This document shows positions 1-59,584 of a DNA stretch of 59,584 nt, piece by piece (positions within the stretch are counted from its first letter, which is position 1; every line of letters starts with the position of its first letter). This DNA is from an uncultured Candidatus Saccharibacteria bacterium (GTDB lineage Bacteria > Patescibacteriota > Minisyncoccia > Phycocordibacterales > PALSA-1337), in the NCBI GenBank assembly GCA_964406895.1, contig CAYOTK010000007.1, positions 1 to 59,584 of the forward strand. Reading direction: 5' to 3'. The notes under the pieces are model-generated. The model did no database searches. It saw only the letters and a list, made by a program, of their open reading frames with translations, and had not been told where the DNA came from. Both the position numbers and the translations under genes were made by a program.

Positions 1-8461: not shown

Positions 8462-8462
8462 T

Positions 8463-9236
8463 ATGAATTGGAAAAAAAGAAAAATTTTACAAGAGAAACA
8501 CCGACAGCATATTATTCATTTGATTGAATTATACGGCTCTATTTTCGTGGCTCTGATCCTCGTCGCTGTTATTAGTTTGTTTTACGTCAAAGAGCAAAAA
8601 GTCCCGAATTATACTTTTTCTATTGAACCAGTTTCTGATATGGAGATTGTGAGAGGTGATACACAAAAAAGACAAGTAATATTTACTTTTGATGGGGGTT
8701 CTGGCAATCAATCCACAGACAAGATTCTCGATATATTGAAGAAGAATAATATTCAAGGAACTTTTTTCCTAACAGGACATTGGGTCAAGAAGAATCCTGT
8801 TTTGGTCAAAAGAATGATAAGAGAAGGTCATGAAGTTTTCAATCACACAATGAATCACCCACATCTGACTGCGCTCAATGATGAACAAATAGTCCACGAA
8901 TTGAATTTCATGGATGCTAACCTATACATGATCACTGGATCTTCTACACATCCATATTTCCGACCACCATATGGAGATCGCGACAGTCGCGTGCTTAGTG
9001 TAGCAGCTCGCAATGGATATAGATCAGTTTACTGGACTGTAGATGCTCTGGATTGGGAAGAGTCTCTTGGTCGCAGTGCGCAGGAATCAAAAAATCTAAT
9101 ATTATCAACTCTTGCTCCAGGGAATATATATCTTATGCATTTGGGGGACAACATAACAGGTGAAATCCTTCAAGATGTTATAGATGAGATACACGCGGTT
9201 GGATATTCTATAGTCTCTTTGACTCAAGGCCTTTGA
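8463..9236 (+). CDS. Polysaccharide deacetylase (NodB homology domain), membrane-anchored
   Basis: FTFDGGSG, GTFFLTG, EGHEVFNHTMNHPHL and FRPPYGDRDSRV motifs with an N-terminal TM segment. ATG 8463 avoids overlap with the upstream gene; the ORF track start is 8445. Confidence 0.85.
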   Translation: MNWKKRKILQEKHRQHIIHLIELYGSIFVALILVAVISLFYVKEQKVPNYTFSIEPVSDMEIVRGDTQKRQVIFTFDGGSGNQSTDKILDILKKNNIQGTFFLTGHWVKKNPVLVKRMIREGHEVFNHTMNHPHLTALNDEQIVHELNFMDANLYMITGSSTHPYFRPPYGDRDSRVLSVAARNGYRSVYWTVDALDWEESLGRSAQESKNLILSTLAPGNIYLMHLGDNITGEILQDVIDEIHAVGYSIVSLTQGL

Positions 9237-9272
9237 TTTGCCAAGGGCTCTCTTGTCACATATAATAGCCAC

Positions 9273-9920
9273 ATGAAAAGAATAATATTTTGGTTATGTT
9301 TTATTGTGGTCTTGGGTTTGATCGTTTGGGGTCTTGTTGTGGCTATGAATAAACCAGTTACTCCAAGCAAAACGCTCAGCACTCCAGCCGACGTTACTTC
9401 AATAGACAATGTTATTGGTCCAGAGAATGCAAGGGTTACGTTGATTGAATACAGTGATTTCCAGTGTCCTGCTTGCGCAATGTATTTCCCAGTAGTTGAG
9501 AAATTATTCGCAGAATCCAGCACGACAATGAGGTTGGTTTACAGACATTTCCCATTGCCTCAACATGCAAATGCAATGATTGCATCTCAAGCCTCAGAAG
9601 CTGCGGCTTTGCAGGGTAAATTCTGGCCTATGTATAGATTGATATTCGACAATCAAACAGAATGGGAGAACAGCACGAAAGCTCGAGAGATATTCACGCA
9701 ATATGCTGAGAGGATTGGTCTCAATATGACTTCTTTCAAGAAAGACATAGATAGCGATATAGTCAAGAATAAAATTCAAGCTAGCAGAGATGAGGGTATA
9801 AAAATTGGCATAAATGGCACACCCACATTCTTCGTAAATGGCAAAGCAATATCAAATCCACAAGGATATGAACAATTTAAAACAATTATTGAAGAGGCAA
9901 TTAAAAACAGTACCAAGTAG
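9273..9920 (+). CDS. DsbA-family thiol:disulfide oxidoreductase, membrane-anchored
   Basis: N-terminal TM segment, thioredoxin CPAC motif (FQCPACAMY), and GTPTFFVNG near the C-terminus. Confidence 0.85.
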   Translation: MKRIIFWLCFIVVLGLIVWGLVVAMNKPVTPSKTLSTPADVTSIDNVIGPENARVTLIEYSDFQCPACAMYFPVVEKLFAESSTTMRLVYRHFPLPQHANAMIASQASEAAALQGKFWPMYRLIFDNQTEWENSTKAREIFTQYAERIGLNMTSFKKDIDSDIVKNKIQASRDEGIKIGINGTPTFFVNGKAISNPQGYEQFKTIIEEAIKNSTK

Positions 9921-10347
9921 TTTGGTGATTATAGTTCTGGTCATCGCTATTTTGGGTTTTGCTGATTCTACATATCTTACAGTAGAGCATTTCAAGGGTG
10001 TCATACCCCCATGTTCTATTGCTGGAGGTGAATGTGGTGTGGTCTTACAAAGCTCATATGCCAAAATATTAGGCATGCCTGTTTCGATTCTTGGTTCTAT
10101 ATATTATTTGATTGTTGCGGTTGGAGTGTTCGCCTATATTGATTCGAAAAAAACAAAAATCCTGAAATGGATCTTGCTTTTCACTGCGTTTGGTTTGATC
10201 GCTTCTGCATGGTTCGTTTTTGTTCAGGCTTTCATTCTCCACGCATACTGTCTGTATTGTCTAGGTTCTGCTTTGACTTCAACACTGTTGTTTTTGTTTG
10301 CTTGTTATATATTCAAGAAATATTCTGTGCCAGCAATACAACAATAA
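9838..10347 (+). CDS. Vitamin K epoxide reductase (VKOR) family protein
   Basis: CSIAGGEC...SSYAKILGMPVSILG and a C-terminal CLYC motif, with four TM helices. The true start is probably downstream (ATG 9868 or TTG 9922/GTG 9925, just after the DsbA stop). Confidence 0.8.
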   Translation: MAKQYQIHKDMNNLKQLLKRQLKTVPSSLVIIVLVIAILGFADSTYLTVEHFKGVIPPCSIAGGECGVVLQSSYAKILGMPVSILGSIYYLIVAVGVFAYIDSKKTKILKWILLFTAFGLIASAWFVFVQAFILHAYCLYCLGSALTSTLLFLFACYIFKKYSVPAIQQ

Positions 10348-10348
10348 T

Positions 10349-11242
10349 ATGAAGAATTCCAAGATCTCAATAACAAAACCTCATGATGATTATGAATTGT
10401 TAGATTCTGGTTTGGGTGAAAAACTAGAGCGATTCGATAGTCATATACTTTCAAGGCCGGATCCTCAGGCTTTGTGGCAGAAGAAATTACCGAAATCTCA
10501 TTGGGACAAAGCCGAAGGTAGATTCATTCGTGAATCAGAAAGAGGGGAATGGTCTCTCAAGACGTCTTTACCATCGAAATGGGAGGTCAATTTGGCCGGC
10601 ATCAAATTCTGGGTCAAACCTACTCCGTTCAAACACGTTGGATTATTCCCAGAACATATGGAGAATTGGTTGTGGTTGGAGAAAACGATCAAAAATTCTT
10701 TGTCTAAGGGCAATAGGCAATCAGTCGAAGTCCTGAATTTATTCGGTTATACGGGGGGTGCATCTCTAGTTTGTGCAAAGGCCGGCGCAAAAGTTACTCA
10801 TATAGACAGTTCGAAGAGTGCCGTGTCTTGGGCTCGCGAAAACGCAGAGCTTTCCAACTTGGCTCAAAAGCCGATACGATGGATAGTAGAAGATGCCAGA
10901 TTGTTCGTTGAGAGGGAATTGCGAAGAGGTAATCATTACGACGCTATCATTATGGACCCGCCTGCTTTCGGTCATGGCGCTGACAATGAATTGTGGAAAA
11001 TCGAAAAAGACTTATTGCCTCTCATAGAAAATTGCGCGAAATTGCTTTCAGCAAATCCTTTATTCTTTCTTATAAATGGTTATTCAGCAGGATATTCAGC
11101 TTTGGCCTATGAAAATGTTTTATTGCCGATCGTGGAGAAACATAAAGGTGAAATAGAAATGGGTGAGCTCGCTATCGCTGAATCAGGAGAAGGATGCAGA
11201 TTGTTGCCAGCAGGTATTTTCGCCCGATGGTTTGTGCTATGA
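10349..11242 (+). CDS. Class I SAM-dependent methyltransferase (RlmI/RlmK-like rRNA methyltransferase family)
   Basis: LNLFGYTGGAS (SAM motif I) and IIMDPPAFG (motif IV). ATG 10349 (MKNSKISITK) is preferred over the ORF track start at 10298. Confidence 0.8.
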   Translation: MKNSKISITKPHDDYELLDSGLGEKLERFDSHILSRPDPQALWQKKLPKSHWDKAEGRFIRESERGEWSLKTSLPSKWEVNLAGIKFWVKPTPFKHVGLFPEHMENWLWLEKTIKNSLSKGNRQSVEVLNLFGYTGGASLVCAKAGAKVTHIDSSKSAVSWARENAELSNLAQKPIRWIVEDARLFVERELRRGNHYDAIIMDPPAFGHGADNELWKIEKDLLPLIENCAKLLSANPLFFLINGYSAGYSALAYENVLLPIVEKHKGEIEMGELAIAESGEGCRLLPAGIFARWFVL

Positions 11243-11249
11243 TGTGCCC

Positions 11250-12095
11250 ATGAGTGCAAAAATATTGAACGGAAAAATTATTCGGGACGAGAGATTGCCC
11301 GAAATAACCGCCCAAATAAAGGCTCTTATGAATGTGCCTGTTCTTGCTATTATCCAGGTTGGAGATAGGCCTGATTCCAATTCGTATATACAAGCCAAGA
11401 AGAATTTCGCAACAAAAGTTGGTCTCGAAACGGTACATATCAAACTTCGAGAAGATATAAGCCAAGAAGATTTGATAAGAGAAGTAGAAAGATGCAATGA
11501 AGATACCAAAACAAAAGCTATTATTGTACAACTACCTTTACCTTTGCATATAGATAGAGATGCGGTTATCGAGACTATAGATCCAAACAAAGATGTTGAT
11601 GCTCTGACGTCTGCAAATGTTAAATTTTGGTTGGAGGGTAGGGAGGACGCTATTATGCCTGCCACGGCAAGAGGTATAAGGCATATGTTGTCATATTATG
11701 GAGTAGAACTTTTCGGCAAGACGGTCTGTGTTGTTGGTAGGTCCATGCTCGTCGGCAAACCTATTGCTCTTATGTGTCTCAATGAAAATGCTTCAGTCTC
11801 TATATGTCATAGCAAAACCACAAATCTCGAAGAAGAAACGCGTAGAGCCGATATTCTCATTGTGGCTATAGGCAAACCTCATTTCATAAATGAAAAACAC
11901 GTACGAGAAGGTCAGATTGTTATAGATGTTGGGATATCAAAAGATTTGCAGGGTACATTGGTTGGAGATGTTGATTTTGCCAAGGTTGAGCCGATAGTGT
12001 CTATGATTTCACCAGTTCCGGGTGGTGTCGGTCCTATGACCGTACTATCTCTTTTTGAAAATTTACTCGACCTTTCGAGAAGGTCAGAAATATAG
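11250..12095 (+). CDS. folD: Bifunctional methylenetetrahydrofolate dehydrogenase/cyclohydrolase
   Basis: MSAKILNGK..., VQLPLPLHID, VVGRSMLVGKPIA and PVPGGVGPMT. ATG 11250 is preferred over 11163. Confidence 0.92.
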   Translation: MSAKILNGKIIRDERLPEITAQIKALMNVPVLAIIQVGDRPDSNSYIQAKKNFATKVGLETVHIKLREDISQEDLIREVERCNEDTKTKAIIVQLPLPLHIDRDAVIETIDPNKDVDALTSANVKFWLEGREDAIMPATARGIRHMLSYYGVELFGKTVCVVGRSMLVGKPIALMCLNENASVSICHSKTTNLEEETRRADILIVAIGKPHFINEKHVREGQIVIDVGISKDLQGTLVGDVDFAKVEPIVSMISPVPGGVGPMTVLSLFENLLDLSRRSEI

Positions 12096-12129
12096 TAAGA
12101 TAAGAATATTAATAATAATCATATATATT

Positions 12130-12912
12130 ATGAATAATCATAAGATTTTTAACGTGGGAATTTGGGTTGGTGTCCTTCTTGCTGTATTTCTTGCCGTGCT
12201 TTCTATCAAAGAATTGAAATCTATCAGTTATGTTGGTCACAGTGATCAACTCATCAATACTATCAGTGTAAATGGCAAGGGGGAGGCAGTTTCTATTCCT
12301 GATATTGCTACATTCTCATTTACAGTTACAGAAACAGCAAAAACCGTAGCTGAAGCTCAGAAGGCAAGTACAGAAAGGATCAATTCTGCACTCAAGGCTG
12401 TTCGTGCAAGCGGTGTCGCAGAAAAAGATATACAGACACTTTCTTACAATATCAATCCTCACTATGACTATCAGGAAGGTATTTGTGCCAATTCCGTCTG
12501 TCGTCCAGGTAAGTCAGTCTTAACTGGATATGAAGTTAGTCAGAGTATTCAAGTCAAAGTCAGAGATTTGAGTAAGGCCGGCGAATTGTTCGGTTCAATA
12601 GGTTCTCTCGGTGTACAAAATGTAAATGGTCTTTCGTTTTCTATCGATGATATAGATAATGTAAGAGCCAAGGCGCGTGCACTCGCAATATCTGATGCTC
12701 AAAACAAAGCCAAACTTCTAGCAAAGCAGTTGGGTGTTTCTATTGTCGGTATAACTAGTTTCTATGATTCTAGCAATCAACCTGTTCCTATGATGTATGG
12801 CATGGGTGCCGCTGATTCTATCAGTATGAAGACGGCTACGGTTGCACCTGAAGTTCCTGCTGGCGAACAGAAGATAATATCTAATGTGACGATTACTTAT
12901 GAGATAAAATAA
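12130..12912 (+). CDS. SIMPL/DUF541 (BP26-like) periplasmic protein
   Basis: N-terminal TM or signal segment, then the pattern ISVNGKGEA...PDIATFSFTV...A.....N...VR..GV..KDIQT typical of SIMPL-domain proteins. Confidence 0.75.
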   Translation: MNNHKIFNVGIWVGVLLAVFLAVLSIKELKSISYVGHSDQLINTISVNGKGEAVSIPDIATFSFTVTETAKTVAEAQKASTERINSALKAVRASGVAEKDIQTLSYNINPHYDYQEGICANSVCRPGKSVLTGYEVSQSIQVKVRDLSKAGELFGSIGSLGVQNVNGLSFSIDDIDNVRAKARALAISDAQNKAKLLAKQLGVSIVGITSFYDSSNQPVPMMYGMGAADSISMKTATVAPEVPAGEQKIISNVTITYEIK

Positions 12913-12955
12913 GTCTTGTTTGCTTAAGATTTTTTCTTTTGATAGTATATAATTT

Positions 12956-13246
12956 ATGAAGAAAATCAATTTTAAAGCATCTTTGCCGGTTACCTTCTTG
13001 AGAGAGGGCGATCAATTTATTGCCTATAGCCCTGCTTTGGATCTTTCTACGTCTGGTACAACTTTTGAGCAAGTTAAAACACGCTTCAGTGAAATTGTTC
13101 AAATTTTCTTTGAAGAATGTCTTTCTATGGGTACTCTCGAGGATGTTCTTCTTGAGCTCGGTTGGAAGAAAGGAAACGATAAATGGAATCCTCCTATAGT
13201 TGTCGCGCAAGACACCCAAATGTTTAATGTTCCAATTCCAGCTTAA
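12956..13246 (+). CDS. hicB: HicB-like antitoxin (UPF0150 fold)
   Basis: VTFLREGDQFIAYSPALDLSTSGTTFEQV...F matches the HicB N-terminal fold pattern. It lies 5 nt upstream of a HicA-like gene. Confidence 0.6.
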   Translation: MKKINFKASLPVTFLREGDQFIAYSPALDLSTSGTTFEQVKTRFSEIVQIFFEECLSMGTLEDVLLELGWKKGNDKWNPPIVVAQDTQMFNVPIPA

Positions 13247-13251
13247 ACGTC

Positions 13252-13482
13252 ATGCCTGGAATAGTGCCTCTAAATTGGAAGGAATTTGAAAAATTTTTAA
13301 AATTTGTTGGGTGTGTTCTTGCTCGAGAAAAAGGTGATCATCGAATTTGGAGTCGTACTGGACTTCGTCGTCCAGTTGTTATACCAAAGAGTGTGGCAAT
13401 TCCAGTTTTTGTCATTCGCAATAATCTTCGAGTTCTCGGTATTTCTGTTGCTGAATATTTGGACATCTTAAGGAAGGTTTGA
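13252..13482 (+). CDS. hicA: HicA-like mRNA interferase toxin (YcfA family)
   Basis: NWKEFEKFLKFVGCVLAREKGDHRIWSR...VIPKS..IPVFVIRNNLRVLGIS parallels the HicA pattern (..L...G......GSH......V.P.H....I....I...L...G). Confidence 0.65.
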   Translation: MPGIVPLNWKEFEKFLKFVGCVLAREKGDHRIWSRTGLRRPVVIPKSVAIPVFVIRNNLRVLGISVAEYLDILRKV

Positions 13483-13557
13483 AAACCATTGACTTAACAT
13501 TATATGAGGTGGTAGTATAAAGATGTACCCCTCAGGGGTTTTTTAATAGAAAAACAT

Positions 13558-13734
13558 ATGAAAATAACTGAATACATAAAGGAGACAAAGGCAGAGATGA
13601 CTCACGTCAACTGGCCAAGTAGAGAGCAAACAATAAGATTTACAGTATTGGTAATACTCGTTTCTATAGCTACAGCAGCAATTCTCGGTATCAGTGATTT
13701 CGTTTTCTCCAAACTATTAACACTATTATTCTAG
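13558..13734 (+). CDS. secE: Preprotein translocase subunit SecE
   Basis: 58-aa ORF below the ORF-track cutoff: MKITEYIKETKAEMTHVNWPSREQTIRFTVLVILVSIATAAILGISDFVF... The (V/M).W(P) motif plus a single TM segment is present, and it sits directly upstream of nusG as usual. Confidence 0.85.
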   Translation: MKITEYIKETKAEMTHVNWPSREQTIRFTVLVILVSIATAAILGISDFVFSKLLTLLF

Positions 13735-13771
13735 TTTAGTTTTTTAGTTATTATCAATAATAAAAAAAATT

Positions 13772-14317
13772 ATGTCCAAACAACATTCTACAGGTGAGCG
13801 CAATTGGTATGCCATTCACACATATGCTGGCTATGAGAATGCTGTAGCTAGAAATCTCCGTCAGCGTATAGAATCACTCGGTATTGAGGACAAAATCTTC
13901 AATGTTATAGTTCCAACTGAAAAGAAGATAAAGATCAAAGCAGGCAAGAGGGTAGAAGAAGAAGAGAAGATATACCCAGGTTATGTGCTCGTAGATATGA
14001 TCGTTACTGATGATTCATGGTATGTGGTAAGAAATACTCCCAGAGTTACAGGTTTCGTCGGAGCAGGAGTATCTCCAGTTCCATTGGACCAGAAAGAAGT
14101 CGATAACCTTTTTGCTCGCATGACAAAAGGTGATACTGAGCATACAATTGATCTTTCAATTGGAGATTTGATCAAGGTCACAGACGGTCCTTTCAAGGAT
14201 TTTGAAGGTAAGGTCAACGAAATCGACAATCATCGCGGTAAGATCAAAGTATTGGTTTCTATGTTCGGTCGTGAGACTCCAGTTGAGCTAGATTTCCTTC
14301 AGGTCAAGAAAGTATAG
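13772..14317 (+). CDS. nusG: Transcription termination/antitermination factor NusG
   Basis: WYAIHTYAGYENAV..., YPGYVLVDM and a KOW motif GDLIKVTDGPFKDFEGKV. Confidence 0.93.
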   Translation: MSKQHSTGERNWYAIHTYAGYENAVARNLRQRIESLGIEDKIFNVIVPTEKKIKIKAGKRVEEEEKIYPGYVLVDMIVTDDSWYVVRNTPRVTGFVGAGVSPVPLDQKEVDNLFARMTKGDTEHTIDLSIGDLIKVTDGPFKDFEGKVNEIDNHRGKIKVLVSMFGRETPVELDFLQVKKV

Positions 14318-14327
14318 GGAATAATCA

Positions 14328-14395
14328 ATAACCAATAATCAATCATCAACAAAAACTTGTTAAATTTTGATTATTGATGTTTGATTATTGGTTAT
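14328..14395. repeat. AT-rich 22-bp (one mismatch) hairpin between nusG and rplK
   Basis: ATAACCAATAATCAATCATCAA (14328-14349) pairs with TTGATGTTTGATTATTGGTTAT (14374-14395). A related GATTGGTTATTA motif recurs at about 14934-14946, downstream of rplK. Confidence 0.5.
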
Positions 14396-14450
14396 TATGA
14401 GAATATTGATTAATTATAAATATTATAGTAGGATACGATAACTAAACATT

Positions 14451-14873
14451 ATGGCAAAGAAAATCATGAAGAAAGTAAAGGTTATAGCTCCAGCAGGCAA
14501 AGCAACTCCTGCGCCACCTTTGGGTCCAACATTAGGTCAGGCTGGCGTTCCTATTGCAGATTTCACCAAGAAATTCAACGATGCTACCAAGGACAAAATG
14601 GGCGACATGATCCCTGTGGTTATTACGGTTTATGAGGATCGTTCTTATGATTTCGTTCTCAAGTCTCCTCCAGCTTCTAGTTTGATATTAAAGGCTTTGA
14701 AACAAGAAAAAGGCTCAGGCAAACCAAATACAAAGAAAGTTGGCACAATCACAAAAGCTCAACTCCGTGATATTGCCGAGAAGAAAATGCAAGATCTCAA
14801 TGCTAGTGATATAGAAGCTGCAATCAAGATAATTGCGGGCTCAGCAAGATCTATGGGTGTAGACGTCAAGTAG
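14451..14873 (+). CDS. rplK: 50S ribosomal protein L11
   Basis: [29 protein letters not shown] is the L11 signature. Confidence 0.95.
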
Positions 14874-14954
14874 TTTTAGTTATTTATGGTGATTAATCTT
14901 GAGCCTCGTCGAAAGAGCTTGTCGAACCATTGGTGATTGGTTATTAAAACAATC

Positions 14955-15464
14955 CTATTTTCCTGTGCCCAAATAATCAACTTTGTATTCTAGGAGCAAA
15001 GAGCCGCTTTCTGTTGGTGTATGAGATATTAGTTTGAGTCTGTACAACATGTCATCTTCGAAAAGTCTCATGCCTTTGCCGAAAAGTATCGGTTCTATCG
15101 TGAGATAAATAGTATCGATCACACCCGCCTTCATGAACATATTATAAATATTCGAACCGCCACAAATGGCGACTTCTTTGAATCCTCTACCATGAAGTTC
15201 CTCGAGCAATTCATTCGGGGACTTTTGTGTTACTTCTGCTCCTTCGAATGTTTTGGTCCTAGAATATACTATGTTTACTCTTTCTTTTAGTGGTCGCGGA
15301 AGGGTTTTGAATGTATTCGAGCCCATTACGATGACACCTGCGCGTTTGGTCAGTTCTACGAAGCGCTTCTTGTCTTCTTTGCTAGTCCAAAAAGCGGGAT
15401 GATGCTCGTCTTTGGCTATATAACCATCCGCCGATACGGCGGCTATGAGGAATGCTTTTATCAT
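14955..15464 (-). CDS. Dihydrofolate reductase family protein (RibD C-terminal domain type)
   Basis: IAAVSADGYIAKDE...VMGSNTFKTLPRPLKERVNIVYS pattern, 169 aa. Confidence 0.7.
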   Translation of the reverse strand: MIKAFLIAAVSADGYIAKDEHHPAFWTSKEDKKRFVELTKRAGVIVMGSNTFKTLPRPLKERVNIVYSRTKTFEGAEVTQKSPNELLEELHGRGFKEVAICGGSNIYNMFMKAGVIDTIYLTIEPILFGKGMRLFEDDMLYRLKLISHTPTESGSLLLEYKVDYLGTGK

Positions 15465-15509
15465 GGGTTTATTTATTGTATTATAACCCTATAATAATTA
15501 TATAACCAT

Positions 15510-16040
15510 ATGCAGCAAAAGAAATACAAAAGACCTTCATGGGATGAATATTTTATGAGTATTGCCGAATTAGTTGGTAGTCGTGGAACTTGTTCAAGAG
15601 GTCGTTCGGGTTGTGTTGTTGTTAGAGACAAGAGAATACTTGTTACAGGTTATGTTGGATCTCCGGCGGGATTACCACACTGTGATGAAGTTGGTCATGA
15701 AATGCATAAGGTGACTAGGGGAGATGCATTAGAGAGTTCAGAACATTGTGTGAGAACTGCTCACGCCGAACAGAATGCTATTGCTCAGGCTGCGAAGCTC
15801 GGTGTTTCTGTTGATGGAGCGACCTTATATTGCCATATGACACCATGTTATACATGTGCTAAGCTCCTCATCAATTCTGGTATAAAAAGAATCATTGCTA
15901 TGAAGGATTATCATGCAAGCAAAAGAAGCAAAGAAATTTTTGAACAAAGTGGCATCAAATTAACTATTATAGACAATACTGTTGAGGATTATTTAAAAGA
16001 CAGATTTTCAAAAAAGAACAAAAAATATTATGAAAATTAA
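15510..16040 (+). CDS. Deoxycytidylate (dCMP) deaminase
   Basis: Zinc motifs HAEQNAI and PCYTCAKLLINSGIKRI. N-terminal WDEYFM.IA.LV..R.TC. Confidence 0.88.
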   Translation: MQQKKYKRPSWDEYFMSIAELVGSRGTCSRGRSGCVVVRDKRILVTGYVGSPAGLPHCDEVGHEMHKVTRGDALESSEHCVRTAHAEQNAIAQAAKLGVSVDGATLYCHMTPCYTCAKLLINSGIKRIIAMKDYHASKRSKEIFEQSGIKLTIIDNTVEDYLKDRFSKKNKKYYEN

Positions 16041-16452
16041 GATCAAAAAACTTCATCCTGATGCGATAATACCTCATTATGCACACAAGGGTGATGCGGG
16101 TATGGATTTATTTACGATTGAATCATTTGAACTTGAACCAGGTGAAAGAAAATCAATTGGTCTTGGTTTGGCATTAGAAATTCCTGAAGGTCATGTGGGT
16201 TTGATAATGGATAAAAGTGGTATATCTCACAAATATGGAATAAAGAGTTTTGGTGGTGTGATTGATTCAGGTTATCGAGGGGAAATTCATGTTGGTATAA
16301 TGAATTTGTCTGATAAATTTTTTCTTTTTGAAAAAGGACATAAAATAGCACAGTTAATAATTCAAGAATTTAAGCACGTAGAATTTGAAGAAACAAAAGA
16401 ATTAAATTTTTCAATTAGGGGAGAGAATGGTCTTGGCAGCACAGGAAAATAA
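16030..16452 (+). CDS. dut: dUTP diphosphatase
   Basis: GDAGMDLF, PEGHVGLI and IDSGYRGEI motifs. Overlaps the deaminase gene by 11 nt. Confidence 0.9.
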   Translation: MKIKIKKLHPDAIIPHYAHKGDAGMDLFTIESFELEPGERKSIGLGLALEIPEGHVGLIMDKSGISHKYGIKSFGGVIDSGYRGEIHVGIMNLSDKFFLFEKGHKIAQLIIQEFKHVEFEETKELNFSIRGENGLGSTGK

Positions 16453-16454
16453 AA

Positions 16455-16480
16455 AGTACCGCACCTTGCGGCGCGGTACT
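16455..16480. terminator. G+C-rich hairpin between convergent dut and thyA (bidirectional terminator candidate)
   Basis: AGTACCGC (16455-16462) pairs with GCGGTACT (16473-16480), with an A-run upstream. Confidence 0.5.
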
Positions 16481-16494
16481 CGTGAGAAAGGGAA

Positions 16495-17400
16495 CTAGAC
16501 AGCCATTTTCGCCTTGATGGGCGGATGGAAGTCATAGTTTTCGAGGTGGACGAGAGCGGTCACATCTTCGGGCGTTTTCAGATTGGACACATCGGTGTCC
16601 GCGAGGGACTTGATTGACGGATTGAGCCAGAGCGCGGGCAATGTCTTCGGCTCTCGCGTCAATTGTTCATCGACTGCGTCGAAGTGGTCGTGGTAAATGT
16701 GCACGTCGCCCAAGGTGAGAATGAGCTCGTCCGGCACGAGGTTCGTCATCTGCGCCACGATGTGTAGCATGAGCGCATAAGACGCGATGTTGAAAGGAAC
16801 TCCGAGGAACATGTCACAACTTCTCTGAGTCATGTGGAGCGACAGCTTACCGTCGGCCACATAGAACTGAAACATCATATGACAGGGCGGCAGAGCCATA
16901 TCATCCAGCTCTCCTGGGTTCCATGCGGTAACAATCAACCGCCTGTCGTTCGGGTCCTTCTTGATCCTTTCGATGACGGTGGCGAGCTGGTTGACTTCGT
17001 TGTATTCCGAATTGATCATCTTCCTCCACTTGTGTTTGAGGAATTGCCAGAATGTGTCACCAATCGGCTTTTGCCAGTGTATCCACTGTACACCGTAAAT
17101 GCGTCCAAGGTCACCCTCGAACTTTGCTTTAGGTGTCCAATAGTCTGCATTGGCATTCGGTGTCCAGATCTCGCAGCCGAGTCTCTGGAGAACGCGATTG
17201 TCACTGCAGCCCGACATGAACCAGAACAACTCGGCCGACACGCTTCTGAAAGCGAGTTTTTTTGTGGTTGTAGCCGGAAAGCCGTCGGACATTCGGAAGC
17301 GCAGCTCTCGCGTGAAGAGGCCACGGGTGGTTCCGTTTCGCCCGACACGGTCTATGCCGTGCTCACGGATTTCACTTAGAAGGTTCAGGTAGTTTCTCAT
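16495..17400 (-). CDS. thyA: Thymidylate synthase (ThyA type), G+C-rich relative to neighbours
   Basis: RTGTGT-like GRNGTTRG, IWTPNA, TAWNPGE, ALPPCH.MFQFYV and DVHIYHDH motifs. A hand count of 60 nt gives about 53% G+C against about 23% in the adjacent dut. Confidence 0.93.
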   Translation of the reverse strand: MRNYLNLLSEIREHGIDRVGRNGTTRGLFTRELRFRMSDGFPATTTKKLAFRSVSAELFWFMSGCSDNRVLQRLGCEIWTPNANADYWTPKAKFEGDLGRIYGVQWIHWQKPIGDTFWQFLKHKWRKMINSEYNEVNQLATVIERIKKDPNDRRLIVTAWNPGELDDMALPPCHMMFQFYVADGKLSLHMTQRSCDMFLGVPFNIASYALMLHIVAQMTNLVPDELILTLGDVHIYHDHFDAVDEQLTREPKTLPALWLNPSIKSLADTDVSNLKTPEDVTALVHLENYDFHPPIKAKMAV

Positions 17401-17481
17401 AGTTTTGTTCTTGTTGTGTTAATCTAATAATGATTTATACTCTTATTCATAGAAAAAGTCTAATTCATTTCCAATAATAAC

Positions 17482-18114
17482 ATGCAAAAAGCAAAATCAA
17501 AATTCATAGTCATAGAAGGTGGGGAAGGTTCAGGGAAATCATCACTTATTTCATATGCAAAAGAATATTTCGGTAATCGAGTAATAGTAACTCGCGAACC
17601 GGGAGGATCAGAATATGCGGAGACAATTCGCGAAGTTGCGCTCAAGAATGCTCTTGCGAAACAGGCATGTTCAGAGACCATGATGTGTCTTATGTTTGCC
17701 GCTCGTTATGATCATATAAAAAACAAGATTAAGCCAGCATTAGAAGAGGGCAAAATAATTATTTCAGATCGTTTCGATGGTTCCTCTTATGCCTACAATG
17801 TATGGGCTCAATCTGAGGGAAGGGTAGATAAACTTTTTTGGAATCTTAGAGAGGTTATGGATATCAAACCAGATGTTTATGTATTTGTTGATGTGGAGAT
17901 AAGCGAAGGATTGAAAAGAGCCAGAACTAGAAATAAGAGCACAGAAGAAGGTAATCATTTTGATGATAGAGAGGTGGCATTTCATAAGAAAGTAAAAGAG
18001 GGTTATGTCAAGTTTCTTTCGCATGTTCATCATGTTACAGTTGATGCAAATAGACCCCTCGAAGAAGTGAAAAAGAGCTTTGTCGAAACTCTCGAAAAAA
18101 TTTTCAATAGTTAA
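17482..18114 (+). CDS. tmk: Thymidylate kinase
   Basis: FIVIEGGEGSGKSS P-loop and ISDRFDGSSYAY (DR motif). Confidence 0.9.
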   Translation: MQKAKSKFIVIEGGEGSGKSSLISYAKEYFGNRVIVTREPGGSEYAETIREVALKNALAKQACSETMMCLMFAARYDHIKNKIKPALEEGKIIISDRFDGSSYAYNVWAQSEGRVDKLFWNLREVMDIKPDVYVFVDVEISEGLKRARTRNKSTEEGNHFDDREVAFHKKVKEGYVKFLSHVHHVTVDANRPLEEVKKSFVETLEKIFNS

Positions 18115-18128
18115 TAAATAATCATAAA

Positions 18129-19373
18129 ATGAAAGACCCTCAAATCAAAAAGCTCATAGAAGCCGAGAAGAAGCGCCAGAAAAAAGTGATCAATCTCATA
18201 GCTTCAGAAAATTACGTATCCAAAGATGTTTTGGAAGCTCTTGGTTCTGAATTGGTAAACAAGTACGCAGAAGGCTATCCAGGTAAACGTTATTACGGGG
18301 GTAATGAAATAATCGATAAAGTAGAAGAGTTGTGCAAAGAGAGAGCGCTCAAGGCTTTCGGTCTAGTAGGTCCCTCGATTCGCTCGCAGAGCGAGCTCAC
18401 TCGGGGCAATTCGCCTCTGGTGAATTGGTCGGTCAATGTGCAACCTCTTTCAGGCTCTCCTGCCAATACAGCGGTTTATCTAGCTCTCGTACCTGTCGGT
18501 GGCAAAATCATGGGCATGTCCCTCGATCATGGAGGTCATCTTACTCATGGTCATAAAGTTTCTATTTCAGGAAAGGTCTGGCAACAGATTCCATTTGGAC
18601 TATCAAAAGAAACAGAGAGAATTGATTATGAGTCATTGAGGCATTTGGCCATGAATGAAAAGCCAGCTATTATCGTCGCTGGTTTTACTGCTTATCCAAG
18701 AATTATTGATTGGAAAAAGTTTAGAGAAATCGCCGACGCTTGTGGAGCATATTTCATGGTAGACATGTCTCACATTGCAGGCCTCGTTGCTGGTGGTGTT
18801 TATCCTTCACCTTTTGAATACGCGGATATTGTTACAACTACTACTCACAAAACATTGAGAGGTCCAAGGGCCGCTCTCATATTTTCGAAAATAGATGAAA
18901 GAGAAATATACAAGAAGATAGACAAAGCCGTTTTCCCAGGAATTCAAGGCGGTCCTCACGAGAATCAAATCGCTGCCGTCGCCGTTGCTCTCAAGGAGGC
19001 AAGTTCTCCTGCTTTCAAAAAATACGCCAAGCAAGTCGTGAAGAATGCACATGTTTTGGCAGAAGATTTGAAGTCTTTTGGTTGGAAGATCATTTCTGGT
19101 GGTACTGACTCACACCTTATTCTCGTTGATACTTGGAATGGTGGAGTGAAAAATAATAAAGGTGCAGGTGCGGTAGCGGGCAAGAATGCCAGTGACAGAC
19201 TAGAAAAGGCGGGCATAATCGTTAACAAGAATGCAATTCCTTTTGATACACGTCCGCCAGCAGATCCTTCTGGTATTCGTTTGGGTACAGCAGCTGAAAC
19301 GACCAGGGGAAGAAAAGAAAAAGATTTCCACAAAATTGCAAAGACTATTGACAAGATTCTGAAGGGGGAGTAG
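18129..19373 (+). CDS. glyA: Serine hydroxymethyltransferase, carrying a roughly 19-aa in-frame insert
   Basis: ASENYVS, VNVQPLSGSPAN, HGGHLTHG and TTTTHKTLRGPR (PLP lysine). There is extra sequence VGPSIRSQSELTRGNSPLV between AFGL and NWSVNVQP. Confidence 0.93.
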   Translation: MKDPQIKKLIEAEKKRQKKVINLIASENYVSKDVLEALGSELVNKYAEGYPGKRYYGGNEIIDKVEELCKERALKAFGLVGPSIRSQSELTRGNSPLVNWSVNVQPLSGSPANTAVYLALVPVGGKIMGMSLDHGGHLTHGHKVSISGKVWQQIPFGLSKETERIDYESLRHLAMNEKPAIIVAGFTAYPRIIDWKKFREIADACGAYFMVDMSHIAGLVAGGVYPSPFEYADIVTTTTHKTLRGPRAALIFSKIDEREIYKKIDKAVFPGIQGGPHENQIAAVAVALKEASSPAFKKYAKQVVKNAHVLAEDLKSFGWKIISGGTDSHLILVDTWNGGVKNNKGAGAVAGKNASDRLEKAGIIVNKNAIPFDTRPPADPSGIRLGTAAETTRGRKEKDFHKIAKTIDKILKGE

Positions 19374-19380
19374 TATCTTG

Positions 19381-19656
19381 TCTGAAACCCCTATGGCTGT
19401 ACGACATTCGGCCCAGACCGAGTAAGTCGTGAAGTCAACGGAGTTCCGTTGAAATATAGGGGCTCACGCCCCTAGAAGGAGGTGGGACGTCGTCCATCCG
19501 GTAAAGAATGGTCCAACTGATACCTGGGCCCAATCGGTCACGGCCGTCCACCTTCTAACCCTGCGCCGCAGGGCGACACCTTATGCTCCGAGTCCACGCC
19601 GAAAGGCAATTTCTAGGACAAAGAGGAATTGGTGTCGCCCGCGGCCTTTTCTTTTG
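19381..19656 (+). ncRNA. Unclassified G+C-rich structured RNA or leader ending in a terminator-like stem and U-tract
   Basis: Helices 19401-05/19426-30 (inner 19408-11/19418-21), 19436-41/19446-51, 19457-63/19468-74, 19475-89/19445-55 shifted to 19545-55, and 19517-21/19533-37 (which has a U.G pair only on the plus strand). GAAA tetraloop hairpin at 19598-19607. A 15-bp stem 19565-80/19631-45 is followed by UUUUCUUUU. Confidence 0.5.
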
Positions 19657-19688
19657 TCTGATTTCAGCTGAACTGATAAAATTATTCA

Positions 19689-20048
19689 ATGACTAAAGGC
19701 AACGCATTTTTTCTTTCAGTGTTTATAACTATTATTGTTGCGCGATTATCTGTTGTGCTGTTTCCTGAGTCAGATATTTATATTTTTGGTTTGAACTTTC
19801 ATCATTTCTGGACGGGCTTAATCATCATCTTACTTAGTTTGTTCTTGATAAAAACCAAATCCTCTTTGGGAATAATAATTTTCGGTATAGGTGCGGGTCT
19901 CGTGTCAGATCAATTAGTTTTTATGCTTTTGGGAGGTGGCGGTGATAAGGAATACTGGTCTTTCATTCCTACTTCATCAGTTTTAATAATTATCTGTATT
20001 GTTTTTCGTGTCAGGAAGTATTTAAGTTTTTTTGTTGAAACTAAGTAA
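19689..20048 (+). CDS. Hypothetical small membrane protein (about 4 TM)
   Basis: 119 aa, very hydrophobic, with a GGGGD loop. No CrcB or SMR signature motifs. Confidence 0.6.
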   Translation: MTKGNAFFLSVFITIIVARLSVVLFPESDIYIFGLNFHHFWTGLIIILLSLFLIKTKSSLGIIIFGIGAGLVSDQLVFMLLGGGGDKEYWSFIPTSSVLIIICIVFRVRKYLSFFVETK

Positions 20049-20139
20049 TGAGGCTCTGATCGGCTTGTATTTTGGCGAATTAATGTTAATGTTTTTTGTA
20101 GAACAGTAACTCTAAACGTCGGTAAAAGTAACTCGTCAT

Positions 20140-20544
20140 ATGTCAACAATGAATCCAAGAGAAGCTTTGCTCAGAATCTTTGAGAAGCTGGTTGGTCGAG
20201 AGTGCGGATCCTTTGTGCCTGGGGAAATCTGGGTTCTCAGAGGACAATACGGTCTTCAAGGGACCCCTACTGTTTTGCGGGTTTATATCGTCAACTTGCG
20301 AGGTTATGATGGGGTTGGTGGGACAACTTGCCTTGCTTTGTATTATGATCACACGAATGGTGGTGGTGAAGTTATGAACCTTAAGACCGGCGACGATCCG
20401 AGGGTTGGTAAAGTTGAGTTTTGTACGAGTGGTGTGATGCTTGCGCCGGCCGATCCATCGTTGCTGGTTTGTGGACAAGTTCTCGTCGAATTCAACCGTT
20501 TGGTTTCCGGTCCTGACGGAGTGGCGCAGATTTTTACTCCATAG
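20140..20544 (+). CDS. Hypothetical protein, G+C-rich compositional outlier
   Basis: 134-aa ORF with protein-like composition. The antisense 173-aa ORF is R/K/T-rich junk. A strong plus-strand terminator lies downstream. Confidence 0.55.
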   Translation: MSTMNPREALLRIFEKLVGRECGSFVPGEIWVLRGQYGLQGTPTVLRVYIVNLRGYDGVGGTTCLALYYDHTNGGGEVMNLKTGDDPRVGKVEFCTSGVMLAPADPSLLVCGQVLVEFNRLVSGPDGVAQIFTP

Positions 20545-20596
20545 GACTGACCACTTTCTCGGTTTTCGTTGTGGTCGAGCCATCCGAGTTTTCGTC

Positions 20597-20631
20597 AACC
20601 GCCCCCTCCCAAAGAGGGGGTTGGCTTTTTC
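20597..20631 (+). terminator. Rho-independent terminator
   Basis: CCCCCTC-CCAAA-GAGGGGG followed by TTGGCTTTTT. Confidence 0.7.
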
Positions 20632-20684
20632 TATAAAACACATGACTAAGGCAAAATTTTTCAAAAATGCTAGAATGATTCATT

Positions 20685-23600
20685 ATGGACGAAAAGAAAA
20701 CAAACAAATCAACTCATTCTGAAAGAGAAGAGAAAATACTATCTTTTTGGAGAGAAAATCAGATTTTCGAAAAGACTTTGGAGAAAAACAAAAATAAAGG
20801 CAAAAACTTCGTCTTTTTCGAAGGACCACCAACTGCAAATGGCAAGCCAGGAATTCATCATCTAGAGGCGCGTGCTTTCAAGGACGCAATTCCTAGGTAC
20901 AAAACTATGTGTGGTTATCACGTGCGCAGGAAAGGGGGCTGGGATACTCACGGTTTGCCGGTTGAACTTCAGGTCGAGAAAGAACTAGGCTTGAAATCAA
21001 AAAAAGAAATAGAGAAATACGGCATCGCTCCATTCAATGAGAAATGCAAAGAAAGTGTTTGGAAATATGTCCATGAATGGGAAGAATTCACGGATAGGAT
21101 AGGTTATTGGGTAGATCTCAAAGATCCATACATAACATATAAACCGAAATACATAGAATCAGTATGGAATATTATAAAAGAAGTAGATAAGCAGAAACTT
21201 ATATACAAGGATTACAAAGTTGTACCTTGGTGTCCTCGATGTGGAACAGCTCTTTCGTCGCATGAATTGGCTCAAGGCTATGAAGATGTTAAAGATCTTT
21301 CTGTATACGTAAAATTCAAGGTCAAAAATCCTGAGAAGATTGGCTTGAAAGGCGATGTCTATCTTCTTGCGTGGACGACGACTCCGTGGACGTTGCCAGG
21401 GAATGTGGGGCTGGCTGTGGGAGAAAAGATTGAATATGTTGAGATAAGGTTAAAGCGCAAAACTCAAAGCTCAAAAGTGGACTCAGACAATGAAGAGACT
21501 ATTATTTTGGCGAAGGAAAGGTTGGAGAGTTTGACGAGTAAGGGAGAATTTGAAGAGGTTACAGGGAAGAGTTGGAAAGGCAAAGACCTCATCGGCTTGG
21601 AATATGAACCATTGTACCCATTCATTGTTGATAATATTTCAGGTGCAGAAAAAGAAAAATTGCAAAATGCTTATAAGGTTTATCCAGCAGATTTTGTTAC
21701 AACTACCGATGGTACAGGCATAGTTCATACAGCAGTAATGTATGGACAAGATGATTTCGAATTGGGAACAAAAGTCGGCTTACCGAAATATCATTTGGTC
21801 AATGAAGACGGCACTTTCAAGCTAGAAACAGGTTATTTGGCAGGCGCTTTCGTAAAGGATCCTGCAACTGATGTAGCTATAATCAAAGATTTGGCCGGTC
21901 GAGGTTCATTGTTTGCAAAAGAAAAATACGAGCACAGTTATCCTCATTGCTGGAGATGTCACACTTCGCTCATATATTATGCCCGTGACTCATGGTATAT
22001 AGCCATGTCCAAATTGCGTGACAAGCTCGTCGAAGAAAACAAGGATATTCATTGGGAACCTGAACACATCAAAGAAGGCAGATTCGGTGAATGGCTTTCT
22101 CAGATCAAAGATTGGGCAATTTCTCGCGAAAGATATTGGGGTACGCCTTTGCCAATATGGGTTTGTAATAATGAGAAGTGTGGTAAAAGGAAAGTAGTAG
22201 GCTCAAAAGTAGAATTGGAAAAGAAGTCTTCCAATACTTATTTTATCATGCGTCATGGTCAGTCAGAGAATAATGTTAAAGAAATATTAAACTCAGATGT
22301 TAAAAATGTATTTTCTCTAACAGAGAAGGGCCGGAATGATGTGCAGAAAACAGCCGAGATAATAAAAGAAAAATTTGATCTTATTATTTCTTCACCACTA
22401 CAAAGAACAAAAGAAACTGCGGAAATAGTAGCTAAAATAAATGGTTATAAGGCTTCCGATATTATTCTGGACAATAGACTTTTGGAAGTTGGTTTTGGTG
22501 AGTTAGAAGGCGCAAGCGAAGATAGTTATGCGAAGTTATTCTCAAACCGAAAAGATTTCTTCAATTTCGTGTCGAAAGGGGTTGAGTCTCGTCAGACCAT
22601 AAAAAAGCGTTCTTTGGATTTGTTGCAAGAATTAGAATCGAAATATAAGGGCAAAAAGATTTTGCTTGTTGGTCATAGCAGTCCCTTGTGGTTAATGACG
22701 GCTGTCGCAAACGGTCTCGATCTCGATGAAACTTTAACGATTAAGCCAAGAGGCGAAATCTTCATGAAAAACGCAGAACTCAGGCCTCTCGAATACAAAG
22801 TTATTCCAAGGAATGAGTATGGTGAGCTTGATCTTCATCGTCCTTTTATTGATGAGGTTTATTTTGACTGTTCTTGCGGGGGCAAAATGCAAAGAGTCAA
22901 AGAAGTCATGGACGTTTGGTTTGATTCTGGTTCAATGCCTTTTGCTCAGGATCATTATCCTTTCGAAAATAAAGAACTCATTGATAGTGTTTCTTATCCG
23001 GCTGATTATATTTCTGAAGCTATAGATCAGACTCGTGGTTGGTTCTATACTTTGCATGCAATCGGAGTTTTGATGGGCAAGGGCAAAGCATATAGAAATG
23101 TCATATGCCTCGGTCATATTCTCGACGAAAAAGGCAAGAAAATGTCCAAGTCTATCGGCAATGTCGTCAATCCTCAAGAAATGATGGATAAATATTGCGC
23201 AGATGCGCTGCGTTTTTGGATGTATTCTGTCAATCAACCAGGGGATTCCAAGAATTTTGACGAGAAAACTGTGGATGAGGTTGTAAAGAAAGTTTTCAAT
23301 CTCATAACCAATGTTTTGTCATTCTATAAACTTTACGATTCTGGCAAAAATTCCAAAGACGCGCGCCCGAAATCTCAACATGTACTCGATCGTTGGATAA
23401 TGATGAAGACTGATGAGCTTATTATCAAAGTAACGAAAGGTCTTGATAATTATGTTTTCCTCGAGCCAACTCGTTCAATCCGAGAATTCATTGCGGATTT
23501 GTCACAATGGTATTTGCGCAGGTCGCGTGACAGATTCAAGACAGAAGGGGAAGACAAAGAGCAAGTTTTGATAACAATGAAATACGTTCTTACAACGCTA

Positions 23601-24230
23601 GCCAAAGTTATGGCTCCGTTCACGCCTTTCTTGTCTGAATATGTTTATCGAGAAATCAGAGGCAAACTCGAGAGTGTTCATTTGGAAGATTGGCCTGTCG
23701 CCGAAACGGTTGATGCACAATTGTTGCAAGACATGGAAACAGTCAGAATCCTCGCTTCGAAAGGACTTGAATCCAGAATGAAAGCAGGAATAAATGTAAG
23801 ACAGCCACTTATGTCTTTGAAGCTAAAGAATTCCGTCGTTGTTGATTCGGATAAACTCAGCAATGAATTCTTGGAAATTATAAAAGATGAAGTGAATGTA
23901 AAAGAAGTTTTGTTTGATGATACTATAAATGGTGACGTTGAATTGGACACGAATATTACGCCTGAGCTAAAAGAGGAGGGTATGGTCCGAGAAGTTATTC
24001 GTGCAATTCAGGATCTACGCAAAGAAGCGGGGCTGACGGTCAATGATCGTGTGGTATTGATCGTGGGTACAGATGAAGAAGGCAATAATTTTGTTGAAAA
24101 GAATAAGGCAGAAATAATGAGAGTTACTTTGCTCAAAGAAATTAAGTTTGAAAATCAATCTCAAGATATTTCAAATAATAATATTGAAATTGGGGATTTG
24201 AAGATGAAATTGGGATTCAATAAAGAATAA
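20685..24230 (+). CDS. ileS: Isoleucine--tRNA ligase with an embedded histidine-phosphatase (PGM-like) domain
   Basis: PPTANGKPGIHHLEARA (HIGH), WCPRCGTAL, KMSKSIGN and DVWFDSGSMPF. An extra roughly 190 aa with FIMRHGQSENN, SSPLQRTKETAEI and LLVGHSSP lies between the zinc-knuckle region and DLHRPFID. Confidence 0.93.
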   Translation: MDEKKTNKSTHSEREEKILSFWRENQIFEKTLEKNKNKGKNFVFFEGPPTANGKPGIHHLEARAFKDAIPRYKTMCGYHVRRKGGWDTHGLPVELQVEKELGLKSKKEIEKYGIAPFNEKCKESVWKYVHEWEEFTDRIGYWVDLKDPYITYKPKYIESVWNIIKEVDKQKLIYKDYKVVPWCPRCGTALSSHELAQGYEDVKDLSVYVKFKVKNPEKIGLKGDVYLLAWTTTPWTLPGNVGLAVGEKIEYVEIRLKRKTQSSKVDSDNEETIILAKERLESLTSKGEFEEVTGKSWKGKDLIGLEYEPLYPFIVDNISGAEKEKLQNAYKVYPADFVTTTDGTGIVHTAVMYGQDDFELGTKVGLPKYHLVNEDGTFKLETGYLAGAFVKDPATDVAIIKDLAGRGSLFAKEKYEHSYPHCWRCHTSLIYYARDSWYIAMSKLRDKLVEENKDIHWEPEHIKEGRFGEWLSQIKDWAISRERYWGTPLPIWVCNNEKCGKRKVVGSKVELEKKSSNTYFIMRHGQSENNVKEILNSDVKNVFSLTEKGRNDVQKTAEIIKEKFDLIISSPLQRTKETAEIVAKINGYKASDIILDNRLLEVGFGELEGASEDSYAKLFSNRKDFFNFVSKGVESRQTIKKRSLDLLQELESKYKGKKILLVGHSSPLWLMTAVANGLDLDETLTIKPRGEIFMKNAELRPLEYKVIPRNEYGELDLHRPFIDEVYFDCSCGGKMQRVKEVMDVWFDSGSMPFAQDHYPFENKELIDSVSYPADYISEAIDQTRGWFYTLHAIGVLMGKGKAYRNVICLGHILDEKGKKMSKSIGNVVNPQEMMDKYCADALRFWMYSVNQPGDSKNFDEKTVDEVVKKVFNLITNVLSFYKLYDSGKNSKDARPKSQHVLDRWIMMKTDELIIKVTKGLDNYVFLEPTRSIREFIADLSQWYLRRSRDRFKTEGEDKEQVLITMKYVLTTLAKVMAPFTPFLSEYVYREIRGKLESVHLEDWPVAETVDAQLLQDMETVRILASKGLESRMKAGINVRQPLMSLKLKNSVVVDSDKLSNEFLEIIKDEVNVKEVLFDDTINGDVELDTNITPELKEEGMVREVIRAIQDLRKEAGLTVNDRVVLIVGTDEEGNNFVEKNKAEIMRVTLLKEIKFENQSQDISNNNIEIGDLKMKLGFNKE

Positions 24231-24251
24231 GAATATTGTTAATATGTAAAT

Positions 24252-24851
24252 ATGTATCATATTCACACAACGCCCGGTCTTATATTGGATTCGAAAAATT
24301 ATGGAGAGGCAGGCAAAATACTTCGAATTTTTACTCGGAACTACGGTTTGGTATCGGCAGTGGCGCAGGGTATAAGATTGGAAAAGTCTAAGCTTAGATA
24401 TTTCGCTCAAAATCATACCGTGGCCAATTTTTCTTTGGTGAAGGGTAAGGAATTCTGGAGACTGACGAGTGCATCTTCTGTATTAGAGACAAAAATAATC
24501 GATAACAGAGACAATAAAAAAAACATACAAATATTGATGGTGCGTATATGTAAAATGTTAGCAAGACTTTTGCAAGGAGAGGAGAGACATGAAGAATTGT
24601 TTGATATGGTTTGGGAGGGTATTGAATTCATGAATAAACAAGAACACATAGGGGAAGAGAGGCTGAAAATACTCGAATCGATAATAATGTATAAAATACT
24701 GAAAATTTTGGGTTATATAGGAGCGAACAATGAAATTGACAAAAGTCTTCATAATTTGTCGATCAGCGATTCGCTACTTGATGAAAATAAGAAAAATAGA
24801 AGTATTATAAATCAGCATGTGAATAAGGCCTTAGTAGAATCACATTTGTGA
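24252..24851 (+). CDS. recO: DNA repair protein RecO
   Basis: The N-terminal OB-fold pattern T.G.IL....YGE..K.L.IFT...G......A.G.R..KS is typical of RecO. Confidence 0.75.
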   Translation: MYHIHTTPGLILDSKNYGEAGKILRIFTRNYGLVSAVAQGIRLEKSKLRYFAQNHTVANFSLVKGKEFWRLTSASSVLETKIIDNRDNKKNIQILMVRICKMLARLLQGEERHEELFDMVWEGIEFMNKQEHIGEERLKILESIIMYKILKILGYIGANNEIDKSLHNLSISDSLLDENKKNRSIINQHVNKALVESHL

Positions 24852-24864
24852 TATAATATTCGAA

Positions 24865-26802
24865 ATGCCCCCAAGAGAAGAGAAAAGTCGTATAGAAGAG
24901 TTGAAGAAAGCGCTTTATTCGCGTGTTGGTCCAGATATACGAACAAGGAGAAAGTTGCATTTCAACGATGAAGAATCCGATATACGTAAAAGTTGGGACG
25001 AAACAGAAGACAAACCCATCAACCAACCTCTCAATCAACATTACGAAAACAATTCAATGTCATTTTTTACAAAGGTTTTTATATTCTCGATAGTATTTTT
25101 CTTAGCAGCAGTCTCGGCTGGAGCCTATTTATTCTTCCGTGGTGGAAATCTAATATCAACAAACAATATAGACATAGCTATTGACGGCCCAGTATCTATT
25201 CCTGGAGGAGAAGTAGTCTCTTTCGATATTAAGGTTACAAATAATAATAGTGTGGATTTGAAGTTGGCGGATTTGTCTGTTGATTTTCCCCCAGGTTCAA
25301 CTGATCCCGCAAATCCAGAGAAGGAACTCAAGAATTTCAGAGAATTGCTTGGCGATATCGCTCCAGGACAAACTGTAGATAAGACAGTCAAAGTTATCGT
25401 TTTTGGTGAGGAAAATCTACAAAAATCAATCGATGCATCTGTAAGTTATAGGATAAATGGCTCAACCGCCTCATTTACCAAGAATAAATCTTACGATATC
25501 ATCATCAATTCTTCTCCGATAAATGTAGTTGTAAATTCATACAAAGAGGTTACTTCAGGCCAAGATTTCGATATGAAGATCAACATCAAATCAAATTCAA
25601 ATCAGGTTCTGAAAAATGTAATATTGAAAGCGAATTATCCATTTGGTTATAGTTATGTATCTTCAAACATCTCTCCAACCTCGGACAATTCTATATGGAA
25701 GATCGGAGATATTCCTCCAAAAGGCGAGAAAAATATAACAGTGAAGGGCAGATTGAACGGCGAAGATAATGATGCAAAAGTCTTCAGATTTTCTGTGGGC
25801 ACAGCGAGTTATAATGATCCGAATAAGATTGGAACAGAATTCACTTCTCTCACACAAAATGTAACGATACAAAAACCTTTTGTATCGTTGTCGATATCTG
25901 TAGGTGGCAGTTCTAGTTCACAAGATTATATCGGACAGTTCAATCGTGCAGAGAGAGTAGAAATAGGTTGGTTCAATAACTTGCCTGTGAACGTCAATAA
26001 TATGGTTATATCTGCCAAGCTTTCTGGTACGGCATATGACAAGTCTAGTGTCAGACCGGATTCTGGATATTTCAAATCAGAAACTAACGAAATTATTTGG
26101 AGTAGACAAACTAATTCAGAATTTGGTTTGGTCGGAGCGGGCGATAGTGGTGTTGTATCATTCTCGGTTATACCCAAAGATAATGGTTCAATACAAAAAC
26201 CAATTTCCAATCCGACTATTACAGTTTCAGCCAATGTTTCTGGAGAAAGAAATCAAGAATCAGGCGTGCCACAATCAGTCTCTGCGGTGGCAACTAGGAA
26301 TATCAAAGTTTCATCGAGTATTGCTTTATCGGGAAGGGTGACGAGATCTCTAGGTGCTTTCAGTAATACTGGCCCTATACCACCAAAAGTCGAGAAGGCC
26401 ACCACGTACACAATAGTATGGGCGGTAGACAATACGTCGAATTCTATAAGCGGAGCTCAGGTCACAGCTACATTGCCGCCATATGTTAAGTGGCTTTCCA
26501 ATGTCAGTCCAAGTTCAGAACAAGTTAGTTATGATCAGAATACAGGCACTATTGTTTGGGATATTGGAAATGTCGGACCGTATACATCGGCCGCTTCAAG
26601 AAGAAGGGAGTTATCATTCCAGGTATCATTGACTCCGAGCGCAAATCAGGCGGGTCAATCATTAACTTTGGTCAATCAGTCTGTCCTCACGGCGAACGAT
26701 GACTTTACAGGGGCCAATCTATCTAGCTCACAAGATTTCTTGACTACGAGATTTAGTTCTGATCCTGCTTATAGAGATGGCAATGAAATCGTAGCGCCTT
26801 AA
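24865..26802 (+). CDS. Hypothetical large membrane-anchored extracytoplasmic protein with repeated beta-rich (Ig-like) segments
   Basis: Charged N-terminus and one TM segment (FFTKVFIFSIVFFLAAVSAGAYLFF), followed by about 550 aa of S/T/N/V-rich sequence. Confidence 0.7.
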   Translation: MPPREEKSRIEELKKALYSRVGPDIRTRRKLHFNDEESDIRKSWDETEDKPINQPLNQHYENNSMSFFTKVFIFSIVFFLAAVSAGAYLFFRGGNLISTNNIDIAIDGPVSIPGGEVVSFDIKVTNNNSVDLKLADLSVDFPPGSTDPANPEKELKNFRELLGDIAPGQTVDKTVKVIVFGEENLQKSIDASVSYRINGSTASFTKNKSYDIIINSSPINVVVNSYKEVTSGQDFDMKINIKSNSNQVLKNVILKANYPFGYSYVSSNISPTSDNSIWKIGDIPPKGEKNITVKGRLNGEDNDAKVFRFSVGTASYNDPNKIGTEFTSLTQNVTIQKPFVSLSISVGGSSSSQDYIGQFNRAERVEIGWFNNLPVNVNNMVISAKLSGTAYDKSSVRPDSGYFKSETNEIIWSRQTNSEFGLVGAGDSGVVSFSVIPKDNGSIQKPISNPTITVSANVSGERNQESGVPQSVSAVATRNIKVSSSIALSGRVTRSLGAFSNTGPIPPKVEKATTYTIVWAVDNTSNSISGAQVTATLPPYVKWLSNVSPSSEQVSYDQNTGTIVWDIGNVGPYTSAASRRRELSFQVSLTPSANQAGQSLTLVNQSVLTANDDFTGANLSSSQDFLTTRFSSDPAYRDGNEIVAP

Positions 26803-26826
26803 ACAGTTTTCTGTTAACATAGCAGT

Positions 26827-28176
26827 ATGAGTAAATTGCCAGAAAATGAGAAAAATCTTGATAATATAGTGTCGCTTTGCAAAAGGCGTGGTTTTATTTT
26901 CCAAGGATCCGAAATATACGGCGGGTTGGCTGGTACTTGGGATTACGGTCATTTGGGTGTTAGTCTTAAGAATAATATCAAGAAAATTTGGTGGAAAAGA
27001 TTCGTTGATGATAGAGACGATATGTATGGTGTCGATGCGGCAATACTAATGAATCAAAATGTCTGGAAGGCCAGTGGTCATGTTGAAGGTTTTTCTGATC
27101 CTTTGGTCGAATGCAAGAAGTGTAATTTCAGGTTTAGAGCAGATCATATAGGCAAACTATCAGATGGTGTCTGGCAATTTCCTGAAGAATGTCTCAATTG
27201 CAAAACCAAGAATCCATGGTTGCCTGTCAAACAATTCAACATGATGTTTTCAACAAATGTTGGCGCTGTTCAGGATTCGACTTCAGTATCTTATTTGAGA
27301 CCAGAAACAGCACAGGGTATGTTCGTAAATTTCAAGAATATTCTTGATTCAGAACATCCGAAATTACCATTTGGATTGGCACAGATAGGTAAGGCATTTA
27401 GAAATGAGATTGCGCCAAGAGATTTCTTGTTTCGTTCGAGAGAGTTCGAGCAGATGGAAATAGAGTATTTCGTCAATCCAAAAGATTGGGAGAGCGCATT
27501 CGAAGCATTAAGGAAAGAGATGAAAAGTTTTATTTCTGATATTGGATTGGATATATCGAAAGTTCATGAATTAGAAATTCCAGACGGCGATAGAGCACAC
27601 TACTCGAAAAGAACTGTGGATTTTGAGTTCGATTTTCCTTTCGGCCGGAAAGAACTCTACGGTCTTGCTTATAGAACTGATTTTGATTTGAAACAACATG
27701 CAGAACTTAGCAGGGTAGACTTGTCTTATTATGATGAAGAAAACAAAGTTAGATTCGTGCCACATTGTATAGAACCTTCGTTCGGTCTGGATAGGTCTGT
27801 TCTGGCTGTTTTGTCTAATGCATATACGGAAGATGAACTCGGAGGCGAAAAAAGAGTCTACATGAAATTTGCTACAGACGTGGCGCCCTATAGGGTCGCT
27901 GTATTTCCTTTGTTAAGGAATAAGCCAGAATTAGTTGGCAAGGCCGAAGAATTGTATAGGAAAATTAAATCCGCAATACCAAATACAATATTTGACGATA
28001 ACGGTAATATTGGTAAGAGATATCGCAGACAGGATGAGATAGGAACACCTTATTGTGTAACGATCGATTTTGAGACCATAGAGAAGGGTAATGGTGTTAC
28101 AGTTAGAGATAGAGATAGCGGTAAACAAGAAAGAATATCTGAGTCAGAACTACTCAGTTATTTGATGAAAAAATAA
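26827..28176 (+). CDS. glyQS: Glycine--tRNA ligase (dimeric class II type)
   Basis: LCKRRGFIFQGSEIYGGLAGTWDYGHLG, YLRPETAQG, FRNEI.PR and EPSFGLDR. Confidence 0.92.
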   Translation: MSKLPENEKNLDNIVSLCKRRGFIFQGSEIYGGLAGTWDYGHLGVSLKNNIKKIWWKRFVDDRDDMYGVDAAILMNQNVWKASGHVEGFSDPLVECKKCNFRFRADHIGKLSDGVWQFPEECLNCKTKNPWLPVKQFNMMFSTNVGAVQDSTSVSYLRPETAQGMFVNFKNILDSEHPKLPFGLAQIGKAFRNEIAPRDFLFRSREFEQMEIEYFVNPKDWESAFEALRKEMKSFISDIGLDISKVHELEIPDGDRAHYSKRTVDFEFDFPFGRKELYGLAYRTDFDLKQHAELSRVDLSYYDEENKVRFVPHCIEPSFGLDRSVLAVLSNAYTEDELGGEKRVYMKFATDVAPYRVAVFPLLRNKPELVGKAEELYRKIKSAIPNTIFDDNGNIGKRYRRQDEIGTPYCVTIDFETIEKGNGVTVRDRDSGKQERISESELLSYLMKK

Positions 28177-28177
28177 T

Positions 28178-29260
28178 ATGTCCATCAATTTAAAAGATAC
28201 AAATATAATCATAAGTACTGGTACAATAGTTCGTTTCTTCATGATTGTAATATTGCTTTTTGCTTTGTATTACATGTCAGATGTTCTCCTTGTTGTGGTA
28301 TCTGCAATAGTTATTGCTTCCGCCATAGAACCTATAGTACGAAGGCTTAGACTGCTCAAATTACACAGAACTGTGGCAGTGATTGTCGTGTACGTTCTGA
28401 TTGCACTTATACTTGCTGCAATACTCATATTCTTTATGCCAATGGTTGTTTCTGATACGACCGAATTCCTAAATAGCTTACCCAAAACAATATCACTGGG
28501 GCAATTGTGGAGTCCTATACATGATCTCGGAACAAGTTTTGGTTCTACATCTCTCTCAACTCACTCTGTTTCAGTTTCGGATTTCATAAATGGTTTGCAA
28601 TCACTCATTGTGGGAACAGGTGAGGGTGCTTTCCAGACAGCAAGTGCTATATTCGGAGGCGTGCTCAGTTTCGTACTTATCGTAGTGCTTTCATTCTATC
28701 TCTCTGTTCAACAAAATGGTGTCGATAATTTCCTAAGGATTATTACTCCGGTCAAACATCATGAATATATTATTGATTTGTGGAAGAGGTCTCAGAGAAA
28801 GATAGGTTTGTGGTTGCAAGGGCAAATCATTCTAGGAATAGTAGTTGGAGTGCTTGTATATCTTGTTCTTATGATAGTAGGCATACCGCACGCTCTGGTA
28901 TTGGCCTTGTTTGCTGGAGTGTTAGAAATTATTCCTGTCTTTGGTCCTATCATATCATCGGTGCCAGCAATAATAATTGCATTTTCTGAGGCGGGTGTAG
29001 GCAGTGGAGTATTGCTTATTTTGTTGTATATAATTATTTATCAATTCGAGAGTCAACTGTTTTATCCGTTGGTTGTAAGAAAGATAGTAGGCATTTCTCC
29101 AATAGTTGTTATATTGGCTTTGGTTATTGGTGCTAAGTTTGCGGGTATTCTAGGCGCTCTTATCGCTGTGCCGTTATCAGCTGCTCTTATGGAATACATA
29201 GATGATATAGAGAAGTACAAGACAGCAGAGGCAGCAGAGCGACAGATCAATCAACAGTAG
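28178..29260 (+). CDS. AI-2E family (PerM/UPF0118) transporter
   Basis: About eight TM helices and the characteristic ...LALFAGVLEIIPVFGPII... segment. Confidence 0.75.
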   Translation: MSINLKDTNIIISTGTIVRFFMIVILLFALYYMSDVLLVVVSAIVIASAIEPIVRRLRLLKLHRTVAVIVVYVLIALILAAILIFFMPMVVSDTTEFLNSLPKTISLGQLWSPIHDLGTSFGSTSLSTHSVSVSDFINGLQSLIVGTGEGAFQTASAIFGGVLSFVLIVVLSFYLSVQQNGVDNFLRIITPVKHHEYIIDLWKRSQRKIGLWLQGQIILGIVVGVLVYLVLMIVGIPHALVLALFAGVLEIIPVFGPIISSVPAIIIAFSEAGVGSGVLLILLYIIIYQFESQLFYPLVVRKIVGISPIVVILALVIGAKFAGILGALIAVPLSAALMEYIDDIEKYKTAEAAERQINQQ

Positions 29261-29291
29261 TGATTAGTAATTACCAAGAATAATAAACATA

Positions 29292-30764
29292 ATGTCGAAA
29301 CCTTTTTATTTAACAACCACTCTTCCTTATGTAAATGGTGATCCCCATATCGGTTTTGCCTTAGAAATCATTCGTGCTGATTTTGTTGTCAGAATGAAGA
29401 AACTTGCAGGATATGATGTTTTTTTCAATACCGGAACAGATGAACATGGGGTCAAAATTTTCCGTAAAGCTACAGAGCTTGGCATGAATGTCAAAGATTA
29501 CGTGGACATGAATGCGTCGAAGTTCAAAGAGCTTTTGCCCAAGTTGAATATTTCGTCAGATATCAATTTCATTCGCACAACAGATGAGCATCATATTTTG
29601 GCCGCTCAAACATTCTGGGACAAAGTGAAAGAAAATGGTGAAAAAACCAAAGATGGTCCATATATATATAAGAAGAATTATTCAGTCAAATATTGTCCTG
29701 GTTGCGAATTAGAGAAAACAGAATCAGAGTTGATCGACAATAAATGTCCTTTGCATCCACTTCAGGATATAGAGATTATCGAAGAAGAGAATTATTTTTT
29801 CAAATTTAGCGCGTTTCAAGAAAAACTTCTAGAACTTTATGAGAAAAATAAAGGTCTGGTAGTTCCTAGTACCAGATTGAATGAAATCAAAGCATTTGTT
29901 CAGCGCGGATTGCAGGATTTCAGTATTTCTCGAGTCAAAGAAAAGATGCCTTGGGGTATACCCGTCCCGAATGATCCTTCTCAGGTTATGTACGTTTGGT
30001 TCGATGCGCTAGTCAATTATGTATCAGCTATCGGTTGGCCATGTGATAAGAGTGATAGTGCGTGCGCCTTTGATAAATATTGGATCAAAAGTGGCGGTGT
30101 GGTGCAATATTGCGGCAAAGACAATTTGAGACAACAGGCAGCAATGTGGCAGGCCATGCTTATGGCTTGCGGTTTGCCAGCTTCAAAAACAATAGTTATT
30201 GATGGATTCATAACAGGTGAGGGTGGTATCAAAATGTCAAAATCTCTCGGTAATACGGTAGATCCGCTCGAAATAGTCACAGAATATGGTAGCGACGCTT
30301 TGCGTTATTATGTCTGTCGAGAAATTTCTTCATTCGAGGATAGTCCATTCACTATGGCCAAATTCAAGGAAGCGTACAACGCTGGCCTTGCAAACGGTAT
30401 AGGCAATTTGACTAGTAGAGTACTCAAGATGTCATCGGTCAATAATATAACAGTTGAACTGGACGAAAAGGCAGTTGATTTTTCCGTTGAAGATAATCTT
30501 CTCGCAGGTTTTGAGATCGACAAATACTGCGATCGAATATGGAAGCATATAGAAGAAGCTGATAAATATATTGCTTCCAAACAGCCATTCAAGGTTATAA
30601 AAGAAAACAAAGCAGAAGGCGAAGAAATGATCAAATATCTTTTGAAAGAATTATGGATAGTAGGTCTAAAATTGCGACCATTTTTACCTGAAACTGCAAA
30701 AAAAATAGAGCGATGTATGATGGAAAATAAGCCACCTGCGGAACCATTATTCGCACGAAGATGA
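29292..30764 (+). CDS. metG: Methionine--tRNA ligase (short form, without C-terminal tRNA-binding domain)
   Basis: LPYVNGDPHIGFALE (HIGH), the CPGCELEK...CPLH zinc knuckle, and KMSKSLGN. Confidence 0.92.
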   Translation: MSKPFYLTTTLPYVNGDPHIGFALEIIRADFVVRMKKLAGYDVFFNTGTDEHGVKIFRKATELGMNVKDYVDMNASKFKELLPKLNISSDINFIRTTDEHHILAAQTFWDKVKENGEKTKDGPYIYKKNYSVKYCPGCELEKTESELIDNKCPLHPLQDIEIIEEENYFFKFSAFQEKLLELYEKNKGLVVPSTRLNEIKAFVQRGLQDFSISRVKEKMPWGIPVPNDPSQVMYVWFDALVNYVSAIGWPCDKSDSACAFDKYWIKSGGVVQYCGKDNLRQQAAMWQAMLMACGLPASKTIVIDGFITGEGGIKMSKSLGNTVDPLEIVTEYGSDALRYYVCREISSFEDSPFTMAKFKEAYNAGLANGIGNLTSRVLKMSSVNNITVELDEKAVDFSVEDNLLAGFEIDKYCDRIWKHIEEADKYIASKQPFKVIKENKAEGEEMIKYLLKELWIVGLKLRPFLPETAKKIERCMMENKPPAEPLFARR

Positions 30765-31603
30765 AATACGTAGATATCCATGGTCATGTTCATTTCAAAG
30801 CCTATGATGCTGATAGGGTAGATGTGATTTCTCGTTGTCTCGAAAATCATGTTGGTATTATCAACGTTGGCACAGATTTTGAATCATCTGTGTCGGCTGT
30901 TGAATTGGCAAAACAAAATGAAAATATGTGGGCCATTATTGGTTTGCACCCCGTACATACCGGTTGTAGTTATAATGATCCGGCCGAAACTGGTATTAAA
31001 GACGAAGGAGTGTCAGACATAAAATCTTATCAGGATTTTGACGCTACCAAATTCTCGGAGTTAGCAAAAGAAAAAAAGGTAGTAGCAATAGGTGAGTGTG
31101 GTTTGGATTATTTTCATTCTGAGCCAGAAGATATGAAGAAGCAAAGAGAAGAGTTTGAAAAGCAAATTATCTTTGCAAATGAAATAAATAAACCTCTTAT
31201 GTTGCATATAAGAAATGCAAAGAATGGTAATAGTGCTTACGCCGAGGCTGTCCAAATACTTGAGACCCATGCAAACGTAAGGGCTAATTTTCATTTTTTT
31301 GCAGGAACGACGGAAGATTTGAAAAAAATCTTGGATATAGGCGGCACCGTATCATTCACTGGGGTAATAACTTTTACATCCAATTATGATGATTTGGTTA
31401 GATATGTACCTATGGATAGAGTAATGTCAGAGACTGATTGTCCTTTTGTATCGCCAGCTCCATATAGGGGCAAGAGAAATGAACCGAGTTATGTTGTAGA
31501 GGTTGTAAAATCAATAGCAAGAATCAGAAATGCTGACGTTGAAAGCGTTTCCTCGGCCCTACTTGCCAATGCAAAAGGCTTTTTCTCACTGAAAAATTCA
31601 TAA
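30761..31603 (+). CDS. TatD-family metal-dependent hydrolase
   Basis: VDIHGHV, IGECGLDY, LMLHIRNA, FHFFAG and SETDCPF motifs. Its ATGA overlaps the metG stop. Confidence 0.88.
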   Translation: MKYVDIHGHVHFKAYDADRVDVISRCLENHVGIINVGTDFESSVSAVELAKQNENMWAIIGLHPVHTGCSYNDPAETGIKDEGVSDIKSYQDFDATKFSELAKEKKVVAIGECGLDYFHSEPEDMKKQREEFEKQIIFANEINKPLMLHIRNAKNGNSAYAEAVQILETHANVRANFHFFAGTTEDLKKILDIGGTVSFTGVITFTSNYDDLVRYVPMDRVMSETDCPFVSPAPYRGKRNEPSYVVEVVKSIARIRNADVESVSSALLANAKGFFSLKNS

Positions 31604-31782
31604 AATCTTTAACTTTTCTTTATAAAATCTTTAGTGTCTGCTTGATATATTATAATAGCCTTAACCATTGCGTTTTTGGCAAAACCGTGTTACCTTCATT
31701 GTATTAATAGAGTAATCGCAGTAAGTCCCTTCGAAAGGGTTTCGTGAAGATTTCTTCATGAATAACTGACTGCAAAAAACTT

Positions 31783-32256
31783 ATGACAGAAAATAATACA
31801 GATCGTAATGCGATCTACGAGATAGGGTACCTTATTAGTTCTGCAGTACCAGAAGAAAATGTATCAGCAGAAGCTGATAGTGTTAAGAAAATCATCACTG
31901 ATGCTGGAGCCACGGTCATTGCCGAGGAACTAGCACACAAAGTGCAATTGGCGTACACAATACGCAAGAAAACAGTCGCTGGTTCATATGATAACCACGA
32001 TGAGGCGTACTTTGGATGGGTCAAATTCGAGGTTGATTCTGGCTTGATTGAAAATATCAAAAAGGCCGTTGAGAATCACTCGAAAGTTATAAGAATGTTG
32101 CTTATAAGCACTATCAGAGAAAATACATATCTTGGAAAGAAAGCACCTGCTTTCGTCACCACAGAGAAGGTGGCAGTAGAAGACAAGAAAGACGTTGCTC
32201 CAGTTTCTATCGAAGAAATGGATAAAAGCATTGATGCAATGGTCAAAGAGGCATAA
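31783..32256 (+). CDS. rpsF: 30S ribosomal protein S6 with C-terminal extension
   Basis: IYEIGYLIS...VQLAYTIRKK...VIRML pattern, at the head of the conserved rpsF-ssb-rpsR arrangement. Confidence 0.8.
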   Translation: MTENNTDRNAIYEIGYLISSAVPEENVSAEADSVKKIITDAGATVIAEELAHKVQLAYTIRKKTVAGSYDNHDEAYFGWVKFEVDSGLIENIKKAVENHSKVIRMLLISTIRENTYLGKKAPAFVTTEKVAVEDKKDVAPVSIEEMDKSIDAMVKEA

Positions 32257-32277
32257 TTAAAAATAATAATATTTATT

Positions 32278-32724
32278 ATGTATCTAAACAAAGTTATAAT
32301 CGTCGGCAATCTAACTAGAGACCCAGAAATGAAAGCTCTACCTTCAGGCATAAAAGTCTGTAATATAGGTGTAGCTACAAACCGTTATTTCAAAAACAAA
32401 GAGGGTTCTAGACAAGAAGCAGTCGAATATCATAACGTGGTATTGTTCGCCAGATTAGCAGAGATAGCTGGTCAATATCTCAAGAAGGGTTCGCAGGTTC
32501 TTATAGAAGGTAGATTGCAGACTCGTTCGTGGGATTCTCAAGACGGTCAGAAAAAATACCGCACAGAGATAGTTGCAGAAAGTATGCAACTAGGTTCGAC
32601 TAGAAGCGGGACAGCAACTCCAAGCCAACCGAAAGATTCTGGCAAAGAAGCCACCAAGGATATTCCTGGAGACACCATCCAATATCCAAGTGAAGAGATT
32701 AATCCTGAAGACATACCGTTCTAA
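32278..32724 (+). CDS. ssb: Single-stranded DNA-binding protein
   Basis: [19 protein letters not shown]-fold start and an acidic C-terminal tail ending DIPF. Confidence 0.92.
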
Positions 32725-32741
32725 CAATAATAAAAAATAAA

Positions 32742-32945
32742 ATGAAAAAACCTTGTTATTTCGCACAACATAATATTAGAAATATTGATTACAAAGACAC
32801 AGAAATCTTGAAGAAATTCTTGAATCCTCATGGTCGTTTGCTTAGTAAGAAGAAAACAGGCGTTTCGTCCAAATATCAAAGACAATTAGCTACGGCAGTT
32901 AAGCGCGCTAGATTCATGGGTCTTCTACCTTACGTTGCATCATAA
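32742..32945 (+). CDS. rpsR: 30S ribosomal protein S18
   Basis: IDYKDTEILKKFLNPHGRLLSKKKTGVSSKYQRQLATAVKRARFMGLLPY. Confidence 0.93.
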   Translation: MKKPCYFAQHNIRNIDYKDTEILKKFLNPHGRLLSKKKTGVSSKYQRQLATAVKRARFMGLLPYVAS

Positions 32946-32961
32946 TTTTTGCAGATTATAC

Positions 32962-33000
32962 AAAAAACAAAACCCCTCAAATTGAGGGGTTTTGTTTTTT
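32962..33000. terminator. Bidirectional rho-independent terminator between rpsR and efp
   Basis: AAAAAACAAAA-CCCCTCA-AAT-TGAGGGG-TTTTGTTTTTT. Confidence 0.8.
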
Positions 33001-33006
33001 AAAATC

Positions 33007-33573
33007 CTATACTCGTTCTCTGTATTCGCCGGTTTCTGTATTGATGCGTATTACGTCACCCTCATTTATGAATAGTGGGGCATTGATAGTTGCGCCTGTT
33101 TCTAGAGTTACAACCTTGTTGCCACCTGCGGCACTGTCGCCCTTGATGTTTGGTGGAGCTTCGGTAACTTTGAGATCGGCAGTAATAGGCATTTTGAAAC
33201 CCATTGGTTGTTCTCTGAACTGAAGTTGAGTAACTATAGTATTTGGTTTCAGGAACCTTCCTTGAGGACCCACTATGGTTTCTTCTACTGAGAATCTTTT
33301 CGACGAATCTTCTGCTTCACAAAACCAGAATTGTCCGCGGTTTTTATATAGATATTTCACTTCTCGCTCGTCTATTTCTGCTTCTTCTACCTTCTCTGAT
33401 TGGTGGAATGAATATTCAGTGACTTTTCCTGTCATAAGATTCTTCAATTTCGTTGCATTAACAGGTTTGCGTTGCTGTTTCCTGAAGACGTGAGATGATA
33501 TAACCTCATAAGGTTGCCCATCTAAGACGATGTATTTCTTTTCTGTTATTTCATTATATTCGAGAAGCGACAT
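33007..33573 (-). CDS. efp: Elongation factor P
   Basis: 188 aa. YIVLDGQPYEVIS..F....R....N.TKLKNL.TGK and a C-terminal ETGEY..R. Confidence 0.9.
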   Translation of the reverse strand: MSLLEYNEITEKKYIVLDGQPYEVISSHVFRKQQRKPVNATKLKNLMTGKVTEYSFHQSEKVEEAEIDEREVKYLYKNRGQFWFCEAEDSSKRFSVEETIVGPQGRFLKPNTIVTQLQFREQPMGFKMPITADLKVTEAPPNIKGDSAAGGNKVVTLETGATINAPLFINEGDVIRINTETGEYRERV

Positions 33574-33671
33574 GTTTTATTTGTTATTTATATAATTCGG
33601 TAGGGTAATGCTAACTTTTTTCTTGAGAAGTATCAAGTCTTGTTAGTAGTTCAATTATAAAAACTATAAAG

Positions 33672-33702
33672 TAAAAAGGTCGAGCCCCGCGTGAGCGGGG
33701 CT
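33672..33702 (-). terminator. Rho-independent terminator after the small G+C-rich ORF
   Basis: Minus strand reads AGCCCCGC-UCAC-GCGGGGCU followed by CGACCUUUUU. Confidence 0.65.
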
Positions 33703-33718
33703 TGGACTTGTTGGGCGG

Positions 33719-33922
33719 CTATGCCAGCGTATATGTAGGAGCTTCAGGCTTCGGAAGAGTCTGGAGAACTTCCACCAGGTCTGATTGAGGGAAAAAACCC
33801 AGCGTCGTTCCCATGTTCCGCGGCGGTTTGGGTGACTTTTTATTGGCGCTAACCGGTACGGTGCTGTAAGTGATCGCACCGCTTATTTTGTACAAGTGAA
33901 TGTACAGAATCTTCGTTTTCAT
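33719..33922 (-). CDS. Hypothetical small protein (67 aa), G+C-rich outlier between recA and efp
   Basis: ATG-initiated ORF (MKTKILYIHLYKISGAITY...) followed 16 nt later by a strong terminator. Coding status is unproven, and an overlapping 71-aa frame also exists. Confidence 0.4.
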   Translation of the reverse strand: MKTKILYIHLYKISGAITYSTVPVSANKKSPKPPRNMGTTLGFFPQSDLVEVLQTLPKPEAPTYTLA

Positions 33923-33988
33923 ATTCCCAATAACACTACTACTTGTTCATGTTAAATGTCAAAGCGGATATGTAAGACACGTATTTTT

Positions 33989-35071
33989 CTAAACTACCTC
34001 CTTATTTAATGATTCACGAATTTTGACCAAGATTTCTTCTTTGATAGGGGAGTTTTCTCTCAAGAATTGTCTTGTAGCGTCATAACCACGCCCCATTTTT
34101 GTTTCTCCATATGAATATGAAGCGCCTGATTTGGATATAATGCCCATTCTTTCTCCAAGAGCGATGATTTCTCCTTCTTGGGAAATACCTTCGTTATATA
34201 GAAGATCAAACTCTGTTTGCCTGAATGGGGCAGCGACTTTATTCTTGACGACTTTGACTCTGACGCGTCCACCCATGATTTCTTCGCCTTTTTTGATTTG
34301 AGCAATCCTGCGTATGTCCAACCTGACAGAGCAGTAAAACTTCAAAGCCTTGCCTCCAGGAGTGGTTTCTGGATTCCCGAACATCACGCCTATTTGCATG
34401 CGTATTTGGTTTATGAATATAACTACGGTTTTTGATTTTGCTACTAGCGCCGTGAGTTTCCTCAAGGCTTGGGACATGAGTCTGGCCTGAGTACCGACAT
34501 GAAATGCTCCCATGTCACCCTCAATCTCTGCTTTCGGTGTAAGTGCCGCAACTGAGTCAATAACTACAACGTCCATTTTGCCTGTACGTATGAGACTCTC
34601 GACTATGTCCAATGCTTGCTCACCTGTATCTGGCTGAGAGATGAGTAATTCATCGACTTTAACACCTATTCTCTTTGAATATTCTGGATCCATGGCGTGT
34701 TCAGCATCAATGTATGCACAGACTCCACCGAGTTTTTGCGCTTCAGCTACAACGTGCAGGGCCAGGGTGGTTTTTCCTGAGGATTCAGGTCCGAAGATTT
34801 CTATTATGCGTCCTCGGGGCATACCACCAATACCCAGGGCAGAATCCAAACCTATTGAGCCTGTTGGTATAGCATTAACATTGACTTTGGGTTTCTCGCC
34901 CAATTTCATTATGGCTTCTTCGCCAAATTTGTTACGTATTGCTTCTATGGCATCTGATATACCTTCTCTTGATTTTTTGCTTTCTTTTTTTGAATTGTTA
35001 TCTGTTTCTTCGTCGTCTCTTATTTCATTATCTTCATTTGCTGAAGATTTCTTTGGTTTTTTTATTGGCAT
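33989..35071 (-). CDS. recA: Recombinase RecA with low-complexity N-terminal extension
   Basis: [19 protein letters not shown] (Walker A), VVIDSVAAL and [22 protein letters not shown]. Confidence 0.95.
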
Positions 35072-35139
35072 ATATATCTTATTGTTAATAATAATTTAAG
35101 GCGGTAAATCTATTTTACCACGAACCAATATATTTTTTG

Positions 35140-35505
35140 CTATTTATTTGTATTGCCAAAGAGGGTAAGTACTGTTCGAGTATTTCTTCCGAATCTGTCT
35201 TTTCCCTCGAGAGTTATTACATTCGTGCCTTCTAGTATGCCGATAGCTTTGTCGAAATTTCCTTGTTCATCAATTGTGATAGGACTCCCATTCATGTAAA
35301 GATTGCTTATCCTCTGAGCTTGGCCTTTTATGTTTATGCTGTTTGAGACTATGCTTGTACCATTTGCGGGTTCAGCAATATATATATTTGGTCCCTTGAT
35401 ATAACTCAATGATCGAAAGAAAATATATACAACAATAACGATTGCAATGATTGTAGCTACAGAGATTTTCAATAACTTTATATATGAAGATCTAGAGAAG
35501 GGCAT
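35140..35505 (-). CDS. Hypothetical membrane-anchored protein
   Basis: 121 aa with an N-terminal TM segment (VATIIAIVIVVYIFF). Its start overlaps the ftsK stop, suggesting translational coupling. Confidence 0.6.
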   Translation of the reverse strand: MPFSRSSYIKLLKISVATIIAIVIVVYIFFRSLSYIKGPNIYIAEPANGTSIVSNSINIKGQAQRISNLYMNGSPITIDEQGNFDKAIGILEGTNVITLEGKDRFGRNTRTVLTLFGNTNK

Positions 35506-37715
35506 TAGATTTGATTGTCACTTGGGCTTGGTGGAGGGTTTGTGCTGTTGGCGGTTGATGCGCCATATATTTCTCTTGGTTTTGTTCCGTGTTGAGGACC
35601 AACAATGCCTTTTTGTTCCAATTGATCAATGAGTTTTGCTGCTCGTGAATATCCTATGCCAAGCTTTCTTTGCAAGAATGAAGTCGAAGCCTTATTCATG
35701 GTCAGAACTATATTCTTGGCATCTTCTAGATATTCATCCTCATCTTCAATAGAATCTTCTTCCATCATTGTATTCATAGAATTGAATACGGCGTCGCTTG
35801 CAGGTTCGGCTTGGTTGGGTGTGAGATTGATCTGATCCATTATTTCGTCTCTGTATTCATCAGCTATGAACTTTACTACGCTTTTGACTTCTGATTCTGA
35901 TATGTAGGCAGACTGCAAACGTACAGGCTTTGACATGTCTCCGCCAAGATACAGCATATCTCCCGCACCAAGGAGTTTCTCAGCGCCTTGTTGATCAAGA
36001 ATAGTTCTAGAGTCTATTTGAGATGCAACTTGGAGGGCGATACGTGTTGGTATATTAGCTTTGATGAGGCCTGTAATGACATTTACGCTCGGTCTCTGAG
36101 TAGATATGATTAGATGTATACCAACGGCTCGACTCATCTGGGCGAGGCGAACGATCGCTGATTCTAATTCTCGAGGATATGTCTGCATGATATCTGCCAA
36201 TTCGTCTATGACAATGACTATATAAGGCATTGTTTCAGGAACTGGGGACGTCTTGTCTTTCTTTGCTTTTTCTGTTGCGGGTATCAATATGTTTTTGTGA
36301 TAGGAATCAATGTCGCGAGCAGCATTTTGTTCTAAGACATCATATCTTCTACTCATCTCTTGAGCTGCCCATTTGAGTGCTATTATCGCTTTCTTCGGTT
36401 CTGTTATAACAGGTGTGAATAGGTGAGGTATTTTGTTATATAAAGTAAGCTCGACTCTCTTCGGGTCTATCATTATGAATTTTAGATTTTCTGGAGAATT
36501 CCTATAGAGTAGGGAAGTTATGATTGCATGAATAGTTACAGATTTTCCTGATCCTGTTGCTCCTGCTATAAGAGCATGTGGTGCTTTCGCTAAGTTCGAG
36601 AAATGAGCTCTGCCTGTAATATCTTTACCTAAAGACATGAGTAATGGCTTGTCAGAATTTTGATAGTCTGTTGATGACAAAAGAGAAGCCAGTCCGACTG
36701 TGGTCTTTGCTGTATTAGGCACTTCGATTCCGACTAGCGATTTGCCAGGAATAGGTGCTTCGATTCTTATAGGATGAGCAGCCAAAGCAAGAGAAAGATC
36801 GCTGTTTAGTGCAACTATTCTTGATAGTTTGACTCCTTCTGCTGGTTTGAGAGCGTATCGAGTTACAGATGGACCTATTGATATTTCGTCCATTTCAACA
36901 GTAATGCCGAATGTTTGAAGAGTTCTTTTTATGATATTGGCGCTGGCCTTAATATCTCCGGTTTCTGGTTTGCCACGATCTTTTTCTAGCAATGAAAGAG
37001 GTGGTGGGTTGAAAGGCTTACTAAGCGGTATTGATGGGTTGAAACTAAAATCATAGTCTTCATCACTTATGGGGGCATTTTTCTTGTCCGCTTGTGGCTT
37101 CGCTTTGGCTTTTACAGAATCTATTCCTGCGCTCTCGGCAAGTTTTTCTATTTTGTTATCTGCGGTTTTTTGAGTATCAATTGCGGGCACATCTGTCTCA
37201 TCCTTTTTTTCTTTACGCCAAAGTCTCCAGAATAGAAGATGTTCAAGAGTGAAATAAATATTGAACATCATCATTATAGAAATAATAAATATTGCAGAAA
37301 GCAATATGGCCGTTGCAAGTACGTCAATCAGACTAATGAAAGGATAGGTGATCCATTTACCAATAATACCTCCTGCGTGTTGGGGTAATAGATATATAAT
37401 ACCCAGGCCGGAAATAAAAAAGAGAATAGCCCCTATTGCTTTTGATAGTTGGAATTTTTTCTTCAGACCTTGCAAGAATGAAATGCTAAGGAGAGCAAAT
37501 ACTATAGGAATCAAGAAGTATCCAACGCCAAATAATTTCGTGAAGATCTTAAAGCCGAATTCTCCTACCACGCCCGCTTTACCAAAAGACGCTAGTAGTG
37601 AAATAACAGTAATAAGTATTGAAAATATTGCTAATATAGCTTGGACAGTTTCGTCTCGCATTTCGTCCCAGAATCTAATTTTTTCTTTTATGTCGTTTTC
37701 TTTTTTCTTGGCCAT
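35505..37715 (-). CDS. ftsK: DNA translocase FtsK/SpoIIIE
   Basis: N-terminal TM helices, AGATGSGKSV Walker A, VIVIDELADIM Walker B, and a C-terminal gamma-like wHTH (SFLQRKLGIGYSRAAKLIDQLE). ATG 37715 (MAKKKEND) is preferred; the ORF track GTG is at 37748. Confidence 0.92.
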   Translation of the reverse strand: MAKKKENDIKEKIRFWDEMRDETVQAILAIFSILITVISLLASFGKAGVVGEFGFKIFTKLFGVGYFLIPIVFALLSISFLQGLKKKFQLSKAIGAILFFISGLGIIYLLPQHAGGIIGKWITYPFISLIDVLATAILLSAIFIISIMMMFNIYFTLEHLLFWRLWRKEKKDETDVPAIDTQKTADNKIEKLAESAGIDSVKAKAKPQADKKNAPISDEDYDFSFNPSIPLSKPFNPPPLSLLEKDRGKPETGDIKASANIIKRTLQTFGITVEMDEISIGPSVTRYALKPAEGVKLSRIVALNSDLSLALAAHPIRIEAPIPGKSLVGIEVPNTAKTTVGLASLLSSTDYQNSDKPLLMSLGKDITGRAHFSNLAKAPHALIAGATGSGKSVTIHAIITSLLYRNSPENLKFIMIDPKRVELTLYNKIPHLFTPVITEPKKAIIALKWAAQEMSRRYDVLEQNAARDIDSYHKNILIPATEKAKKDKTSPVPETMPYIVIVIDELADIMQTYPRELESAIVRLAQMSRAVGIHLIISTQRPSVNVITGLIKANIPTRIALQVASQIDSRTILDQQGAEKLLGAGDMLYLGGDMSKPVRLQSAYISESEVKSVVKFIADEYRDEIMDQINLTPNQAEPASDAVFNSMNTMMEEDSIEDEDEYLEDAKNIVLTMNKASTSFLQRKLGIGYSRAAKLIDQLEQKGIVGPQHGTKPREIYGASTANSTNPPPSPSDNQI

Positions 37716-37804
37716 TTTTTTGAATTGATTATTCAATAATAATACCACATTTATAATTTATTAATGTATTGATTAATAAAAAGTGATTAATTTCACAAAT
37801 AAAC

Positions 37805-37832
37805 TTGCTTGTTTTATTTTTTGGACTATAAT
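37805..37832 (+). promoter_or_regulatory. Sigma-70-like promoter upstream of the wHTH gene
   Basis: TTGCTT (37805-37810), 16-nt spacer, TATAAT (37827-37832). It is followed immediately by the GGACACAT(C)AAAGACA repeats. Confidence 0.35.
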
Positions 37833-37892
37833 GGACACATCAAAGACATAGTAAAAATCTAGAAATAAAGGACACATAAAGACAAAAAAGAC

Positions 37893-38672
37893 ATGGACAA
37901 AAAAGACAACATAAAAGACGAATCATTCAATGACCCTTTGAACTGGAAGTCTCTAGGTTTCTTTTCTGCTGAAGATTATTTGCTATATATATTCAAAAAG
38001 ACAGAGAAGATCACTTCTGCTGTCTATTTGGTTTCAGGTCTTCTAAAGGACGATGAGCCATTGAAGTGGGAGCTAAGAGACAAAGGTATGGATCTTATAT
38101 CATCTTCATTTGGTGCGGCTAGTTCTGTTCCTGGTGACAAGAATGCAGTTATCCAGTCTTTATTCACAGCTGCACTCGAAACACTTTCTCTCCTCAACGT
38201 TGCCAAGATTTCCAATCTTATTTCTGATATGAATCATAAACTTCTTGTTAAAGAGATTGATCAGATTGTTGGTATGTTGCGAGACAAATTGGCTGAGAAT
38301 GCAGAAAGCGCTGGATACATACTTTCGGAGTCGTTCTTTAAGACACCAGATCTATATAGTTCTGGTTTCCGAGAACAGGGTATTAGAACTGGTCATGCAG
38401 GCTTGCGTTCAGGTCTGTCCAATACCCAAAAAAGCTATATGAATAAAGACGCTTCTCTCGGACATAGGATTGATAGTGAGAAGAAAAATCACAGACAAGA
38501 AATGATCATAAATCTCATGAAAGGACAAGCCAGCGTATCGATAAAAGACCTCTCCAAGAATATCAATGACTGTAGTGAGAAAACCATACAAAGAGAGCTC
38601 ATAGATATGCTCAAAAAGGGTGTCATAAAGAAGGAGGGAGATAGGCGTTGGAGTAGGTATTCTTTATCTTGA
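37893..38672 (+). CDS. Hypothetical protein with C-terminal DeoR-like winged-HTH
   Basis: The C-terminus SIKDLSKNINDCSEKTIQRELIDMLKKGVIKKEGDRRWSRYSL fits a wHTH DNA-binding domain. Confidence 0.65.
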   Translation: MDKKDNIKDESFNDPLNWKSLGFFSAEDYLLYIFKKTEKITSAVYLVSGLLKDDEPLKWELRDKGMDLISSSFGAASSVPGDKNAVIQSLFTAALETLSLLNVAKISNLISDMNHKLLVKEIDQIVGMLRDKLAENAESAGYILSESFFKTPDLYSSGFREQGIRTGHAGLRSGLSNTQKSYMNKDASLGHRIDSEKKNHRQEMIINLMKGQASVSIKDLSKNINDCSEKTIQRELIDMLKKGVIKKEGDRRWSRYSLS

Positions 38673-38989
38673 CTTTTGGTCATAAATAGAATAATATCTA
38701 CTTATCCACATTGATTTTTGCCCCGCATATAATATATGCGTTATAATGCTTTGTACCGAGTGTGTAATCCGTTAATTTCGTATTACATACCCGTCCCAGA
38801 GCGTAAAGCAAAGGGAAGTGGACTTTGACAAACTAATAAGGTCACAAGTTCAATGACGTGCTGTCGATCCTTTCGTTTTCTATAAAAACAAAAGGAAGGC
38901 ACGTGTAATTATTAATAGTTTACTAAAAGCAAAATTTCTCCACGAGATTAAAAATAAAAAGGAGGGATTTTGTAAAATTATAAATCGAT

Positions 38990-40837
38990 ATGAAAAAAGT
39001 TCTCATTGTTACAGGCGTTGCCCTTATGGCTTTCGCCGCTGTCGCAGCAGCACAAGGAGCACAGTTCAACACCAACTTGACAGTTGGTTCAACTGGCGCA
39101 GATGTAGTTGCTCTTCAGACATGGTTAATGGCTAATGGTTATTCAATCCCAGCTTTGTCAGCTGGTACAGCTAAGGGTTACTTCGGTACACAGACAAAAG
39201 CAGCAGTTATGGCATACCAAGCAAAAGTTGGTGTTCCTAACACAGGCTTCGTAGGTCCTATGACACGTGCAAAGTTGAACGGAGGCGTTTCAGCCCCTGT
39301 TGCAGCTGGTTTCACATGTCCAGCAGGATATAAATGTACAGCCAACTCAGGCACAACTCCAGTTGTTTCTGGTGTAGCAACCGAAGGTTTGTTTACAGTT
39401 AAGCAAGCCGCACAACCAGCCAATAACACAAACGTTACATCAAATAGTAATGTTCCAGTTTATGGAGTTGATGTTAAAGCACAGAACTCAGATATGGTTA
39501 TAGATCGTGCAGATTTGGAATTTGCAGTTACTGTTAACAGTAATACTGTAAACCCATCTGGATTTGTAAACAGTATCAGTGCTTGGGATGGTAGTACTCT
39601 CCTTAAGACTATGCCATTGTCTTCAGCAGACTTTACAAAAGATACAAATGGTTTGTTCTATGTTCGTGTAGTCGGCATTAACTTCCGTGTTCCAGTAGGT
39701 CAGACAAAGACTTTGACTTTCACTGTTAACACGAGTTCAGTTAGCTCAGCTGATTACACAAGAACTCTTACTGTTAAGGGCTACTCAGGTAGTACACAAA
39801 ACATAAGAGGAGTTGATGGTCTTGGTTTGAGTACATATGCAAACAATAACTGGACAAGCACATTTACTTTCCAAGCAAGTAATAACTCAACATTGACAGC
39901 TACTGCAAACACAGCTACTCCTGGTGCACAAACAATTGCAGTTAATACGACAGACGGTGTTAGAGGTGTTACTATGGAGACTTTCGATCTCAAATCAACA
40001 ACAGGTGATTCTCAACTCGATAGTTTGAGAGTCTATGTAAAGACAGATAGTGGAACATATTCTGCTCCTACAGCACTCTATCTTTATGATGGCTCAACAA
40101 TATTGGGTTCAGGATCGGTCACTGTTACAAATGGTTCAGGATATGTTGATTTCACAAGTTTGACTGTCAAGATCCTCAAAGATCAGATAAAGACTTTGAC
40201 AATCAAGGCTGACTTCCCATCAACAGCAGTTGGTGTAGCAAGTACAACGATCAGAACTTCTGCAGCTGAGACAAACACAACAATGTATGAAACAGCTGAT
40301 GCTACAACAAAAGAAGTTACAATTGCTTCAGAAATTGTTGGAAATGATGTACACCTTTACGCCACAGCTGCTCCTGCATGGACTCTCGTAAGTTCATCAA
40401 TAGTTTCTTCAGCTGGTGTTGTTGATGTTGCTTCATCTTCAATCACAGGAACAATAGTTTTGAGTGTTAAGGCAAACGGCGGTTCAATGACAAAGCCAGT
40501 TGCCGGAGACTTCAGTGTTGTATTTGCATCTTCAACAAGTGCAACTTCAAACACAACAAGTTATACTTCAGCCAATTCTATCAGTGTTACTCCAAGTGTC
40601 ACAGTATCACCTTCAACAGCTACAGTTGGCGACGGTAGTACTTACACTGTAACAATTACTGGTACATTGTACTCAAGTAATTCAAACTTTGGTGCCACAG
40701 TTGGTAATGGATATGCAGAATTTATGGCTGTCAAGGACATCGATTCTGTAACTGGTACAAACACCATCACAAACCAGGCATGGGGTCTTGATACCTTCTA
40801 CACTCCAACAGCTACTCTCACAAAGGGAACAAAATAA
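38990..40837 (+). CDS. Secreted cell-surface protein with an N-terminal peptidoglycan-binding domain and a long T/S/V-rich beta region
   Basis: Signal peptide MKKVLIVTGVALMAFAAVAAAQG. PG_binding_1-like GSTGADVVALQTWLMANGY...GYFGTQTKAAVMAYQAKVGVPNTGFVG. About 500 aa of T/S/V/N-rich sequence follows. Confidence 0.8.
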   Translation: MKKVLIVTGVALMAFAAVAAAQGAQFNTNLTVGSTGADVVALQTWLMANGYSIPALSAGTAKGYFGTQTKAAVMAYQAKVGVPNTGFVGPMTRAKLNGGVSAPVAAGFTCPAGYKCTANSGTTPVVSGVATEGLFTVKQAAQPANNTNVTSNSNVPVYGVDVKAQNSDMVIDRADLEFAVTVNSNTVNPSGFVNSISAWDGSTLLKTMPLSSADFTKDTNGLFYVRVVGINFRVPVGQTKTLTFTVNTSSVSSADYTRTLTVKGYSGSTQNIRGVDGLGLSTYANNNWTSTFTFQASNNSTLTATANTATPGAQTIAVNTTDGVRGVTMETFDLKSTTGDSQLDSLRVYVKTDSGTYSAPTALYLYDGSTILGSGSVTVTNGSGYVDFTSLTVKILKDQIKTLTIKADFPSTAVGVASTTIRTSAAETNTTMYETADATTKEVTIASEIVGNDVHLYATAAPAWTLVSSSIVSSAGVVDVASSSITGTIVLSVKANGGSMTKPVAGDFSVVFASSTSATSNTTSYTSANSISVTPSVTVSPSTATVGDGSTYTVTITGTLYSSNSNFGATVGNGYAEFMAVKDIDSVTGTNTITNQAWGLDTFYTPTATLTKGTK

Positions 40838-40896
40838 TTTGTTACTCTTAGTGTGATTGGAACTATCTCCTCCCAACGGGTTACAAAGTTGGAAAC

Positions 40897-40925
40897 AAAA
40901 ACCGCCTTCGGGCGGTTTTTGTTTT
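40897..40925 (+). terminator. Rho-independent terminator
   Basis: AAAAACCGCC-TTCG-GGCGGTTTTTGTTTT. Confidence 0.85.
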
Positions 40926-40932
40926 GGCATAT

Positions 40933-40965
40933 TCGAGGTCGGACCTCCAAGAGGTCCGACCTCGA
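40933..40965. repeat. 14-bp G+C-rich perfect hairpin sharing the TTCGAGGTCGGACC motif with 51868-51881
   Basis: TCGAGGTCGGACCT-CCAAG-AGGTCCGACCTCGA. Confidence 0.6.
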
Positions 40966-41081
40966 TAATTATCCACCGCACAGTATGTCTAACACGTCTT
41001 GCTCATATAAATATTAATTGTTACACTAACGACAAGTAGAATAGTGAAACTGTTTTACTATTATTAGTTAGCAATACAAAT

Positions 41082-41417
41082 ATGCAGAACGCAGATCAAC
41101 AGTTCCTCGAGTACGTTGTTAAGGCATTAGTAGATGCACCTGATCAGGTCAAAGTAGTTCGCACTGTCGATGAGATGGGAGTGCTACTTACTCTAGAAGT
41201 CGGTGCAGCAGATATGGGTAAGATCATTGGCCGACAGGGAAATACAGCAAAGGCCATAAGAACTTTGCTCCGTGTCGTTGGAATGAAGAATAACTCAAGA
41301 GTAAATCTCAAAATCAATGAACCAATAGGTGGTTTGAAATCACAAGAAAGAGCAAGTCAAACTGGATCGGCTTCAAAAACAGTTGATGAGGCCATGGCAG
41401 ATCTCAAGTTAGAATAA
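41082..41417 (+). CDS. KH-domain RNA-binding protein (YlqC/UPF0109 family) with C-terminal extension
   Basis: LVDAPDQVKV......LLTLEV...DMGKIIGRQGNTAKAIRTLL. It sits upstream of trmD as in the rpsP-KH-rimM-trmD operon. Confidence 0.85.
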   Translation: MQNADQQFLEYVVKALVDAPDQVKVVRTVDEMGVLLTLEVGAADMGKIIGRQGNTAKAIRTLLRVVGMKNNSRVNLKINEPIGGLKSQERASQTGSASKTVDEAMADLKLE

Positions 41418-41435
41418 ATCAATACAAATTGAAAC

Positions 41436-41462
41436 AAAAAAAGGCAGAGATGCCTTTTTTTG
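41436..41462 (+). terminator. Rho-independent terminator
   Basis: AAAAAAAGGCA-GAGA-TGCCTTTTTTT. Confidence 0.8.
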
Positions 41463-41484
41463 TTTATATGCTATATTATGGTCC

Positions 41485-42174
41485 ATGATTACATTTCATG
41501 TCATATCAATATTCCCAGAAAGTCTCGAGTCCTATCTCGGGTCGTCCATCATGAATCGCGCCCAGAAAGAAGGTTATATTTCGATCAAATATTACAACCC
41601 GAGAGATTTTGTGAAGGGTTCAAAACCAAACAGAACTTTAACCTACGCAGAAAGGAGGGTGGATGATAGGCCATATGGAGGAGGTCCAGGAATGGTTATG
41701 GAAGCCCTGCCCATAATAAGAGCAATCGAGGAGGCAATTGGTAATAAGATCAAAAAAACAAATAAGAAATCAAAGGTAAAAATTGTTTTTTTCAATCCTA
41801 GTGGCAAGCAATTTTCCAGTGAAGTAGCAGACGAATATAAGAAATATACAGATATTGTATTTGTTTGCGGAAGATATGAGGGGGTCGATGCTAGAATAAA
41901 AAAGGTTTTCCCTATGGTGGATATTTCGGTTGGACCATATGTACTTACGGGCGGGGAATTGCCAGCACTAATAATGATAGACAGTATAACTAGGCGTATA
42001 AAAGGTGTACTTGGACACGAGCTTTCTATAGAAGAATCAAGAATAAGTAGTCCGGACGTATATACAAGACCAGAGACTTTCGAATATAAGGGCAAGAAAT
42101 ACAAAGTACCCAAGATATTATTGTCTGGACATCATGAGAAAATCGACAGTTGGAAAATCAAAAGGAAGTCGTAG
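41485..42174 (+). CDS. trmD: tRNA (guanine37-N1)-methyltransferase
   Basis: ISIFPE, VDDRPYGGGPGMVM, CGRYEGVDAR and YVLTGGELPA. Confidence 0.93.
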   Translation: MITFHVISIFPESLESYLGSSIMNRAQKEGYISIKYYNPRDFVKGSKPNRTLTYAERRVDDRPYGGGPGMVMEALPIIRAIEEAIGNKIKKTNKKSKVKIVFFNPSGKQFSSEVADEYKKYTDIVFVCGRYEGVDARIKKVFPMVDISVGPYVLTGGELPALIMIDSITRRIKGVLGHELSIEESRISSPDVYTRPETFEYKGKKYKVPKILLSGHHEKIDSWKIKRKS

Positions 42175-42308
42175 TTTTTTATCTTATTCACTAAGACACA
42201 ATTTTTGTTCTTTGTGAGCTTGTGGACATTTATTTCTAGATGATAAAATTGTTGCAGCACTCTTATTGCAGTCTAAGATGTGTATATTATAAAAATAATA
42301 AACACAAC

Positions 42309-42614
42309 ATGATTAGAACAAAATTACATTCAGTTAATAATAATTTCGCAACAATAGAAGATTTGAGGGTTTTGGAGAATAAATTTGATGAAAAGCTAAG
42401 AAGCTATGTTACGAACAATAAATTCATTCTTTTTAAAGAGGAAATGATTGAACAATTCAATCGTGTATCAAAAATGACTCTGGAATTGATGAAAGATGAT
42501 ATAAGTATGTCTATGGAATATATAAATGCGAAACTGAAAACTTTAGATGGCAAAGTAGATAGAAGTGACTTTGAAAACAGAGTTGGAAGGCTTGAAAGAA
42601 TTATCCACACTTGA
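42309..42614 (+). CDS. Hypothetical coiled-coil protein
   Basis: 101 aa from ATG 42309 (MIRTKLH...), with a heptad-like charged and hydrophobic pattern. No motif recognised. Confidence 0.5.
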   Translation: MIRTKLHSVNNNFATIEDLRVLENKFDEKLRSYVTNNKFILFKEEMIEQFNRVSKMTLELMKDDISMSMEYINAKLKTLDGKVDRSDFENRVGRLERIIHT

Positions 42615-42783
42615 CAAATATCCTATATCTGCTAGGCTTCGAACAACTTCGCAGATTGTGTTCTGCCCTAGCGGAGGATTATAAACTAGATAGTCCTACC
42701 ACTTGTATATACAATAATACCTTAGTTTTTATAAGTCTCAGTTTTTTGAGGTTCTTTTGCGTTTAATAATTTTTTATAAAAAT

Positions 42784-45700
42784 ATGACTACCCAAAACGT
42801 CAGACCGAAGAAGCACTTCAGTAGATACCAAGTTCCGCTCGCCGATATGCCACATATGGTGGAATCACAAGTCAAGTCATTCAATTGGCTTATAGAAGAG
42901 GGAATATCCAACCTCTTGAAAGAATTTTCTCCAATAAAAGATTATGCGGAGAAAAAGTTCGAATTGTCTTTCGGAGACATAGAATTTTTGAAACCAAAAT
43001 ACGATGAGCATTATGCCAAGACAAATAAGCTAAATTATGAGGGACAGATCAAGGTCAATGTAACTCTCAAGAATAAAACTTTGAACGTGGTCAAGGAACA
43101 AGAAATGTTCTTGGCTGATTTTCCTTTTATGACTGATCATGGAACTTTCATCATAAACGGTGTTGAAAGAGTTATCGTTGCTCAGCTTGCTCGCTCATTC
43201 GGTATATTTTTCACCTCTACAGATACGAAGGGCAAGAGTTATTTCGGGGCAAAGATCATTCCTGCAAGAGGTGTTTGGATGGAAATTGAGACTGATACAG
43301 ACGGCACAATATACTGCCGTATTGATAGAAAGAGGAAATTCCCAGTTACATCATTACTTCGCATTTTGGGTGCGGATACAAATGAGAAAATACTGGATTT
43401 GTTCAAAGGTAATCCTGATACCAAGAAAGTCATAGAACTTACTTTGGCTAAGGATCATGCCAAGACAGTTGATGAGGCTTACATCGAGATTCATAAGAGA
43501 CTCCGCGATGGTGATCTTGCCACAGCAGACAATGCCCGCTCTTTCATTCAGGCAATGTTGAAGTCTGATAGATATGATATTTCTCGAGTAGGTAGATTCC
43601 GTTTCAACAAGCGTTTCTCCAAGCCTATGGACGAGAAATCTCTAGAGACAAAAATTTTGACTCTTGATGATGTTGCAACAACGATCAGTCACATCGTTAC
43701 ATTGTCTATAACTCCTGATATGCAGGCAGATGATATTGATCATTTGGGTTCAAGACGTGTACGTTATGTTGGTGAGCTCCTAGAATCACGTATTAGACTC
43801 GGTTTGACTCAGATGAAGAGAAATATTCAAGACAAAATGTCTACCGTAGAACCAGATGTTACATTACCTGTCTCATTCATATATCCACGTCCTCTTCAGG
43901 CGAGAATAAAAGAATTCTTCACTACGAACCAATTGTCACAATTCATGAACCAAGAAAATGTCTTGGCTGAAATAGAAAACCTAAGACTTTTGACTGCGCT
44001 CGGTCCCGGTGGTTTGTCTAGGGATCGTGCTGGATTCGAGGTTCGTGACGTCCATCCTTCTCACTACGGAAGACTTTGTCCAATACACACTCCTGAAGGT
44101 CCAAACATTGGTCTAGTATTGCGTCTTACAACGTATGCAAGAATCAATGAGTTTGGAATGATCGAAACTCCATATGCCAAAGTTAAGAATGGTGTAGTCT
44201 CTAAGGAAATTGTTTATTTGAATGCTCTTGAAGAAGAGAATTTCCGTATTGCACATGCCGCTACACCTTATGACAAAGAGGGTCATATTACAGTCAACGA
44301 TGTAGAAGTACGTATCAATGGAAAGCCAGCAATTTGCTCCAAGAAAGAAGTTGATTATATTGATGTTGCTACAAATCAAGCATTTTCTATTGCAACATCA
44401 CTAATCCCATTCTTGAATCATGACGATGCTAACAGAGCGCTCATGGGATCGAACATGCAGAGACAGGCTACGCCTTGTCTAATACCAGAGGCCCCTCTAG
44501 TTGCAACTGGTGTTGAGAAGAAAGCTGTATTGGATAGTGGAAGACTAATACTTGCCCCAGAAGATGGCGAGATTACTTTTGTCGATGCCAAGAAAATAGT
44601 TCTTGAATCAAAGAAAGGTAAGAAATATGAATATAATCTTGTATTGTTTTCGAGAACAAACGGTTTCACTTCTTTCCATCAGAGACCTATCATTTCTTTG
44701 GGAGACAAAGTCAAGAAGGGAGACATATTGGCCGATACGTCAACATCAGACAATGGAGAAATTGCACTAGGTCATAATGCTCTCGTAGCATTCCTTTCCT
44801 GGAATGGTTCTAACTATGAGGATGCTATTATTCTTTCTCAGAGAGTTGTTAAGAATAGTAAATGGAGTTCTGTGCACATAGAAGAATTCGTGGTCAATGT
44901 ACGCGAAACAAAGCTTGGTCCAGAAGTTACGACCTGCGATATTCCTAACGTTGCAGAAGCTAAACTCAAGAATCTAACAGAAGAAGGTATTATACGCATT
45001 GGCGCAGAAGTTCGTCCTGGAGATATTCTTGTTGGAAAAATTAGTCCAAAAGGTGAGACACAATTGACTCCTGAAGAGAGATTGCTCCGCTCTATTTTCG
45101 GAGAAAAAGCCAGAGATGTTAAGGATACATCAAAGAGAATGGAAAACGGCAAGAGAGGTCGTGTCATCTCTGTCAAAGTATTCTCACGAGAAAGAGGCGA
45201 CAAACTAGAATCAGGTATCATAAAGAAAATTTATATAGAAGTTGCACAAGTTAGAAATATTTCTGTTGGAGACAAAATGGCAGGAAGACACGGTAACAAG
45301 GGTGTTATTTCTAGAATTCTTCCTGAAGAAGATATGCCATACATGGATGATGGAACACCTGTCGATGTTATATTGACTCCTCTTGGCGTGCCTTCACGTA
45401 TGAACCTAGGTCAGATCATGGAATTGCATTTGGGACTTGCGGCACATACTTTGAATTATCAAGCTATTGTTCCTCCTTTCACAGGTGCAACAGATGAAGA
45501 GATCAAAGCCGAATTGGTCAAGGCCGGAATGAATCCAAACGGAAAGATGAAATTGAGAGACGGAAGAACAGGTGAACATTTCGATCAGCCAGTTGCGGTT
45601 GGTTATATGTATATCATGAAGCTTCACCACATGGTGGAAGACAAGATACACATGCGCTCAGTCGGTCCTTATTCTCTTATTACTCAGCAACCTCTCGGTG

Positions 45701-45966
45701 GTAAAGCTCAAGGTGGAGGTCAGAGATTCGGAGAAATGGAGGTGTGGGCACTTCTCGGTCATGGCGCAGCTCATACACTTAGAGAAATATTAACAGTTAA
45801 GTCTGACGATATAGTCGGTCGATCACAGACTTTCGATGCTATTGTCAAAGGAGAGAGAATACGACAGCCAAACCTCCCAGCTTCGTTCAATGTTTTGTTG
45901 AAAACATTACGTGGATTGGCATTGAATATAGAACTTATCAAAAAACCTTCTGTTATTGAAGAATAA
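42784..45966 (+). CDS. rpoB: DNA-directed RNA polymerase subunit beta
   Basis: FMDQNN-like FMNQENVL, GPGGLSRDRAGFEVRDVH.SHYGR.CP and GRHGNKGVIS. ATG 42784 is preferred over the TTG at 42757. Confidence 0.97.
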   Translation: MTTQNVRPKKHFSRYQVPLADMPHMVESQVKSFNWLIEEGISNLLKEFSPIKDYAEKKFELSFGDIEFLKPKYDEHYAKTNKLNYEGQIKVNVTLKNKTLNVVKEQEMFLADFPFMTDHGTFIINGVERVIVAQLARSFGIFFTSTDTKGKSYFGAKIIPARGVWMEIETDTDGTIYCRIDRKRKFPVTSLLRILGADTNEKILDLFKGNPDTKKVIELTLAKDHAKTVDEAYIEIHKRLRDGDLATADNARSFIQAMLKSDRYDISRVGRFRFNKRFSKPMDEKSLETKILTLDDVATTISHIVTLSITPDMQADDIDHLGSRRVRYVGELLESRIRLGLTQMKRNIQDKMSTVEPDVTLPVSFIYPRPLQARIKEFFTTNQLSQFMNQENVLAEIENLRLLTALGPGGLSRDRAGFEVRDVHPSHYGRLCPIHTPEGPNIGLVLRLTTYARINEFGMIETPYAKVKNGVVSKEIVYLNALEEENFRIAHAATPYDKEGHITVNDVEVRINGKPAICSKKEVDYIDVATNQAFSIATSLIPFLNHDDANRALMGSNMQRQATPCLIPEAPLVATGVEKKAVLDSGRLILAPEDGEITFVDAKKIVLESKKGKKYEYNLVLFSRTNGFTSFHQRPIISLGDKVKKGDILADTSTSDNGEIALGHNALVAFLSWNGSNYEDAIILSQRVVKNSKWSSVHIEEFVVNVRETKLGPEVTTCDIPNVAEAKLKNLTEEGIIRIGAEVRPGDILVGKISPKGETQLTPEERLLRSIFGEKARDVKDTSKRMENGKRGRVISVKVFSRERGDKLESGIIKKIYIEVAQVRNISVGDKMAGRHGNKGVISRILPEEDMPYMDDGTPVDVILTPLGVPSRMNLGQIMELHLGLAAHTLNYQAIVPPFTGATDEEIKAELVKAGMNPNGKMKLRDGRTGEHFDQPVAVGYMYIMKLHHMVEDKIHMRSVGPYSLITQQPLGGKAQGGGQRFGEMEVWALLGHGAAHTLREILTVKSDDIVGRSQTFDAIVKGERIRQPNLPASFNVLLKTLRGLALNIELIKKPSVIEE

Positions 45967-46001
45967 TATATTCAATATAGTTTTAATTTAAATCAACTAC
46001 T

Positions 46002-49000
46002 ATGCAAACAACAAACATCAAAAAGCAGACCGATCCACATGATTTCGATATGATTCGTTTGGAATTGGCTTCTCCTGAGAAGATCCTTGAGTGGTCTTAC
46101 GGTGAGGTTACAAAACCAGAGACAATCAACTATAGAACACAGAGATCCGAAAAGAGTGGTCTATTCGATGAAAGAATATTCGGTCCAGATCGAGACTTCG
46201 AGTGTTATTGCGGTAAATATCGCGGTATTCGTTACAAAGGTATTGTCTGCGAGAAGTGCGGAGTAGAATTGACACGCTCTATTGTTCGACGTGAAAGAAT
46301 GGGTCACATAGAACTCGCAACACCTGTTTCTCATATTTGGTTCCTTAGAAATGTGCCATCAAGAATAGGTCTTATTCTCGGCATGTCTACTTCTGATCTA
46401 GAAAAGGTTGTCTATTTCGCCGGTTATATAGTAACTTCAGTCAATGAAGTTGAAAAAGAAAAATTCTTGAAAGAATTAGACAGTGAATACAAGTCAAAAG
46501 TCAAAACATCAAATGACGAGAAGACAAAAGAAGCATTGAAAGAATTGGTAGTCAGTGCCAGAAGAGAAATCGAAAGTTTGACAGTTGGCTTTGTAATGGA
46601 TGAAGTTACATATCACAAATATTCCATGAAATATGGCGCACTCTTCGAAGCGTCGATCGGTGCCGAGGCTATATATGATCTCTTGAAAAAAGTTGATATG
46701 GTCAAACTCAAAGCAGAATTAGAAAAAGCACTTGATTCTGCTAGTTCAGCTGATAGAGAGAAATTGAGTAAGCGTCTATCTTTGGTCAAGGTTATGATCA
46801 AGTCAAAATCAAGACCTGAATGGATGTTTCTTATCAGAATCCCTGTTATACCTCCAGGTTTGAGACCTATGGTTGCACTCGAAGGAGGAAGATTCGCAAC
46901 ATCAGATGTTAATGATCTCTATAGAAGAGTCATCAATCGTAACAATCGTTTGCTTAAGCTCAAAGAAATAAACGCTCCTGAAGTCATCTTGAGAAACGAA
47001 AAGAGAATTCTCCAAGAGGCCGTTGATGCTCTCATAGACAACTCAATAAGACACAGCTCTTCTGCTGGTGCCGCCGCTCTCGCTGCTCAAAAGCGTGCAT
47101 TGAAATCACTTTCAGATAGTTTGAAATCTAAGCGTGGTTTGTTCCGTCAGAACTTGCTAGGTAAGCGTGTGGACTATTCAGGTCGTTCTGTTATCGTTGT
47201 CGGTCCAGAATTGAGACTTGATCAATGTGGTCTGCCAAAGCATATGGCTTTGGAATTATTCAGGCCTTTCGTTATTTCTGGAATATTGAAGAAAGAATTG
47301 GCATATAACATAAGAGGAGCCAATCGTTTGATTGATGATGGAGCAAAAGAAGTTTGGGAAATCCTAGAAGAAGTTATCAAGGGTAAATACGTATTGTTGA
47401 ACCGCGCTCCTACTTTGCACAGACTAGGTATCCAAGCATTCCAGCCAATCTTGATAGAAGGCAATGCTATCCAAGTGCATCCTCTCGTTTGTTCTGCATT
47501 CAATGCTGACTTCGATGGTGACCAGATGGCCGTACACGTACCTTTGTCAGAGGAAGCTCAGTTGGAAGCAAAAGAAATCATGGCTTCAGACAAAAACATA
47601 TTGAAGCCTGGTAACAATGATCCAACAGTTGCAGCAAAGATGTTGGATATTGTGCTCGGATGTTTCTGGGTTACAAAGATGGTAGATATTTATCCAGATT
47701 TATCTGATTCAGAAAAAGCAAAGAAGATCAAAATATTCGAATCACCTGAAGCTGCTGTTCTCGCGAATAGTTTCAAAGAGGTGAATTTGCGTGAGAAGAT
47801 AAAAGTTTTGACTCCAAACACAGTCAAGTTTGCAAAATTCAACGGTAGTATCATAGAAACAACAGTGGGAAGAATATTGTTCAACAATGTATTGCCTACA
47901 GACTACCCATTCATCAACGAAGAAGTAGCAAGAAAGAGAATTGGTACTATTGTAGATGATATGATCAAAATACACGGTTCAGAAAATGTTGCTCCAATAC
48001 TAGATAAGATCAAATCATTCGGTTTCGGTTATGCAACATATTCGGGTACAACATGGGGTATTGATGACATAGTTATCCCTGAAGTCAAAAAAGAAATTGT
48101 TGAAAAAGCTAAGAAGAATTCAGACATTGTCGGCAAGCAATTCGACGATGGTTTGCTCACAGAAGAAGAGAGAATAAGAAAGCATATTCAGATCTGGCAG
48201 GGAGCAAAGAGTGAAGTCGAAAAAGCTATTCCTAGTTCATTGGATAAGAACGGCCCAGTTTATGACATGGTTATATCTGGTGCTAGAGGTTCATTGTCTC
48301 AGATCACACAGATGGCAGGAATGAAAGGTCTTATCTCATCAGTTTCTGGAGAAACAATCGAATTCCCGATTATATCTTGTGCAAAAGAAGGTTTGACTCC
48401 TATTGAATACTTCATTACTACGCACGGTTCAAGAAAGGGTCTAACAGATACTGCTCTGAACACTGCTAAGGCTGGTTATCTAACTCGTAAGCTATTCGTT
48501 GTGGCTCAAGATGTTGTTGTTTCAGAAGAAGATTGTGGTACCAAAGATCACATTATCATAAGGAAACAAACAGCTTCGGGCATGAATATACCGTTGTCTA
48601 AGAATATAAGAGGTAGAATATTGGCTGATGATGTTGTTGGTGCAGATTCTAAAGTTCTCTTCAAGAAAGGACATCTCATAAACAAACTTGATGCGAGCGC
48701 AATCGAAGATGCGGGTGTCACTGAAGTTAAGGTTCGTTCACCTCTATCATGTAAAACAATAAGAGGCGTTTGTGCCAATTGTTACGGACTAGATCTAGGT
48801 AAGAATTCTCGAGTAGCGTTGGGTGAAGCTGTTGGTACAGTGGCAGCACAAGCTATCGGTGAGCCAGGAACACAGCTTACAATGCGTGTCTTCCACTCTG
48901 GAGGTGCAGCTTCTCAAGGTGGAGATATTACTCAAGGTTTGCCTCGTGTTGAGGAAATCTTCGAAAAGAGAAGACCAAAGAGTCCTGCCGCGGTTGCTTC

Positions 49001-49697
49001 AGTCAATGGAACAGTCATGGATATCAAAGATTTGGGTAAAGAAAAAGTTATTTCAGTTTTGCCTGAAGTAGAGGACATGGGCAAGGGCAAGCGTGCAGAA
49101 GTTGAATATACCTTCCCATATCGCAGAACAGTTCTTGTTCGCGTAGGAGATAAGGTTAAGAAGGGCGATCTCATGACTGATGGATCTGCGGACATTGATG
49201 ATATATTCGAACATGGCGGTGAAGAAAGAGCTAAGGAATATGTTATTACTGAAGTTGGTAAAATCTATGAATTGCAAGGTGAAACTGTATCAAGAAAGCA
49301 CATTGAGCTTATCGTGAAGCAGATGTTCTCAAGAAGGAAAATTGTTGATGCAGGCGATACCAATCTCACTGAAGGCATGATTGTTGATGATATACAACTT
49401 GCAGAAGAGAATGAACAAGCAAAGCTTGCGGGTGGTAATCCTGCCAAAACAGAGAAGCTTGTGATGGGTATTACAGAAACATCACTATCAAGAAAGAGTT
49501 TCTTGTCTGCCGCTTCATTCCAGTACACCACGCGCGTCTTGATATCGAATGCTACACGCGGAGCTGTTGATGATCTAACTGGTCTTATGGAAAATGTTAT
49601 TATCGGACGATTGGTGCCTGCTGGTTCTGGTTTCGAAGGTTCTCCAAAGAAGGCAATGGTTGATGCGATCGCTCCAAAAGAAGAGGTGTTTGAGTAA
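46002..49697 (+). CDS. rpoC: DNA-directed RNA polymerase subunit beta'
   Basis: Zinc finger CYCGKYRGIRYKGIVCEKCG, NADFDGDQMAVH catalytic motif and LNRAPTLHRLGIQAF. Confidence 0.97.
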   Translation: MQTTNIKKQTDPHDFDMIRLELASPEKILEWSYGEVTKPETINYRTQRSEKSGLFDERIFGPDRDFECYCGKYRGIRYKGIVCEKCGVELTRSIVRRERMGHIELATPVSHIWFLRNVPSRIGLILGMSTSDLEKVVYFAGYIVTSVNEVEKEKFLKELDSEYKSKVKTSNDEKTKEALKELVVSARREIESLTVGFVMDEVTYHKYSMKYGALFEASIGAEAIYDLLKKVDMVKLKAELEKALDSASSADREKLSKRLSLVKVMIKSKSRPEWMFLIRIPVIPPGLRPMVALEGGRFATSDVNDLYRRVINRNNRLLKLKEINAPEVILRNEKRILQEAVDALIDNSIRHSSSAGAAALAAQKRALKSLSDSLKSKRGLFRQNLLGKRVDYSGRSVIVVGPELRLDQCGLPKHMALELFRPFVISGILKKELAYNIRGANRLIDDGAKEVWEILEEVIKGKYVLLNRAPTLHRLGIQAFQPILIEGNAIQVHPLVCSAFNADFDGDQMAVHVPLSEEAQLEAKEIMASDKNILKPGNNDPTVAAKMLDIVLGCFWVTKMVDIYPDLSDSEKAKKIKIFESPEAAVLANSFKEVNLREKIKVLTPNTVKFAKFNGSIIETTVGRILFNNVLPTDYPFINEEVARKRIGTIVDDMIKIHGSENVAPILDKIKSFGFGYATYSGTTWGIDDIVIPEVKKEIVEKAKKNSDIVGKQFDDGLLTEEERIRKHIQIWQGAKSEVEKAIPSSLDKNGPVYDMVISGARGSLSQITQMAGMKGLISSVSGETIEFPIISCAKEGLTPIEYFITTHGSRKGLTDTALNTAKAGYLTRKLFVVAQDVVVSEEDCGTKDHIIIRKQTASGMNIPLSKNIRGRILADDVVGADSKVLFKKGHLINKLDASAIEDAGVTEVKVRSPLSCKTIRGVCANCYGLDLGKNSRVALGEAVGTVAAQAIGEPGTQLTMRVFHSGGAASQGGDITQGLPRVEEIFEKRRPKSPAAVASVNGTVMDIKDLGKEKVISVLPEVEDMGKGKRAEVEYTFPYRRTVLVRVGDKVKKGDLMTDGSADIDDIFEHGGEERAKEYVITEVGKIYELQGETVSRKHIELIVKQMFSRRKIVDAGDTNLTEGMIVDDIQLAEENEQAKLAGGNPAKTEKLVMGITETSLSRKSFLSAASFQYTTRVLISNATRGAVDDLTGLMENVIIGRLVPAGSGFEGSPKKAMVDAIAPKEEVFE

Positions 49698-49827
49698 GAC
49701 ATTTCTAGGCAGTTATATTATTGCCACGAATTTATTGCAAGACATTGAGTTGCTACCGCATTCGTCATCGACCGGCCTTACATTGCTTTTGTAAACTATT
49801 AGATTTCAAATTGTCCGCGTTTGTCGA

Positions 49828-49985
49828 GGGCGGCACATAGTGTTTTGTAAAATCTCGAATAATCCACGAAGAATGTACGGTTGAATTTTCCAAATGCCGG
49901 CTGAAGCCGTGGAAGCCGGCTTTTGTGAAAATTCCCGTACATAATGAGTGGAGTTCGAGATTTTACAAAACACTATGTGCCGCCC
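49828..49985. repeat. 158-nt palindromic element with a perfect 32-bp outer stem and an imperfect inner hairpin
   Basis: GGGCGGCACATAGTGTTTTGTAAAATCTCGAA (49828-49859) is the exact reverse complement of 49954-49985. The inner arms pair imperfectly, and the apex is GCCGGCT...AGCCGGC (49896-49920). Confidence 0.85.
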
Positions 49986-50018
49986 GAAGACTAAAGCAGA
50001 AATTACTGAAACTATTCA

Positions 50019-50046
50019 TTGACAAAAGACTGCAATCGAATATCAT
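50019..50046 (+). promoter_or_regulatory. Sigma-70-like promoter candidate for dnaG-rpoD
   Basis: TTGACA (50019-50024), 16-nt spacer, TATCAT (50041-50046). Confidence 0.3.
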
Positions 50047-50073
50047 TGTAAATATCTGAAATATTTCTAAATA

Positions 50074-51858
50074 ATGAATAATCGCACCACCGTAGAACAA
50101 ATAAAGGAAAGATTACCGATCGATGAAGTTATAGGCTCTTATGTCAAATTAGAGAAGTCAGGTAAATCTCTAAAAGCTAAGTGCCCCTTTCATAATGAGA
50201 AATCCGCTTCTTTCTTCGTATCACCAGAAAGAGGAGGTTATTATTGTTTTGGTTGCGGGGCAAAAGGAGATATTTTTTCATTCGTAGAACAATTCGAAGG
50301 ATTGGATTTTCGTGGAGCCCTCAAAGTTTTGGCAGAAAGAGCTGGAGTCAAATTAGTCGCAAATGATAGAACAAACGATGAAAGAGATAAACTTTTCGAA
50401 ATCATGGAAGAAGCCACGAAATATTTCGAGAATGAATATGTCAAATCAAAAGAAGCGCAAGCATATGTTGAGAGTCGGGGCATAAAAGATGAAACCCGCA
50501 AATCATTTAGGATTTCTTGGGCTCCATTGGGCTGGAATAATGTGCACAATTACTTGAAAGGGAAGGGTTACAGTGATATTTTGCTAGAAAAAGCTGGACT
50601 AATAAAAAAGAAAGATAATTCTGATAATGCGAACGGTCCTTCAAGTTATTATGATCGTTTCCGAGGGCGCGTGATGTTTCCGATTGCTGATACAAGTGGA
50701 AGAGTCATAGCATTCTCTGGAAGAATACTCAAAGACGATGGTCAATCCGCGAAATATTTGAACAGTCCAGATACACCTTTGTATGACAAGTCAGCTATAT
50801 TATTTGGACTCGATAAGGCAAAGACCGAAATAAGAAGATTGAATTATTCAATATTGGTGGAAGGCCAAATGGATTTGGTAATGTCTCATCAGGCTGGCAT
50901 CAAAAATACTGTAGCTTCTTCGGGCACAGCATTGTCTGATGAGGGAGTAAATAAAGAAGGTATTATCAACAATCTCGGTTTGGTTCGTCGATTGTCTCCA
51001 AATGTAATAATAGCTTTTGATGCTGATCAGGCAGGGAGAAAAGCGGCAATGAGGGCTTCAGGTATTGCATTGTCTTTGGGTATGGATGTCAAAATTGCCG
51101 ATATTGTCGGAGGTAAGGATCCAGCAGATCTTGTCAAAGAAGATGTTGAGCTTTGGAGAAATGTCATCAAGCAAGCCAAGCCTGTTATAGAGTTTGAGCT
51201 TGCAAATGTACTCAAAGAAACCACCGACAGCAGAAAAGTGCCACGCGAGTTGCGTGAAAGGGTTTTTCCTTTCGTTGCTAGTATTGAGAGTTCAACTGAT
51301 AAATCATATTTCGTGAAGATGATCGCCGACCGAGCTAACATTGATGAACAAGCAATCTGGGAAGACGTGCGTGTCATAGAGAAAAAACTCAAGACTGGTT
51401 TGGGTAATGATACTAACAGTTCATCGAACATTTCGAACGCTAATAAGAATGTATATGCGAAGGAGGGTAGACTTGATCTTGTTGAGAGAAGATTGTTTGG
51501 ACTTTTGTTCCTTATGGACACATTGGATCCCGCTGCGGCTAAGGATTTTCGTTCTCACATAGAGAGAATAGCGGGTGAATCATTTGTACAGAAAATGAGT
51601 AAGGCAGAAAGTATGAAAAGTGATATTGCTTTTGAAGCCGAAGCATTTTTCGGAACAGATCAAACCAAATTCGACAATCATAAGAAAGAGTTGCTGGCCA
51701 ATTTCGAAGAAGATTTGGTAGGACAGGAACTCATTCAGGCCATGAAGAAATTGCGAGAAGCTGAAAGAGAAGGTAACAATGAAGTCGTGGCAGAAATGGC
51801 GAAAAAGTGCCAAGTTTTGTCTATGAGAAAGTCTGATATTTTGAAAAATAAGAAATGA
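50074..51858 (+). CDS. dnaG: DNA primase
   Basis: Zinc ribbon CPFHNEKSASFFVSPERGGYYCFGCGAKGD and TOPRIM motifs ILVEGQMD and AFDADQAG. Confidence 0.93.
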   Translation: MNNRTTVEQIKERLPIDEVIGSYVKLEKSGKSLKAKCPFHNEKSASFFVSPERGGYYCFGCGAKGDIFSFVEQFEGLDFRGALKVLAERAGVKLVANDRTNDERDKLFEIMEEATKYFENEYVKSKEAQAYVESRGIKDETRKSFRISWAPLGWNNVHNYLKGKGYSDILLEKAGLIKKKDNSDNANGPSSYYDRFRGRVMFPIADTSGRVIAFSGRILKDDGQSAKYLNSPDTPLYDKSAILFGLDKAKTEIRRLNYSILVEGQMDLVMSHQAGIKNTVASSGTALSDEGVNKEGIINNLGLVRRLSPNVIIAFDADQAGRKAAMRASGIALSLGMDVKIADIVGGKDPADLVKEDVELWRNVIKQAKPVIEFELANVLKETTDSRKVPRELRERVFPFVASIESSTDKSYFVKMIADRANIDEQAIWEDVRVIEKKLKTGLGNDTNSSSNISNANKNVYAKEGRLDLVERRLFGLLFLMDTLDPAAAKDFRSHIERIAGESFVQKMSKAESMKSDIAFEAEAFFGTDQTKFDNHKKELLANFEEDLVGQELIQAMKKLREAEREGNNEVVAEMAKKCQVLSMRKSDILKNKK

Positions 51859-51867
51859 TGTTTGTAT

Positions 51868-51904
51868 TTCGAGGTCGGACCTTTTCGAGGTTCGAACTCG
51901 AAAA
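51868..51904. repeat. G+C-rich repeat and hairpin cluster after dnaG
   Basis: TTCGAGGTCGGACC (51868-51881) is identical to 40932-40945. It is followed by the hairpin TTTTCGAG-GTTCGAA-CTCGAAAA (51882-51904). TCGAGGTCGGACC and TCGAGGTTCGAAC form an imperfect tandem repeat. Confidence 0.6.
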
Positions 51905-51960
51905 CAGCTTGTTTTTTTGATGATTTTACTATACACTAACCCAATAATTCATAAATCTCC

Positions 51961-53181
51961 ATGAAGAAAAACAAAACAGCGACCAAAAAGGCCCGCAGTA
52001 ATGTGAAGAATAGTAATAAAAAAACATTGAATAAAGCCACAAAAAAGGCGAGTCGCAAGAGTGTATCTGGTAAATCCATTCAAAAGGGTAAATCAAAAGC
52101 CGATGCCGCCAAGACTTTCGAGCAGAAAGCCAATGCTTTGATAAATAAAGGAAGGGATCGTGGTTTCGTGACATATGATGAGATTCTGAAAGAATTCCCA
52201 CAAATCGAGAACGACATTATGTTCCTCGATGAATTGTATGCAAAATTTGCCTCTGCCAATGTGGATGTGCTCGAAGGAGGAGGTTTGCTCGAGATAGAAG
52301 ATCTCAATCCAAAGAAAGCCGGTCACATGTCAAAAACAGGTTCAGATTCTGCATATGACTCCATTCAGATGTATTTGAAAGAAATTGGTCAATATCCGCT
52401 GATTAGTGCTTCTCAAGAAAAGGACTTGGCGAAGAGGATTCAAATAGGCGACAATGAAGCAAAGAATCTTCTTGCAAAGGCAAACTTACGTTTGGTTGTT
52501 TCAATTGCAAAGAAATACGTTGGTCGTAGTCCGGATCTCACACTTCTTGATCTTATTCAGGAAGGTAACTTGGGTCTTTTCCGCGCCGTCGATAAGTTCG
52601 ACTGGACAAAAGGCTACAAATTCTCGACTTATGCAACTTGGTGGATTCGTCAAGCCATAACACGTGCGTTAGCCGATCAGTCTCGTACGATCCGTGTGCC
52701 AGTACATATGGTTGAAACAATAGCCAAGTATAAACAGGTTGTGCGTCGTCTCATGCAAGATCTTGGACGCGAACCCTTGCCTGATGAGATTGCAACTGAG
52801 ATGGATATGGATGTAGACAAGATTTATCAGATCGAGAAGATCGAGCAAGATGTCATGTCTCTCGAAACTCCTGTCGGTGACGATGATGATGGAAAGTCTA
52901 CACTCCAAGACTTCATTCCTGATGACAAAATACTATCCCCAGACCAAGAGTCCTCACGTCGTATTTTGCGTGATCAGGTCAATATGATTCTCGGAGATCT
53001 TTCAGAAAAAGAGCGCAAAATCCTAGAAATGCGTCACGGTTTGAATGATGGCATTACTCATACTCTTGAAGAGGTGGGCCGAGAATTTGGTGTTACTCGC
53101 GAACGTATTCGACAGATTGAGGCCAAAGCGCATGAGAAGATTAGGCAGCATGACAAAATAAATAGGTTGAAGAATTATTAA
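51961..53181 (+). CDS. rpoD: RNA polymerase sigma factor RpoD (sigma-70)
   Basis: Basic N-terminal tail, [26 protein letters not shown], and region 4 [20 protein letters not shown]. Confidence 0.95.
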
Positions 53182-53213
53182 TTATATTTTTCAGGTTTAT
53201 TATGAATAGTTCC

Positions 53214-53381
53214 GAAATGGGGCGGTACTTTTGTTTTGGAAACCACGATCAATCCCATCGACAAGAGGGGAAGAGTCGATGGGATTGTCTCTTCGCAGCG
53301 CCATCTGAAAAAGGTGACGCAATCGTTTCGTACATGGCGCTTTGCGAAGGGGTTTCCAAAACAAAAGTACCGCCCCATTTC
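53214..53381 (+). ncRNA. Full copy of an unclassified structured element with a perfect 31-bp stem and a 106-nt conserved core
   Basis: 53214-53244 is the exact reverse complement of 53351-53381. The core 53245-53350 folds into a 13-bp helix (53250-62/53275-87) with a 12-nt purine loop, and a 14-bp helix with a UU bulge (53291-304/53333-348). It is the same length as, and highly similar to, the core at 57827-57932. Confidence 0.8.
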
Positions 53382-53423
53382 TGCTGTATTTGTACTTGTA
53401 TTTATGAGCTGTATAATAAATGA

Positions 53424-59584: not shown

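Follow-up and report, generated by a model that had tools for sequence, protein, structure and literature searches.

The G+C-rich block that follows glyA in the genome studied here is probably a stand-alone gene for a small non-coding RNA, occupying a slot behind glyA whose contents are exchangeable, a reading that comes from sequence comparison. The RNA most likely represents an undescribed family with two known members and is most likely not a riboswitch. The window, that is, the whole stretch of DNA that was analysed, is contig C7 (59,584 nucleotides) of a 750-kb CPR/Patescibacteria genome with 39% GC that is 97% complete (G000). In the proposed mechanism, RNA polymerase would start at about position 19383, from a promoter inside the last codons of glyA, and would terminate in the U-tract (19647-19655). 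This terminator probably ends the glyA message too, whereas the membrane-protein gene that follows would be transcribed separately from its own promoter. Lineages would swap the RNA body by homologous recombination within the flanking glyA and downstream sequences, so that the promoter and the U-tract stay where they are.

Structure of the block behind glyA

The block, which is present as a single copy within the genome, lies between glyA and an open reading frame for a hydrophobic protein of 119 residues (Table 1) and has a GC content of 56-61%, compared with 39% for the contig. On the plus strand, positions 19370-19690 have a predicted folding energy of −125.4 kcal/mol (z = −5.63), and none of 100 dinucleotide-shuffled sequences was equally stable. 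The minus strand of the block also folds strongly (z = −4.68), and therefore energy alone cannot select the strand; the selection of the plus strand comes from the homologue in genome G102 that is described below. The initial annotation had proposed a highly structured G+C-rich RNA on the plus strand with several helices, including a long-range helix, and this description is borne out by the folding statistics and by the recovery in the fold of helices P1 to P4 and the final stem. The 15-bp G+C-rich stem that it placed ahead of UUUUCUUUU, 33 nt before the start of the membrane protein, was also recovered, with one bulged A in the stem. The hairpin with a GAAA loop that it listed does exist, but its stem is just 3 bp long, it sits within the terminator loop, and it is missing from the G102 homologue.

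Table 1. Features of the glyA locus in window coordinates
Feature	Position	Strand	Evidence or remark
glyA (serine hydroxymethyltransferase)	18129..19373	+	Pfam SHMT, E=4e-156
Sigma-70-type promoter, TTGACA-17-TAGTAT	19348..19376	+	promoter scan, 10/12 consensus positions
Predicted non-coding RNA, ~273 nt	19383..19655	+	fold, G102 homologue; ends predicted
P1, irregular three-part hairpin, three segments	19394..19437	+	best conserved domain; 7 varying pairs, all paired
P1 hexaloop, CC(C/A)AGA	19412-19417	+	conserved, unpaired
P1 UAA bulge	19423-19425	+	conserved, unpaired
P2 hairpin	19436-19451	+	stem identical in G102, loop differs
P3 hairpin	19458-19473	+	stem identical in G102, loop differs
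P4 long-range helix, 19475-19489/19545-19555, two inner stems	19475..19555	+	shorter and loosely alignable in G102
Single-stranded linker AACCCU	19557..19562	+	conserved in both members; candidate contact site
Intrinsic-terminator-like stem, 19565-19580/19631-19645, and U-tract	19565..19655	+	15 bp, one bulged A, pair probabilities >=0.99
U-tract UUUUCUUUU	19647-19655	+	33 nt before ATG at 19689
GAAA hairpin, 3 bp	19598-19607	+	inside terminator loop; absent from homologue
Stretch swapped for a different 197-200-nt sequence in close relatives	19385..19645	+	contig joints, runs X2, X3, X8; loose end in X6
Extended -10 promoter TGATAAAAT of membrane gene, 6 nt before ATG	19674..19682	+	genome-wide spacing peak
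119-aa hydrophobic protein, unnamed family	19689..20048	+	no Pfam family

P1b, P1c, P2, P3, and the terminator have pair probabilities of 0.78-1.0; those of P1a, which is weakened by its overlap with P2, are 0.12-0.88. P2 is joined to P3 by an A-rich linker (P2-P3 span, 19436..19473). The terminator loop, of which the GAAA hairpin forms part, is structured and about 50 nt long, and for this reason a simple terminator scan restricted to loops of 3-8 nt did not list the terminator. The conserved unpaired bases are few and are confined to the P1 hexaloop, the UAA bulge, a GAAAU segment, and the AACCCU linker, whose unpaired probability is 0.96-1.0 here and 0.64-0.98 in G102. As a separate observation, a perfect extended Shine-Dalgarno-like run at window positions 19476-19484 is paired within the 5′ strand of P4; it has no start codon at the right distance and is partly retained in G102.

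The homologue in G102 and searches for further members

BLASTN over 150 genomes of the family returned only short terminator-tail or chance matches (one of these, L006, lies in a 16S rRNA leader) and missed a true homologue. For this reason, the DNA behind glyA was inspected directly at 90 loci, comprising 81 from the genus (the window's own included, drawn from 90 genus genomes with a glyA match), one from a further member of the family, and eight from members of the order. One homologue was found, in genome G102, at the same site directly behind glyA. Its local alignment score is 64, as opposed to a maximum of 31 among shuffles (z = 14), and a model derived only from the window sequence, searched over 80 of the 90 loci, gives it 46.6 bits. 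The P1-P3 core is identical at 60 of 76 positions (79%) between the two genomes, compared with 70% identity in the last 470 nt of glyA.

Ten of the 40 base pairs that were scored vary between the two sequences, and the plus strand keeps all ten paired, whereas the minus strand keeps four, which upholds the strand assignment. The chance of all ten remaining paired is between 5e-5 and 5e-3, depending on the substitution model, but it should be noted that the set consists of two sequences and that the helices were picked from the folds of these same sequences; in a shuffle control for covariation, 130 of 500 shuffles reached the observed value, two rows giving no power. Two of the varying pairs in P1 are changed on both sides, as are three pairs of the terminator stem, one of which depends on the alignment register. 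Comparison of the two sequences is thus weakly indicative of a structure that has been kept through sequence change. The glyA tree places G102 together with G136 and G129 (support 100/99), two genomes that hold another RNA family, and G000 stands apart from G102; this is a single-gene tree with weakly supported deep branches.

Searches for additional members and for known families gave consistent results. The Rfam 15 covariance models found no match over 19381-19656, either at the gathering level or at E<=10, which agrees with the statement in the initial annotation, made together with a proposal to search Rfam, that the block does not match the consensus features of RNase P, tmRNA, SRP, cobalamin, TPP, fluoride, guanidine-I, or T-box RNAs; the G102 copy gave only an 11.4-bit chance match to a human lncRNA model. 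A covariance model (R2) searched over the 150 family genomes had two real matches; a weak third match, at 21 bits in G066, was rejected because many of its pairs are broken and it falls within a coding frame. No member was found in 149 genomes of the order, and the G102 allele, used as the query over 93 genus genomes, found only itself. An exact-motif scan of GTDB genomes yielded one match, the G102 stretch itself; those of JGI metagenomes and viral contigs had none, nor did the phages and plasmids searched contain a match to the RNA.

The genome has its tmRNA on contig C6 (99 bits), its RNase P RNA on C1 (87.6 bits), and a weak 6S match on C6 (24 bits), and neither an SRP RNA nor an Ffh M domain (SRP_SPB) was found in this 97% complete assembly. 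The possibility that the block is the tmRNA, RNase P RNA, 6S RNA, or SRP RNA of the genome was rejected since none of these models matches the locus; by eye, P3 suggested the topology of an HDV-like ribozyme, which was also rejected, because its strands come in the wrong order and G102 does not retain the loop. No perfect match of at least 16 nt occurs elsewhere in the genome, on the plus or the minus strand, and there is therefore no obvious antisense target or role as the template of a diversity-generating retroelement (DGR). A search on small, non-coding, or structured RNAs and riboswitches in CPR bacteria or Patescibacteria found no relevant paper in the part of the literature that it covered; the motif may have been described outside Rfam.

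The promoter-terminator frame and its contents in relatives

The promoter of the RNA is written into the end of glyA, where it spans the last eight codons and the stop codon, with the -35 box in Ile-Asp-Lys codons and the -10 box overlapping the stop codon; taken with the modal 6-nt -10 spacing in this genome, its position predicts an RNA start at about 19383. Promoter and terminator motifs thus flank the RNA on both sides, as in stand-alone sRNA genes. The TTGACA arrangement is present at 10 of the 90 glyA loci, and a plus-strand terminator lies 174-276 nt downstream at all 10, as compared with 11 of the 80 others (Fisher 6e-8, a value that is inflated by kinship among the loci and that concerns a promoter class chosen only after inspection of the data). 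Ile-Asp-Lys ends spell TTGACA in 14 of 26 cases, compared with 14% expected from codon use. In G054, sister to G129 on the glyA tree, the -35 box is kept, the -10 box is damaged, and there is no unit.

Pairwise comparison of the units at eight of the ten promoter loci identified two families, G000/G102 and G129/G136 (z about 14 for each), the other 26 of the 28 pairs not being alignable, and many relatives have no unit at all at the glyA 3′ site. The G129/G136 family is a second structured RNA in the same plus-strand slot (L054:634-854 (-) and L107:598-856 (-)), with an alignment z of 13.8, folding z values of −5.6 and −3.4, and no match in Rfam. A distant kinship with the block was considered, the order of the hairpins being similar, but was not borne out, the pairwise z values being at most 0.6 and the four-way alignment poor. 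Three other loci (L033, L071, and L079) have, in the plus-strand slot directly behind glyA, a ribosome-binding-like site and open reading frames of 16-21 codons, which share, by eye, P-[SA]-F-[ET]-G near the C terminus and form a candidate micropeptide family.

Different contents at the site are seen in close relatives, in which glyA has about 92% identity (in run X8, 38 of 479 nt differ) and the membrane gene is the same, but the stretch from 19379 or 19385 to 19645 is replaced by 197-200 other letters, with the promoter and the U-tract kept. In X2, X3, and X8 the joints lie after 19378 or 19384 and the sequences rejoin at 19646, whereas X6 has a loose end; these joints coincide with the predicted RNA start and the end of the terminator stem. 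The window allele and the alternative allele co-occur in X2 and X3, which belong to one study, and X6 and X8 come from two further studies. The alternative allele is known from 30 nt of sequence and so may be a homologue of less than 80% identity; even as a homologue, it would be more divergent than flanks of 92% identity predict. Its first 30 nt are absent from 164 family genomes and from the loci that were collected.

Natural transformation is a plausible route for such exchange. ComEC is present in the genome, and a published study states that natural competence has been shown for Saccharibacteria and that com genes are conserved across the CPR (PMC10633639).

X2 and X3 are RNA runs, in which the contigs of the window type are continuous from glyA through the RNA to the membrane gene. 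Depth over the block is 20 in X2 and 42 in X3, with 15-47 in neighboring stretches, and gives no sign of an abundant discrete RNA; DNA may have been carried over. Such contigs carry no ends, strand, or level, and depth is uninformative on expression.

Several observations concern the wider neighborhood. An intergenic survey found many G+C-rich promoter-to-terminator units in the genome. A second G+C-rich unit occupies window positions 20051-20645 and contains an orphan open reading frame of 134 residues (20140-20544) and a terminator-like hairpin ahead of ileS; it is skipped in some X2 and X3 contigs and so is strain-variable too. The isoleucyl-tRNA synthetase that follows (20685-24230) has an inserted histidine-phosphatase domain at residues 520-686. 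In relatives, the interval between glyA and argS holds a second slot, on the minus strand and divergent from the argS promoter, with promoter-to-terminator units that are mostly unalignable (for example, L032, L037, L041, L042, L059, L063, L065, L070-L072, L075, L080, L083, L086-L088, L090-L092, L095-L098, and L108). An invariant motif, GGUUCCUC in the transcript sense, occurs in this slot at 24 of the 90 loci and is absent from the window's own slot; GGTTCCT has 28 matches, compared with about 2 expected from its frequency in this genome. The motif often lies in a hairpin loop (unpaired 0.58 versus 0.39 overall, 23 loci), the units have no common open reading frame, and the motif looks like a seed against ribosome-binding sites of the GAGGA type. 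This minus-strand family may be more tractable as an sRNA family than the RNA behind glyA. In G000 itself, the best match to the G102 ArgS has just 25% identity and is encoded on another contig (C1, 20905-22461), so the genome has lost the adjacency of glyA and argS that is usual in the genus, and its ArgS may be of a different type.

Alternative readings and possible roles

The ZTP/pfl and THF riboswitch classes lie near folate and purine genes, and the block resembles attenuating riboswitches of this kind in being an aptamer-sized fold followed by a terminator. The initial annotation had preferred such a reading, in which the block is a leader that attenuates transcription of the membrane gene, and had named a stand-alone sRNA as the second option; the second is now the supported one, and the first is largely refuted and very improbable. 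The promoter, fold, and terminator do all lie upstream of the membrane gene, and the 5′ strand of the terminator has alternative partners; here it can form a local hairpin (19559-19573) or, in partial transcripts, pair with 5′ sequence, and in G102 it can pair with an upstream stretch. However, the two members do not have the same alternative pairing, and in the full RNA the probability of the local hairpin is at most 0.002. The block also differs from riboswitches in that it lies downstream of glyA, the gene after it is not constant, the two members share no antiterminator pairing, and Rfam has no match. In G102 the gene after the homologue is argS, which is served by a promoter of its own, and the RNA was found at none of the 29 loci of membrane-protein homologues that were fetched besides its own, the comparison of upstream regions that the initial annotation had proposed. 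The relatives described above retain the membrane gene with a different upstream sequence.

The membrane gene itself has an extended -10 motif, TGATAAAAT, at the modal 6-nt spacing; because of this, it most likely gives rise to a separate, leaderless mRNA. Throughout the genome, the extended -10 motif (TGnTAnnAT) stands 6 nt before ATG at 58 sites, a strong signature of leaderless mRNAs, compared with 18 sites at 7 nt and 0-9 at other spacings; an extended -10 at an ATG was found within 860 nt downstream at 67 of the 90 glyA loci. A search on leaderless promoters in Patescibacteria found no paper in the portion of the literature that it reached. The 119-residue protein, to which the initial annotation assigned four putative transmembrane segments, is strongly hydrophobic in alignment and belongs to a family with 134 representatives at E<=0.001 and is present in 34 of 401 genomes of the class, its own included; it had no loci in metagenomes, and its Atlas neighbors are all hypothetical. 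The protein is most likely a neighbor of the RNA and not its regulated partner.

It is unlikely, although less so than the riboswitch, that the block is a structured glyA 3′ untranslated region and terminator with no separate function, or an RNA cut from the glyA message. The block starts 10 nt past the glyA stop codon and contains the first terminator after glyA, the contigs from the RNA runs are continuous from glyA across it, and many relatives have nothing at the site; however, a terminator needs no P1-P3, yet P1-P3 is better conserved than glyA, and a promoter matching 10 of 12 consensus positions is located exactly at the RNA 5′ end, a promoter of this kind being found at the start of the unit in all 10 such loci. 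A structured mRNA for a very short peptide, encoded by the 10-codon open reading frame at 19393-19425, is quite improbable. Its start and stop codons align in G102, and it retains what likelihood it has because three other slot units (L033, L071, and L079) look, by eye, like genes for short peptides. But of the nine codons that follow the start, four encode a different amino acid in G102, whereas four four-fold sites are unchanged, and wherever a paired position has changed, P1 stays paired; the ATG, at the foot of P1, has no Shine-Dalgarno site and is not leaderless, since the predicted RNA start lies 10 nt away. Longer open reading frames with a start codon are not shared by the two members. 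The slightest likelihood attaches to a selfish, MITE-like insertion, for which the exact 8-bp direct repeats TTGTCTGA at 19378-19385 and 19654-19661 would be the target duplication and which would fit the varying presence of the element among relatives. The element, however, is single copy in the genome and has no match in phages, plasmids, or viral contigs, no TTGTCTGA-like repeat flanks the G102 copy, both known copies occupy the same locus, and the relatives show replacement and not an empty site.

Stand-alone bacterial sRNA genes have their own sigma-70 promoter, a length of 50-400 nt, and an intrinsic terminator. The block resembles them in having a promoter, a structured body, and a terminator and in not depending on the downstream gene. 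The 10-codon open reading frame is kept in both members but does not vary in the manner of a protein gene. The block differs from typical examples in that it has no Rfam family, its promoter forms part of the coding sequence upstream, a search of the genome for Hfq and CsrA found neither, and the body differs between close strains. With 6S, SRP, RNase P RNA, and tmRNA it shares size, GC content, and predicted stand-alone transcription but, as noted, no model.

If the RNA is a stand-alone sRNA, it may bind protein through the P1-P3 domain, as a decoy or scaffold, a role that we suggest tentatively. On the same premise, a base-pairing regulator that acts through the AACCCU linker, possibly with a chaperone of the KhpA/B type, is a more doubtful candidate; a KH-domain protein of this type, a candidate RNA chaperone, is encoded at window positions 41097-41315. 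The preference for protein binding, which is held with low confidence, arises because helices and short loops contain nearly all of the conserved bases.

The locus can also be compared with replacement flexible genomic islands, which are described as large gene clusters for exposed structures (Lopez-Perez et al. 2014, PMC4033161). The two are alike in having a fixed site with contents that differ between strains and in homologous recombination through the flanks as the likely route, but the unit here is one transcript of 200-270 nt that is apparently non-coding. A further-reaching view of these CPR bacteria is speculative and improbable: they would keep "allelic RNA slots" at housekeeping loci, each a promoter-terminator frame that is fixed while its structured, non-coding RNA is swapped between lineages under diversifying selection, and the RNAs, as decoys or exported effectors, would serve in conflicts with hosts or phages. 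If true, these slots would be the RNA-level counterpart of replacement genomic islands.

The locus offers a concrete RNA with comparative support in CPR bacteria. A streamlined 750-kb genome keeps an RNA that is better conserved in a distant relative than a core enzyme gene, while close strains hold other content at the same site. The order of fold, terminator, and then gene is no signature of a riboswitch in these genomes, where many genes seem to have a promoter to themselves and a leaderless mRNA. Should the slot model be right, gene-centered annotation would be missing a strain-variable layer of RNA function.

Follow-up and report, generated by a model that had tools for sequence, protein, structure and literature searches.

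The 59,584-nt stretch of DNA analysed here (the window) carries four related hairpin elements behind housekeeping genes. The explanation that we favour, at a rough probability of 0.45, is that they derive from a formerly mobile and now selected RNA module, which would be transcribed within terminator or 3'-end hairpins and perhaps processed via a duplex of about 30 bp. To our knowledge, very few non-coding RNAs are known in Patescibacteria; if the core acts as RNA, it would be an undescribed structured RNA of this group, located at the ends of operons for the transcription and replication machinery. The family is narrow, comprising two lineages and five loci, and what is unusual about it is its selection signal and the arm-copying behaviour of its stems.

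Copies and genomic setting

The original prediction described two complete copies and one truncated copy of a recurrent structured element, and all three are present. Copy B (53214-53381, on the plus strand like all elements of the window) has perfect arms of 31 bp with 106 nt between them, and copy C (57796-57963) has perfect arms of 32 bp with 104 nt between them. The core of C is the same 106-nt core closed by one additional pair, and the predicted perfect stem of about 31 bp around a 106-nt core is thereby borne out. Covariance-model scores are 158 bits for B and 165.6 bits for C. Copy A is cut by the window edge (1-82); what remains is the core's 3' half, at about 1-50, and the 3' arm of its closing stem, at about 52-82, with the end at about 82 inferred. 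It matches model positions 71-136 with 56.9 bits (E = 1e-11), and its bases 1-62 are 90% identical to the 3' part of copy C over 62 nt.

The predicted number of elements was too low. A repeat scan revealed element D (49828-49985), which has the same architecture, with a 32-bp perfect stem around a rod-like 94-nt core. It has the unit ends TTTTG...CAAAA and the core start CCACGA in common with copies A, B and C, while the rest of its core is different; it is a more distant relative of the family. In strain assembly L215 it is 98.7% identical. A further copy, E, lies outside the window next to rplB in convergent orientation. It was seen on contig L218, which is an assembly chimera of the 5' half of copy B and the 3' half of copy E. 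Copies A, B, C and E are one lineage-specific family with units of about 128-138 nt.

The window is chromosomal DNA of a candidate-phyla-radiation (CPR) bacterium of the Paceibacteria (Taylorbacteria-like), with an RpoD 84-90% identical to the best species representatives. Its genes include rplS, nusG, rplK, thyA, glyA, ileS, recO, recA, ftsK, trmD, rpoB, rpoC, dnaG and rpoD, a UvrD/PD-(D/E)XK helicase gene, a DEAD-box helicase gene and others. The ORFs of at least 120 aa that match Pfam all have housekeeping-type domains, one of them with Bro-N, and about ten ORFs match no family. No transposase, reverse transcriptase, integrase or Cas gene was found by Pfam among the ORFs of this size in the 59.6 kb, which agrees with what had been predicted for the neighbourhood of the elements.

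All four elements of the window follow the stop codon of a plus-strand gene. Copy B lies between the rpoD stop (53181) and a perfect −10 hexamer, TATAAT (53412-53417, plus strand), 6 nt ahead of the ATG (53424) of the UvrD/PD-(D/E)XK helicase gene; the hexamer is kept in the sister species described below. Element D is found between the rpoC stop (49697) and a promoter-like site of dnaG, TTGACA-16-TATCAT (50019-50046, plus strand), which has 11 of 12 consensus matches and places D at the 3' end of the rpoBC unit. Copy A precedes rplS (ATG at 144), ahead of which a conserved TATGAT occurs. As read from the sequence, B, D and A are thus also located upstream of promoter-like hexamers. Copy C is situated between two convergent genes, one for a DEAD-box helicase (stop 57779) and one on the minus strand for a DsbA-like protein (58001-58756). 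When perfect stems of 9 bp or more were searched for, the element-bearing intergenic regions gave no other hairpin of this kind. All copies point the same way on the G-rich strand, which has positive GC skew and is the presumed leading strand; their direction relative to replication can therefore not be told apart from that relative to transcription.

The sequence just upstream of the elements raises the question whether they are independent genes for trans-acting small RNAs, with their own promoters, a long stem that stabilizes or serves processing, and only incidental proximity to terminators. A weak −10-like GGTTTAT(T)ATGA occurs just upstream of B and C and is kept at B in the sister species, the core is conserved as a gene would be, and the apical regions differ between paralogues, as in multi-copy small RNAs. 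However, the upstream similarity lies in AT-rich sequence that includes stop codons, its spacing to the stem differs between B and C, nothing like it is present at D, and a promoter scan did not rise above shuffle expectation. We give this explanation little credence.

Distribution of the family

As the original prediction had proposed, a covariance model was built from copies A, B and C. In the sequences compared, copies occur in strains of the same species and in one sister species only. Carrier contigs were retrieved via close homologues of RpoD and L19. In the strains of the same species (L215-L220), B, C and D occupy the same sites. The sister species (L221/L222 and L230-L239), of which RpoD is 93% and L19 96% identical to the window proteins, has an orthologue of B (B') and a complete orthologue of A (A'). 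The stem of A' is perfect over 29 bp, and in L230-L239 this copy is flanked by a pseudouridine synthase gene and rplS. L221 and L237 were found in one sample at equal coverage. Judged from these sequences, the family appears confined to the window species and one sister species, with five loci.

Searches with the covariance model and nhmmer covered the syntenic rpoD loci of 80 related species (1.38 Mb) and found no copy, and a covariance-model search of rplB loci of relatives did not detect one either; several syntenic relatives have other long perfect hairpins with unrelated cores. A blastn search of plasmid and phage records gave no match. Pattern scans for the core in species-representative genomes gave chance matches or none (the loosest pattern was too loose and one gave six chance matches), the scan of JGI metagenomes gave chance matches only, scans of viral contigs revealed no family copy, and a pattern for the core of D found nothing. 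The earlier failure to recognize an Rfam family held at both gathering and permissive thresholds. At Rfam 15 gathering thresholds only two tRNAs pass in the window, and permissive scans, run on the region and on B and D by themselves, returned generic long-hairpin matches of the miRNA-precursor type, far below threshold. The families named in this test were the hammerhead, twister, twister-sister, pistol, hatchet and hairpin ribozymes, 6S, Y RNA/YrlA, HEARO and retron msr.

Contigs from Logan (k = 31) end exactly at the hairpin arms. An assembly artefact was rejected because the same elements occur in independent assemblies from several projects. On the practical side, such palindromes break de Bruijn-graph assemblies at k = 31, and at least one chimeric contig resulted from them. 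The strains and the sister species showed no presence/absence polymorphism. In assembly L217 a deletion of 27 nt removes the loop and the 3' strand of helix P2.

Perfect inverted repeats of about 31 bp around a short intergenic segment could also mark an inverton, of which the segment is flipped by a recombinase. This was rejected: the core has one and the same orientation in all of the approximately 20 assemblies, which represent many samples, and no recombinase gene is nearby. The core also has no conserved promoter, and covariation of internal helices would be irrelevant to inversion. The probability of this explanation is negligible.

Fold and parts of the unit

In B and C the closing stem P1 opens into a three-way junction with two helices. 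P2 (53250-53287 in B, plus strand) is a 13-bp hairpin with a 12-nt purine loop (53263-53274, AAGAGGGGAAGA). P3 (53292-53348, plus strand) has 6 + 7 bp and a variable tip (53305-53333) flanked by conserved CTGA and GTAC. The predicted 14-bp helix corresponds to P3; its compensated pair is real, but its actual form is 6 + 7 bp with a 2-nt bulge (53341-53342). For the purine loop, variation at the second and third positions had been allowed; it reads AAGAGGGGAAGA in B and AATAGGGGAAGA in C, and within the window only position 3 differs. The junction GTAC, described as invariant, reads GCAC in three further assemblies of strains (L215-L217). In all, two loop or junction positions proved more variable than had been described. 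The apical region varies from paralogue to paralogue and is conserved between orthologues.

The folding energies of B and C are −103 and −100 kcal/mol, and z-scores against shuffled sequences are −12.6 for B, −14.7 for C and −18.4 for element D. The same fold is predicted with DNA parameters (z = −13.3). A comparison of plus- and minus-strand folding energies did not identify the strand.

Comparison of the copies separates a conserved unit from its surroundings. The unit consists of the core closed by a conserved stem of 11-16 bp and has the ends TTTTG...CAAAA; the sequence outside is locus-specific. In copy B it spans 53229-53366 on the plus strand, with the inner stem TTTTGTTTTGGAAACC / GGTTTCCAAAACAAAA and the 106-nt core. 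The outer 5' arm GAAATGGGGCGGTAC (53214-53228, plus strand) pairs with the outer 3' arm GTACCGCCCCATTTC (53367-53381, plus strand), with a T-rich tail behind it. Copies B and E are homologous up to a sharp limit at CAAAA, and the 5' inner-stem sequences of B and A' are identical except for the first base.

Two other roles were considered for this region. A coding peptide was rejected: in copy C, a stop codon interrupts the frame of the ORF that spans B (53202-53423). A guide-like role of the variable arms or the apical region was rejected because these gave only chance-level matches of 10-14 nt elsewhere in the window.

Selection on resident copies

The divergence between the window and the sister species at site B is high at fourfold degenerate sites, 41% in dnaG, 48% in rpoD and 66% in the helicase gene. 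Between copies B and B' only 7 of 168 positions have changed. The 106-nt core accounts for four of them, of which three belong to the apical hairpin; the others are one compensated inner-stem pair and one outer-stem mismatch. The flanks of site B differ by 14-16%, and the intergenic region as a whole is 93% identical, compared with 61-72% at the adjacent third-codon positions. At site A, where fourfold sites differ by 25-29%, the core has changed at 3 of the 50 available positions, each of which belongs to the variable apical hairpin; most of the flank cannot be aligned between the two species. The conservation of the core next to a diverged stem and diverged flanks at site A means that a recent recombination tract cannot account for it, and this possibility was rejected.

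At these fixed loci, purifying selection acts on the core of B and A, unpaired bases of the loop and the junctions included. Conservation of unpaired bases in such a setting speaks for a host-level function over repeat decay, and the original prediction of a functional fold rather than decay is upheld by these orthologues. Selection for spread as a selfish element cannot conserve resident copies that do not transpose.

These data bear directly on the explanation that the family is a purely selfish, MITE-like DNA element, with a single-stranded fold recognized by a transposase or HUH-type enzyme encoded elsewhere, for which the tips of terminator hairpins are a safe haven and which has no host function. 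Such an element would explain why several diverged copies occupy intergenic safe sites with sharp homology limits, why every copy sits exactly at the centre of a palindrome, and why the inner stems of A' and B' are homogenized in one genome. The exclusively Watson-Crick helices suit DNA, the junction tetramers GTAC (B) and TGCA (E) could be target-site duplications, and there are precedents in structured small repeats and in insertions into REP palindromes (bcr1, Correia, IS1397; PMC3184786). However, the unpaired core is nearly unchanged at the same loci in two lineages, as opposed to 25-66% change at neighbouring fourfold sites, and strains do not vary in the presence of copies. The target-site duplication is inconsistent, with none at C and D, the supposed terminal repeats covary, which is not expected of ends that are read by a protein, and the 59.6 kb encodes no transposase. 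A selfish element without host function is a serious contender, though an unlikely one.

Outer stems as probable terminators

The outer stems differ completely between copies, as had been predicted, but the notion of a free-floating variable helix is not supported; in at least B and E they resemble a host terminator. The ordinary terminators of the window are perfect palindromes of 14-18 bp with an A tract and a T tract, and the outer stems of the elements, at 13-20 bp, are close to this size. With the inner unit taken out, B reads GAAAT-GGGGCG-GTAC-CGCCCC-ATTTC and then the T-rich tail, a hairpin built like the ordinary terminators found elsewhere in the window. The outer arms of B can be read as the 5' and 3' halves of the rpoD terminator, and a plain terminator hairpin after rpoD is common in related species. 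For copy E, the outer arm and tail (TGCAGGAC TTTTTGTGTTTTTT) equal the 3' half of a canonical terminator. By sequence, both copies look like intrinsic terminators, for which a G+C-rich stem with a U tract directly behind it was sought after a gene, B with GGGGCGG/CCGCCCC followed by ATTTCTGCTGTATTT, and E with GGAC followed by TTTTTGTGTTTTTT.

A comparison of copy E with a relative may point the same way. The outer arm of copy E, ACAAAAAGTCCTGCA / TGCAGGACTTTTTGT, with its T tract aligns with the plain rplB terminator of L223, AAGAAAAAGTCCC-GAGT-GGGACTTTTTCTT, a comparison that involves a shared motif of 9 nt, an L223 L2 protein only 90% identical, and the chimeric contig L218. Taken across species, this looks like a filled and an empty site, and the elements are absent at the rpoD loci of the 80 species. 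From the sequences, the variable outer stems of at least B and E look like the palindromic terminators of the host gene. Their form, together with the plain terminator of L223, leads us to regard the elements as insertions into palindromic terminators that already existed, placed exactly at their centre. The case is weaker for copies C and A and element D, whose outer stems are perfect palindromes without a U tract (absent after the stem in C and D and largely absent in A), and it rests mainly on B and E.

Covariation and co-evolution of the arms

The 43 modelled pairs are 99.7-100% Watson-Crick in nine distinct sequences. Double changes are present in eight pairs, of which P1 has five, P2 two and P3 one; this was not reached in any of 500 shuffles, and slid controls gave at most two. 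The compensatory changes named in the original prediction are real, with two pairs affected in the 13-bp helix and one pair in the 7-bp helix. Its claim that the helices are kept by compensatory change needs qualification, since the changes in P2 and P3 all fall on a single split, that of B-type versus A/C-type, all are Watson-Crick, and copying of DNA from arm to arm can yield the same pattern.

No G-U pair was found in the modelled helices of the nine distinct sequences. Such an absence is unusual for a structure selected at the RNA level. One-sided changes occur as strain polymorphisms only: a G-U in C (L215/L216), a U-G in D (L215), an A-C in A' (L235) and a G-A in B (L221). Counted on the plus strand these are two G-U, one A-C and one G-A, which does not indicate a strand.

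The stem of A evolves at about the rate of neutral sites. The 3' arm of copy A differs from that of A' at 10 of 30 positions, transversions included, against 25-29% at neutral fourfold sites, and the A' stem is still perfect at 29 of 29 pairs. The inner stem GGAGACC/GGTCTCC is common to A' and B' in one genome, where the window has GTCGACC, GGAAACC and GAAGACC. Template switching in quasi-palindromes is known to homogenize and extend inverted-repeat arms (PMC8794818, PMC13100816). Stem change at a neutral rate with preserved perfection, the shared inner stem of A' and B' and the lack of G-U pairs suggest DNA-level copying between arms and between copies, and from these rates the complementarity of the arms is probably maintained by copying from arm to arm. 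Template switching of this type can produce 'compensatory' changes without selection at the RNA level, which is a caution for RNA discovery based on covariation. The family offers a clean natural case, in which an element is nested exactly in the tips of apparent terminator hairpins, the core is constant while synonymous sites are near saturation, and the stem arms change together at an approximately neutral rate, never to G-U.

The behaviour of the arms could alternatively indicate a palindrome that functions at the level of DNA, as a cruciform or single strand bound by a replication, recombination or nucleoid protein, with template switching keeping the helices and no role for RNA. The exclusively Watson-Crick pairing in nine sequences, the prediction that single-stranded DNA takes the same fold, the neutral change of the A arm with a perfect A' stem, and the documented template switching of inverted-repeat arms (PMC8794818, PMC13100816) are in agreement with this, as is the single orientation on the G-rich strand, from which replication and transcription orientation cannot be separated. 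However, a role in transcription agrees better with the location strictly at transcription-unit 3' ends and with outer stems of terminator form, RNA modules more typically have conserved purine loops and junctions, and there is no match to the known site classes attC, dif, single-strand initiation signal or DnaA-box cluster. We regard a purely DNA-level function as improbable.

Proposed mechanism

In the mechanism that we favour, that of a formerly mobile and now selected RNA module, the perfect palindrome that has the unit at its exact centre, found where a housekeeping transcription unit ends, would be the terminator hairpin of the gene itself. The terminator stem and the stem of the unit would together make up a perfect duplex of some 30 bp. 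Most likely the family spread a single time, as a small non-autonomous element targeting hairpin tips, after which the copies became fixed; they are now retained by purifying selection at the level of the host, which is shown for B and A. Perfect complementarity of the arms is probably kept by DNA-level copying from arm to arm, as the rates suggest.

The upstream mRNA probably includes the element, as the tip of its 3'-end hairpin. The compact fold would hold the two halves of the terminator together, and the unpaired bases conserved in loop and junction would serve as a module for specific binding or tertiary contacts. RNase III could plausibly process the long perfect duplex and thereby free the core as a small stable RNA.

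Several observations count against a selected RNA module: the lack of G-U pairs, the single split within the core, and the L217 deletion, which destroys P2. The narrow range of the family, known from two species-level lineages and five loci only, is counted on the same side.

A bolder version of the favoured mechanism can be formulated, in which the core is a new functional RNA class, either binding a protein or ligand or processing itself, within the terminator hairpins of core-machinery operons, and is released or read out via the stem of about 30 bp; alternatively, the family would reflect an undescribed mechanism of hairpin-tip mobility. We consider this rather unlikely. If a new RNA class were involved, it would constitute a shared 3'-end control element of the rpoBC, dnaG-rpoD, helicase and rplS neighbourhoods in CPR bacteria, which have reduced genomes and are poor in regulators.

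Comparison with known systems

In its behaviour the family is like small structured interspersed repeats (PMC3184786) and like insertions targeted to hairpins. Small structured or MITE-like repeats include bcr1 of the Bacillus cereus group, BOX, RUP and SPRITE of pneumococcus, ERIC and Correia (PMC3184786). They share with the present elements a length of about 100-170 nt, multiple copies, intergenic positions often at gene 3' ends, and very stable stem-loops; compensatory changes, as in bcr1, and a terminator-like form, as in SPRITE, are further shared traits. In contrast to these repeats, the conserved part here is the centre, and copies vary at their ends, opposite to what defines a transposon with terminal inverted repeats. 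There is also no consistent target-site duplication and no similarity to plasmid or phage records, and the copies are old, fixed, under host-level purifying selection and nested exactly in the centre of a palindrome.

Insertion of elements into REP palindromes is known for IS1397/ISKpn1 and the IS110 family (PMC3184786). These also target a hairpin or palindrome, and the insert becomes flanked by inverted repeats of the host. They are, however, insertion sequences with a transposase, whereas the unit described here is non-coding and measures about 128-138 nt, and no enzyme for it was found by Pfam in the window. The REPINs resemble the family in that they are long extragenic hairpins which persist vertically and in which matched changes in both arms keep the pairing. 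In REPINs, which occur with RAYT transposases, the arms are conserved and recognized and the loop is free, whereas the arms here are locus-specific.

Intervening sequences of 23S rRNA replace the tips of helices and are excised by RNase III. Like the present units, they are inserts of about 100-150 nt with a long closing stem in the tip of a pre-existing RNA hairpin, with a sporadic and lineage-specific occurrence. They differ in that the host hairpin here is a putative mRNA terminator and the core is conserved and branched. Quasi-palindrome template-switch mutagenesis accounts for arms that change together by Watson-Crick pairs only and for stem extension (PMC8794818, PMC13100816), but it is a mutational process and not a class of elements, and it leaves the conserved unpaired core unexplained.

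On the sequences at hand, the family appears to fail the defining tests for MITEs (target-site duplication and terminal ends), REPINs, attC sites, retrons, invertons and every Rfam family. With respect to MITEs, the outermost arms are locus-specific, and the conserved sequences are sub-terminal, TTTTG(N3-8)ACC and GGT(N3-8)CAAAA, with covarying middle positions. A target-site duplication of fixed length was not found, C (AGTC/GACT) and D being without a direct repeat. GTAC in B and TGCA in E do flank the unit on both sides, but they are palindromic and inseparable from the palindrome centre. A parent insertion sequence with the same ends was not detected in the window. A REP or REPIN was rejected because the arms differ between copies and the window has no Y1 transposase of the RAYT type according to Pfam. 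Integron attC sites, for which the criteria were a cassette array, ends of the form RYYYAAC...GTTRRRY and extrahelical bases in an imperfect stem, were likewise rejected, since the elements have ends GAAATGG.., GAGGTC.. and GGGCGG.., perfect stems, and rpoC, dnaG and rpoD as flanking genes. A retron ncRNA was rejected, as no reverse transcriptase domain occurs in the window ORFs of at least 120 aa.

The hammerhead ribozyme was rejected on the position of its CUGA, which here is in the internal loop of P3 and not at the junction. The test asked for CUGANGA and GAAA as core strands of the three-way junction; the copies read CUGAAAA, CUGAGAG and CUGAUAU, in which the GA at motif positions 6-7 is missing.

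A further observation concerns the 12-nt loop of P2 and the junction after P2, which stay complementary through two independent changes. This pairing is sterically incompatible with a 13-bp P2; the complementarity may reflect an alternative fold, an intermolecular contact or templated mutation. The matching sequences are GAAGAG/CTCTTC in B, GAATAG/CTATTC in A' and AATAG/CTATT in C.

A possible alternative pairing in the core

The 12-nt purine loop of P2, the 13-bp hairpin in the core of the element, is complementary to the junction that follows the hairpin. In copy B (53214-53381), where P2 spans 53250-53287, the loop lies at 53263-53274 and the junction at 53289-53294, and the same columns are complementary in copy C (57796-57963) and in the complete copy A' of a sister species (L230). 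This complementarity is kept across two independent G-to-T / C-to-A changes, the loop/junction variants being GAAGAG/CTCTTC, GAATAG/CTATTC and AATAG/CTATT. Pairing of the loop with the junction and formation of the 13-bp P2 helix are mutually incompatible.

Related elements and other palindromes

A fourth hairpin element in the window, D (49828-49985), is located between rpoC and dnaG and has a perfect stem of 32 bp that closes a rod-like core of 94 nt with a symmetric GAAGA/AATGA internal loop. It shares the TTTTG...CAAAA ends with copies A, B and C. In the same-species strain L215, D is 98.7% identical to that of the window and carries a U-G wobble polymorphism.

The window also holds two copies (40932-40968 and 51868-51904; 81% identity) of a small REP-like palindrome, TTCGAGGTCGGACC...GGTCCGACCTCGA. 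The distance from dnaG, whose stop precedes one copy, is 10 nt, and the second copy is found about 95 nt past the stop of the upstream gene. Perfect palindromes of 14-18 bp at 32962-33000, 40893-40924 and 41432-41465 are ordinary terminators; their T tracts read TTTTGTTT(T), and the identical motif occurs at the 5' end of the unit in B and in the rplB-adjoining copy E.

Long perfect palindromes seem to be frequent in the Paceibacteria clade to which the window belongs. Related members contain other perfect hairpins, whose arms measure 23-46 bp and whose unrelated centres measure 38-130 nt (L122 4210-4307, L123 18550-18654, L125 8711-8840, L127 8551-8680, L146 13351-13508 and L198 18966-19143), and in L128, L133 and L135 long low-complexity inverted repeats follow rpoD.

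Surroundings of copies B and C

A perfect TATAAT lies upstream of the UvrD/PD-(D/E)XK helicase gene (TATAAT and start, 53412-53426), an arrangement also kept in the sister species. Because only 6 nt separate the end of this box from the ATG, the sequence suggests that the helicase mRNA is leaderless. Downstream of C (57964-58000) there are three consecutive AAGACC motifs, if the final bases of the C stem are counted, and the 7-mer GGTCTTC/GAAGACC is present at the outer and inner ends of both C arms.

Strain variation and assembly

Between L215 (7324-8544) and the window (51961-53181), 27% of the 4-fold sites of rpoD differ, against 2-6% in rpoC, dnaG and the helicase gene, which looks like a recombination tract restricted to rpoD. 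One strain assembly (L217 3333-3441) has a 27-nt deletion in B that takes out the P2 loop and 3' strand, and L218 (3333-3468) is a chimeric contig in which the 5' half of B is joined to the 3' half of the rplB-adjoining copy. The De Bruijn-graph Logan contigs L213, L219 and L220 (k = 31) stop exactly at the 30-31-nt hairpin arms. The elements therefore break up assemblies, and contig collections probably under-represent them.

Elsewhere in the window, an isoleucyl-tRNA synthetase-like protein of 1181 aa (20685-24230) carries a histidine-phosphatase (His_Phos_1) domain inserted at residues 520-686.
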